This document shows positions 1 through 64,000 of a DNA stretch of 64,000 bases, in pieces (positions within the stretch are counted from its first letter, which is position 1; each line of letters starts with the position of its first letter). Position numbers and translations under genes: made by a program. The stretch is taken from contig BDGG01000004.1 in the NCBI GenBank assembly GCA_001949185.1, positions 3,107,267-3,171,266 of the forward strand. Direction: 5' to 3'. Origin of the DNA: Ramazzottius varieornatus. Its lineage: Eukaryota; Animalia; Tardigrada. The notes under the pieces are model-generated. The model saw only the letters and a program-made list of their open reading frames with translations, had not been told where the DNA came from and did not search any database.

Positions 1-1716
1 TGGTCATGATTTCAGGAGTGACCGCTGCAGTACATTTCTTGAGCTCCATGAGCTCGGAGAACTTGGAAAAGGTGGAAAGCTGATAAAAAAGATCTGCGGA
101 CCGATCACCAAATACGTTTCATCAGGTACTGCAGTCCTGCTTGACTTTTGGTCCACCTGTTTGATACGAATGTAATGTTCTGTTTCTACGTAGATCCTAA
201 GAGTTTGGAAGAGTACTCTTCCGCTCCGGGAAGAACGCTTCTGCTGACTTTCAATTCGAAGGAGGGAAATCAGATTTTGGGAAAGACCTCCGAGTGGATA
301 AGTGGCCGTTTTCAGTTTCGGAACGGTAAGTGATCACCAAACGATTTCTTTGGTCACTATGCAAAACATTTTTGCTCTCGACAACGTTTTGTGTAATCTG
401 TGGAGTTGTACACCTTTTAGATCGAATCATGGGAACAAAAGTGCTCAACACGGTCTGTGATGTATCCTACGAGGACGACGAGGGACTTGAACCACGAGCG
501 GGAGCCCTTACCGTCCGTGCCGGTGATAACGACGGCGAACCGTTTTGGCATTCTTCTAGTGCCACGGTCGAATGCCTTTACAACTTTAGCTCCAGGAAGA
601 ACCGTAGTATATCGGTGACCATAAACCACGGCATACTCGTCAAGTGAGTATGAAGCCCTTTGACAGGTTCGATTGCCTTATATTCCCAAATTTACACGCA
701 AATCTATTTTAGGCCAGGCGAAGAGTCGAGATATTGGCAGTGCAAGACAGAATGTGACAAAAGTGGGTGCCGGTGTTTGCTCGGAACGAAGAAGAAACAA
801 TTCGTCGCCCTCAACGAGATCTTCCACATATCCATCTTCAACCTGGCGGGTATAGAACTTTCCTGCCTGTGCGGAGACCTGACGGATCTCTTGCCTGTCA
901 GCGTCTTGAGCTCTGGAGGAGTATTAGTGCGGTACAACAAACTGGGTCTTCCATCAGACGACTCCAACGTGCAAGGGTTCACCGCTTCCTACAAATTCCG
1001 AGATCGCTTCTACGGTAATGTAACACCAAATTTCGGAGAAACCCCTTGTCGAATGCTTTTTCGTATGTTGATAGACTGTGCGCAGACTACGCGAAGCCAA
1101 GCACAAGGTATACTCTATGTCGCGTTGAAGAGGAACCTCTCATCGTCAGAATACGTCCATGTCCAGTGCGACTGGACAATTGAAGTGTCGTCCGAAAAAT
1201 TCCTCTCGATTGATGTACGGCTGCTGGACGCTCTATCCAAGGTCGCTGCTAACAAATCCGCTTCCGGTGGGTGTTTCTTACCATCTCGACACGTTACCTC
1301 CAAATGTCAGGCCGCTGGTCAACGCATGATTTCTCCAGGTTCTTCGTGCTCGGCTAAAAATACGGTGAAACTCTTCACTTCCCCGTCACAGCGCGCTAAA
1401 GATAAAGGGATTGAAATGTGCCAAAGTAACATGGTGACGGTGAACACCCATAAGCTCTCCATCAGGCTGACCGCTACTGGGCGACAGCTGAAACATCGCA
1501 TATTGTGGCGGGAAACTGACCCCAAAGCATCTGTCACTTCGTTATGCAATACATTAGGTAATAAAATGCACTAAATTCTCAGCGGCTGGTTCAGGAATGT
1601 GAATTGTACTGTTAACCTGTGGGCTCTTTTTTCCAGGCTGCCGGCTGGACTGGCCAATGCTAGTGTGCATCGCTGTCCCGGTTCTCTGGAGCTCTTTACA
1701 TGGTTTCAACTATTGA
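1..1716 (+). CDS. CUB-domain extracellular protein, 3' part (5' end outside window), multi-exon, with hydrophobic C-terminal tail (GPI-signal or TM-like)
   Basis: Exons ~1-125, 193-325, 421-643, ~712-1013, ~1076-1557 and 1638-1716 are bounded by GT-AG. CUB-like motifs: C-ST-FLELHE...LIKKICG, RTLLLTF, LCGD...VLSSGGVLVRY...QGFTASYKF, VQCDWTIEVSSEKFLSIDV. The last exon reads GCRLDWPMLVCIAVPVLWSSLHGFNY*. Confidence 0.7.
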
Positions 1717-2635
1717 GGTCACTCTTGTGCACTTCGGGAGACACCTCTGGACCAAATTCTATTGACCAAACGAAAAAGTTGTCAGTATTCTCAAATCTGT
1801 GATCTTGCTTTTGCGGCTTGCCTGACTGGGCGTCTTGTTGCTCAATAAATGATTTTTCGGTCCATCGTTGCTGTTGCTGTTCCTCCCCTTTCCGGTACAG
1901 TCTACGAACAAGGAAAGAAGAACTTACGATAAATTCAGTGTTCTGCCAAGGTTCACTGACTGAAGTGTGTGCTTTACGTTGAGTGCTTGCCGACCGGTAG
2001 AGAAGTGAGGAACTCCAGAGCGGAAATGACTCCGAAAAGGTTTTGACGTCAGTCCGTATCATCGTGTAATCTGTGTCATGCCATGCACGTAATGAACGTT
2101 CGGCCGTACACGCAGTAGGTAAGCAGCTCGCCCACACGGCGTCTACCGAACTGGCTCGCAAGCTAGACCAGATGTTTATCACAAGCGATCCCATTGAGCA
2201 GTAAACTCCGAAGTCTCATTGAAGTCTCTTGGACAAGATCTCATTACATGTCTTTCAGTCCTTGCCAATAGAATGAATCTAGATCTGGCCACCGAGGCAT
2301 TTCTTCAAGACTTCTGTCGGGCATAACAGAGCTTCTCACTTCACTCGGTAAGTCTCTGCTGTCAGTAGATCCTCGAAAGACTGGATGCCAGTTTCATCCC
2401 TCGCTACTCCACACCATTACCTTATCGTTTGACTTGACCATTTGGGAAGAACCGGATGGGTTCCGGATTAACGGGACATACTGAGCTGGATTCTCGAGCT
2501 GGATGCTGAGTTAAAGCGTGATTCGCGACAGGTAAAAAGCTAGCGTGCATGTCTTTGCAGGTATGGGAAGATTGGCTCTCGTGCCTTTCTGACTACGGTG
2601 CCCTCGTATGTCTCTTTATATGTTTGTCTTGCAGG

Positions 2636-3504
2636 ATGGGTCTACAACTGTCCCACCTGAAAGAGTGTCGCAAGCGCCATCGGGAGCCCAAGTTTCAGGT
2701 TGTCGCATACTGCAACGGTGTTCACCAAGGGATCGGGAAACTGCAGATAGCGGACGGCAAGATTGTCCTGTACCAGAAAGGCGTGGACAAGCTGGTCTGG
2801 CCGATCCCGTGTCTCCGTCGATACGGAAGCGATAAGCCGCACCTCTTCTCCTTCGAGAGCGGACGACGCTGCGAAACTGGCCCGGCCACATACACGTTCG
2901 AAATGAAGAACCCAGACGTCATTTTGGAAAAAGTGCGGCTGATTGCGGAAGAGATAAAGATGGCTGACGAGGAAGCTCGACGAAGCACGGGGACGATCCA
3001 TCAGAAAGCTGGTGAATGGGTTCCTCCTCTCCCACCACGTCCGGGAAGCGTTCCAGGACCTGCTAGACCTTACCAGAACTGTGACGAACATGGTAACGTT
3101 CTGCCGATGGTGAATGTGGAGGAAGTTTTCTACGCCCAGGTAATAGTCTATGATATCACCCTTTCGTCGATCAGATTTCACTTTGGACTGTTTTTCAGGT
3201 TCAAATTAACTCGGCAGCCTCTTCGGACAAGTCTACTCCACCGTCGGGGCTCTCGGGCCATCCAGACTACGACGTTCCCAAGTCTCCCCGAAGTATTTTC
3301 CAGCAGCCGCCGCCTACAGAGCTAAGGAGTTCGTCTTCATCTACGATGACGAAAAGTCCTTCTCCTGCTTCGTCGCGAGAAGATGTGACAGGAAATTTCA
3401 GTTCTCAAACGGTTGTTCACAAGAGTTGTCAGGAACCAGTGAGCTACACTACGATTGACCGTGCCAAGACGGAAGCCATTGCCAACCTTGGAGCTCGCTC
3501 ATGA
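2636..3504 (+). CDS. FRS2: FRS2/DOK-family IRS-type PTB adaptor protein (~269 aa, 2 coding exons 2636-3139 and 3199-3504)
   Basis: PTB signature WPIPCLRRYGSDKPHLFSFESGRRCETGPATYTF; N-terminal MGxxxS myristoylation-like start; YQN motif; C-terminal YTTIDRAKTEAI resembles the FRS2 SHP2-binding tail. Confidence 0.8.
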
Positions 3505-4080
3505 TTTCCGGATCTTCCAGAAATGTGAAGAAGAGGTCGTCCTGCATCAGGAGCTTGTGTCATTCCTTCCACTTTTCAATAGGTATTAAGTAATATATAT
3601 CTTTTTGTTATTAGCACTACCTTAACCATGATTGCACGATTTTTTGTTGAAAACTATGAGATAAAAATGGGTTTTTTGTTCACCGCATGATTTCTTACTG
3701 TATCCCTCTTGTTAGTTCCAAACCTCGTTCTTTAACTTTAGCTTTCCGCTTTGTGTTTCGCACGGTGTTGTTCGCCTGTTTCATTCTCTGATGTGACCGT
3801 AAGCGTGCCCTCTGGGACTCCTTAGTCCTTACTTTGTAGAGGTTTCTCAAAAGGTCGAAATACAAAATCCATCGAGTACGTTAATAACATTGAAACTGCG
3901 ATACTCTTTCCGATCGCATCCTTGTCGAAAGATCAATCAACCATGCCACTGATGCCAATGGTCTGCAACCATTCCAGCATGTCAAGATGCTTCTGCGTCT
4001 TTCTATTTGCTTCATGCAGGTTGCAGAACATCTTCCTGTGGACGACTTTCCTTCGTTTCTGTACCTAGACTAATAGCAAG

Positions 4081-5229
4081 ATGGCGTCTCAAGCAACGTT
4101 TGTCAAAGGACCCAAGGGAAGTTACGCCATACTGGATAAGAAGTATATGTTCGTCGTCAATCGCAAGGAGCCGCTGCAGAATGTCCAGTATTGGCGATGT
4201 CGGAGATTCCTCAAGAACAGCAAAGAAAAGAGCTGTCCTGCTTCTATCGTGATGGACATGGATGGATACGTCAAAAACACGTCCAAAGCTCTCCATAATC
4301 ATCCACCCGATCCGGAGGGCGTCCAGGCTACGATTGAAGCAGCCGAAGCATACGGTATGGTCACAACTGTATCTAGCACTGTCGTGCTCTCTTCAGTTTT
4401 CGCTCTGTACGTACCAAAAAGAATGAATTGGTGCTTATCGATTACAGACTCGGACGAAGAGCGACAGAAAAAACTCGACAAACTACTCGAAAAGGATGAG
4501 AAGAGAAAGAATAAACAACGCAAACAATCCGAAGAACGTACAACAAAGAACTTACCCAAGCTACCACCAAAAAGAACATATCAAACTCAGAAGGTGAAAG
4601 ATCAAGCAGCGATGCGACTAGAAACCGTGCTTGCTACACAGGAGCTGGAACAAGGTAAGTCATTCCGCGAAGTCGCTGCAATGTTGGGATATACAAAGAC
4701 GCTCGAAGCCAATCTCCACAAGGAATACAGACCTCCGACTCCTCCACTTCCGCCCAAGAAGAAACTCAAGCAGACACAGCGTCAACAAGAAGCCGAGGAC
4801 AAGAAGTTCGGCACTGGTCAGAACGAAGTCCTTGCTCGTTACGTTACCCAAATGTCTTACGACACTTCGAAGCAAATCTCAGAGTCTTTGAAGAACTTGG
4901 GCATCATGGAACTGACGCCGGCGCAAGTTGTGGGAAGGCTGCACACGTTAGGGTTCGAAAGAATCATAGAAACGAATGAGATTACAGGGAAGGGTGTTTA
5001 CCGTTGGTTTCATAGCAAGCCCAGCAAGCAGGAAGTCACTGCTACACAGGTCGTCGAGGCAGTGGCGGAACAGATATGCAAGAAGATGAAACCTATCCGT
5101 CCCAACCCGTTCCCTGATGGAGCTCCCAAGCCCACCCTTGCGTCAGAAGTACCATCAAGAGCCTCCAGACTTCTGGCTGCAACGCCAGTTCTTCCAAACA
5201 ATCCCATGCATATCCTTTTGCCTCAGTAG
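4081..5229 (+). CDS. FLYWCH zinc-finger protein with C-terminal Tc1/IS630-like bipartite HTH; probable 93-nt in-frame intron 4355-4447
   Basis: FLYWCH pattern FVKGPKGSYAILDKKYMF...QYWRCRR...CPASI...HNHPPD. HTH-like GKSFREVAAMLGYTKT and TSKQISESLKNLGIMELTPAQVVGRLHTLGF. The GTATGG...TTACAG intron removes an odd hydrophobic stretch. Confidence 0.7.
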   Translation: MASQATFVKGPKGSYAILDKKYMFVVNRKEPLQNVQYWRCRRFLKNSKEKSCPASIVMDMDGYVKNTSKALHNHPPDPEGVQATIEAAEAYGMVTTVSSTVVLSSVFALYVPKRMNWCLSITDSDEERQKKLDKLLEKDEKRKNKQRKQSEERTTKNLPKLPPKRTYQTQKVKDQAAMRLETVLATQELEQGKSFREVAAMLGYTKTLEANLHKEYRPPTPPLPPKKKLKQTQRQQEAEDKKFGTGQNEVLARYVTQMSYDTSKQISESLKNLGIMELTPAQVVGRLHTLGFERIIETNEITGKGVYRWFHSKPSKQEVTATQVVEAVAEQICKKMKPIRPNPFPDGAPKPTLASEVPSRASRLLAATPVLPNNPMHILLPQ

Positions 5230-5815
5230 AATAGTATCATCTCTCGTGTGTTCGCGGAAATGAGACTTAACGTTCAAGTTTTGAACATGTTATGAGTTCG
5301 TTTGCTAACTGACTTCGATCGACTCGAAGTTTCTCACTACGCACTCCACATTTCCTACGATAGAGGAAAGAGGAAAATATTCTTTTCGTGCAGTTTGGCT
5401 TCAGCAACACCACAAATGTCGTCCGCGCACACGAAAAACTTGAAAATTCGATTTCGAACTGTCATGGACCACATTAGCTTGTTTTACCAATCATCACCGT
5501 GAAGATCACGAAAATACTGAAAACAGAAGAAAAGATTTAAACTGGTTGATCAAGTCCGAAAAACGACTTGTAACGTCAGAAAAGAGTTGCCACCTCGAAT
5601 AAGTAACAGTACAACGCGGAGGCTAAAGGCTTCGGAAATGGAATGGTAGAAGATTCACAAAGAGAGGTTTGCGCCGCAAAAAAGACATCCCTTCCGGTGG
5701 CGGTCAAACTGGACCGTTCCTCAAAATGCAAAAGTCAACAAAGATCAAAGTACAGTACATAAAAAGTTGTAAGACAGAAAAACTCCTAGGTACTTCAACA
5801 ACAAAGGCTCCTTCA

Positions 5816-8792
5816 TCAAGAACTGGGAGATTTCGACCGTAGTGTCAGAGGATGATACCTCTCCGTCTCGCTAGCCCACGAAGCGCGGGTTCGTGTGGAC
5901 AGGTCCGTAGCGTAACGAGACATGAGAGGTGACTCTCTGTTATCTCTGGAAGTATCGTGACTGGAACAGGAGATGGAGCTTCGGTCGTTGAGCAGTCGAT
6001 CATCACAGCTCGAAGTAGGAACACTAGTGCAGCTTTGCTCGATATCTAGATCGTACAACGATCGCTGGACAGGCGCTAAGAACCATTCAGAACGTGTGCG
6101 CATCCGAGCGACTTGGCGTTCGTGAACGATGGGCAGGAATGAAAGACTGCGAGTGGCTTCGGCGTGATTGTTCACTTCCTTCAGCTCGGCAAACCCCGTA
6201 CTTGGTCCATCGGACACACTCGTTACGTCCCATTTCTCCACGTATGCGGCGGGACCAACGCTGGAATGCTAAAACAAACGGAACCTTCATGCCAACACTT
6301 TCTCAGCAAAGCTAGTCGAACTGGGCAAAGCCTTGCAAAACTGCTATGTACTAGTCTAATGTACCAAGCACTAACTGACCTGGCCAAAACTTCCGTGATC
6401 ACTGGCAGACGTGACAATCTTGGGAAGGACTGCCTGACCTTCGGGGTCAGAAGAAATTCCAAGAGCTTCGTCTGAACCAGAAAAGTCTGGAAAGGTTACG
6501 TGGTACTTTCCATAAGACCAAGAATATTATATATAAACATTTCGACATAATGATAAACTTCTGAATTTCGAGAACTACAGCTTACATTCGTTGTTCATGG
6601 CCATACCCCATTTCAGGGCTTCCAGCTGCAGGTAGCTCTGCTTGTGCGCAAGTCTGTTTTCTGTGAACGAAAACAATATGTGTCGATGAAGAAGCTCGAA
6701 ATAACATGAACACGCAGCAAAGGGACGAGGAAAATGAAAGAAAACTAACGATTTATCCGCAAGGTCGCCAGCTGTAGCCTTTCGTGAGGGTAATTGAACG
6801 CGAAGATCCAATCGTCGTCTACTCGGAGGACTCTTCCAGTGATCTTGGCGTAGTATTCGTAATTCTCCCGACCAAACAAGTCGCCCAAAGCAAAGTTGTC
6901 GATCAAAAACGTGATGATCTTCGATGCCATTCTGCAAAGTCATCACAAACGTCTAGTTTCAGAAATCGAGGCGGAAACGTGGAACTGCCTACTTGTAGCG
7001 TTGAATGTCTTCAACGCTAATTTGTTTCGTGGTTGGTCCTGCACAAGACATGAAGAAGCTGGGTGCCACGCTGACGCCCAGTGCCTCGGAAGACATTCCA
7101 GACACACCGCCATTTTCTGCGTGCATCGCGATGACGCGGAATGTACCAAACAACAACACCAGCAGTCTTTGTACCGGCACAGACAACCCTTGTATCAGCC
7201 TGAAAGATCAAGAGTGTTAAAACTCGTGCACCAAGACTGTCGTTGCATCAGTTGAAGAGGTTTCTATCTACCGGTGAGCTTGGAGTCTCTGTTCGTTCGG
7301 GTCCGACAACTGCACAATCTCGAAGAGCCGATCTTCAGCTTGTTCTCCAAAGATGCCGCCTGGAAGCTTGCGTAAGAACTTCTGTAAGGACACAAGCAGA
7401 AATAGTTCACACAAAAGATCAAATAAACAAAGACGAAGGCTACAGACATAGTTGGTCAATGAGAGGAGCCGAGGTCGTCGCAAAGACTTACTTTGAGGAC
7501 AGAGGCAATGGTATAGACCGAGTAATGTTCAATGTTGACAAGGCGTCCGGTCTGCAGAAAGTGCGTCAGTTTCTTGATGTTGCCCTGATGACCCGGCGCC
7601 CGAAAGACATCCTTCTTGTAAGGGCCTTGTTTGTTGATTTTGAGAATCAATACCTGAAAGAAGTCATCACATCATAAATAACGGAACAGTGAAACAGCCG
7701 GCATCACTTTGCCTTGCATAACTAGTGTGACAAGCAACAACTGAACGAAATAACTCTTCACTAAATAACTGGCAGACGTTCAAGAATCGGGAGAGCCATA
7801 TTTCAACCGCAAAGACCGTCTGCCTTGGCGTCACTACTCAGCTGCGGCTAAATGAGTTACATGTGGAGATATTGCTGAACAGGCAAATCGAGCTCCTTGG
7901 CAAAAGAATTAAGAACACAGTAATTATTAGCCGGGTAATTAGTGTAGGATTACGAGACGGCAACATACCAATCCTGCAACCAGCAGCGTCTAGTTACAGC
8001 AAGATCTATCGAAGCAACTACCGACAGGTAATCAAGGACTGCACTGAAGGTATCCTCAAATTCCTCACTCACGACACGCGAGAAAAATCAACATACGATA
8101 GTCCAGAGAAACGTGGGCTTTAAATGGCTTACTGCAGTCTGATCATCGATCGTGTTCCACAGCACACGACCACTCTTCCCCTTTTTCTTCCCTGATGCAA
8201 GTCGCGCTTACTTGCAAGCCTTAACAAGTTGTCTTCAATATCCAGAGTCAACAAGCAAAACCAGGCTACCGGGAATAAAAAAACTTCCCCTGGACTAGAG
8301 CAATATAATTCAGAATTTCAATCTCAACTTGGTAAAATATAATTTCTGAAAAAAGTATCGAACTTACGAGTAAAGGCGCAGGTATGTCCGTCTTGCAGAC
8401 TTGGTCCAGGGGTACTCCAAACTTGACTCTGAAGGAAAGACAATCCAAGGATTGGTGGGATGAAGACATATGAAGCAAGGACGAGAAGGCCATCATCCTT
8501 CTCATTTGGCCCCAGTCGCCATGCTGACCGCTCAAAATGTTCAACCAGAGCTCGAAGTCCAACAAGCTCAATTAGACGCTCGATGCGTCAACTGCAGTGA
8601 CCGCAGAGACGCACAAAAAGCTCGGACAAAATGCGCAAAGATAGCGAGAGGAAGTACTAAGCGGCAGACAAGTAATTAAAGCTCTTACTTTTCAAAGCGT
8701 TTGGGATAAGGATCGTGTGAATGACCACAGTTGGTGACTGCTTGCCGCATGGTTTCAGCTCGGCGGTGAACTCGGCTAGTCCACGATGTCAT
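5816..8792 (-). CDS. Invertebrate RhoGAP-domain protein (ARHGAP20-like family), ~9 coding exons
   Basis: Spliced translation: MTSW...RFEKVKFGVPLDQVCKTDIPAPLL|VLILKINKQGPYKKDVFRAPGHQGNIKKL (arginine finger)...YTIASVLK|KFLRKLPGGIFG...GMSSEALGVSVAPSFF...IITFLIDNF...ATRSLSFLPIVHERQVARMRTRSEWFL. Intron phases are consistent. Confidence 0.85.
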
Positions 8793-11496
8793 AGCAATAA
8801 CAGACGTACCAGCAGCAGCAGCCCTCTTCCGCCACTTACTTCCGCCGGTCGATGCAGTAGCCGAATATACCCCACGTCACTCAGCGCACTTCCCATCGAT
8901 CGAGCGATGTCTTGGCGGTGAATCCCTTTTCCGTCACTATACGGGCAGCAAATAAAGTTTCCGCCTCTTTCCTGCTACAGTCTGCAATGACACACCAGAA
9001 GGAACTTATATACTGCAAGTACGCTTCCCCTTCAGACGCCCACTGACGTCAAGTTCCACCCAAGTGCTCTTTACTCAAGAAGCAACTTCAACTCACGCAG
9101 TATCGTCTTTCTTCTTCACTCACCCTCTCACCAATCGGTACGGCGCGAAAGCAAGGTTTCCAGACAGTTATTGAGATATCACGAAGACGACGCGTCGTAA
9201 AGCGAACATGGCCCGAAACTGTGCACTTCAGGTTCGCGTTTATATTGGATAAGGGGCAATTAGACTCCTTTCAGAAAGTTTCTCTCGGAGACTTCGCCAC
9301 CTGCAAAAAACACGAAGTTCAGTCATATGACAAGTTAATCTATATGCAAGCGGATCTATAATGTGCCGTGTTTGTAATGAAACACCGGGCGCATTTGATA
9401 GCGTTAAACACACAGCGAAGCGCTTTCAGTCGGTGCGAAAAACCTCTTTTGCATTTCGCAACGACCTCCAAAATCCGTTCGAACAACTGAGTAAATATTC
9501 ATTTCTTTAAAGAAACCACTATCTAATGATAAGGTAGATCAATATTTTGATGTTATTCTTTGCCGTTCTTTCGCACTTCACAGTATATTGTCCAGCTCGA
9601 AAAACATACCAAGAAAAATACTTCACCTGTCGGCGTAATAACGAAATTCGTCACAATGAATACGATGCTCAAGAAATTTCATAAGAAAAGATGATTCGTC
9701 ATTGTTGACTATTGGGGCATTTAAGACGGCAATGAAGATTGCAACGGCGAACGCCCAGAGACATTAGGTGAAAATATTAACCATCAAGGTTGGCTCGTCA
9801 GTCGTTTCAGAACGTAAGACTAATCATTTTGCATCGCATCAACAGCGCTCGTCGACGGAAAACCCTGAAGATTAAAACAAGCATACTTTCCATAAAACAT
9901 CCTTGTCAGCATGTCGGCGTGACAGCAATAACACTATTTGCCGAGGAGCGCATAATGATATAGTGACAGGTGAAGTAGGGTTTCTTGTCAACATTATTAA
10001 CCGGTGCAATGCAAGTAATGCCAAGAGTGAAAGAGACAAGTCTGAGCACGTCTTTAACGTTGACTTACGAAGCGGTTGTCAGTCCAATGTTGTCGTTGGG
10101 CAGGTAGAGAGTAAGTGGCCAGGAAAGCACCTACATAGAAGAAAAGAACTCGATCAAGCTCATCATTCCCACTAGCCGTTAATCGCTCAACGCAACACTT
10201 TCGCCGCAAAACAAGATGGTCTCTCGCTCCGTTGCACTTGGACATTTGAAGCCCCGATCAGATATTTTTTCTATTTGGAACTAAACACGGTAATTGACAA
10301 TTGATTAGGAACAACGTACCTTGGTTGAAGACTCCAAATGTTACACTTGTTGTCGTGCAGAAAAGAGAAACCTGCGTCAAGATAAACTCGTTTTGAAGGT
10401 AACTCAGAATAGTCTGCTGGAGCCTGACGGAAATGTGAATGGCGATATACTCGACAGGCTGGTTCAGCTCGCGCGCGTCATTGTTCTCGAACGAGTGACC
10501 AACTGTTAAGCTAATCATAATAACAAACCTTGCCTCAAGGTAACAACTGTAATCATGTAACGTCTGAATCATCGTACCTGCGACATTCACAATCGACGGC
10601 CAAATCGGTGCCATCAGCTGTAAGCAAAAGCAGCACTTCCGTTGCGAAACTTGTGGATGACGAGCGTTCCAATGGTTCCGTCCGCGTAGCTCTTGTAATG
10701 CTTGTCTTCGGGCTTCGAATGGCCGATTCATGTCAACTATGTACCGAGGAAGAGGAGTTGTCTGCCGGAATAAGTAAACATAGGGTAAGGCTGGAAGATA
10801 CAATACTGAAGACGACGCTAGACGCCGAATCACAATCAGACCATTGTGATAGCAGGTCCAGTCATTCCAATAGGAAACTGGAGTGGCGAATTTCCCACAA
10901 AGATCTTACATCACATCCATGATCCGTCCAGGGTGATTCATCACCGTGCATCCAGTGATCCTCGATTCCCTACTGCCGACTTCGTGTTCCGATTTTTCAG
11001 ACCGGGAAATAGTCCACGTTGCAACAGGATCATGGGAAGAGTGGAAGAATGGACGATAAAATCGATACGACATGTACTACACCAGGGTGACTACACCGTC
11101 TACACGCCAGAAATTTGTACGAGCAAGCCAAGGAAGAAGTCAGGCTTGCGCGGACCTGTCGATTGATTCAGAATGTACCAGTTGATTGTGTCGATCTTCG
11201 CTTTGCATACTGCCAAACGGAAAATGGCAATGTGCCTCATGAAGAATTCTATTTATTCCAAAATATTTATTTGATTTTTGGAGTTTATCAGTTTCTTTCC
11301 TTTGTTATTGGGGTACATAGTGCATCCTCTCACCTCACAGTTTACCCGGATAGCCTGCATGTGCTTCTAGAACCTTCCGACGCAGACGGTATCACCCAAG
11401 TGTGCTAGTGAAGGTCATCGTGTGTGTTCGATCTTAGGAGCTTCGTCGGATCCAACATTTGTTTACCCTACGGATTGTTCCATCACCGTCGTCGCC

Positions 11497-13407
11497 ATGC
11501 CCGTCGATTACAGCAAGTGGAAGACTATCGAGGTATGTACCTCACTATCCTCACGGTACCTGCAAGGTTTTATGTTGGAAGAGGGAGCTTCGCGGCAAGG
11601 TTCACGCTGGGGTTCTCTTGTTCGATTAGGTGTCCGATGATGAGGACGATACCCATCCCAATGTGGACACTGGTAGCCTCTTCCGATGGCGTCACCAAGC
11701 TCGAGTCGAGCGTATGGACGAATTCCAGGAACGGAAAAAGAAGGCTCAAGACGAATACGATGCGTGAGTTTATTTTAAATCAATGGAGCAGTGGGGAATG
11801 TTTCTCCACCTGTCTCTTTGTTCATCGTAGCGCACGTAAAGAGGTGGAACGAAAGAAGGCTTCGCTGAAGGACAATAGTGCCGATGCAGCGAAAGCCGCC
11901 CTTGATGATGCTTTGAAAAGCGAAGCTGCTGCGAAAGACAAACTGGATGAAGTGCTAAAGGAGGAGAAGGTTTGTCCTAAAAGAACTGAAATTACTTCGC
12001 CAACTGGAGCGGATGAAACTACGATCGTCGAACTAACATCAGGTTCTATACAGATTTACGATTATAATTTATTCCGCTTAGAAACAAGCATGGAACGTCG
12101 ACACCATCTCCAAAGAACGTTTCAGCAAAACCATCATAAACAAGACCACTAAGCCGTCGAAGAACAATATGACGGAGGAAGAAAAGGAACAGCATTACGT
12201 AAGTTACGTTCCGCTAGTTGAGTCCTTGTGACATGAGTGTGCATGGCATCCTGAAGGGGATTTTGCGGTATTCCGTAGTTGGACTTCATTGAGAAAAACG
12301 AGACAGATATCAAGAAGTTCGCTTTTTTCCGGAACTACGACGACAGCAAAAACTTCCTGTCGGAACGTAGCCACCTGGTGTGCGAGGAGACAGCTAACTA
12401 CCTTGTCCTCATGTGTCTGAACCTCGAGATGGAAGGCGTAAGTCTCCTTCTGTTACATATGGTTCCTTGAGGAACCTAACATAGCTGTGAACATCACTGT
12501 TTTGACTTTCAATACTTGTTTAGAAAACTTCCCTGATGGAGCACGTGGCTCACCAGTCCATCGTGATGCAGTTCATCCTGGAGCTCGCCAAACAACTTGA
12601 TATCGATCCTCGCGCCTGCATTGGCTCCTTCTTCAGCCGGATCAAGCTGGCGGATAAGCAGTACAAGGACGCATTCAACGATGAATACACCGCATTCAAG
12701 CAACGTATTCAGGACCGCGCAAAAGTCAAAATTGAGCAGGCGTTGGCGGAACAGGAAGCGGTAATATAGCTGATTACTCGTGTTTTAATGTCGCATTCGT
12801 CACTTCCGGCTTACCGTAGAACCAGGCTTGAATTCACGATGGGTTGATAATTAAGCTTTGTTCCCTGGCTTCTGGCCCGCTTGTCGGTTTTTTCACTATT
12901 TTGTTCATGAATTCCCTAAAAACTGTCGTGCCTTTTTTGTCACCTCGAAAAACCAGGAAGTGGCTCTTAATTATCCCGACGCCCGGCAGATCGATACTCA
13001 TAGGGTTCTCATAAACTGTGCGGAGATGTTGCATGTGAATGCACATCTTACTGACAACTGTTTACTTTGCAGGAAGAAAGGCAAGCTCGGTTAGGTCCTG
13101 GTGGACTCGACCCTTTGGAAGTTATCGAAGAACTGCCTGAGGTACGATCGTTCGACGGCTCGACCATTATGACTTATGGACATAGAGCTCTGTGATCATA
13201 GTCGTCTTACTGGTCCTTGTTTTCGAGCAGGAACTTCGCAAGTGTTTCGAGAGCAGGGATACACAGCTCCTGAAAGATGTTCTGGCTAAGATGGACAAGC
13301 AAAAAGCTGTGGAGTACATGGATAAGTGTATCAAGTCCGGACTGTGGGTACCGGAAGGCGGAGAAGGGGACGATGCCAACAACAATATCGGAAACGAGAA
13401 CCGCTGA
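11497..13407 (+). CDS. CDC37: Hsp90 co-chaperone Cdc37, multi-exon
   Basis: [12 protein letters not shown]|[29 protein letters not shown]; [15 protein letters not shown]; [19 protein letters not shown]; [12 protein letters not shown]; CIKSGLWVP. Confidence 0.97.
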
Positions 13408-14115
13408 TTTCGGTCCGACCATTGTCCAGCGATGCTGAGCAGGGTACCACGTATTAATTTACAAGCTATAGCGTTTGTTCCCGCTCGGGGTTCACAATCC
13501 TAAGGCCATGGTTATTTCGGATTCAGTTAATTTCTGTCCTGTCATCAAGAGTTGTGATCCCATCTCTCGTTTACACACCGTTTCAGCTTCATTTCACTAC
13601 ACCATTCATGCAAGGGTCTCAGCTGCAAGCTTTTTTTAAGTTCTTTGTACACTATTTGAATATTGATATCAGAGAAATTATCCCGAGGCCGAAGACTGGC
13701 TAGTTCGTCTGCAGGCGCCCTGATACTTCCGTCTAGCCTGGACATGACTGGGAAACGATAGACCGATAAAACGGAACGTCGGCCAATGACTGGAACATAA
13801 TTCGTTTTCCCAATTGGTGAACGTACTCATCCAAAAACAACGAAAACGTTCGCCACTTGAGATGACGATCATGTTCAGTTCATTTGCCGACATTCCAAAT
13901 GCAGAAGGGACAATCACCTGCAGATGAAGCTTTACGACCCAGTCGTTAAGAGTCGGAAAAGTTTCTTAATTACGCTGCGGAAGTCATATCGTCAAGAAAT
14001 TCACGTTCCGTAGTGCTTAAAACACAAACCATGATGGAAACAAGGTCCGAGTGAATGCTCTGATAAACTTGACACACGCACAGAACCTCTTACGAGATGA
14101 CAGCATATTAGAAAT

Positions 14116-14693
14116 CTAAGCTCGAGGCCTTTCCTTCTTTCCTTTGAACAGAGCCAGCAGGGAAACGTTAGCGACTTTGACGACTTTGAAACGGACACCT
14201 GGAATATCACCCACGGCGTGACCCTTTCGGCCGAATCCAGCAACCAAAACTTCGTCGTTTTCCTGCAGGCAACGACATATACTTAACTGCTCCTTATCAA
14301 ACCACCCATACACCGGCCGGTCGGGATGATGTCTTACCTCAATAAAGTTCAAGCAACCATCGTTAGGAACGAAAGCTGTGACTTTCTTGCCGTTCTTGAT
14401 TAATTGAACACGCACACATTTTCGAATGGCAGAGTTCGGCTGTTTGGCTTCTACACCACTGCAAAATACGGAAATCCTTATAGCTATAGGATGCAGGCTA
14501 TATAACAGACTAGCTGGAACAGCTCTTACACTTTTTCCAGGACGATTCCTTTAGCGTGAGATGCTCCAGCGAAGGGATTGGCCTTCCACCGTGTTCCCAG
14601 ATGTGCCTTCTTGTAGTCTTTGTCGGCCCACACTTGGAGTCTCCTGTTTGTCCTGTGCTTGCGTGCAGTCCGAATTCCGTGAGGCTTTCCCAT
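14116..14693 (-). CDS. RPS23: 40S ribosomal protein S23 (uS12), 3 exons
   Basis: [13 protein letters not shown]...[19 protein letters not shown]|[40 protein letters not shown]|[48 protein letters not shown]. Confidence 0.98.
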
Positions 14694-14717
14694 TGTGACG
14701 GATGATCCAAAGTCCAC

Positions 14718-14745
14718 AAAGAAAAGGAAGATCTGGAAGAAAACG
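14718..14745 (-). promoter_or_regulatory. Polypyrimidine tract (TCT initiator / 5'TOP-like) upstream of RPS23
   Basis: The minus strand reads TTTTCTTCCAGATCTTCCTTTTCTTT about 25-50 nt before the RPS23 ATG, typical of ribosomal protein gene TSSs. It could alternatively be a splice acceptor. Confidence 0.45.
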
Positions 14746-15365
14746 CGTACGATCGCAACTTGGACTGAAAATGGCTGGATGGGTTCTTGGTCCATGCGGC
14801 TGCGGCATCAGCAGGCAGTGCGGCATATCGCTCAAACTGCACAAGAAAGCGTCCTGTGGTAAAGCTGCATCAGTTTTACACTTCTAACAGAGTGTCACCC
14901 TTGATTGACCGATCGTGAGTATGCAGGTGCGAATATGCGCACATGAAAATGTTTTGCGTCAGCGGAATCTGTACGTACGTCGCGGTGGACGTATGACAGT
15001 AAGAGTACGATGCCACATCGATGGAAGTCACATTTCACAAAATTTCTTGAATCCGCATCGATCTTTCCTCGACACCTTCAGCTCGAAGTCTCGAACGAGA
15101 CGGATCGCGAGAACATCAGGAGACCCTTGCGTCTGGAACAGTCCTGGAGCCAGCCGTATCCATCGAAAAAGTTCGGCGTCGGCGCAGGACGGAGATTGGC
15201 GACGTGTCATTGGAGTTTATTCCAGATTGATCATCGCGTTATGTCTGGTTGATCGTCAAGTTCACTCCATCCCTCAACCCATCACTCTAACTTGGAACAG
15301 GACGCGTTGTGTTGCGGATACAGAATCCTCCTAACGAAAAAGGGGTCGTTTAGAGCGAAGGCACG

Positions 15366-18300
15366 ATGGCAAGCTCCGAAGCGCCGTGTTTTACTCTCAT
15401 CACCTATCCTGCTGACACAGATGCCCCCACGGAGCAGCAGCTAAAGTCAGATCTCGGCAAGTTACTTTACCTTTGTTCGTGATCTATGGAATTACTGATG
15501 TTTATGTGGTATGGTGTTCCAGAGAAGGGCGACAACAAGCAGAAGACCGAAGCTTTGGAGAAGATCATCAGGTTAATGCTAAGTGGGGAGAAGTTTCCGA
15601 ATATACTGATGACAATCATCCGGTTCGTACTTCCTTCACAAGACCACACCATCAAGAAACTCTTACTTCTCTTCTGGGAGATTGTTCCAAAGACACATCC
15701 AGATGGGAAACTGTTACATGAGATGATCCTTGTATGCGACGCATATCGAAAGGTACGAAAGTCATTCGGTGCTTTAGGTCTTTAACGTTGTACTGTATAA
15801 GTATGAGCTCTTTAACCGGAAGCTGATCTTTCGTATATTTTGTATGAGACGGAGTAACATGTCTTCGGTCTTTACAGGATCTACAACACCCGAATGAGTT
15901 CATAAGAGGCTCAACGCTGAGATTTCTGTGTAAGCTGAAGGAGGCAGAGCTTTTGGAACCTCTCATGCCGGCCATCAGGGCGTGCTTGGATCACAGACAT
16001 GCCTATGTCCGAAGGAATGCTATCCACGCAATTTTCACGATCTACAAGTGAGTTAGTGAGCCGCCGAGCCCGTATCATTGCCTCCCGATCGGTTTTTCCA
16101 GTTTGGTAGTCTTGTGTATAATAAACGCGAGACCGTTAAATGTTGACTCGAGTTGCGTTTTGACTATAGGAATTTCGACTTTCTCATTCCGGACGCGCCA
16201 GAGTTGATTGGAAATCACCTGGATGGAGAGCAAGATATGTCGTGCAAGAGGAACGCTTTTGTGATGCTGATACAAGCTGATCAAGACCGAGCCCTGAATT
16301 ACCTTAGCAGCTGCATAGATCAAGTTCCCGCGTTTGGAGATATTCTTCAGCTTGTAATAGTAGAACTCATCTACAAGGTATGAGAGCTCCTCAGATAATA
16401 ATCGGAACGGTACTCAATAACGGTTTCCGTATTTTATAGGTCTGCTTGTCGAACGCGATGGAGAGAGCTCGCTTTATCCGGTGTATATATAATTTGTTGA
16501 ACTCGAATAGCTCCGCCGTCAGACTGGAAGCTGCCAGTACGCTCCTCACACTATCTAATGCGCCGTCTGCCGTCAAAGTAAGTGTTCCAGGTTGCTCATT
16601 CTTCTCCATGATTCGTTTTCTTTCAAAACATGGTTCAGAGTTGGTTTATGATTTAGGCTGCGGCTGTTTGCTACATCGACATCATCGTCAAGGAGAGTGA
16701 TAACAACGTGAAGCTGATCGTTCTGGACCGGCTGATAAACTTGAAGGAGAATGCCATGAACAACGAGAAAGTCCTTCAGGTTTGTGAGAAAGAACTTCCG
16801 TATTGGCAGGTGCATCCAGTGCATGCTGCCCTGAATCACGAGGTATTTCAAACAGGAACTGGTGATGGACATGATGCGCGTACTAGCTTCACCGGATTTG
16901 GAAGTCCGTCGGAAAACACTGGAGCTAGTTCTGGACCTGGTGTCCTCCCGGAACGTGGACGAGGTATATTGTGAATGTGGAACCAGTTCTTACCGAATTG
17001 CTACTAATAGTCTATATCTTGCTGTTCCGCAGATGATTTTGATTTTGAAGAAGGAAGTGCAGAAAACGAACAACGTAGTCGAACAGGAAGACAACGAAAA
17101 GTACCGTCAGCTCCTGGTCAGGACCCTTCATTCGTGCTGCATGAAGTTCCCTGACGTCTGCGGAAACGTTATTCCCATGGTAAGATCGTGTAATTCGTGT
17201 TGGAAAGTTAATGAGCGGATACCAGGAAGGGAATATTAGCGTATGCTTAGCCTGTGTTCTGTACTCCAGCTCACGGAATTCCTTGGCGATATTCAGTCGG
17301 ACGTTGCCGCCATCGACGTCCTGTTTTTCCTTCGCGAAGTCGTTCAGCGATATCCCAAGCTGCAGGGTGTCGCTATTGCCAATCTTTTGGAAGTACTTCC
17401 GGCAATCAAGTCGTCATCGTGAGTGTTGGCCTTGCTCGAGAATTGACATAGCTCTGACTAACGCGATGACTTTCAGGACTATGCGTGGAGCCTTCTGGAT
17501 TCTTGGTGAGTACTGCAACAACAAAGACGATATCCAGAACACCATGAATGGAATAAGGCAGAGTCTTGGCCAGGTAGGTGTTCAGCTGATGTATTCTTGA
17601 TTGATTCGTGTTCCAGCTTTGCGGTTTCTGTAGTTGCCGATAGTTGAAGACGAACTAAGCAAGCAAAACGCCGAGGAGAACCCAGTCGATGACCAAATGA
17701 CTCAGAAAATCCAGAAACTGGTCACAGCCGATGGAACTTACGCAACCCAGAGTGCTTTGACAACCCAGACCAAGGGCAAAAAGGACGAAGAACTGAAACG
17801 GTACAGCATGTCCAGTTTCACTTTTAATAGTACTTGATGCGTCACTCATGGTTTTTTCTCCGCAGGCCGCCCCTGCGAAAACTTCTGATGAACGGAGACT
17901 TCTTCCTTGGGGCCGCCGTATCTTCCGTGTTAGCGAAGCTGGCGCTTCGGTTCTCAGCCTGTGTGCCTGACGCAACTAAGGTCAACGTAAGTGCTGCCGT
18001 ATGTGCTTTGTTCCCTATTTGAACGTACGGTACTGAGCTTGATGTTTCTCAACGTAGTCGTTTGTCGCGGAAGCTATGTTTGTGATGGCTTCCATCATCC
18101 ATCTTGGAAAGTCCGGTTTACCAAAGCGCGTAAGTTTCGCAGTGACGAATCTGAACCCGATTTGATCAGTGGAACTACGAGATGCACAATTCTCTTTTTA
18201 GCCAATGACGGATGATGACCTGGACCGCATTTCGCTTTGTCTCAAAGTACTCACGGACAGCTCGCCCGTATTACACAGAATTTTCGAAGAAAACTGTCGG

Positions 18301-19886
18301 CACTCACTTTCAGTCCTGCTGTCAGGGAAAATGAAGGAAGAGAAGGAATACGAGGTAGCAAAGTGAACTTTCTTGTTGTAGCTTGAAGTAGAAGTTGCGC
18401 TAGCCATTTGGTTTTGCAGCGAAAGACTCGGAAGTTGGTACAGAGCGTCCAAGCCGACGATCCGCTGTCCTTTTCACATTTGTCGGACCGCAGCGACCTG
18501 TCCACTTCTGAGGTATGTCGGACTCAGATTTCCTCTTGGGGTAAGATGTGAGCTTTATGTTTATGCCTTGACCATAGGACGTCTTCGAAGTCAGTTTATC
18601 TCAGGCCGTCGGCCATGGAGGGAAGAAAGACACGTACGACTTAGCGTCGTCCAAACTCAACAAGGTTATTTATTGCGGACCTCTGGCTTCTATACCTGCC
18701 GTGTGTTTGGATGCCAGAACAGTAGGCGAAGGTAAAACCTATTGCGTTTTTCAGGTTGCGCAGTTGACTGGGTTCTCCGATCCCATCTACGCGGAAGCCT
18801 ACGTTCACGTGAACCAGTTCGATATCCTACTCGATCTGCTAGTAGTGAACCAAACTGACGATACACTCCAGAACGTAACACTAGAGCTGGCGACTTTAGG
18901 TAAAGTTGCAATATCATTCTACAGTACAGCCATTCGATGACAATAAAGTTAAGGCGAAAGTTAAGTTGTAAAAGGTGATCTTATTCGCATATTTTGAGTA
19001 GGGGATCTGAAGCTTGTTGAGAAACCAAGTCCAGTAACGATGGCTCCCCACGACTTCGCTAGCATCAAAGCCAGCGTGAAGGTGACGTCGACGGAAAACG
19101 GGGTTATTTTTGGTAGCATTGGTAAGTTTGTCTAAAGCATTTGAATTCCTCTGACGGCCACATTCGAAGTTTTCTTCAGTGTTATTTATATTACAGTCTA
19201 TGACCTGAAAAGTGGAGTGAGTGACAGAAACGTGGTCTACTTGAGTAATATACAAGTGGACATCATGGACTACATAATCCCCGCCAGCTGCACTGACATT
19301 GAGTTCCGACAAATGTGGGCCGAATTCGAGTGGGAAAACAAAGTATGGAATTACCACGAATGACTAGCGAAAGTTTTTAGACGTTTCATTCGATCTTTCC
19401 TTTTCAGGTGGCAGTGAACTCGAACATGTCTGATCTTCGCGCGTTCTTGAACTACTTGATTAAATCCACGAACATGAAATGCCTAACTGCGGACAAGGTT
19501 CGCCAGTTTCTTCCAGAAGACAAATTAGACTAGTATAATAACTATAATTATACTGTCTTTGTAGGCGTTGACGGGAGACTGTGGGTTCCTGGCAGCGAAC
19601 CTGTATGCGAAGTCCATTTTCGGTGAAGACGCTCTGGCGAACGTCAGCTTGGAGAGGTCCTTGGATGCAAGCGGCGTTGGTTCTGCCATAACGGGCAACG
19701 TTCGGATTCGTGCCAAGAGCCAGGTGAGTCCTTTAGCTTTTACATTATCTCCGGTGAAGTTTGGACCTAACCGAGCTGTATAAATTAAAGGGGATGGCTT
19801 TGAGCATGGGAGAAAAGATTACCTCTGCGCAGAAAGGCAGTGGTGCAAAAGAGAGTAAGCCCCGTCCGGAAGAAAAGGAGCCTTAA
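15366..19886 (+). CDS. COPB1: Coatomer subunit beta, ~20 exons, first intron GC-AG
   Basis: [12 protein letters not shown]...KSDLEKGD...[26 protein letters not shown]...[31 protein letters not shown]...[22 protein letters not shown]...[21 protein letters not shown]...[18 protein letters not shown]. Confidence 0.98.
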
Positions 19887-20904
19887 TCTATTTCACAAAA
19901 TATTCCACTTTATCCCTTCGTTCCACAGCATGTTTTTTAGCCTGACACTAGCGTTATTCACATATTCTCATGCAACGAGGAATAGTTTCCATTCGCGGCT
20001 TGGAGAAGCAACCTTTTTTTTAATTGGGTCCTGGTATGTCACTGTGGTCACTTTTAGCTAGCTTGTCTTCATCGATGCGCGTCGCCGATGACTCTGACGA
20101 GCTACACCTCAACTATGGGTTGTGACCCGTACCCTTGAACGATCGATGGGTGAAAGATGTAGATTTGTTTTGAGAAGATGGGCATGCCGTTGAACAACAA
20201 ACAACCGACGCAAAATACTGTACATTGATCTACACAGGCAATCGGCAATGTTTGTGCCTCGAGAGGGTGCACAGTGTTTGAAAATATTGTGATTAATCCC
20301 CACGCAAGTGTCTCGTTGACAGGAGGATGTCGCTGTCGCTTAGAGCGCACATCAAATGATGTGGTCAGTTTACAATATGCAACCATGCAGCAAATGATCC
20401 AGGCTGAAAGAAATGTCCACTTGTCACTGTCAGGACAGTGTATCGGAATTCTAAGTTATTCAGTGGACTGGCAATAACGACGTTAGGGGTCATGGTGGCC
20501 ATGATCGGGCATTGCATCAGAAAAGCAGACTTCAATATCAGTCGTTCGCATCCCACTTCCGCCTTTGGGAGGAAGCCAACAAACGTTGCCCGGTAGCAGG
20601 ACAAGTGTAGTGTGCGTCGCCGACTGTGGTGAGAACCAGGAGCATGTTCTATTTAATGGGGACTTCATTTTCACGTTTTATGTCGGACTCCGTGTGGAAC
20701 AGTTAAGCCCAAAACAAAAGTCAAATCAGTTTTCATGCAGGAAATTTCGATAGAATAATGTTGAATCTTAGGTCAATGATATAATCGTACGGCTTATGAT
20801 TGGGCGACTGAGCAGTTTTGGCAGTTCTCGCTAGAAATTTGTGTATTTACCATCGAAGGAAACACGGGGCTTTTTTGGACAGAAAAATGAAAAATAAACG
20901 AGCT

Positions 20905-23900
20905 CTATAATATAGCGCACTTGGATTTCTTCTTGCGGACTTTCTCGTCGTGAAGAGCTGGGCGTTCTGCAGCGTGAAACCTCCTGTGGACGGCGTGGGT
21001 GGAAAAAGTTAGAGACTTTCAAAGAACTTTCCAACAACTAACAAATAAGATGGATGAGACAAACTTACCGCACGGTCCTTACGAGTTCGTGAAAGGCTAA
21101 ATCAACGTTCAGTTTGAGTTTGGCACTGCATTCGAGGTAGGGTATTTTAAGCTGTCTGGCTAGTTCGGAAGCTTCGTCGTGCGCGACGACTCGCTGCTGT
21201 TCAAGATCCACTTTGTTTCCAACCAGCAGCATGGGGAACTCATCTCTGTCCTTCACTCTCAAAATCTGCTTGTGAAATTTGTATATTTCATCGAAACTAC
21301 AACAGAATACATCATTTCAAGTCAGATTTGTACGTATAAGGAGAACCTTTCTGAAAACGACGGTACCTTGTGCGGTCCACTACTGAAAATGCCAGGAGGA
21401 ACCCTTCTCCGTTCCGCATATACTGTTCGCGCATGGCCGAGAACTCTTCTTGGCCGGCTGTGTCCAGGACTAGATTATCAAAAATTGTAAATGGAAACAC
21501 AAAATGACCACTGAAAAAACGGACAAAATTGGAAAATCGGGGTTCTTACTTTCCAGTTTGGCGACGACATCGTCTATAACGCACTGTCTAAAAAGAAACA
21601 TGGATGAACGAACGGTTAATAGGATCTCCGGGGTGATCTCATTCCATAAAACCAACAAACCATGAGAAATGCCGACCATTAAAGGCCCAACTTACTTCGA
21701 ATAAAAGTCCTCAATTGTCGGGTCGTAAGAATCCACGAAGTAGCTCTGCAAATAAACGACTGTTAGTTTATTCAAACCAGCTGGGAAGCCTGGGATGATG
21801 GATGTTTCAGGTCTGCGTATTCCTTATAAAGTGTCGGAAGGAACCATGCCAGAGTAGAGTGAGACTGTTACTGTGATCGCGGAGAGCTACACGGAAGTAA
21901 CCATCGTATCTTCCGGTTACTGTCCTGCCGGGATTTCATAGCGCTAACGTGCTCATATTGCATAATCCGTCATGCAATAATATCGATTCTGTCCTTCAGA
22001 CTGTTACAGTTTAGCGCGCTCCTATTCTCTCGATCCGCGATCCACAGCGCAAGAAGGAACCACAGGACACCTTTGACTATCTGCTTCGGGCCATTACCAG
22101 CTTGACAGCTACTTCCTCTTCCCTGCTATATTACACAACAGGAGGACTCGACATGCTCTCCAGACACTGGTCGATCCCCCCTAAATTAAATAGGTTGGGA
22201 CCCTACCGACCATGCTTTTACGGCGGAATGCGCAACCGAACAAAATACCGAACAGAATACTCGTACATATTCTGGGCATAGCGATAGGACAAGCAGGGAC
22301 AGAGAGGATCTGCTCTTGGGGAAGGACCGCGTGAACTGCGATGCCGACTGCGGGCGACAGGTCTCTCACTCGCGTGAGGAGTATACTGGGACGTCTGTGA
22401 TATGCGATCAAGCACTAAATCTTTCGTACTTCCGGGCACTCGCGATGGAGTAAATTCTTGCTTGCTGCAACATTGATGGAGACCACGTGTGAACCACTTG
22501 ACCTACTATCCCCGCATAAATAACGAAAGTTTGTTGATACAGGAAAACATAGTAGGTCATACGCAATTCGTCAAACTTGCTTCAGCTCATCGAGCAGTTC
22601 TTCGTCGCCTGACTTTTCACCAGTCTTCACTAAATCTTCATCTGAAAGTTTCCAAACACTCATTTCAAGGGCGGGGTTCCAAAATACACGTTCTGGCGGT
22701 AGCGTTCGCTTATAAACCGAATCTGAAATTCAGAAGATCCTGTCGAAGATGCTTTCTTCGCTTCCGGCTGACAAATCAGAATTCTGCGAATGTATCAGAG
22801 CGTGCGTAAAACAGTTCTCCACATAAAGATAATTTTTCAATCTCGACGCACGTCGATCAGTCTGCATGACAATCCACCGTTGACCGGGAGCCTCAGATCT
22901 GAGGCATCGGCTGTTCAGCCGACATCTTGATTTATAATCAGGTGCGACTCGCGGTTTAGACTCGTTTATAATTATTGCTTTTCTGTAAGTTTACGTGTCA
23001 TCGCTGCGGATATCTCATTATGCAGGTGCCATGGTCAATTACTTTTGAAGTCATGTTTCCAGTTCACCATACCTCACTTCTCTCACACGCTCGCGCGGAG
23101 ACCTTCTACGGGTCGCTTGATTTCGGACAAAAAGCATCATAAAATATTGTAATAAAATAGTACAGCTAAATGCCAAGGTGTGAAACTCCCAATGCATCCT
23201 TTCCCTTCCGGAATGCTTTGATTGACGTTGTCCCAGCCGAAATCAAAGACTGTTCGGGGAACCCATGGATTGTTTTTTTCTCCAGTCCATCGTGAACTTC
23301 CTGGTCCCTGTCAAAAATTTCGTTTGCATACCTCCGATTCCTAACAGTGTCCTTCTTTTACGATGCCCCGTCATACTGGGCAACAGGTTCAGTAATAAAT
23401 CATGTTCTCAACTGGCCCAAAACAGTTGCTTGTCACGGAAACGCTTTGTCTGATCAAAATGATATAGCTCAGTCTAATAGTGTAGGATTATGAGCTAATC
23501 CAAAACGACCAAAGAGTTTCTGTGCGGCATGTAGCCTGACTGACCTCGTTAAGAAATAACCCCATATGGAAATTATTGACATAAGCACAACAGCTCTAGT
23601 CGCTCGACTAAGTGCTCCACCCGCCTAACACCTCGTTTATAGCATACCCCCGAAACTACACAACGTTTCTCCGTAGGCTCAAAAGTCATTTGTGAGCTAC
23701 ACCATGTTTGTTCCGTTTCATCTCCCCGCTCGACGGAAAACCTGTCACTGTATCTGCTCTTTTTCTATAGCTAGGTGAACAGGGAGCACAGTAACTATGT
23801 TCTGCAGGGCCCGCATTTGCAAAACTCGTAAAAACTTTTCCCTTGGTCCTTCGTTTACTAGTTTGGGTGCGCACGTCTCTCGTCGTAACAGAAACTCTTG

Positions 23901-24486
23901 GGAAAAGATTACGTGAAAAAAGAAATAGGTAAAATACACGAAGGGCTCTTGCCTAATTCGAGCCGCTATACAGAGAAGGAATCAGCGAGTCCCACCGGGG
24001 TACCTTTTGCGCTTTAGATGACGTCAACATTTTCATGGAATGGCCTCATGTCAATACGCCATAAAACCGAAAAGCTCTCTGAAAGTAAGCTACGCACCGA
24101 CCTACACTTTACCCGCTCGAGCTCAGCTTACCTGAATGAACTGTATCGTCAGAGCACTCCTGAAATGGCAAACACAAAAGATCAGGTACGCCACAAACAG
24201 ATAATGTATCACGGGCACGCTATGGAGCTCGATAGCGAACTCTGGCGCCGCGGTGACGGGAAACACATGGTCAGAAAATAGATAACGGTGCGCGTACTTT
24301 CCCACTCCGCCACTCCCCACAACGACCAGTTTGTAAGTCTGTAAACAATATGAATTAGCATGAAAATAGCACATGAGTCTTCTCACCTTCCGGCGTTTGA
24401 AATAAAGAGCAACAAAAAGAGGGCCTGCAGCATATTCATCGACCTACCTGTCCTTGACTTTGCATGTGGTAACGGCTGTCGCCCAT
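20905..24486 (-). CDS. RRAS2: Ras-family small GTPase, R-Ras2/TC21 (Ras64B-like), 8 exons with a ~2.4 kb intron
   Basis: [14 protein letters not shown]|SALTIQFIQ|[17 protein letters not shown]|QCVIDD...[18 protein letters not shown]...[21 protein letters not shown]...ECSAK...KKKSKCAIL* (polybasic region plus CAAX box). Confidence 0.9.
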
Positions 24487-25924
24487 AGCGCCGTTGGCAG
24501 GAATATTGTATTCAACACAGTATGGTGCAACACGAGACGATCGGTCGAGAAAACAAAACTGGATGGGCTAGTTATTTTTTCCTCCAAGTTTCACGCGATA
24601 TATTTATGCGAATGATTCGAGAGCCTGGATAAAGTTCCGCTTCAGGACGTCGGCAAGCATGCATCGCGTCTGCACGCTATATTTTTTCATAAGGGTTGAC
24701 GGTGGTCGAGCTGGAAAGCCCGAAAAATGCAGCGCATAGTAAGTTGTCCATGCATATCATTCACTGTTAATCCGTTCAGTAATTGTTGCCCTGTGGATAT
24801 TCCGCCCAAGTCGTTGGGGTAAACAAATTATACGCGCGATAAAATATTCAAAGGTAAATATCGGTTGAATTTGCAAATTTTTAACCGCATGTACGGACAT
24901 GGAAGCCAAATGAATCCAATATTTTCAGAATGGTAAGGAAGAACTGCCGCCACTGGATATTACATGCGCATGCCGAAGAGCGACGACGGACGTGAAGATG
25001 CTGCTGATATCTTCCACCCTCAGTCTGCAAATGTAGTCTCCGCTTGAAATATGAATCTCCACTTTAAAAGAGCAGGCGTCAATGAGGCCGAGTAAGAAAT
25101 GGCCCTGACAAGAGAAACTGTACAGTCAAATGCCTTTCCAAAAACAAGTCTTACTGGTTCCGTACGACTTCACCTAAAAGCCTGCATCAGGCAAAGCCGG
25201 CAGGACTAGCTGCTCATGCTCAACTTCCATAGAGGCAATTTTCCCATCCGGACTGGTACGATTCACTGGTTTACAATCGTACACACACGATTGCAAGTCA
25301 AGTCGTTGCAGCGCTTATTGAGAGCTGCTGTTCTCGGGCCACATATCACGTTCCCCACTGTGGTGGTGGTGAGGCCTCGCGACAGCAAAACATACAGTGC
25401 AACTCGGCAAAATCATAAGCCCAGTACGGATTAACGCGACGCTGGAAAGCGAGCTGCGCGGCGGAAAAAGTCCTCTTGATCACTTCTTGACTCCTCCTTG
25501 CACATTCCACTGCACCATAAAACCGGTAGCAGCACTTCCACTTCGCGCCGCGTCGCAATGAGGAATGTCTCGACGTCCTTATCACACCCAAGATAACGGT
25601 TTTGAATGTCGCACATCAACCACAGTTACTCCAATCGTCAGAAGCCAGCAACCGTTTTTTGCGACAATAAAAAAAAGTTACTTTGGAGTTGTTGTCGCTG
25701 AATACCTCAAAGGTTCCTGGTTCCACCACAACGAAGAACTCTGCCTAAAGTGGCGCCATCTGTCTAATTCGAGGCAATCAAATGCGTGTTTGAATCAGTC
25801 GACAAAACTGTTCCGTTGATTGGATTGAGCTCATTGATTAGGCATCCATCCGTTGATTAACTTCATTTCATAGCATGATAGCAATTTCGTTCATCGACTT
25901 CCGGTGGGAATTCGGATTTTTCGG

Positions 25925-26246
25925 AGCCCAGGTGCAGTGGTCTCATTCACAGCACTGTAAAGATTTACAGCAACACGCCCCTTGGTTTTAACTGGTGAGT
26001 GTGTATCATGATGCCACGCCTATTTCCGAGGTGATTCCTGTTNNNNNNNNNNNNNNNNNNNNNNNNNNNNNNNNNNNNNNNNNNNNNNNNNNTTCGGCCA
26101 ATCAGGCAATCAACTCACTGCTGTGATCCGGACAGGAATCACATCGAAATAGGCGTGGCATCATGATACACACTCACCAGTTAAAACCAAGGGGCGTGTT
26201 GCTGTAGATCTTAACAGTGCTGTGAATGAGACCACTACACCAGGCT
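25925..26246. mobile_element. Foldback/MITE-like element with ~115 bp inverted arms spanning an assembly gap
   Basis: 25925-26041 is the reverse complement of ~26132-26246 with a handful of mismatches; 50 N at 26043-26092. Confidence 0.7.
26043..26092. other. Assembly gap (50 N)
   Basis: Run of n in the sequence. Confidence 1.
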
Positions 26247-26373
26247 GTACAGTTTCGCAGTGCAAGATCGCTCCTGGGTATCCAGATTCGGGAGTCTCCT
26301 TGTTTCTGCCAACTTCAGATAGCTTAAACTGTGCAAGTCGCTACCTCTTCTAAGCATATTCCATCGACATCCC

Positions 26374-28422
26374 ATGGCGTTGGCGGCGAGATTGTCATTG
26401 TTCTCCGGAACAGCAACATCCACAACGCGACAAACAGACTGGATTCGCCTGTTTGCATCCGTGCCGTCTAACCTGCGGGATGGTGAGATAAGTTTGTTGT
26501 TCGGCTTGTTGAAATTCGCGTTCAACGACGAGTATGCGAAACAATACACTTATTACGTATACGGTTGGGAAGTATGGACGAGTGGTTCTCCCACGGTCGT
26601 ACCTTGCGTCCTGCTCGAAAATCCTGTTGTGACTGTGGTCTCTGTTTGTTACAGAAGCCATTACAGAAGCCACAGAGTTTCGTACTTTGTCTTTGAATCC
26701 TGCCAGAAAAGAAAGGCGAAAATTTGAGGAGCGAAGTAATCGGACTCCAGACGTAAGTGAATACCAAACACCGTTATTAGGATTTCTTAATTCGCATGCG
26801 AAAAGTTTCACTTGCTTCACAGTTGCTACCACCTCGATCTCAAAAAATGCACGTGGACCAGGACTGGACGAACGTATGGCCGACTGCTACCAGTTTCAAA
26901 CCTTCGGTTGTTCCGCTACCTGTGAGGATGGGATTCGCCTATAAGGGAGCGAACCCCGACAAATATGGGAATGCTGAACTGATGAAGATACCGAACTTCC
27001 TACACCTTACGCCAGCAGCTATAAAGAAACATTGCGCTGCGCTCAAAAGTCTGTAGTCCAAAAACAACCCTCACCGAAGAAGTTAGACTCGTTAAAAACT
27101 AGCCTCTCTGGTCTGTAGAATTTTGTACCCCGTGGCCGGAAGAGATAGCCGATGACGCCGCCTGTGATAGATACTTCCCGGCACAAGTTATCACCAGCAC
27201 TTACTGTCACTCCGGAACATCTATCCGCAACTCCAAGTATCGGATCGTTTCTTACAAGGTACGAACGTGGCTTCGGAATCGTGATTTTCAGGACATCTCG
27301 GGAGATGGTTAACGACTAATGCCACGATGTTTTTGCTGATAGGTCCCCCTGTCAAGATTGAATTTAGATTCACATGCTAGGGACAAGTTTCTTCGGCTGC
27401 TCGGGGATCGCTATGACCGGCATACGGACCAGATAACCATTATCACCGACAGGTAGCTCTTTCGTTTCTAGCCAGTTTGTTAATTAGCGATTATTCTCTA
27501 CTCAAATGGTTTCATATCGCCTGCAGATGTCCGACAAGGAAACAAAATTACGAATACGCCAAATATCTACTGACGGCTTTATTTCACGAATCCAAGGTCA
27601 GTTAAGACCATTTCTAATTTTTTATTGAACGGAACGCCTTAATTTATGGCCGACAGTACAGAGAGGATGTGTGATGAGGCTCTTTGGTTCTGGTGGCCGG
27701 AATCTTTTCCTGTCGGCCAGGAATGTTTGGAAAGTGTGGAGAGTTTTACATATTACAGTCCTACCTGTAAGATGTGACAGTTCAAACGCCCGATTTTTAG
27801 TTGCGGACGGTACGTGTGTACACCGGGCTGCTCGCTAAGCTGTTCACATGAGACCGATCGGCTGATCAGACGCGAACTTGATTACTTGATCAAGTTGAGC
27901 CATAACCGGACATCGATCAGCTGATCGTGCTGCGCAGTGCATGGCCGGCAGTCTCGTGCAGAAACGCTGGTCGGTTGCAGAAGAAGCAATTGTCACTTCT
28001 CACAGGTAGGACTGTAATGGATTGTTATTTCTCGCAGAAAACCGAGCCTTGGGAGCACGAAAAGGCGGTTGCAGATTTCGAGCGTTTCAAGTGGGAAGGA
28101 AGTCCCTCCGAGGCAGCAGCAACGAATACCGTGAAGGAGATCCTCACGTCATCGGTAACATAACTCTCCTTTGATTTGCTTTCACTGTTTCAATATGAGG
28201 TGCACTCAGTTTGTGGAACCGATAATTTCCTTCGTTCGTCAGACTGCTTCGAACGAACCCACCTCGGAGGATATCAGTCCGGAAGAAGTCAAACAGTTCG
28301 AAGAAGTGCAAGAATACCAGCGAGCCGTGTCTGATATGTTGAATGCCGGGGAACATCAAGACTCTGTGGAACGGTATAAGGATGCGGTCAAGACTATGCT
28401 AAGGCTAGGAAGATTCTCATGA
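26374..28422 (+). CDS. MRPS35: Mitochondrial small ribosomal subunit protein mS35, multi-exon
   Basis: Mitochondrial presequence [11 protein letters not shown]; [35 protein letters not shown]; [26 protein letters not shown]; [22 protein letters not shown]; KTEPWEHEK. Confidence 0.95.
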
Positions 28423-28889
28423 TGGTGGTACAGGTTTTTCACCCTGCCGAATATTCCGAAAAGTTTTGTTTGACAAGTGGCTAAGATGATTTTGATGTGT
28501 ACAGACAACACGCTCACTCGATGAACAACAGCTCTCTGTGCTTTGCTCTGTTTGAGTGATTCTATAGCATACTTGGGTACTGAGAGGCTCATCTCAAATC
28601 ATGAATTGAGCAGGTCCTGGAACCAGGACACAGTAGAGATAGTCGTACAATTCCGATATCACACAGCTTAGTTATTTAGATCTTGGGAACGGAACCGAAA
28701 GGACGGAAGCGGGAGCCTTTTGATGATTTCTCTTTCTGGGCTAAGGCTGTGCTACACGCAGCTACAGTGTGCGTTGCGGATCTGAAAGAGCAAACCGGAT
28801 TATTTTCTTGCCACAAGGCGTACAAACGTGGACAGCGAGTGCGCGATAAATATAGGAACCCCGCCCGTATATCCACATCTTGGTGCGCA

Positions 28890-31800
28890 ATGCACAGCAC
28901 ATCCATCGACATGAGTCATGATTCAAAGGCCAGCCTCAAAACACCGCCCAGACCGAGCTCACTTCCACGAGCTGGCGCATCACAACCAGTCTACGTAAAT
29001 TCGAGCTTCGGTAGGTGGATGAGTAACACCCGTCAGCCGGGGCAAGATTTTCTGATGAGCAGTCGTACCGCGTTACCTCACAAAGGCTGCAAGCGCAATG
29101 TTGTGTGTGGTGTAAAAGTTACCGACGTTTTGCAGTTTAAAGTTTTCTCTCGCGCTTCATGCCTTCACAGAGCGAGATGTAGTGATTGAGCAAGGGCTGC
29201 AAGGCTATCCTACTTTCTACGGAGCTTACTACGAGAGAATCAAAAGTCTGTTAACTTAGTGAGAGACAGGCCGCGTCGCATAAATCTTGCATGGCAGTGC
29301 GTCACTGGGGTTGAAGTACACAAGCATCTTGTCGTCTCTGCAGTCTTTTCTCAAATTCTCCTGTATGGCACAACAAATTATTGGATCAATGTTTTCTTGC
29401 TGAATCCGTATATTGCTTGGACCGATCATCGGGGGGAGAGGATATCAACAGGTGGAATATTGTCCAGGATGTCTCCTGCGGACGAGAACAACGCTGACTC
29501 CCAACCTCGCTCTGCAACCGCGGTGGTGAAGCGAGCGGATCAACTCAAACGATGGTATGGGTTTATTTGAACGAAGGGATTAGTTTTTGGCTGATCATCC
29601 AAAACCATTCGGGAAAATTTGTGTATCGCTGTCGTGGACGCTAAGACGAGTTGTATATGAAACTTGGGGGTATTCTGTTAATTGGGTTCTTCTTGATTGA
29701 CAGGCTGGAATCGGAGACGAACAAGGAGCAGCTCAAACCCAAAGACAAGAAACAACGGGTCGTCTTCGATCAACGTGTATGCTTCTTAGCAGCCTGTGCT
29801 GCGGGGGACTTTGACGAGATCAGCAAGTTACTGTCTCGAGGACTCGTGGACATCAACGTGTCACAGGAAGATGGGATGACCGCGCTCCATCAGGTACTGT
29901 GACTTCTCCAGACCTTCCTGAACTTACGCAAGTACCTCTGAAGAGTCACGCTTGAGGATTTTGTAGATTGACATGTGGAAGACGGGATTGATTCTTCATC
30001 AATCTTAGAATACGCTGACTGCTAATATAGCGTCAGTGTTGTAATATCTGCTGGCACAGCCAGGAGTGAGCATGAGCACTGAGCCCAGCCTCTGCTTATT
30101 GCCCGTAATGGAAACATATCTTTGGCATGCTCATCTGGTTCGCGTACAGTGTACAGTATATCGTGAAGTGAAGCTGGAGAATATGCAGTCGGCTGCAAGT
30201 GAATGATGGCGTGAAAGTTATATTTGGGGACATCTGCATTTGGTTTCCGGTTAGCTGTGCGAGACAGAAAATAGGCCACCGTGAGGCTAGACCTCACTGC
30301 GTGCTGCCAAACTAACCGTTTTAGAAGAATTCTCCCTTCGCGGTTCGCACAAGCGAATATTAGAACGAAACAACACTCCCTCCTTAAGTTTGGATTTGCT
30401 ACAAATACTCCTTTTATTGCTCCATAATAACCGCTCGTATAGTGTTTCTTCACAATTTGAATTCTGGCAGAAAGAAGGCGCTCACCCTACAAACATACAT
30501 CCGAAAACAACTCTAGGTTCCCCCACGCTGAAGTTGCTTCGGTAGAAGTTCCACATACTTGCTAAATCCACAAACGTCGTATCAGAAAATTAAAATGCAG
30601 CTATCAGCTTTAATAATACTGTACTACGTTCTGACTTCATGGTTCGTTTCAGGCGTGCATTGACGATAGGCTGGACATGGTTAAGTTCCTCGTGGAAAGG
30701 CATGCTGATATCAATCGAGGAGACAACGAAGGCTGGACTCCGTTACATGCCACGGCATCCTGCGGGTACTTGGATATTGCGAGGTTAGTACAGGGCCTGC
30801 GGACGATTGTAGGAGCTCTTGAGAAGGATTATAATTTTGTCGGTCGCACTGACGTTTCCTGTTTTGACAGATTCCTAATAGATCACGGAGCCCGTGTGGA
30901 TATTGTCAATAATGATGGTGAACTGCCTATCGATATTGCTGACACCGACGAAATGGAAAATCTGCTACAGACGGAAATTTATAAACAAGGTATTTAGCTT
31001 CTGACCACACTTCTACAGTTCTCATCTGAAGCTTTTTCTAACAGAATTTTCTTCCAGGTATTGATATAAGTTTAGCGAGAAGCGAGGAGGAGCAGATTAT
31101 GATGAAGGATGTCAAGTCTTGGTATGAGGGAAATTCCATGCGCGAACAAGTACATCCGAAAACGGGAGCTACTCCTCTACACGTTGCGTCCGCGAAGGGG
31201 TATCTTGAAGTTATGCGGTATGTTGGGCTGGATATCTTTCTCTGCGACTGCAAGGGTTGTAACGAGATGCTTTGTAGAATGCTGCTGGAGCTTGGAGTTG
31301 ACATTAACGCACGGGATGTTGACGGCTGGACGCCACTCCACGCAGCAGCACACTGGGGCCAAAGAGAGAGTTGCAAGACCTTGGTCGAAAATGGCTGTGA
31401 TATGGATGCCAAAACCTCGATGGTAAAATATTTCGAAACATTCTGAAGATTGAGCTTGTTCACCAGTCATATTGGGTTCACAGGGACAGACAATACTTGA
31501 CGTTTGCGATCCGGAACTGATAAACTTTCTCGAAGACCTCCAAAAGCGGCAACCGACGGTGAGAATGCATCTCGAAATCTTTCGGTTCGAAATTTATGCC
31601 TTTCTGTATAAATATTATATGGAATTCACAGCTGGTGAAAGAGAAGTCTGCTCAAGAATCGCAACAGCGTCGACAACCGATCAAACGAAGGTACTTTGTG
31701 AATCTGTACGGTAAAATATGGCCATTGTTGACAACATGGGGGTTTATTTGTGTAGGATATCAGCAAACAAGAACGTGGCAGCAGACCGGACTGCCGAAGC

Positions 31801-34800
31801 CAAGGCAAGAGAAGCAGCTTTCGAGAGAGCGCAGATGGAGAAACACCCTTCACCTTTAACGGAGCATAACCCATCGATGGAGGCGACACGTCCTGCACAG
31901 GTTCCGACTTCTGCCACCGCGCAGTCGCCTTACGCGGTTACGCGTCCACAACCTCAACCTAGAGCCAATATACAAGAGGTCAGATTCGCATTGAAGTTTC
32001 TCATACGTATTTCGATTTTATGGTGTACTTTTTACTCCAGGAAGTCAAGCCCGTATCTACTGTGCCGACGAAACCCATCAGCTTCCTTCAGCCTTCTCCG
32101 ACAGTAGAACAGCAGCCAAGAGTTCCTTCCCCTACAACGTCAGCTCCACAGTCTAAAGCGCCAGAGAAGCCCATCAGCTTTCTTCCGCCTGGAGACAGTA
32201 AACCCATTTCTTTCCTTCAGCCCCGTGAACCCGCTCCTGTCCCCTCGCCAAGTATCTCGCCAACCAGTACACCAACTGTCCCGGAAAAGCCAAAGGAAGC
32301 CGCTCCTCCGGCACAGAAAGTCTCTCCAATCAGTTTCCTTAATCGAACTGAACCGCCACCGACAACCCAGGTACGAAAAACCGACCTTTTCAGCTGACTG
32401 ATCTGTGGACGAAGCCGTTTTTCCTCAGATCCAGTATAAATACAGTCTTTTGTTCCAGCCTGCATGGATACAGAAGCCAGTCGCTCCAGCTCCCGTTTCC
32501 ACTCCTTTGTCTGTGGCAGCGACGGCTCCTGTACCAAAAGAAAATCCAACTACCCCAAAGGTAAGAGAGCGTATCGTACGGCGCAACTCCTCTTGGTTGG
32601 GAGCCAGGGAGACCCGAAAACGACTTTGTGCAGGTTTCCCCAACACCTTCCGCATCTGTCAAGGCAACTTTGCCAAATCTTCCATCCTTCGACTACATCG
32701 ACGTGAGTCCAGTTCTGAGCCAGCGCCAGCTGCCGATCCACTGCAGAATTTTTATCAGTGATCACATGAGCTGACAACAACCTGGTATCGCTTTTCGCAG
32801 GAGACCACACCACAACAGTCTCCGTCAGCAGATTCTACGCGAACTGTGGAAGCAAGGTATGATCGTTTTCGTTGTCGTATGTTGTCCGCTTATTTGGTTT
32901 GCGGGTGTGGTTTCGCAATCATATTCGTCAGTGCCAGTCCAGTATATGTTGTAAATGTCCGTCGTACGTGTTGTTAACAGAGTACCGCGACGCATGGTCC
33001 CTGACTGGCCTCCACAACTGTCCATTAATGTGGAATGTGCTAAGCTACTAACACACACGCAGCCAATTCCTTATCGCAAATTGTCAGCAGAAACTGCAGC
33101 GTCGTCGACTGCGCCGATGTAAACGAGATATGTTTGTTTAGCGATATAAAAAGCAGACCATCTTCTATCTGTCTGCCTGCCTTACAGATCGAAAAGACCC
33201 AGTATCCCTTCCGCTAACACCTTTTTCGGCGCGGCTGCTCCGGAAAGCCCTTCTGCAGGTGGAGACTCTAAGGAAGCTAATGTTACCGTTAGAAGGTAAC
33301 TACTGAACATTTTCTGATAATACGATGGCCATTTATCTGCTTTTGGTAGCGTAACATCCCTCCTATCCTTTTCTTCCAGATCATTCCAACCTCCTAACCG
33401 CGACGAAGAATCCGAAGCCCAGCGTAAAGCGCATGCTAAACGTGTCAGAGAAACCCGACGCTCAACCCAGGTACTGTAAAATATGTGACCCATCGGAGCA
33501 ATCGATAATATACTCTGTATGCTTCGGCCGTTGGCATTTTCATCAGAAGTGAATGCCGACGGGCGGAAGAGCCTATAATGAGCTACGGATGGCATCGGGT
33601 TACTGTGCAGTTCTTGGGTTAATTACTGTTTGATCGCAGGGTGTTTCGGCTGAGGATCTCAAGGCTGCTGATGCGCAGACCAAGCAGTTCTCAATATCCA
33701 GCTCAACATCTGCGCAACCATCTTCGCCTCCCTCTCACGATGAATCAGAAAAAGAGAACGAGGCAAAGAAAGGTCCAGCACGCATAAGCCAGTCCGCGTC
33801 GACCTCCGCCGAAAGTTTACCCACAAGGGCATCGACCAACCCGGTGCTCAATGTAGAGTCCGTAAACCTCACATTACCTGCAAGGAAGACCAAAACGGAA
33901 GAAGGTAATGCATTCCCCTTCACATGGGTTTCTGTCCCTTTTCCTAAAGGCTATTCTTTGATTTTGCAGAAGCTGATGAGCGGAAAGAGAAAGGCGATCG
34001 CCGTCGTGTACGTAAACGACGCTCGACAGGCGTGGTCAACATGGACATGGATGTAAGTTCATCATCGGTTTTTTCATGACTTCCATCCAAAATCGTCGAC
34101 ATCCTCTTTCTGGAACCCGAAAAGGGCTTTGATGTTTGATTTTCTTGCAATTTAGGAGGAAGAAGGATCGGCTTCCGGTACGGACTTTATTGGACCACAA
34201 GCGGAGCCTTCGCAGCCTACTTCCGGACTTTCGAACGGACAAAAGACCAACGGCTTATCGGTAAGTGAGAAATGTTCCTCGGCATAGGGTTACTGCTGCG
34301 AAGCGTAAGCCACGTTTAAGCGAGTGTTTTGACAACTGAGCTTGTTCAGGAGGTTCTTTGCATATCGTTTAACCTTCGTAATGCTTGACTGCGTCGCTCG
34401 GGCTCGATAGTCCGTGGCACCGTGCTGTCTTCTTCTTGTGTTGTTTTTATTTGATGAGAACAAGCGGCTGGTTGTTTCCTTCAAAAGCAATGCAGCAGGT
34501 TTGCAAAAAGGCGTGCTGTCTAGTGTGAAAGATCGTGTTACAGCCTTGATGCACTACTTCGGGCAGTGCAATGTTTTTGTTTTTCCACAACTTCCGATAC
34601 AGTCCAGTGGTACGATAGCCGCGATGAAAGTTCTTCGATGGTATGACGCTGACATGTCAGAAGAAATCAGTGTGGAAGTTTGTCATGGCATGTTAGCAAC
34701 TTCTTGGCCTTCCTCCGTGGGCTATAGTGGATCGCAGAGTATTTATAGAGCAGGCGCATATTCGGTCTACTGATGGGAGGCTTCCGAAGGCAGGAGGAGG

Positions 34801-36638
34801 AACTTCATTTTAGCCTTCTGTCAAACGCTTTATAACAAGCTCGGGATCCGTGCTTCTGCCGCTGTTTGGCGTGCATTCTGCAGCACTGTGTAGTTATCCG
34901 GTCAATTATCCCGTCCGAAGAACTTGTTCAGATGGATATTGTGATCTTGGTGCTTTGTGACTTGCATTTCATACTCATATCACAGTGGTACCCGAAAATT
35001 CTAACAGTTTCTGCTTCCTGCTGGACTGTACTTCAGGCATAGTATCGGTTGACTTATCTTAGTTGAACGCAGGCGGTCGTGACGATCGACTGAGTCTCTC
35101 GACACTGGGTACATAATTCGGAGTTGCCGCTTTTCCAGCGGATACATAAAGGGAATACCTAAGCTATTCGTGACAAGAGGGATAACGTCATGTCGTACAA
35201 CAGTGGTCGCCGCGGTAGCGGTGGTAGCGGATATGCAAGCAGTAAGGGAATCATTTTCTTTGTGGATACTGAAAACTTGGAGAGTCTGCAGAGGCTTGAG
35301 TGTAGTTTCGGTTGTAGGTTCCGGCTCTCTGAAGCCATACCAGTCGCAGCCGACGTCCAGTTACATGGTTCCCGCATCAGCACTGTCCAGTCTAATGTAC
35401 CGTGGTTCTTCCGGTCCAACGCTGACACCCACACAAGCTGCCTATCTGAATCCTTCAAACAGTTCCTCCAGTGCATCAGGCCTTTCCAGTTCCTCCAAGT
35501 CCCCTCTAGGCTCGCAGTCTAGGAACACTTCCGCCAACAGATCACGCTCGATACACGGCGTAAGAACCTTCATCAGCAAGATACTTTCTCGAATAGCTTC
35601 AGAAATTTGGACCACTCCAAAGCTGTGATCCGCTAACACGATACTCGAGTAGCTTTGATGGAAATTCCGTGCTACTTCGTGACAGATTATGTCGGATCAT
35701 GTTTGTCAGCAGCAGTGGCTCTTGTACCACGGTAGTCCTTTTTGATGACGTCAAGGCCGCCGATTGAGCCATCTTTCCCGCTGTTACGTCGTCTATTTTC
35801 AGAAAGTCCTCGGAGTGTTTCGTGCTCGATACGTTCAAGTGACAAATAGTAACGCAAAATCAGGCTTTCCAATCTCGTTGCTGATTGCTTGTTTTCTCTT
35901 CTTTTCTGTAGACGAATCCAACTTCCACGTCTTATGGAAGGTCGCGGTACGACATCGAAGCGGATCGACCAACTACCACAGCATCCTCTACGACTACGTA
36001 CTCATCAACGCCAAGCTATCGGACATCTCGAGCGAGCTCCGTCAGTTCGGCATCCAGCGCATTCAGCGAGAAAGCAGATTCCGAAAATACTGAGCATGAC
36101 TGGAAAAAAGTAAAAAGTAATAAAAAGTAAAAAAGTTCCGAAAGTGAAGTTTGTTTTGGCGTAGATGTACGAGAAAGAGAAGGCTGAGAATGACAAGCTG
36201 AGAAAGAAGCTACAAGCCGTAGAGAACGACCTAGAAGAGATGAAAACTACGGTACGGTTCGTCTCTGTCCTTTCCAACACAATAACCATACGAGCAGCAA
36301 AAGTCAGTTCTGCTATTTCTTGTAGAGCTCCGGTCGTTCCACTGCCTCTTCGAGTTCCGAAGCGGAAAAAAGGGTAAGATAATTGAAGTTAACAGTACAT
36401 CCGTCATCGGTCTATGCCGTCATGTCGTGCTGCTGATTGCAGGAAAGGCGGGCGATGGAACGGAAAATGGCAGAGATGGAAGAGGAGCTCAAGGTATTGT
36501 CACTACTACCACTACTATCAGGAAAGACTTTAACCGTGGTTCTTTTTCCAGGAGCTGGAGCAGCTTCGGGCTGATAACCAGAGGTTGAAGGAAGAAAATG
36601 GAGCTCTGATAAGGGTGATCAGCAAGTTGTCCAAGTGA
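28890..36638 (+). CDS. PPP1R12A: Myosin phosphatase targeting subunit (MYPT1/Mbs), multi-exon; start at 28890 or 29468 uncertain
   Basis: MyPhoNE motif KRADQLKRW; RVxF motif QRVVF; ankyrin repeats ([52 protein letters not shown]); phospho-inhibitory sites RRSTQGV and KRRSTGV; C-terminal leucine zipper [24 protein letters not shown]. Confidence 0.95.
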
Positions 36639-37368
36639 AAGAGGACCGCTTTTTGGGCAGTTTCACTGCTGACGCCAAACGAGTAGTGGGTGGCTCTGTG
36701 CTTCTTACTCCGCTCATGGAAACCTGCGAATGCGCAAGTTTTCTATCAAGTTCGGTGACAAAAGATTTAAGTGCATCTAGTATCTTGGACCTTGGCAGTC
36801 AAGTGTGCCTTTGACACACAGATCGTGCCTGTTTTTAATGTGCCTCGACAACGTGTTTCTTGGAACAGGCCGGGTTCTCCGACTTTTTCATGGGTACGAT
36901 GCGGGACCCGCCTTGTTTTATGATTTAGCCTGTTTTGGGTTTTGATGGTAGTGATATATTGCTCTTTGAAGGTTTTACATTCAAATACCTGTTCATAATC
37001 TATTTGTGTTTTTAATAAATGTTACTGCATGTGAAAGCCAATCAGCAGGAGCAACAAAAACTTGAAGCTCCTCGATACAGCGAAGACGATTGTACGAAAG
37101 ATGTAAAACTTCATTAGGCAAAATTACGTCTCTTCTCGGCAGAAGCTTCGGTTTTTTAACTTGGTTTGCTACCGAACCAGAAAGATTCCAACATAGGTCG
37201 AATCATAAAATTTCTGTGAGTAACATGCTTAGATTAACAGTTTAAAACCATGACCAATGTACAATGTCTTTCATTTCGTATCACAGAAGAAGTAAACGAT
37301 GCGTAACGGGAGTAAAACGGCAGAGAAGTGAACCTGGCAAACGGATGCGTTACTCGGATGCGATCACG

Positions 37369-37920
37369 TCATTCATCCGCAGCTTCCTCATGGCTATCAT
37401 CATTGCGCGAAGCGTCCGTCACGTTCTCTGCATTGTTATCGCCGAGCTGTGAGATGTCTTGCTGAAGAACTGCCAGTGACAAGCGAAACGCTTGGCGATT
37501 GTCCAGAGTTTCCTCCAGGCTGGATATTCGACCCTGCAGGTCCGCACGTTCGTTCTCCAGACGACGGCGCTTGGCTTCCAGCCGAGCCTTCAACTCCTCC
37601 AGCTCTTTCAGTCGTTCATGCAGTTCAGCCAGCTTCTCCTCCAACACACGTTTCCGTTCTTTCAACTCATCGTTCAGTCGCTGAAGCTCTTCTCGGGCGT
37701 AAGCGTCCAGTATATGCTCTACGAAAAAACAGGACTGTCAAAAGTCAGTGACAGGAGAAAACGAGGATAGCAAGCTCGATCCATGAACTGTGCCACTGTG
37801 AATTAAATACGTAGGCTTACCAACGAGGTCGGGATCATCTCTCGGCAGAACGCGGAGAAGAGGCTGACTGGTCTCAGGGATCTTTGACATTAGCTGGGAA
37901 TACACGTGAAGTTCTGGCAT
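37369..37920 (-). CDS. Small coiled-coil protein of unknown function (~150 aa, 2 exons)
   Basis: Exon 1 MPELHVYSQL...DDPDLV ends at a phase-1 GTAAGC donor and joins the acceptor at ~37718, giving EHILDAYAREELQRLNDELKERKRVLEEKLAELHERLKELEELKARLEAKRRRLENERADLQGRISSLEE... with strong heptad periodicity. Confidence 0.6.
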
Positions 37921-39308
37921 TCTGGAGTGTATCCGAAGATAGTACGTAGATATTACAGATGCGCGGACTACTGGTGGGTTACGTCAGGCAGCGGGCACCA
38001 TCAACACTCTCATGGATCCTTAGAGCTCTTCGTGCTCCGGATTCAAAACGTTGTGGGCCCGAAGTGTCGAAGTGAAGATCAGCATCAACATCAACATCAC
38101 TCTGGCATCAAAATCTCCGAAGAAATGGACAACAAACAAGATCCTCAGCTGCTGTGGTATTAGCAGGCGGGCTTTGCCGTCCAGCAACCAATGCCGAAAT
38201 AAATCCGATTTATCGCAATCCGCCATCTGTATTCCATTTTGAGGAACCCGGAAGTTGCTCGGAAAACCATATTTTTATTGGGTTCTCGGTAGTCTGGAAT
38301 TCCGTAAAAGTATCCATCACGCCAAAGAAAAACGCTTCACTATAAACCTCCAGAAAAATATGCTTTACATGGAGCAGTACAATAGGAACATCTTCAGGGT
38401 AGGCGTTGTTGCAGAAGGGTTAAGGAATCTGAAAGGGTACAGAACAGAGTGCAAGAGAAGCTTTAGCCAAACACTGATAGTGGTGCGCGAAGTTCCGGGT
38501 CGTTCGAACTGACTTCGGAGCTCGGGCGAGCGAGAATAAATTAAAAAATGGACTAATGCTAAAGATGGCCAAGCGAAGGGGTTTTACAGTCCTTCAAATT
38601 CTCGCATGCTGTGATTGCTGTCCTCAGCGTTGGAATCAAACCTCAAAGTGAAACAAGACAACAGAAAGTATTAGCTTGTCCGAACCAGTCTTTCCATCCA
38701 ACCGGATGTTCTGCAGAAGGGTCCGTTTCGAACACTTTCCCAAAGTAGAAATACGTAAAACTTTTCCAGAAGAATTCGCAACATATCCGGATTCCGGATG
38801 GAGGTCTGACACTTATAGAACCTCAGCCGCACGCAGAAGCAGAAGTGTATGTCATACGCACTGTAAACGGAGCATAGCATCTTCGAGAAACCACAGTCCT
38901 TGATCATGATCAGCATTCACACGAAGGGTGTCATGTTGTTTCTTGGCCAGAAAGCGCAAGCTTTCTTCCGGATCAGTCTGTGGGGACCCGACCGATCTTT
39001 ACTTGCAAACTAATTACCCTTGTCCTAATCAATCTTACGGTCGAGGCCCGCGAACCAATCGGAGTCATCAGGCAAAGAAAATTTTGATACTGTACTTGAA
39101 CATTGTCTCGCCAGCTTCTTTCGATCCATACTATGGCACGGGTAAAGCTGAAAACACATCAACTGACCGGTTACCAACCTCTACGTCGGATACCGTATCA
39201 AATCGGACTTCAAGGGAGGAACCGGCAAATAACGGCATTGATCACAAGAGGCATTTTACAGACGAGGAAGTCCGATCCAGCGATTATTAGGGCGGAAGAC
39301 CGAGCAAT

Positions 39309-39917
39309 CTACTGTTGTGTCGATTTCACAGAGGTTTCCTTTGAGCTTTCTCCATTCGAAACTATTTCGAAATGATTCTGTTTAAACTGGCGCTTCAGTT
39401 CCAGCTTTGCTTTGGACTTTGCGTGTTTAGCAGCTTCCCGTGCTAGATGTTCTCTTGTTCTCCTTCTAATGTAGCTCTCTTCACCATTAAAGTGCAAATC
39501 TAGCCTTTCCTGCATGATTTCTCGAGCTCGTAGACGGTTCTGCTCCTGGGTTCTTTGTTCCTGACATTTCACCACAATCTTGGTAGGTAGGTGGATCAGC
39601 TGAACGCACGTCTCAAGCTTGTTGACGTTCTGCCCACCCGGACCGCCGCTCTACAAAACAGCAGCAATAAAATTTATTATCAATTGACGATCAGGGATCA
39701 TGGATCATGATCCATCGTACGCTGTGACCAAGCCACCGAGTAAACGTACCCGTACAAAACTTTCTTTCAGCTCCGATTCATCCAGGGGAGGGTACACGTG
39801 CTTGAAACGACATCGTGGACGAGGCGAGAATGATGGACAAGTCGATGTTAGCCAGTCAAACAGCACGGAACGCGAACATGGATCCCGCGATGAGCTGAGC
39901 AAGGTTCGTCGAATCAT
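39309..39917 (-). CDS. MTRFR: Mitochondrial translation release factor in rescue (C12orf65), 2 exons
   Basis: Arg/Ser-rich presequence; LDESELKESFVR|SGGPGGQNVNKLETCVQLIHLPTKIVVKCQEQRTQEQNRLRAREIMQERLDLHFNGEES (GGQ motif); basic C-terminal helix. Confidence 0.9.
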
Positions 39918-40749
39918 CACATAGTCAGACGGTTGTGGATCGACTGAGGAGTGGAATTTGGAAGGAAGAACGGTTCACGAATCTCGGAATCAGCGCCGTA
40001 AGAAAAAACGTGAGCCCTGGACGCTCATGATCAAGCCTGAAAGCCACTAAAGTGAGTGTAGGCATGATACCCTACAAAGTCCTCTTATAGACTTATAGTA
40101 TAGTTATAGCCGATCGGCGTACAGCATTTCCGTCCCTTTCGTTCCGCCGTTGCCTCTGTTGTGGTTGTATCAAGTCAGCGTTGTACGATGGCGTACGTTT
40201 CTGTGCCAGCACGCACGGTGCACAGACAACACGGCCAACAATTTAGGGAAGTTGCGCTGAGAAGAAACCCACGGCTCAGCTTGCTAGACTGCTATATAAG
40301 TCAGCAGTTTGCGGCAGTATGGAAAGCTCTTCCGGGCACCAGTACAAACATTGCGAGCAAGTATCAGTCAGAGCGTTCAAACGATCAGTGCTATTCTACT
40401 ATGCAATTAAAATTATTAAAGTCACGTGCTAATATCAAGTCTACATCAAGTCTAGCTGACTGCAAGTACAATCAATTATGGCTGACGAGTTTCAATTATT
40501 AAAATTAATGTTCGATTTCCTATCATGGATCAATCAATCAAGCGAACACCAAGCCGCACAATTAAAACGATTTTAATCATTAAACTCGATTTCCTATTAT
40601 AATGATTAAAACAACACTGCAAACGATCTGTTACGAGCTCTTCTACGTCACCCTACACAGCCAACAGGCGTGCTGATACGTCACGATTTGAACAGCCAGT
40701 CAAAAACTGAGCCTAAAACAATCGGCTATACTTAGGGTACAATAAAGAG

Positions 40750-41345
40750 TACATGTGCTATATGACATGATAGTTGATATGACCATGTAGTATATGTAGT
40801 ACATATACTCTATATATATTTAGTATATGTAGTATGTATATTATGTATGGTACGTACGATGGACGATGCGAACCCAGGGATGGGCATGCTTCCTCGTATG
40901 ATATGTTAGTGTGATATGCCTGAAACTACTGGTATATGATGCTGCAGTATGTACCGTAATATGTGAGTATGTACCGTAAGGCAATCTTGGGAAGGGTATG
41001 CTCCGGCTTATGATATGTCCGTATGATATGCCTGAAACTACTGGCATATGACATTGTAGTAGGTACAGTATGTGTAGGAGACGAGGACAGGGATGGGTAT
41101 ACCCAACGTATGATATGACCTTGTGATATGCGTGAAGTAGTGGTATGGAACACTGCGTATGATGCGTATCGAAGAAGGTGAGGACGGGAAAGGGTAGAGC
41201 ACCGTATGATATGTGCTTCTGATATGGGTGATTAACAGGCACAGCGGTACACCAGGGTTGAACAGTGATAGAGAGCGGTTCCGATATGATAGGGTTATCT
41301 GATATGGTATAAGCGCTGCGACACCCAGTGATAGAGAGCGGTTTC
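40750..41345. repeat. (G)TATGATATG-rich low-complexity or degenerate satellite
   Basis: Many GTATGATATG/GTGATATG units. Longer duplications: TGATATGCCTGAAACTACTGG x2 and CAGTGATAGAGAGCGGTT x2 (41263, 41326). Confidence 0.7.
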
Positions 41346-41446
41346 CGAAACTACTTACGAAGGTATGGGAGACAAGTGAAGCTTGGTCATTTGTAACCGA
41401 CTAATGTTTTTTGTGAAGTTGCGGGTCACAATGAAGTGCCACTTAT

Positions 41447-41991
41447 GATGCCCCGTCCCATCTTGATGCGCCGATGTCGTTCGGAAATTGTTAGCGTGGG
41501 ATCAGCTAACAAGTTTGGAACTCCAAATACAGTTGGAATTCCAAAAAGATCTACCGAGCTTCAAACTGCGAAACCGCTAACGCTGCCCGTCGTCATTCCT
41601 CAAGCTGTGAATGTTCCTGTTGGAAATCCAACTTCGGTTGGAGTTCCAACTGAGTCCGCAGTAAATCATCCCAAGACCTACTACCACGCGCATCGAGATA
41701 AGACTCGAGCGGCCAACTACATCCGTGCCACTCAGAAGTTCGTGACTTGGCGCGACAGCAGAAAAAGCAGACGTAGTTAACTCGGGAACAAGAGGACAAC
41801 GAGCGAAACTTCGTACGACTTCGTGAAAAGCGAGAGTTGGAAGACAAGCGAGCAAGAGAAGACAGAGATGTCGCAGATAGGTATGCTGCGGAAGACAGTC
41901 GTCGTGTTCTCGATCGTAAGCAAGAAGACTTAGATTTCGAGCAGCGAGCTCCTGACTACTGCGCCATGTATCGTGGTAAAGATCTTGTTTA
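41447..41991 (+). pseudogene. Disrupted passenger ORF convergent with the hAT transposase (Pro/Thr-rich N-part, charged coiled-coil C-part)
   Basis: ORF 41436-41780 contains VGIPK, VGNPT and VGVPT encoded by the palindromes. After a frameshift/stop another frame continues TREQEDNERNFVRLREKRELEDKRAREDRDVADRYAAEDSRRVLDRKQEDLDFEQR...LV*. Confidence 0.4.
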
Positions 41992-44902
41992 GAGTTTCTC
42001 TACTGGTTTAATCACAGTACGGGACGCGATTCTGCCCGGTCGGTCTTAGCATTACTGTATGGCTGATTGATGGTAGTCCTGTTCAGTCGAAACCTGCCCT
42101 GGTAAACGTTAGTACGGTACGGTTGTGGCCACGGAACAAGTCAAGTGTTATGCCCCTTGGCTTTTGGTTTCCATGTTTGATTGTTAGATGGCCCATAACT
42201 CTGTCGTGTTGACGACCGGACAGAATCGTGTCCTACAGTGTAAGTCCCTTCAGTTTTTCCTGTAGCACTTATGGCTCTTTGGTGTCACCGTTGATGCAGT
42301 ATTTTTGACGGTCTTTCTTTTTTTAATAAATACAACGGTAAATCGAAATTAAAGTAGAAAAATAACATTGGTGCGATGGAATAACACAGGATGGAATAGT
42401 TCATTGTACAGTAATAATTAGTAGTGGTTGGAATTCCAACGGTTCGAGATCCAACATCTTTCAGCAACAGTAATATTTAGCAGTTCGTCTAACAACAACT
42501 TTCTGTTCCAATCTTTCACCACCAAGTCGATTCTTTTTACCGGCTGTAGCATCACCTGCTGTCGAAAACAGTCTTTCCGATGGCGCCGAAGAGCATTGTA
42601 TTACCAGAACATCCAAAGCGAAAGCACTCAGCTCAGGATACTCGGGTGTGTTTTTTGTAACCAGAATTTGCTTGGTTCGCTCTTCTGTGAGAAGGCGGCT
42701 GCAGTTGTTGAGAGTATGTAAGAGTATAACTGACGTTCTATAGGCAACTGCTGTTGTTCTGCTGTAGTATTCACTAGAGCACGAGCCAGAAGTTCCGTGA
42801 GGTACGAAAACTCGTCGTCGTCACCGACGACCTTGGACTGAGGTTGATCGTGATCTAGAAACAAAGACGATGATTTGGAATTCCAACATTTGGAACTCCA
42901 AAGAGAGTTTAGTCACCTGTATTCGTGGAACCACAAGAATCATCGTTGAAAGTCGAATTCCACTTTTTGTCGTACTGCAGAACACCTTTCATTGCAATGG
43001 TTTGCTCCTTCTCCGTCAGAAGTCGGCGTAGCGCTGGATGTAACAGAGTTGCTACCATCATGATGGGTTCGAACATTAAGTGTTCAGGGTTCAACCATAC
43101 ACCGAAGCGTACCACCATGTCGACTTGCATCTCTACATAGAAAGGATTAGATAGTGCTGTTTTGATTCGTTATCGAGAATTACATACTTCTAATCAGCGG
43201 GAAAAAGGGATCCGCAATTCCATAGGAGCCCAGGTCTAACTCTTCAGCCAAAGTCTCCATATGGGATAGATGAGCCACAATGTCTTTCAGATGCGGTATG
43301 ATTTTATGGATGGTGCTTTCCTTTTCAGCTTGCATTCGAACCGTAATCTGAGAAGTACAGCATGTTTCCGTTGGATTTCCAACAGTTGGAAATCCAACAA
43401 TTTGCGATGTTCACTTACCAGCTTGAACTTGCAAAGGAACTTGACAATTCCTTTCAGCACTAGCCATTCACCTTGAGATAAGTTAGGTACTTTGACTAGT
43501 TTCTCAACCAAGATTATCGTTTCTACAGCAGCCTGAATTTTGACCATTCTTTCCGCCATCAGAAGAGTGCTGGACCATCGTGTCTTGTTGTCTGAGATGA
43601 GCTTCAGACTGCCAGTCCGCGCCATAAGTGCAGCGACGGCGGTGTGAGAATGGCCGAAGCTATTTACAATCGCGCGAACTTTCGCCATGACATCCTCGAT
43701 CGGTGGACTCTTCTCGAACAACTTGACCACGAGCTGTAGAGTGTGCAAGAAGCGCGGATATCGGGAGTACTCGGTGAAAAGGTTTGAAGCTTCCAGCTCG
43801 AAAGCATCAACCTCTGCCGCCATCTCATCAACTTCCTCGTCGTCTTCCAGTGGTTCCTCCTCATCCAGCATACGCTGGACCATCGCTTCTTCTATCACCT
43901 GCAACTCGTCTTCTTCCGTAATACATTCTTCTAACTTCTTATCGTACAGCTTGAATGCGGCAATCATGTTGGATGCGTTGTCCGTCCTGACGACTGATAC
44001 TTTTTCTGGATTGATACCCCATTTCTCCAGTTCTTGTTTGAAGAGTTCGTACACATTCTTGGCTTTATGTGGGGGCGGAAATGAGACACAGCTCAGGTAG
44101 AGGTGGTGCCTTACATGGGTATTCTTGTTCGCAAAGTGTGCTGTGATTCCAAAGAACGCTTCGGTCATCCCCTTCTTCGTCCAGATATCTGGAAAACGAC
44201 ATGTTGGAGGTCCAACAGTCGGAATTCCAACGTGAACAGTGAAACTGTTTCAGACCTGTTGTAAAGCCGATTCTTCCTGCATTCTTCAATAAATCTTTGA
44301 TATTTTGACGAAGCTGTCGTTCGATAGAATCCATAGATGCACGTACGAGCTTCGACGTGGGATTTGGCGCCCTGGGGTCCAAATGGTAAATCAGATCTTT
44401 GAAGCTATCATCTTCGACTCCATTGATAGTCATTGACGGTGATCGCAGAACGTAAAGGCCAAATTTTTTCAGAATGCTGTCATACCTGCAAGTGTAAAGA
44501 CCGGTAAACCATTGTAAAGAACGATAAGCTTATTCATGTATAGAGATTTGGATTTGAACAATGCGCTTGCCGTCGATTCTCCTTGCTGTATGGTTTTCTT
44601 GCTTGGGCCATCTCTGCCAACGTCGTCTGGTGATGTTTTTCGCCGCCCTTCTCCTTCTGAGCTTTCTGCTTCTCACACATCGCTAGAAACTCGTTGTTGG
44701 CCACTGGGTGCTTCATCAGATGAAGCCGATCGTTTCCTGTGTTCATTCCTTTACGCTTGGTCGAGCATCCTTCCGCGAGACAGACCGACTTATCCTCCAA
44801 CTCATGATGTCTGAAAAAGGTCCATATCGGTGAATCTTTCGGCCTTCCTGCTCCTGACTTCTTTGTCTTGACAGTTGGAGCTCCAACAGTTGGATCTCCA
44901 AC
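41514..44902. repeat. Dispersed doublets of the 14-bp palindrome GTTGGA-NN-TCCAAC (14 copies)
   Basis: Copy starts: 41514/41532, 41619/41637, 42427/42442, 42874/42889, 43370/43385, 44203/44218, 44874/44889. Confidence 0.9.
42013..42240. mobile_element. ~228 bp MITE with ~30 bp imperfect CAC-terminated TIRs
   Basis: Left end CACAGTACGGGACGCGATTCTGCCCGGTCG versus reverse complement of the right end CACTGTAGGACACGATTCTGTCCGGTCG. Confidence 0.65.
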
Positions 44903-45082
44903 GCACGTGTCGCTCGCGGTAGTTGGAGAAGGCGAAGGGGGAGAATTTTCCGCCGGTCCGGTCAAGTCGACCGTCGTCCCAGGCTGAGTCCTCCTCTCCT
45001 TTATAGCCTGCTTCTTCGGCTTGGTGGAGCTTGGCCCTGTCTGACTTTTTCGCTTCTGACTATTTTTCGTGGGATTGGTCAT
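42461..45082 (-). mobile_element. hAT-superfamily transposase gene with BED zinc finger, 5 introns, nearly intact (one frameshift)
   Basis: BED finger SPIWTFF...CLAEGC...NTGNDRLHLMKHP; catalytic TTDIWT and RTDNASNM; FLHTLQLVV; TRWSSTLLMAERM; ATLLHP; dimerisation domain FW...YPELSAFALDVLVIQCSSAPSERLFSTAG...NRL. A -1 frameshift lies in the T6 run at ~42651. Confidence 0.92.
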
Positions 45083-45513
45083 GGCTGATGCTAAAATTAT
45101 GTGGCCGAGGACCAATAATACCAATTGAAGTACGAACGGTAGGAAAAGAAGAGCAAACTGCGAGTCCTAAATCAAGTCGAATAATCAATGCACCAACTTC
45201 ACGGTATGAGGTAGATTGCGTAATCGAGTACGTCAATTTGACTGAGGCTGAAATTTAAAATCAGCGCTCCGTATCCATCTCTTGTACTGATTAACCAGCT
45301 CTCGTCCGGGATAATATTTACCAAGGGATTTTCGTGGTACAATTCACTGTGGATTTGCTAGGCATCTTGTCATAATTAAAATTCGAAGCCCAGCTCTTCC
45401 AAATTTTAATTATTTTAATTGCTGCAAGTACGGATTTTAATTACCTATTTTACTATTGACTTCTGGGTCTAATTTTACTGTAATTTTACTATATAGTAAA
45501 ATTCGTCGTCTCG

Positions 45514-48500
45514 ATGACTCCAGCATCGCAGGCCACTGTACCTGTTACTCGGTCCCGCGGCAAAGCTGGCGTGAAGCGAAAGGTTGCGCATCGTCCATCC
45601 TCTGGACAGCGCGAACAAACTCAAGTCGCTGAAGGATCCAATACGAAAAACTGGAAGATAAGTTCGACCAAGTCCTCACTGCGCTTACTACCCTCATTAG
45701 TCAGGTGAGTGCGTCCCTCGGTGCCGATAAACAAACAGTGGCGCCACCCGAGACTACAGCTACTGTTTCCGATGGTGTGTCTCCCTCATCAGTTGCAAGG
45801 TCCGTACGTCAGCCGGTGGAGACGATTGCTATCTCAAATTCACCTACGGTTATCGTAGTCATTTCGAAGCTCGCTGAACCGGATCGTTCTTTCCATTTTG
45901 AGCCAATTTCTGACGCCACTGACAAACTTATGCAGGACCGCCGCGCATTCGTTAATCTTGGGTTGATCCTACCGCAGAAGTATGACCTGGACGTGTCCTC
46001 TGACGTTGATTCTGTCCTCAGCAATTTTGCTGGCGCTCTACAAAAGTACGCGGGTAAGGATCGGAAACGAAAGATCGACAGTTTCACTACCTGGTTGGAT
46101 GCCTTCATCATTTCATCAAACTTGTGGCTTGAGTACGATCAACGTTCCCGAATGATAATGAAGCATGCTGGTTCGACTGATCTCGAATGGCGTCGAGAAG
46201 ACCCGGACCTCAAAGCCGCGGTGGTTCGTGGTAACACCCGGGTGGTACTACCAACCTCGCACGTTTCCAGAGAGACCAAGTGCTACAACTGCAGTCAGTA
46301 CGGTCACATCGCTGTTGGTTAGGAGTAACTATAGAGCTCGTTTACGAACAGATATGCATGCATTCGTTGGAATGATGGTAGTTGTAGCGAACCTTGTTTA
46401 CAACGTCAAAGTCACATTTGCGATAGATGTATGCAGAAGGGCCACCGACGTGATACCTGTCCCGATAATGATACTGGGTAAAGTCTTCATCTCTTTGACA
46501 CTCGAACGCTTTGCTTTAGTGTTAAAAGAATACCCCGATCAGGATTTCGTTACGTACTTTGTGGATGGGTTGACAAATGGATTTCACATTGGTTATCGCG
46601 GTCCTGAGTTTCCTCGCGAAACGCCAAACGTTCGAACAGCATTCGACTACATCCACATACTCAGGAAATATGTCGCCAAGGCGACTGCCGGCAAGCATAC
46701 AGTAGGACCTTTTGATGAGCCGCCGTTCGCAAATAGTGTCGTTTCTTCTATTGGAGTGCGAGTGAACAAGGACAGTGCTTCGCGCTTGATAATGGACCTA
46801 CCACGTCCCGAAAAGCAATCCGTCAATGACTTCGTGACTCGGGCCGACTGAAGTCTCACTATCATTGGGGTGGACGACGCTATTCGGGTTCTGAGCGAAT
46901 ATGGCCCGGGTGCCCTGATGGCAAAATTAGACCTTAAGGGAGCGTTCAGACTCATCCGGTTCACATGAATGACTGGCATTACATATGTTTTAAGATGGAT
47001 GGGAAGTATTTCGACGTGGTTCTACCTTTCGAGGCACGTTTTTCACCAGCATTGTTTGACGACATGTCTAAGCTGCTTTAGTAATTCGCCAGACAATATG
47101 GTCACGCCAAACATATTACATTATATTGATGATTTTTGGTGGGCTGGTCCACCTGACGATCCTGAGTGTCAGCGAGTTCTTAATCTCTTTCGTTATTTCT
47201 GCAACTATCTGGAGGTGTCAATGGCCGAAGAAAAAACTGACAGTCCTACCACGAAGCTAGCGTTTCTCGGCATAGAACTCGACACCGTCAATCAAATGAT
47301 AGCTGTTCCAGAAGGCAAAGGAGTTAATGGATGAGCTGACCGTTTTCCATCGGGAACCTGGTGCAACGAAGAACGAGCTCCAGAGTTTGATTGGTAAACT
47401 CAGCTTCGCCACTAAATGTTTGCCAGCTGGTCGAATGTTTGCCAGCTGGTCGAATGTTTGCCAGCTGGTCGAATGTTTGCCAGCTGGTCGAATGTGTTCT
47501 TCAAGTTGACTAAGGATTTCAAGCTAGACATAAAGTGGTGGCAGAGGTTCTTACCCGGGTGGAATGGGACATGCATTTTTCTTCAACCTGATGAAACGTC
47601 AGCAACGTCGATGCATTTGTTTACAGATGCAGCTGAATTTATTGGCTGTGTCTGGATTGGCTGTGTCTGGAAACGAGTGATTTTTCTTGCCGTGGCTTAG
47701 TGAGACCCAACTTCCCATTGCTTTATTCGAAATGTTGCCAGTTTATATAGCTTGTGTTGTTTGGGGGTAAACTGGCAAAGGTAAAGGCTATTGTTCCATT
47801 CGGACAATATGGCTGTGGTCTCGGCGTGGTGGAAACTGTCAACTCCGCATAATGGCATCATGGAGTTGATACGTCAGATGCAGTTCACAGCAGCTACGAA
47901 TAATTTCAACTTACGCATCACATATATAGCCAGATAACTCAACTGCGGATTCCGTCTCTGGATGCAATTGGGAACAGTTCCGATCACTACACCCGACAGC
48001 CCTAGAACAGCCAGTGAAAGTCGAATGCGATCTCGATTTTCTGAAACGAGCACTGCAGTCCAATCATGTTCCGCGGTCAGAGGACACGACAGTGTTTCGC
48101 GATGGCTCGCAGATAGACACCTTGTAGCTTCCACCCGAAGAGTATACAATGTTGGACTACGACACTACTTGTCTTTCTGCTTGAAATACTCCGAAGGTTT
48201 CATTCCTTCAACTAAAGAAACCATCCAGCGATTTGCTGCTCATCTGTACTGTAAAGGGGCTGAGTCTGGTAGCTGCAAAAGTATACATCTCTTCGGTACG
48301 ATCGCAACATGTAATAGAGGGGTACGGAGACCCCTCAACAGATGATGTGAGACTCAGAATGACCATGAAAGGTTGGAATCGATCTGCAGTCGATCAACAC
48401 AGCAGCAGAGAACCCGTCACAAACGACGTACTAAGGAAACTGAAAGACCTGTTACGCGACTCTTCTGAGTTTTCTCGACAAGCACATGTTATGGTCAGCA

Positions 48501-48981
48501 TGTACTTCTTCGCGTTCATGAGAGTTACGGAGTTTACTCATGTGGACGGTGCGTGTGGACTTACCATTGGAAACATCGCGTATACGAAAGATTTCCTCAG
48601 AGTTCGTATGAAGTCAACAAAAACTTCACAATTGAGCGAAGTGATAATTGAAGTACCTGCAACGGGACGTTCCTGTTGTGCAGTACGCGCGTACGGTAAC
48701 TACCTTAAAGTGAGCAAGATTTTGTCACAAGATTAATGTTCGTGTTCGAAAACGCAGCGCCACTAACCCGCCAAAGGCTCAACGAGTTCCACTTGTCATT
48801 TCTGGGCATCAAGTTCAAATCACGCAGTTTTCGGATGGGTGCTGCTACTACGGCCTCTCACTGTGGAGTACCTATCGACCAAGTTCGAGTGCTTGGAAGA
48901 TGGAAGAGTAATTGTTATGATATTGATGTAAAGCAAGATTTACAGCAGAAGGCGAAGTGGTTAGCACGTATGGCGAGGTAG
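45514..48981 (+). mobile_element. Decayed DIRS/Ngaro-type tyrosine-recombinase retrotransposon (gag, RT, RNase H, YR)
   Basis: Gag zinc knuckle CYNCSQYGHIA; RT motifs GLTNGFHIGY, GPFDEPPF, RLIMDL, MAKLDLKGAFRLI, HYIDDF, FLGIELDT; RNase H LFTDAA and FHSDNMAVV; YR motifs FFAFMRVTEF, KSTKT, SRSFRMGAATTA, LGRWKS. Multiple stops and frameshifts. Confidence 0.92.
47416..47495 (+). repeat. 19-bp tandem repeat x4 (AATGTTTGCCAGCTGGTCG)
   Basis: Four perfect copies inside the retroelement pol region. A 15-bp duplication ATTGGCTGTGTCTGG follows at 47641-47670. Confidence 0.95.
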
Positions 48982-50567
48982 GGTTTCGCGTCTATGGGGT
49001 AGTTGTTTGAGGGGTACGACGCGAAATGAGTGTGGCGGAGTATTCTGCCCAGCTCGGCCCAGTAACTGCTCTCAGTTACCCCATATGAGTTCGGTTCGTG
49101 ATAGTTCCTGTGGTGCATTAATGAAGAGAATAGCTGTAAACGTGTTATTATATTTTGCATTTACATTACAACTTCCCGGCGGTTGTAATGTCGTTTAAAA
49201 GTGTAATTGTCATGTAAAATGTAGTGTAATGTAAAATGTAATGCTCATCATTATCGCTTACTGAATCGAGGCTAAACAGCGCCCATCATTGAAACCGTTA
49301 CACCAAATATGACTGTAATAGAGCGTAGTCTTATAAATTCACAGTTAACATAATATTCATCAGACCATATGGTATGGTATAGCATATGGAATGTCATATC
49401 CTGTGATATGCCATATCATGTTGTATCGAGTGGTATGCTGTATGACATGGTTATCTAATTTCCTGACGTACGCCCGTACTACGCAGCAGACGACGGGAAG
49501 GATATACAGTATGCAAAAGCTCAGCTAATCAGACTATACTCGGCTCGACATCTAATTAAATCTTCACAACAGGGTCGAGTGTGGCTGATGGGCTGCGACT
49601 GCTTAGAACCGTAGTAAAACAGATTCAAAACAGATCGTTGCGACGGAATCGGCAAATTGACTCTAAGGTAGATAGTATGCTAGCGTTGAGAAACGACTGC
49701 TATGGAGCAGCCGTCTGAAGCTCTTAAGCCGGATTTTTACATCCAGATCTCACATTCCGGTGACACAAAACTTCCACTGAACCTGAACGCCGGATTTTGA
49801 CTGACTGACTAGTGCGAGACTGACTAGCGTGAGTCATAAATTTTTCTTCCAAATGAAATTCGCATTTGCATTGGAACCGATCTCATCCCTTTCAGACATC
49901 CGAGAAACTACTCTTGTTCTTTGTACAGTAATACCAGCGACATAAGGCAATCGCTTCTTTCCGAGACAAGCATTCTGTGCATGGGCTGGCTCGCTAAATT
50001 TCGTGGTAAGCACAAGCTGAAAGCGTGTTGTGGAAAATAACACACAAAAGGTCCACGCCTTAAAACTTATTGAACCCCCTACGCAACACTGATCTCATTC
50101 CATTACGAGCAAACCGGGATGCAAACTTTTCATCCGAATATGACAACTCTAAAGCCGTGTCTACACTGGTCACCCACTGAAACAGCCGCATGACTTGCCA
50201 TATTAGAAACTCTACTTTCGTCTTCAATCACTACCGCTTTGCCATTAGCACGATTTTCGGTCGATTTCATGTCCTTCAGTCGTAGTTGGAAGAAACATTC
50301 GCAACCGGAATTTATCCTTAGGTGCAAAAGGTTTTTGGCCGGGAAAAGATTTTCTCTACAGTTTTGCACCCAGATGATATACTGTGATGCTTCATGAACT
50401 TCGCGAAGCACGTCATCATACGCGTGAAACATCCTTAGGGGTTGATACGGCAGAATTTTCGGACCGGGGTTCAACTGTAAGCATATGGTGACGTGTTTCG
50501 CGAAGTTCATGAAGCATTACAGTACTCATCAGACCATATGATATGAGTTCACACGTGCATTTCACTT

Positions 50568-52917
50568 ACGAGGGGATTATGCTTGTCCTCCGCCTTTCTG
50601 AAATATTCTGACATGATAGAATGATAGAGACGAGTCTGCTCTATCGTCTGAAACAGGCGTGGCTTGCGCAATGAAATCCTGGAAGACACTACAGGAACCG
50701 GAAGTGACGTCAAAATCTGGGCGGTACCCACCTATTGATTTTATCGACCTCACGTATTATGCGAAACTCAACTTCAGATTGTCGAGGAAGAAATCTTACA
50801 GAAATGATATTCTTCGTAAAAGTGGTGGAAGCATGAAGGAGTTTTACACCATCCACATTTCAGAAGCAAGGAACGCTCACACGTATCATGGTCACAACGA
50901 CCAGTCAGTCCTTGGAAACAGAATTCTGTGGGAAACAGAATTCTACGGACTTGTCGATATAACCTGACAAATGCTAAGCTCGAGCAATGAGGTTAGAAAA
51001 TCTCGGAGAAGTAAACTGCTGGTAAATCATTTTCAGAAAATAAAATGCATTTCCAATATGACGTCCCGATGGTGGACTTGAAACGGCTGATTGTTCAAGA
51101 ATATCCAGTTCGAAAACTTCCTGAAATACCCCTTGTACATCCGGAAGCAAAGAACGTCCAGTGGTTGAATCTGACCGGTGAATCTAGGTGGTATGGTGAT
51201 CATTTCATATTCCGGTTTGACTTCGTCTACGGCTTCTTAGTCAGAAAACGACGACCAAGAATCAGCAAGGAAGATACAGTACTGACTCATGTGCGAAAAG
51301 AAAACCTTCTCGCACCATTCGATGTGGAGCTCCTTGGTCATCTTGCCAGACGTAAAAGCAGTGGCATACAGGTTACTAGCTCTAAACATGGACTTTTCTA
51401 CAAGTGGTCTGAAGATTTCTTTGGGTTCTTGCAGCGTGATGAAGTGAACTTGCAGAAACTTGAGCGGAAACACCTGGTGCAACGCACATCATAACCGTGT
51501 AGCCGTGAGTCATCGAGTTCTGTGACCGTGTGAGTGCCGAAACGTGCTTTGCACCGACGAAATCCAGAGTTCGACCTGGTCTCATCCCGTACTCGAATCC
51601 ACTGTGATTAGCATTCCACAGACAGTCTTTCCCGTACGCCTGGACTCTTTCTCTGATCACAGCAACACACTCTTCGGCACTCTTCTTCCTGTCCGGTACC
51701 TGTTTCAGGTACTTTTCGGTGACAAACCTCGTGACTTTTCTGGCGCAGATGTTATAGTATCCACAAACGTCGAAAACTTAAACGTTATTGAGTAAATGAT
51801 CATGTCTGACATTATCGTTACTTTTTGAACTTTCCAACCCAATGAGGAGGAGCTGTGAAACCGGAAAGTCCAATCTCAAGGTTAGCTGTTACTGCCCACT
51901 GCTGAATACCCGAATCTTCCGCTACGTTATGCTTTTGCTTGGCAAGAAAGAACTTCTTTCCTGTCTCCAGTCGTATCGCTTCCAGCTTATCGATCCGCGA
52001 GCCTCATTCCCCAACGTGATTTCTCCATTCTCTCAGCTGGCGAGTACTGGTGACTTTCCTAAACTTGTCCTACACACTTGTCAGGCTGCGACGCTTCTTG
52101 GAAGAGATATTGGTCCACTAACCAACAGCAAGTTTTTGTTGGCAAAATCAGCAGCCTGGTTTGGTGCCACTTTCGGATTCGGGATTCGGGGTACTAACAC
52201 CTCATGGGAAAAACGTTCTGTTCCACTTGAAGCAGGTTCGATAAGGCGATCCTTCGGAGTGGATTCGAAGTCTGCTTCGCTATGTCCACGGAACAGGTGG
52301 TTTTAGCGATAGACTTTCCCAGCTGATCGGACGTCGACACGCCAATCAGGAGCTCATACTGAAGATTTTCTTCAGTGGCCGATATCGAACTTCCGTCTTG
52401 GTCGATCTGGACGTCTAAAAAGTCTGTAAGCACAAGACCAAACCTGAGATATGCTTTGTGAAATCGACATAATTGTAGAAGTTTACAGTACTCGTACCTT
52501 TGATGAGTGTCTTCAACATCGTGTCAGATTCGCTCGGAGAGTCGCTCAGTTGGAAATGTTGCTCGTAGTCTGACAGCAGTAGGTTTAAGATGTTGAAGGG
52601 ATTAACGGATTCCATGGCGCTATCGGGAGGAGCAGAAGAAAGGAAAGAAAACTTCTCAGCACAATTTATTAGCTTGTATTCTAAAGCAAAGCGCAACTTT
52701 GTCAATCAATAACAAATTAACAACACTGAAATCAAACCGCTTTATTGAATAAACCATGTACCGCTCATGTTTGAACGTCATCTCCGACTCCTGTAGTGTC
52801 TTCCAGGATTTCATTTCGCAAGCTACGCCTGGATCAGACGATAGAGCAGACTCGTCTCCATCATTCTATCATGTCAGAATATTTCAGAAAGGCGGAGGAC
52901 AAGCATAATTCCCTCGT
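50568..52917 (-). mobile_element. Tc5/pogo-like (Tc1/mariner superfamily) DNA transposon with ~145 bp TIRs and a pseudogenised DDE transposase
   Basis: 50568-~50714 is the reverse complement of ~52770-52917 (end ACGAGGG...). Transposase fragments: WNANHSGFEYGMRPGRTL, THGYTVM, FITLQEP, TSGKMTKELHIEWCEKVF, FLADSWSSF, IPPRFTGQIQPLDV. Confidence 0.88.
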
Positions 52918-53291
52918 TGTTGTATTCGTAAACTGACTCTATCAGTGCCATATCACATGAACATATAATATTATCCTAACGTTATTTTTCGAACGCAGCT
53001 CATGCCATATAATATGATGCGTGAGTCACGTGACCCTTTCAACATGTGACTTTAGACGAGTGTATTGTTCTGTTTCGTAACCCAAACATTACCAAAATTT
53101 CTGTTCATCTCATGTAAGGTCATCATATCATGCCAGGGACCGATATTCACGTACGTCACTCCATTCAAAGTATAAAACTAGACGGTAAGATCCCAATGAT
53201 TTGAGAGTCAGTGACGGACGTGAATTTCGGGAGAGCATACAGTAGACTAGACCTTCCTCAGTTTAGGCTCCACCCCTTTTCTAATATACAG

Positions 53292-53476
53292 TATATAGAT
53301 TGCGAGCGAAAGCGCACTAGCACAATTCGTAACATACAGAAACATCGTGAGGTCATATGTAAACATTGTGCGACTTTTTTAACACAGAGCCTACGAGACG
53401 AACTTGTTCCCATGATGTCACAATGCTTCTGTGCGTATCGAATTGTGCCAGTGCACTTTCGTTCGCAATCTCTATA
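53292..53476. mobile_element. ~185 bp MITE-like inverted repeat directly upstream of NADK
   Basis: Left TATATAGATTGCGAGCGAAAGCGCACTAGCACAATTCG... versus reverse complement of the right end TATAGAGATTGCGAACGAAAGTGCACTGGCACAATTCG...; arms ~65 bp. Confidence 0.75.
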
Positions 53477-53645
53477 GTTTTCGCAATCCGTTGTTGTGAT
53501 TTTTGACATAACGCATTTCCCTGACGGCCTGACCTCCGGTTGCGTTCTCTCTCTAGATCTCATCCTTAGTCCCTGACTCAGACCCTGAACAGAGTCATCC
53601 CTACCGTCGTTTCTGTAATGCTGTGATTGCGAGTTGTAGGCAACC

Positions 53646-56480
53646 ATGAACTCTGGAGGAGATCGTTTGTTGGTGGACGTAGCATCGCCGGACGCACCGC
53701 TGAAAGATTACGACAGTGATTTGAATTCAAGTGTGCTGAACGAGCAGATAAGTTCATCGGAGCGCGAGGATGAACTCGGACGCCTGCGGTCGTCGACGCT
53801 GCCCAATGGCACCAAGGACAGGCTTCTTAGCCTACTGACGGTCAATCTCAACGGGATGGAGAGCAAGACCACACCTATGAAGAACATCCAGACGCGCCTC
53901 TTAGAAGAGCTAAACGCCAGGTAAACACGCGATTTCTGTCGCTCCGTCGCCTCCTCCATCGCTATAGACGCATGCTGCTAAGTCAGTACGGGGAACTTCT
54001 GCCGGATACCTGTGTGAACGAATAGTTGGCTGTAGAGGATGTGGGGTCTTGAGATATCATAGTCTTATTTGGACTCGTCTTGCAGTTGCAACTGCCTCGG
54101 AAAGAGCCGAAGCAACCGGAAGTGAAAGTTTAGAATTACTGCACTTCCGGTGCAATCGAGCCTGTAGGTTGAAGTAATGATGGAGATCGTTATCTTTGAT
54201 CTTGGAAGCACTGTACGGCTCGGTGCATCGTTGGTTATGTCAGCGCATTGTTAGCGAGTGTCGCTCTGGAATCACGAACCCGTGTACAAGCGCCAGGTTT
54301 CTGCCTTGAAATACTTAACTCTCGGAAGCAGCATTCTGGAAGTGTGGGAGTGTGTCACTCGCGGCGAACTTCGATCAAACTGCAAACCCAAACCTTTTAT
54401 ACTCGTATTCTGTTGTCAATATACTAGTACAGAATGAGGAACTGGTTCTTGTGGTGCGCCGTTTGACTGATCAGCGACCCAGTGTTGACTTGGCACATCA
54501 GCGCTTTCGCTTTTTGTACATTACGGAACCCTCTGGCAATTATTTGGTAACAGCACAGACGATTAACCATAATGTTTTTCTTTCCTGGTAGGCGGCCCAA
54601 ATCTTTGGCTGGACCCAGTCCTGTAAGTTTTCCTTCTTACCAGTAGAATATAGAGAGCTTCATCTCATTATTGGTGCTTGTCAGTCGCCCGCAGTCGTTC
54701 ACGTGCTCCGTACAGCCTGTTGGGCTTCTCGTGGGTCTTGATGCGAACCATGGGGAGACTGAAGCACCTTGTGGACAAATACGATTTGCTTGTCTTTCCG
54801 CAGAACTATCGCTTCGGTCCGAAAGCCCATCTGTTGCAACCTGAGCAGCAGCATACCACAACCTTCCACGACCCAGGGGATACCCGTCTGAAATGGAACG
54901 CAACCCCACAAACCGTCTTGGTCATCAAGAAGATCCGCGATGAGGATGTGAAGGAGCCGTTCGTCCAGCTCATTCGGTGCTTGCTAAAGGCAAGCTTTAA
55001 TACACTAACTTGGCAAATATTTTGAGCTTTACTGATTTTGTAAACTTACATCACCTATTAGAGCTTCTATCGGCTTTCAGTTACGTGTAACTGCGTCCCG
55101 TTCTACCTGCAGCACTATACAGTATGAAGTGGGGTCGCTATCATAGTAGATCGAACCATGAAAATTAATGATCAGTATGAGCTGATCGATCGTAATTACG
55201 GAAGTGGTAGTCATATAACCACACGTGAGTCTTGCTGATCGAAGATGGTATTGTCTTTTCAGAAAAACATGCGTGTCCTTGTGGAGAAGTCGGCCCTTTC
55301 GGAACAAAACCTCCTGGCTTGTGAGACCTTTGTCAGCATGAAGGACCAACTAAGCACTTTCATCGAAGGTAAATATCCCAAAACCACAACAGCTTTCAGA
55401 ATCCCTGTTCTCACGATGCTCATCAATCTTTCTTGCAGGGTGTGACAGTTTGAATGGTCTCATCGACTTTATCATATGTCTCGGAGGAGATGGAACCCTT
55501 TTGTACGCCAGTTCGTTGTTCCAGGTAACTTTCCCGTCAACTCGTGTTCTCGTACGTGAACCATAAAAGAGAATGAAGGAGCGAGTTAACCTGTGGCATT
55601 TCAGACGAGTGTTCCTCCAGTCATGGCATTCCACTTGGGTAGCCTGGGTTTCTTGACTCCTTTCGGGTTCGAAGATATTGAAGAAAAGATCGAGAGCGTT
55701 GTCAGTGGACATTCCTACTTAACCTTACGCAGCAGATTACAGTGCGTACTGGACAATACGGAGACACGCGCTAGCCCTGCTCCCGCAGACAGCCCAGTCG
55801 ACGGCTGTGGTCGCGACGGATCCACATTCGTTATACTTAACGATGTGGTGATCGATCGTGGTCCGTCGCCGTACCTTGTCCACATTGATCTCTTCGTAGA
55901 CGGACAGATGGTGACGTCTGTCCAAGGCGACGGCCTAATCATTTCCACTCCGACCGGTAGGTGAACCTTGAGCACTAATCTTGAGCGGAAACAAGATGCT
56001 GAAGCGACTTAGCTTCGAATTTATCTGAAAATTGAAGACCTCTGCTTTATGATCTCATGTACCTGAATACAACCGACAATGCATCTGTCGCAGTTCCAAG
56101 TATGCAGGTGACTTTGATGTGCTGTTTTAGGTAGTACGGCGTATGCTGTGGCGGCTGGTGCGTCCATCATGCATCCAGCTGTCCCAGCGATCATGATCAC
56201 TCCAATCTGCCCGCATTCCTTGAGCTTTCGGCCCATCGTCATTCCAGCAGGGTGCGAGTTGAGAGTGACGGTTTCCGACAACGCGAGGGATCCAGCTTGG
56301 GTGTCTTTCGATGGTCGGAACCGGCAGCAGTTAAGCCGCGGAGACTCAGTCAGGATTACGTCCTCTGTGTACCCTCTGCCCTCGATCTGCGCGGCGGACC
56401 AGATGCAGGACTGGTTCAACGGCTTGGCTGGATGCTTGCACTGGAATGTCCGGAAACCACAGAAGCCATTGCAGCAATAG
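53646..56480 (+). CDS. NADK: NAD+ kinase (cytosolic type), multi-exon, one GC-AG intron
   Basis: RPKSLAGPSP|NYRFGPKA...DPGDTRLKWNATPQTVLVIKK; IDFIICLGGDGTLLYASSLFQ; PPVMAFHLGSLGFLTPF; LNDVVIDRGPSPYL; QGDGLIISTPTGSTAYAVAAG; TPICPHSLSFRP; CLHWNVRK. Confidence 0.97.
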
Positions 56481-57175
56481 CGTTTACCTGCTCGTGCAAC
56501 GTTAGGCTCTGCGCTTGATGGAATAAATATCCCTGTCTTTTCGCCCCGGCTTTTGGCTTTTGAAGGAATATAGTTTTTTATGATGGCTTGTTGCCCCGAA
56601 GTTTTTAGAATTTTATGATACTCGCAAGGAAGACCGATGACCATAGTTGGACCACTGTCCATCGTAATATATCTTTTATATTTTTCAAGGCACTTTTTGG
56701 CATGTTACCGTCTGCTTCGTTTGGGCGTTCGCGCTCACGAAGTAATAAGTTCTTTCGGGAAGCTGGGCTTCGCTGCGCTGAACATTCTGAAATAAAGTTG
56801 ATTTAAGAATCAGGATATGGATTGTCGTTAGGCTGTTTGGCGTTGTCAGTTCTTCTTTGACGTAGAAAGAGCCATTGCCACGGTCGCGCTGAAAAAGATC
56901 GTGCTGAGGAAACTGGAAAGTCTCGTTTCTGCGTGAAAGTACCCAACCACCTGTTGCGTACGTTTTAGCGGGCTTCCGGCCTGAATCTCTCAATCAGCTG
57001 TTTTCGCTAATCAACTTGATCGGTCCCCTTCTGAAAACGTAAACATTGAACAAACTCTAGCGCTCCATCTTTTTTCTCTCTAATTACATGGTTGCATCCT
57101 CAAAGTCTCTCGGTTTGCTGCTCAACCATCTTCCTTTCAGTCGAACAGTGTAGCAACAGAGAGAACGGACACGGG

Positions 57176-60100
57176 ATGTCGCGAGCTTGTTTGTGGAAAC
57201 TCTTTGAGGGAATCGATATGGGAGATATCGAGGCCATATCCGCAAGCACCGTCCTCAGGTACAATTATGCGCTCGCGCGGAAGTTGTAGTTCCTTTTTAT
57301 CTTTGTTCTGTTCGTGGAGGATTGTTTTCCGCCATGTTTCAGGCTGAAGGACGTGGAATCGAAAGAATCGCTCGACTATCTGGATGGGTTATCCTTCGAG
57401 TCATCCAACTTTGAAACCACCACTCTTCAAGACGTCTGCTTCTGCGTACGGTATGACAGTCCTTTCCCTAGAAGCTTTGAAGTGTCTCGGTATCATCAGA
57501 TATTACAAACGCTTTCCTCTTAGCAAACGGCTTCGCAAGCTGCATCATGTGGATAGGGTGCTGGATCGTTCTCGAAACGGTATTACCTTGACAGTTCTGG
57601 TTTACAAATATCATCCTCACTGCCGGAGGCATACGTATATAATTGCTCGTGCTGCAGGTAGACATGTCTATTTGAACGAAACTTTATACTCTACCAGATT
57701 TCTAATACTGCATCTCATCAAAGCGCTTCGACGAATAAAAAGGTAGGATGACTTCTGCTGGCGCTTGTCGCACCGTAATGTTACCAATGCTCGAATTTCC
57801 AGCACAGAGAATGCTGCTTCTTCCCTCCAAGACTTCAATTCTGTACGCACTTGCTGGAAACTACTCAGAGATCTCCTTCTACCTTTCGGATTCTTACATG
57901 AGACGAATACGTCTGCAACAAGAACGAGCGACCAAAGTACGGTACGTATCATCCTTGCAACTTTCTTTTAAGACAGCGAACGTGATTCTTTCACAGAGTC
58001 CCAATCATTATATTGTGATTCGTAGCACACCTCCGAAGTACATCAAATCTATCTGCACTTGCACCTGGAGGTTCTCGGTTTGGTTGCCTTCGGTGCATCT
58101 GAGATCGACCGTCTCTTCCCGCGTAAATAGTTATTCTGAATTGATAATGCAGGCCGTCATTTGAAGAACACTGCATGTTCGTTTCCAGAGTTTTCGGCCA
58201 GCTTGTTGGAAAACCGTGTGTGGCTGAGGAAGCACGGAAATGAAGAAGTCTCAACTCTGAGTCGACACTTGGTGGAATTCTCATTGGAGAATCTTGTCCT
58301 CTTCGCACTCGCCGAGTACAACAAGGTGGATTTCCCTCGGACCAACAGCACCATTAATACTTTCCTTACCAATCCCATGTTGGTGTTTAGTTGCAGAAAA
58401 ACAATTGGCTTCATCTTTTTAGCTCTGTTCCCTATCCGTGCGACTGTTTCTACAAGTCTCTTATGACGATGATTAATCTTCTTAGTCCGACTTTATCCTC
58501 CTCGAACCAGTTCGGCGAACTTATAGTGGCTGTCTGGAAGCATAGGGAGTTCACCAACAAGGACCTGTTTCAAATCGGCGAAGAGATACCCAGTAAGCGT
58601 TCTTCGCCCAGTCTGCTCTTATCAACAGGTTACGATCTTGCCCGTCTTATCTGCAGGGTCGGATGTGCTTTTCATCACGCATCATTTTCCGGAAGGCGAC
58701 CTTCCAGAATCTTGCCTATGGTTTCTGTCACATGTCGCTGCCTTCCTGCGCGAAAAGGATGATGCGGTCGGTGTCGTAGCGATCAAAAATCCGATCGCCG
58801 AGAAAGTATTAACTGAGCGCATTCTGAACCCGATACTTTCACGATTGGTATGTCCACCATGCAACCCCTGTGTTCAATCTGCAGTTTCTTGACCGCAAAC
58901 CTCGTCACTGAGTTTTGTGTACCATCGCAGGACCGAAAGGGAAACGAAGCTGAATGCCGGTATGTGGTAATATGCCTGCAGCGGATACAAGTCATAACAG
59001 GTCCGCAGAACCTTGCGCTTGCAGCTCTCCTGGAGTACTTCTTCCGTCACATCGTGAGTACACGCGCCTGGCCTAACTGTTGGCATGGACAAAACAGTAG
59101 GCAGCCGGCCGAAAGCGGCAATGCACATTAGAATAATTAGATTGAGCTGGCCATTGCCGCTTTCGACCGGCTGCCAACAGTCTTGTCCATGCCAATGCAA
59201 CAGTTAGGCCAGGCGCGTGTGCTGCTCTATACATATCGGTGTTCGCCTTGAAGCAACTTTTGTCGCCAGATCATTGGAACAGTAGACAGGTTCTTCGTAA
59301 GTTGTGACACTGGTCAGACTGATGGCTATTTGGTTTGCAGAATGAGAGCTTCACGCTGTTACAGTCGTCGGTCGAGAACCTGACCGTAATTCCAGATGAC
59401 TGTTTCGTATGGGGGAAGAAGTGGTCCAACGACGACTTCGAGTCAGCGGAAATGTGGTCTCTGGGAAGCACATACCTTTCCTTCCAGCGGTTTGCCCACC
59501 TGCTAGTCTGGGCCATCCACCAGGGTTTTGATACGTGGAAGCGCGTGAAGGGGCGCGTTCTCTCAAAGTTCCACACAAAGTTCTTCAGTACATTAAAAGA
59601 GGCTGGATGGAGCCATGTCTTCGATCTAGTGCTCATCCTAGCCGGCAGAACCAACGACGCCACAGATTTTCCCGCACTGTTCTGCGACGTGGAGTTGAAC
59701 AACAACTGGAAAAGCAAGCAAGATTGTGACAGAATAGCTCTGGTATGGCGAGGGTTCTTCGCGGTCATCGCCGCATGTCAGCAGCGGAAGCTCGAACATG
59801 CTGGCTTGGTCCGCAAAGTCGCTGCAGAATTCGAGTCCTCCGCCAAGTATTGAATATCGCTTTGCATACGGTAGTATATGAGGACAGTTCACATTCTATG
59901 ATTGTGACCAGGGATGTCTTTTCACTTAGGAATCTCCTGAGGTATCGCTCGGATCCTTCGTTATGGAGTCATGCATGGAGCGTTGTCCTCGAGTACCTTC
60001 ACGTTCTTCCTGGTTTCCTGACGCTGAGTCCAAGCTCTCTGACCACGCTGTCAGTCCTGATTAACAGCGGTGTGGCCGAGTTCTTTCAGATCTACGTAGA

Positions 60101-61951
60101 CGAAACCAAGCAAGGGAAGCTGCTTACTCTATTCAGTGATCTCTTAGACGACTACCTGAAAAAGTTCCCCAACTGGTCCTACGCCCTGACAGGAAGCGAT
60201 GGTAGACATCATCAAGCCTTTCTCAGCAGTGCTTTTCTTAGCCTTTTACAGCCAGTCAAGAAACTTCTGTTGAGCAGCAAAACGTTACAGTATCCTGAGT
60301 TGGCAGCATCGATCTGCGCGAAGTGCACATTGTTTGGCTGCGGACCGCAGGCTTTCGGTGGTGTGGCGGACTCACCGACTTCCTTGCTCCAGATGTTCAT
60401 TAGTTCAGTCGATATTCCTTGTTCAGCCTTGGCCATGTACCTTTCTCAGGTTCTTCCACAAGCACAGATCATGGGAATGCTGAAGAAGGACGAAACGACG
60501 GACTCGAATATCGTGAGAAGCTGGGTTCGGAGCGCCCTCGAACTCAGCGCGGAAAACTCGAACGTCAAATCAGTTACATGGTGAATAAAATAAAATATGT
60601 TCAAACAAATAAAACTTAAGGAGGAAAACGCAAAATACAATTAAAATCTGCAGTTGTTCTCATTTAGAAATTGACGCAGTCTGTTTGTAGCTTGGTCAAG
60701 AGACTGCCGGAGCTTTCGGACTTCGACCTGGAATACCTCGAGTACAGCTCCATCTTTCCCACTTTTGTCAGAAGGTGCGGTGAGAACCTGACCAACCAGC
60801 CAGACTACAGTTCGAGAATGGCTTACCAAAGACGATGTCAGATCTACTTCAGCGACCTACACAAGTTTATGCTGAACGTTGTACGGCAGAGCACGTCAGC
60901 GGACCTGATGGATTCCTGTATCGCGAATGGCGGACTGGTCATCCGCCACTGTTATTCCATGCTGTATAACCGCTCGAAAGCCAACACGACTCTCCGTATG
61001 GTTGTGGAAACAGTCCTGGGTGCTTGCGACAACCCGCTGGTGTCGAACGGTTTACGTAGTCACATGTCGCTGTATTTTGGGGCTCTTTGTCAGTTGGACC
61101 TCAAACTGGACCAACAGGCCCGCGAAATCTTTTCGGCTTTCGTGCGGCAGACCTTCCTTCGGTTTTGTTCTTCCCATTCCGTTGACCAACATCCCTTACA
61201 GGTACAGATATTTCTCTGTCGAGGCACTTTCATCCGGCTAGCCCAAAATAACTTCACGTCTGTGTTTCTTCCAGAAGGCGATCGAAGCGGAACAAGGAAC
61301 CCGACCAGATAGCTGCGCTTTCGCTATCCAAGTCCTCTGCAACTCGTTCATGCTGCATGTTGCCTTGCCGCAGAACGCAACGTTAGCGATCCTATTTCTC
61401 CTGAAGCTCATCCCGGTAGTGTTGCCCAGTGTACTCGCTTCTTGCCTGGACACGGTGTTCAACACCAGCGTCGATGTTTACCTGAAGGGGTCCGACAGGT
61501 CGCGAACGGACGCGCAACAGCTGATCATTCTTTCCCTGAATCTCCTACAGACTTGTCAGAACCTCCAGCTTAGGTATGCACTGCATTTTTATGTCGCAGT
61601 ACAGTGGTTGACCTACGAATAATTTGTTCTTCTAGGTCTTCTTTCGCATTGGCTGTGCGAGAGAAGACTCAATCTTCCATGCAGTCCCATCCTGCCAATC
61701 TCTTGGTTTTACTCAACCTTCTCGCGGACGCTGCCCCAGAACTCCTGTACGGAATTACTCCACTTCTCAGCCAGATCGCCAACGGGGTATCTGGATCGAG
61801 CACGCTCTACCAGACCGCAAGAGCCCGGTAAGAGGAATCCTTCCAGGTCCGTTCGCGCGGTTTTACTTACCCAAGAATGTATTTCGTTTGCAGAGAATCT
61901 TACGACGCATTGTTGAAAAAGATCGAACTTACACGCAAAAAGCAACTGTAG
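57176..61951 (+). CDS. MMS22L: MMS22-like DNA repair protein, multi-exon; start approximate
   Basis: HQIYLHLHLEVL; YPCDCFYKSLMTMINLL; LLEYFFRHI|NESFTLL; WKRVKGRVLSKFHTKFFSTLKEAGWSHVFDLVLILA; IVRSWVRSAL. These match my recollection of MMS22L conserved blocks. Stop at 61949-61951. Confidence 0.85.
59060..59220. mobile_element. ~160 bp hairpin MITE inside an MMS22L intron
   Basis: ACACGCGCCTGGCCTAACTGTTG...GGCAGCCGGCCGAAAGCGGCAATG pairs with CATTGCCGCTTTCGACCGGCTGCC...CAACAGTTAGGCCAGGCGCGTGT. Confidence 0.8.
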
Positions 61952-62064
61952 TTTAGTCAACAGAAGTGTTATTACATGCTGTAAAATGTCCACAGAATCA
62001 GTGGATTCGTAACGCATACAGTACTGAACTGGCATTTTTGGAGTGCACTGAATGTCAAGGAGTT

Positions 62065-64000
62065 TCATTTCTTGCGTCCTCCGCGTTCCTTTTGCTGAAG
62101 ATAGACGACAGCGCCCGGCGTGATGGCGCACGAAGCGATGCTTTGCGTATCTTTCACGTATACTCCCTCAAACTGCACTTTCTGTTTTCCTACTGGCATT
62201 CCCAGTTGATCTTGTATCTTAGTCTTGATATCTGTGACTGTGTCAGTTGGTAGTAGAGTCAAACTCAACATTTGTCCATTCAGCTTCCATTCAGACTTGT
62301 CAGCCACATGAGGAACCTGAACCTTGAAGGTAATCGGTCCTTTGTACAGCTGTAAGAACTCTTCCTCAGCTGCGTTATCCTGCTTCTGCCTTTTTGCTGC
62401 TGGTTCGTCTTCGTCTGAATTCAAAACACAAACACCCCCATAAAAATCAAAGCAAAACAGCGTTTAAAACAGGAAAAAGTTTACCTTCGTCGTCCGGTTC
62501 AGGAAGAGGCGCAGAAATGACAGGTGGTGCCGACGTCTTTGGAAGTAACGGCTGTACAGATGGCAAGAAAGCGGGTGTTGGTGGCAGGAAGCTCATACCC
62601 ATCCCAGGAGGTCGTAACATGGAGGTGGCAGTCGGTGGAGGAGCGAACGAGGGCAACTTTACTGGTGGAGGTGCAGGAACAGAGATGTTGGCTGGTAGGG
62701 AAGGCGGAAGTAAAGGTGCAACAGGTGGTGGTAGTGGCACCGATACCGTTGTCTGAAAAACAAAATAAAACATCTGCGGCTTCAATTCTAAAACTATGGT
62801 CTTTTCATTTCGACATTTTGTACAGGAAAAGACAAGAAAAAATACCTGTGGCCCAATTTTGTCCTTCTCGGGATCAGGTACCAAGCCTTGCGCTTTGGCC
62901 ATCTCGAATTGGTGATTTCGCTGTTCTTCGGGTGTCACATTCTTCGCGGCTTGTCGCATTATCGAGTCAGTCGAACCTACAAAGCCATCCCAGACTACCT
63001 TCCGTTCCTGTTCCTTCGAGGCATCTCCAATTTTGCGACCGATGGAAGTCTCTTCGGCGCCGGAGCCGAAGATATCCGAACGACGTTCGGCTAGCTGCCG
63101 GAGTTGCTGACTGATATCCGATCCAGTAGCCAACGACTGTTCCTGATTCATCTTATCCATGATCTGCCTATCTCTTTGCTGAAGATGCTCTGGATCCAGC
63201 AGGCTATAGCGCAGATGCTCAGACAGCTTCGCAACTGGGACGTTCTCTCCGGTGATCGATGACTTGACCATTTCGTGAGTCTTCGGCGCCACATTAACTG
63301 TTCGAGCACGTGGATCGTACGGCCGGATGATGATATTCCCTGCAAAACAGCAAAGAAGATTGTGAAAAGGTTGATCTTACCTTCATCAATTGGAACTTAA
63401 GGCGGATGATTTGAGTCAGATCGTTTTCCCAAGCTGCGCACGCTGTCAGCTAGTAAAGATGGAAACGTGCGCGACTTCAGACAACGATATGGTTCAATTT
63501 AGCTGCCCACGTCCCGGTTACTATGAATCGAAGTAATGAAAGGGTTTTAAAGTTGGAACGGGAATAAACAGCAGGACTTACCTGGTATAACCGGAGCCAG
63601 GACTGGTGGTGGCATGGATGGCGGCGGTACCGGCATCGGTTGTGGACCTTCCTTTGGTTCTTCCCTCGGAGGACTCTGAGGTGCCATTTCTTCCTCCTCG
63701 ATCTCCATTTCCACCGTAATGTCATCTGCCTCGTGGGCTGGAACTGTAGTCTGTCTGCTCTGTTGTTGCTGCTGTTCCTGTAACATGCGTTCGTAGAGCA
63801 GACTTCGCGCACCCACTTCTTCAGGAGTGGTGGGCGCCGGGAACTCTCCTTCTTCCCACTGCTGGTAGTCGATGGTCTCGACAATCGTGAAGTCATGCCA
63901 GTCAATCTGTGCGTAGGCCACTCTTTCTTTCTCGTTCTCCTCATCTTCACGTTCCTTCTCACGTAGGTCTCGTCGATACCATTCTGCCCTGTATCGTACA
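62065..64000 (-). CDS. SF3A1: Splicing factor 3A subunit 1 (PRP21), 3' part; 5' end outside window
   Basis: VAYAQIDWHDFTIVETIDY; SSITGENVPVAKLSEHLRYSLLDP; LRQLAERRSDIFG...EETSIGRKIG; VVWDGF; C-terminal ubiquitin-like domain EWKLNGQML...GMPVGKQK...ERGGRKK*. Confidence 0.97.

What the first reader, a model, noticed from the sequence alone, without database searches (positions are those of the whole stretch)
41514..44902. Operator-like palindrome doublets (GTTGGA-NN-TCCAAC x2) threaded through a hAT transposase gene, including three of its introns
Seen directly: seven tandem pairs of a 14-bp palindrome with a variable 2-nt centre. Five pairs have a fixed 15-bp start-to-start spacing: in the first coding exon (read as VGDPTVGAPT, 44874-44902), inside three short introns (44203-44231, 43370-43398, 42874-42902) and immediately after the stop codon (42427-42455). 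Two pairs with 18-bp spacing sit in the convergent passenger ORF (41514-41545, 41619-41650). Conserved arms, a free spacer, fixed pairing and ~0.45-0.8 kb spacing between most doublets look like binding sites for a dimeric protein. Known hAT BED-finger binding repeats are normally confined to subterminal regions, not hidden in introns. Inference: a self-recognition system (autoregulation, transpososome looping, anti-silencing or boundary sites bound by the transposase or the passenger protein), or introns that arose from insertion of the doublet unit. I saw no such doublet elsewhere in the window.
Basis: partly seen in the sequence, partly recalled or inferred. Interest (0 to 1): 0.85.

Follow-up and report, generated by a model that had tools for sequence, protein, structure and literature searches.

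The report
Conserved palindrome pairs inside tardigrade hAT transposon
A decayed copy of a hAT "cut-and-paste" transposon in the tardigrade Ramazzottius varieornatus carries seven pairs of a 14-base palindrome in its exons, introns and second gene. A distantly related lineage keeps the same pairs at the same places, so they were probably selected protein-binding sites, though the binder is unknown.

Summary
The window has 13 matches to GTTGGANNTCCAAC at one mismatch or fewer, against 0.14 expected, arranged as seven pairs at the stated coordinates.

The genome is Ramazzottius varieornatus. All 40 exact-core pairs in its 55.8 Mb (control 0) lie in three repeat families:
- hAT lineage A, which includes this window: 24 pairs.
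- A diverged hAT lineage B and relatives: 4 pairs.
- An uncharacterised family E: 12 pairs.

The window element (41344-45515) is a truncated, frameshifted copy of a ~5.25 kb hAT transposon with a 20-bp TIR (terminal inverted repeat) and 8-bp target-site duplications. Three pairs sit centrally in real short introns, supported by homology-abutting exons and one spliced contig.

Among lineage-A copies the arms decay at the neutral rate, as expected for dead copies. Between lineages A and B, all seven pairs sit at homologous positions. Arm cores are 84% identical and flanks 56%, against 51% for random sequence. That indicates long-term selection on the DNA motif.

A single palindrome also lies 56 bp inside the 5' end of every B-type element examined, including non-autonomous ones.

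Best reading: symmetric-dimer DNA-binding sites, probably for the transposase N-terminal BED-type zinc-finger region, used for regulation or assembly. Binding is untested. An intron-seeding mobile unit is not supported.

The parts
41344..45515 (-). Truncated copy of hAT lineage-A transposon. It equals positions 1019-5165 of the ~5.25 kb full element L017:484-5733, and both termini are missing.
44874..44902 (.). Pair 1 (15-bp spacing) in transposase exon 1, read as VGDPTVGAPT, just upstream of the AT-hook-like GAGRP and the CxxC...HxxxH finger.
44203..44231 (.). Pair 2 in the centre of intron A.
44189..44255 (-). Intron A, 67 nt, GT..AG. It splits the conserved hAT motif ..TT|DIWTKK. Exons 2 and 3 abut on full-length relatives (P0004 residues 193|195).
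43370..43398 (.). Pair 3 in the centre of intron B. The 29-mer is a perfect palindrome except for its central base.
43348..43418 (-). Intron B, 71 nt, GT..AG. Precise removal is seen in one contig of run X2, and the flanking exons abut on P0004 (444|447).
42874..42902 (.). Pair 4 in the centre of intron C.
42855..42916 (-). Intron C, 62 nt, GT..AG. The model rests on reading frame and homology.
42427..42455 (.). Pair 5, 5 nt downstream of the transposase stop codon (42461-42463).
41619..41650 (.). Pair 6 (18-bp spacing, gap TTCG) in the passenger ORF, read as VGNPTSVGVPT.
41514..41545 (.). Pair 7 (18-bp spacing) in the passenger ORF, read as FGTPNTVGIP.
44571..45082 (-). Transposase exon 1: low-complexity N-terminus, pair 1, and a BED-like CxxC...HxxxH region. 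The 3' boundary is inferred from homology, and the donor is GC.
44256..44485 (-). Transposase exon 2.
43419..44188 (-). Transposase exon 3, the catalytic core. It gives 2620 HMMER hits and is 44% identical to a 711-aa Paramacrobiotus protein.
43188..43347 (-). Transposase exon 4. Intron 4 follows at 43133-43187 (55 nt) and holds no pair.
42917..43132 (-). Transposase exon 5.
42461..42854 (-). Transposase exon 6 with the hAT C-terminal dimerisation domain. This copy has a frameshift near 42651; another copy lacks 4 bases there.
41436..41992 (+). Convergent passenger gene, frameshifted near 41755 in this copy. It has a disordered N-terminus carrying pairs 6 and 7, then one long helix. It is conserved in lineage B.

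Best explanation
The pairs are cis-acting DNA sites of an old, now inactive hAT transposon clade of Ramazzottius varieornatus. Each 14-bp unit is an inverted repeat of TTGGA around a free 2-nt centre, with a lineage-specific outer base, and is the kind of site a symmetric protein dimer reads. Two units are set side by side.

Seven such pairs were kept by selection at fixed places along the body of the autonomous element. They sit only where sequence is tolerant:
- the centre of three short introns;
- just after the stop codon;
- disordered coding linkers, always in the harmless V-G-x-P-T reading frame.

The most likely binder is the element's own transposase, through its N-terminal BED-type zinc-finger region acting as a pair, as shown for Hermes. 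A single copy of the same palindrome sits in the conserved 5' subterminal region of every B-type element examined, including non-autonomous ones.

Deletion derivatives without any pair still show target-site duplications. The internal pairs are therefore inferred to regulate or organise the full-length element rather than to be needed for the cutting chemistry. Possible roles are autoregulatory roadblock or titration, or compaction of a 5-kb element so that its ends can meet.

Shown: specificity, positional conservation and the selection signature. Inferred: protein binding, the identity of the binder and the regulatory role.
For: 1. Enrichment and specificity. There are 13 hits against 0.14 expected in the window and 72 exact motifs against 0 for the control in the genome. 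All 40 exact-core pairs lie in three repeat families and none in unique sequence. Contigs C5-C8 hold other hAT families at ~40% identity but have no exact motif.

2. It is a bona fide hAT transposon. It has a 20-bp TIR starting CAGTG, 8-bp TSDs at three checked insertions (L017, L030, L032), and internal-deletion derivatives. The Dimer_Tnp_hAT domain scores E 6.6e-10.

3. Selection between lineages. Lineage B (C2:3.05 Mb) has all 7 pairs in the same order and at homologous sites. Arm cores are 118/140 identical and flanks 236/420, against a random level of 0.51. Lineage B has 17 core hits at <=2 mismatches, where about 2 are expected from my own arithmetic. The intron-A pair is also kept in four further B-like copies with unrelated intron flanks.

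4. The majority base over 8 lineage-A copies restores 14 of 14 perfect palindromes.

5. Each unit is self-symmetric, the centre is free, and the gap between the two units varies (1, 4 and, in family E, 2-7 nt). The outer base shifts in concert, G..C in A and T..A in B. This fits a protein reading double-stranded half-sites and co-evolving with them.

6. Of 25 exact B-type TIRs, 12 have TTGGANNTCC exactly 56 bp from the tip, plus 3 with a 1-mismatch TIR. That is essentially one end of every element, across two subfamilies whose intervening sequence differs.

7. Hermes BED domains bind a quasi-palindromic pair of subterminal repeats cooperatively, on the left end only (PMC10368747).

8. Third codon positions are fixed in the coding instances, so the constraint is on DNA and not on the peptide.
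Against: - No binding experiment or DNA-protein model was possible.
- Pfam does not call a BED finger in exon 1 even at E<=10.
- In lineage A the subterminal regions are not enriched for half-sites. They are rich in a different motif, TAGTAAAAT-like, and the only near-terminal site has 2 mismatches.
- The terminal palindrome is on opposite ends in A and B relative to the transposase gene.
- Family E carries the same pairs. No hAT core, dimerisation domain, BED finger or A/B-type TIR was found there in the rows shown, and the TIR listing was cut off before contig C16. The reader of the motif could therefore be something other than this transposase.
- The pair also folds into a stable 13-bp hairpin, so an RNA or cruciform role is not excluded.
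- Lineage B evidence rests mainly on one decayed copy.
Confidence: 0.45

Rival explanations
1. The pairs act as nucleic-acid structures. They could be a ~13-bp hairpin in the transposase and passenger transcripts, or a cruciform in DNA. Such a structure might control splicing of the minimal introns (regulated intron retention), control transcript stability or translation, or feed small-RNA production.
For: - All seven pairs lie in transcribed DNA of the two convergent genes.
- Folds give -12 to -22 kcal/mol with z-scores of -3.4 to -4.2 for six of seven.
- Intron B folds almost end to end like a mirtron-type hairpin.
- A variable gap between the units is what a hairpin loop tolerates; one gap is C(UUCG)G.
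- The ancestral G..T outer pair in the B lineage is a G-U wobble on the sense strand.
- Most contigs keep the introns and one shows intron B spliced.
Against: - A long hairpin does not need each half to be self-palindromic, yet every unit is.
- The two 2-nt centres do not covary to keep pairing. Only 2 of 7 pairs are fully complementary, and intron A and the post-stop pair are fully mismatched.
- A 13-bp stem is short for Dicer-type processing.
- The same palindrome occurs as a single unit next to the TIR of non-autonomous B-type elements, where a splicing role makes no sense.
- There is no Rfam match.
Confidence: 0.2
2. The sites are protein-binding sites, but the reader is not the transposase. 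It could be the passenger protein, a coiled-coil dimer, or a host factor such as an insulator or enhancer protein that the element exploits.
For: - The passenger gene is found only in lineages that carry the pairs. It is conserved between A and B at the protein level.
- It is predicted as one 94-residue helix with mean pLDDT 81.
- It passes the homodimer test: score 0.60 against a best control of 0.00. The mark was reached by 21 of 30 proteins solved as pairs of one chain and 0 of 23 solved as single chains. On eukaryotes it was 17 of 29, but only 1 of the 7 with no older solved relative, against 0 of 30 single chains. Partner pLDDT was at least 87 and the runs agreed in 100% of contacts.
- Family E has the pairs without detectable hAT parts.
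Against: - The predicted dimer is antiparallel (contacts 82-82, 60-104, 49-115). Its two basic N-terminal segments would lie ~100 A apart, unlike a bZIP reading one palindrome.
- The passenger has no DNA-binding domain hit, no fold match and no relatives outside this species.
- A host factor's site would be expected in host regulatory DNA, but no pair lies outside the three repeat families.
Confidence: 0.15
3. The pair is a small mobile or self-copying palindromic unit that inserted repeatedly, introner- or MITE-like, and seeded the three introns.
For: - The unit is open in all six frames, and 15- and 18-bp spacings preserve frame.
- The pairs occupy the centre of minimal introns.
- Two pairs (41514/41532 and 42874/42889) share the same two unit variants.
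Against: - Positions are inherited, not scattered: 7 of 7 are shared by lineages A and B.
- No copy lies in host genes or unique DNA.
- The sequences between splice sites and pair are unrelated between introns.
- Four of seven pairs are not intronic, and two of five introns have none.
- Metagenome hits to the pattern are ordinary 15-bp tandem repeats in unrelated contigs with no hAT similarity.
Confidence: 0.05
4. It is a peptide repeat (V-G-x-P-T) or a chance microrepeat with no DNA-level meaning.
For: All coding instances are read in the VGxPT frame. The intron A and B pairs are in that frame relative to the next exon in both lineages.
Against: - Third codon positions are invariant.
- Five of the fourteen palindrome units in effect lie outside coding sequence, in introns and after the stop.
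- None of the 150 best hAT relatives from other organisms has the peptide pair.
- Chance is excluded by shuffles and the reversed control.
Confidence: 0.03

Closest known systems
Hermes (hAT) subterminal repeats bound by BED zinc-finger domains (PMC10368747)
   Same: Both are hAT elements. Short motifs arranged as a quasi-palindrome are bound cooperatively by two BED domains, and binding is asymmetric, on one transposon end only. Here one palindrome sits at a fixed distance inside one end of B-type elements.
   Different: In Hermes the sites are confined to the first few hundred bp of the ends and the motif is different (AAGT-type). Here seven paired sites are spread at 0.45-0.83 kb intervals (apart from the two passenger-ORF pairs, ~105 bp apart) through exons, introns and a second gene. 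The subterminal regions of lineage A are dominated by another motif. Binding here is not shown.
Phage Mu internal activation sequence / operator, and P-element internal transposase/repressor sites (from my own knowledge)
   Same: Element-internal sites far from the ends are bound by the element's own transposase or repressor. They serve regulation and/or transpososome assembly.
   Different: Those are single clusters near a promoter or one end. They are not an array running through coding exons and introns, and they belong to unrelated transposase families.
En/Spm TnpA 12-bp motifs in tail-to-tail pairs (from my own knowledge)
   Same: Inverted pairs of a short motif are read by an element-encoded second protein, and the element encodes two proteins.
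   Different: TnpA sites are subterminal, En/Spm is a CACTA element, and TnpA is produced by alternative splicing rather than from a convergent gene.
Introners / intron-generating MITEs and mirtrons (from my own knowledge)
   Same: Both involve short introns with a palindromic core. Intron B folds into a hairpin over nearly its whole length.
   Different: There is no dispersal into host genes, no shared intron flanks, no TSD-like intron boundaries, and no small-RNA evidence.

Membership tests
hAT superfamily DNA transposon | 8-bp target-site duplication | tested here: met
   L017 CATCACAC, L030 GTCTTTTT and L032 GTTAAGAC flank the termini on both sides.
hAT superfamily DNA transposon | Short terminal inverted repeats beginning (C/T)AG | tested here: met
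   A 20-bp TIR, CAGTGTTATTCTACTAATGG, is present at both ends of >10 copies. The window copy itself lacks both termini.
hAT superfamily DNA transposon | Transposase with hAT C-terminal dimerisation domain and RNase-H-like core homologous to hAT transposases | tested here: met
   PF05699 scores E 6.6e-10 on the last exon. Exon 3 gives 2620 HMMER hits, including 700-aa hAT-type proteins of other tardigrades. The exons are colinear with them.
hAT superfamily DNA transposon | N-terminal BED zinc finger | tested here: inconclusive
   Exon 1 shows a CxxC...HxxxH pattern and aligns with the N-terminus of the Hypsibius relative at 41% identity, E 7e-8. Pfam zf-BED gives no hit even at E<=10.
BED-bound subterminal repeats of hAT elements (Hermes type) | Motif repeated and concentrated in the subterminal few hundred bp | tested here: not met
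   In lineage A the half-site density is 6.7 per kb in the left 300 bp and 3.3 per kb in the right 300 bp, against 9.1 per kb internally. The subterminal regions are rich in TAGTAAAAT-like words instead. Lineage B has one copy at bp 56-65 of one end in 15 elements.
BED-bound subterminal repeats of hAT elements (Hermes type) | Direct binding by the transposase BED domain | not testable with these tools
   No protein-DNA prediction or assay was available.
Introner / intron-generating transposon | Many near-identical introns dispersed in unrelated host genes | tested here: not met
   All 40 exact-core pairs are in three repeat families and none in unique sequence. Intron flanks are unrelated.
Mirtron / pre-miRNA-like intron | Whole intron forms a hairpin with paired ends, and small RNAs derive from it | tested here: inconclusive
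   Intron B pairs nearly end to end, but introns A and C do not. No small-RNA data could be examined.
bZIP-type dimeric DNA binder (for the passenger protein) | Basic region followed by a parallel leucine-zipper dimer, with a bZIP profile match | tested here: not met
   There is no Pfam hit at E<=10 and no fold match. The predicted dimer is antiparallel.

The most novel reading that the evidence does not exclude
An element-wide array of paired palindromic sites, hidden in introns, a 3' UTR and tolerant coding linkers, is read by the hAT transposase's own BED region or its passenger protein. It would serve as a built-in autoregulatory or condensing scaffold for a long autonomous transposon. This would be a mode of self-recognition not described for eukaryotic cut-and-paste elements, and it would be shared with a second, apparently unrelated repeat family (E) in the same genome.
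Probability: 0.3. Interest if true: 0.75.

Novelty: new variant of a known kind. Interest (0 to 1): 0.6.

Why it matters
Cis-requirements of hAT elements are thought to lie in the terminal few hundred bases. Here a short symmetric motif has been kept by selection at seven internal positions, including inside three introns, while the surrounding intron sequence was randomised.

That is a clean natural signature of function for non-coding DNA inside a transposon. It also gives a directly testable site-and-protein pair:
- an intact 170-aa N-terminal region and a 14-bp site;
- an organism with almost no transposon biochemistry.

If the sites regulate transposase output or compact the element, they would explain how a 5-kb autonomous element copes with length-dependent loss of mobility or with overproduction. 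They would also be a new design element for hAT-based vectors. If they turn out to be RNA hairpins controlling minimal-intron splicing, that would be a P-element-like control reached by another route.

Tried and rejected
All classes decay alike (arms 3.1%, centres 2.5%, flanks 3.8%, exon 3 2.7%). The test is uninformative because inserted copies are dead.
- **Rfam.** Nothing relevant.
- **Literature search for the motif.** No relevant paper. The tardigrade TE curation paper does not mention it.
- **Pfam on the exons.** Only the dimerisation domain was called.
- **Passenger protein.** It has no relatives outside the species, no Atlas lead and no PDB fold match.
- **JGI metagenome scan for the pair pattern.** It returned 14 contigs, mostly ordinary 15-bp tandem repeats, with no hAT similarity.
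- **VGxPT pair in the best hAT relatives.** None of the 150 best relatives from other organisms has it.
- **Half-site enrichment in the lineage-A subterminal regions.** Not found.
- **Deletion breakpoints.** I looked informally for clustering at the pairs. There was no clear pattern, apart from two breakpoints near intron B.
- **RNA evidence.** The runs are of guessed type and kept as contigs. Only one low-depth contig shows intron B spliced. The other joints match genomic deletion variants.

Tools and steps not available:
Family E and the more distant hAT families could therefore not be read.
The Paramacrobiotus and Hypsibius loci could therefore not be inspected for introns or pairs.
- The spliced transposase was never joined. 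All searches were made exon by exon, by reference.
Full report
**Observation.** A search for GTTGGANNTCCAAC with up to one mismatch finds 13 sites in the 64 kb window, where dinucleotide-preserving shuffles give 0.14. Twelve lie between 41532 and 44902. With the 12-bp core TTGGANNTCCAA all 14 units are seen, arranged as seven pairs. Five pairs have 15-bp start-to-start spacing: 44874, 44203, 43370, 42874 and 42427. Two have 18-bp spacing: 41619 and 41514. No other pair exists in the window.

**Whose genome, and how specific the motif is.** The assembly has 55.8 Mb in 200 contigs. Near-identical proteins in the public collection are named RvY_... of Ramazzottius varieornatus, so this is the tardigrade genome.
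- Genome-wide there are 72 exact 14-mers and none for the reversed control. About 3 are expected from base counting (my arithmetic).
- There are 31 pairs at 15-bp spacing with up to 2 mismatches, against 0 for the control.
- There are 40 exact-core pairs with any gap of 0-30, against 0 for the control.
- Sorting those 40 by place against the DNA search gives 24 in copies of the window's element (lineage A). Four are in diverged relatives (lineage B and L037-type). Twelve are in a third multi-copy family, E, at C1:1.61 Mb, C1:7.08 Mb, C3:2.88 Mb, C16:0.45 Mb and C15:0.74 Mb.
- None is in unique sequence.
- Contigs C5-C8 hold several other hAT families about 40% identical in protein but have no exact motif.

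**The element.**
- Copies about 92% identical exist on C13, C10, C1, C3, C2 and C11.
- Comparing their flanks shows that the full element is about 5.25 kb (L017:484-5733). It has a 20-bp TIR (terminal inverted repeat) CAGTGTTATTCTACTAATGG and 8-bp target-site duplications at three checked insertions.
- Many copies are internal-deletion derivatives. Some have no pair at all and still have perfect target-site duplications (L030, L032).
- The window copy covers only element positions 1019-5165. Both termini are missing. On the right it abuts an ORF with a CCHC knuckle.
- It also carries a 4-base difference near 42651 and a 1-base difference near 41755 relative to other copies, and these break both reading frames.
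- Every other lineage-A exon 3 found has stops or is fragmentary, so the family looks extinct.

**Gene model.** I searched exon by exon, by reference, and did not join the exons into a spliced protein. The transposase lies on the minus strand.
- The six open pieces are colinear with full-length relatives from Paramacrobiotus (711 aa, 44% identical over exon 3) and Hypsibius (736 aa).
- Exon 2 maps to residues 119-193 of P0004, exon 3 to 195-444 and exon 4 to 447-489.
- The 67 nt at 44189-44255 and the 71 nt at 43348-43418 therefore have no counterpart in the protein. They are GT..AG introns, and the first splits the conserved ..TT|DIWT.. motif.
- One contig of run X2 shows the precise removal of 43348-43418. 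The other joints in that output match genomic deletion variants seen.
- Most contigs keep the introns. The runs' type is only guessed, so expression is weakly supported.
- The five introns are:
  - intron 1, 85 nt, GC donor inferred from homology, no pair;
  - intron A, 67 nt, with a pair;
  - intron B, 71 nt, with a pair;
  - intron 4, 55 nt, no pair;
  - intron C, 62 nt, with a pair.
- The last exon carries Dimer_Tnp_hAT at E 6.6e-10. The stop is at 42461-42463, 5 nt before pair 5.

**The second gene.** The convergent + strand ORF (41436-41992, broken in this copy) is intact over 116 codons in L017.
- It has relatives only in this species.
- It is conserved in lineage B, especially the C-terminal half.
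- It is predicted as a disordered N-terminus carrying pairs 6 and 7, followed by a single 94-residue helix with mean pLDDT 81.
- A two-copy prediction passed the test:
  - The score was 0.60 against a best control of 0.00.
  - The mark was reached by 21 of 30 proteins solved as pairs of one chain and 0 of 23 solved as single chains.
  - On eukaryotes it was 17 of 29, but only 1 of the 7 with no older solved relative, against 0 of 30 single chains.
  - Partner pLDDT was at least 87 and the runs agreed in 100% of contacts.
- The contacts (82-82, 60-104, 49-115) describe an antiparallel coiled coil. This is unlike a bZIP sitting on one palindrome.
- It has no domain or fold match.

**Is the motif under selection?**
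- Among eight aligned lineage-A copies, deviation from the majority base is 3.1% in arms, 2.5% in centres, 3.8% in the 40-nt flanks, 3.0% elsewhere and 2.7% in exon 3.
- Everything decays alike, the transposase included. That is what dead insertions do, so this comparison cannot test function.
- The majority base restores 14 of 14 perfect palindromes: 12 with outer G..C and 2 with T..A.

The informative comparison is between lineages.
- Lineage B (C2:3047856-3052781, TIR CAGTGTTGTTCCGATTATTG) aligns with A only in coding parts, at 65-72% identity.
- It nevertheless has a pair at each of the seven homologous places in the same order. These are exon 1 before the finger, introns A, B and C, after the stop, and twice in the passenger gene, the first again with 18-bp spacing.
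- Arm cores are 118/140 identical between A and this decayed B copy. The 30-nt flanks are 236/420 identical, indistinguishable from random pairs at 0.51.
- Four more B-like copies keep the intron-A pair between unrelated intron flanks.
- Lineage B has 17 core hits at two or fewer mismatches in 4.9 kb, where about 2 are expected (my arithmetic), and 13 of them fall in the seven pairs.
- The motif has therefore been maintained while the intron sequence around it was randomised.

**What kind of site it is.**
- Each unit is itself symmetric, with a free 2-nt centre.
- The two units of a pair are separated by 1 nt or 4 nt in lineages A and B. In family E the gaps between exact cores correspond to 2, 3, 4 and 7 nt between 14-mers.
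- The outer base is G..C in A but mostly T..A in B: 10 of 14 on each side, read.
- In coding DNA the motif is always read as (V/F)-G-x-P-(T/N) with fixed third positions. The constraint is therefore on nucleotides, placed in the frame that does least harm.
- Self-symmetry of each unit, a free centre and a lineage-wide shift of the outer base are what a symmetric protein dimer reading double-stranded half-sites would produce.
- A long hairpin would need only that unit 2 complement unit 1. It would also predict covariation of the two centres, which is absent in most pairs.
- Still, the pair does fold into a 13-bp stem with z-scores from -3.4 to -4.2 for six of seven, and intron B pairs nearly end to end. 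An RNA or cruciform role stays open.

**Link to the transposition machinery.**
- In lineage B a single palindrome (TTGGAATTCCGA) lies 56 bp inside the 5' end.
- A pattern search finds TTGGANNTCC at exactly that distance in 15 elements. Twelve of these are among the 25 exact B-type TIRs, which is about one end per element. They span two subfamilies whose intervening 35 nt differ at about nine positions.
- Non-autonomous elements keep mainly what transposition needs in cis, so this ties the palindrome to end recognition.
- It parallels Hermes, where two BED domains bind a quasi-palindromic pair of subterminal repeats cooperatively, and only on the left end (PMC10368747).
- The parallel is imperfect:
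  - In lineage A the only near-terminal site has two mismatches and lies on the other end.
  - Half-sites are not enriched subterminally.
  - The subterminal regions are dominated by a TAGTAAAAT-like word.
  - Pfam does not call a BED finger in exon 1, although a CxxC...HxxxH pattern and similarity to the Hypsibius N-terminus are present.

**Most likely mechanism.** The pairs are binding sites for an element-encoded dimeric reader, most probably the transposase N-terminal region. They are spread through the autonomous element at 0.45-0.83 kb intervals and tucked into positions that tolerate them. Derivatives without pairs carry target-site duplications, so the pairs are not needed for the chemistry. 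I infer a regulatory or architectural role, such as a roadblock or titration feedback on the two convergent genes, or compaction of a long element. I put this at 0.45. The alternatives are:
- structural RNA or DNA: 0.2;
- another reader (passenger protein or host factor, favoured by family E): 0.15;
- an intron-seeding mobile unit: 0.05;
- a peptide repeat or chance: 0.03.

**Unexplained.**
- Family E carries four pairs per about 2 kb with odd gaps. None of the searches with hAT exon 3, PF05699, zf-BED or the passenger protein hit it, and no A/B-type TIR appeared there in the listed rows, though that listing stopped before contig C16. I could not read it.
- The intron-A and intron-B pairs are in the VGxPT frame with the following exon in both lineages, despite indels of 3 and 12 nt. 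The intron-C pair is not. This may be chance.

**Novelty.** Internal, selected, paired palindromes running through exons and introns of a eukaryotic cut-and-paste transposon are not something I could find described. The nearest known things are subterminal BED sites of hAT elements and the internal operator/enhancer of phage Mu. I class it as a new variant of a known kind, of moderate to high interest, with the binder and function still to be shown.

Noticed in passing
G000 C1:7076890-7078841; C16:451073-452424; C1:1610586-1612574; C3:2876061-2878049; C15:738851: A third multi-copy family (E) carries up to four pairs of the same palindrome, 580-740 bp apart, with start-to-start spacings of 21, 18, 16 and 17 bp. 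Searches with hAT exon 3, PF05699, zf-BED and the passenger protein did not hit these loci, and no A/B-type TIR appeared near them in the listed rows, though that listing stopped before C16. The sequence could not be fetched.
   Followed up: partly
window 44189-44255 and 43348-43418; L036:1700-1790; C2:3.05 Mb copy: In both hAT lineages the pairs in introns A and B are in the V-G-x-P-T frame relative to the downstream exon. The distance to the exon differs by 3 and 12 nt between lineages. Intron C does not follow this. It may be chance, or a hint of an isoform that reads in from the intron.
   Followed up: partly
window 41633-41636: The 4-nt gap of pair 6 is TTCG flanked by C and G, so on the passenger sense strand it is a C(UUCG)G tetraloop capping the 13-bp stem.
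   Followed up: no
window 45516-46851: The hAT copy is cut off at 45515 by sequence encoding a gag-like ORF with a CCHC zinc knuckle (45705-46322, weak Pfam hit), followed by a further ORF. This is probably a retroelement insertion.
   Followed up: partly
window 40800-41343: The left break of the hAT copy abuts a stretch rich in repeats of GTATGATATG-like words. The phrase CAGTGATAGAGAGCGGTT occurs twice there (about 41262 and 41326). Tandem Repeats Finder does not call it.
   Followed up: no
genome-wide: The B-type TIR CAGTGTTGTTCCGATTATTG is far more common (25 exact, dozens with 1-2 mismatches) than B-type transposase remnants. Lineage B has therefore spawned many non-autonomous elements of at least two subfamilies.
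   Followed up: partly
C2:3.05 Mb copy (merged L040/L038/L044, positions 1992-1999) and L022: Two independent internal deletions end at or within about 25 bp of the intron-B pair. In the B copy the junction is directly at the first unit.
   Followed up: no
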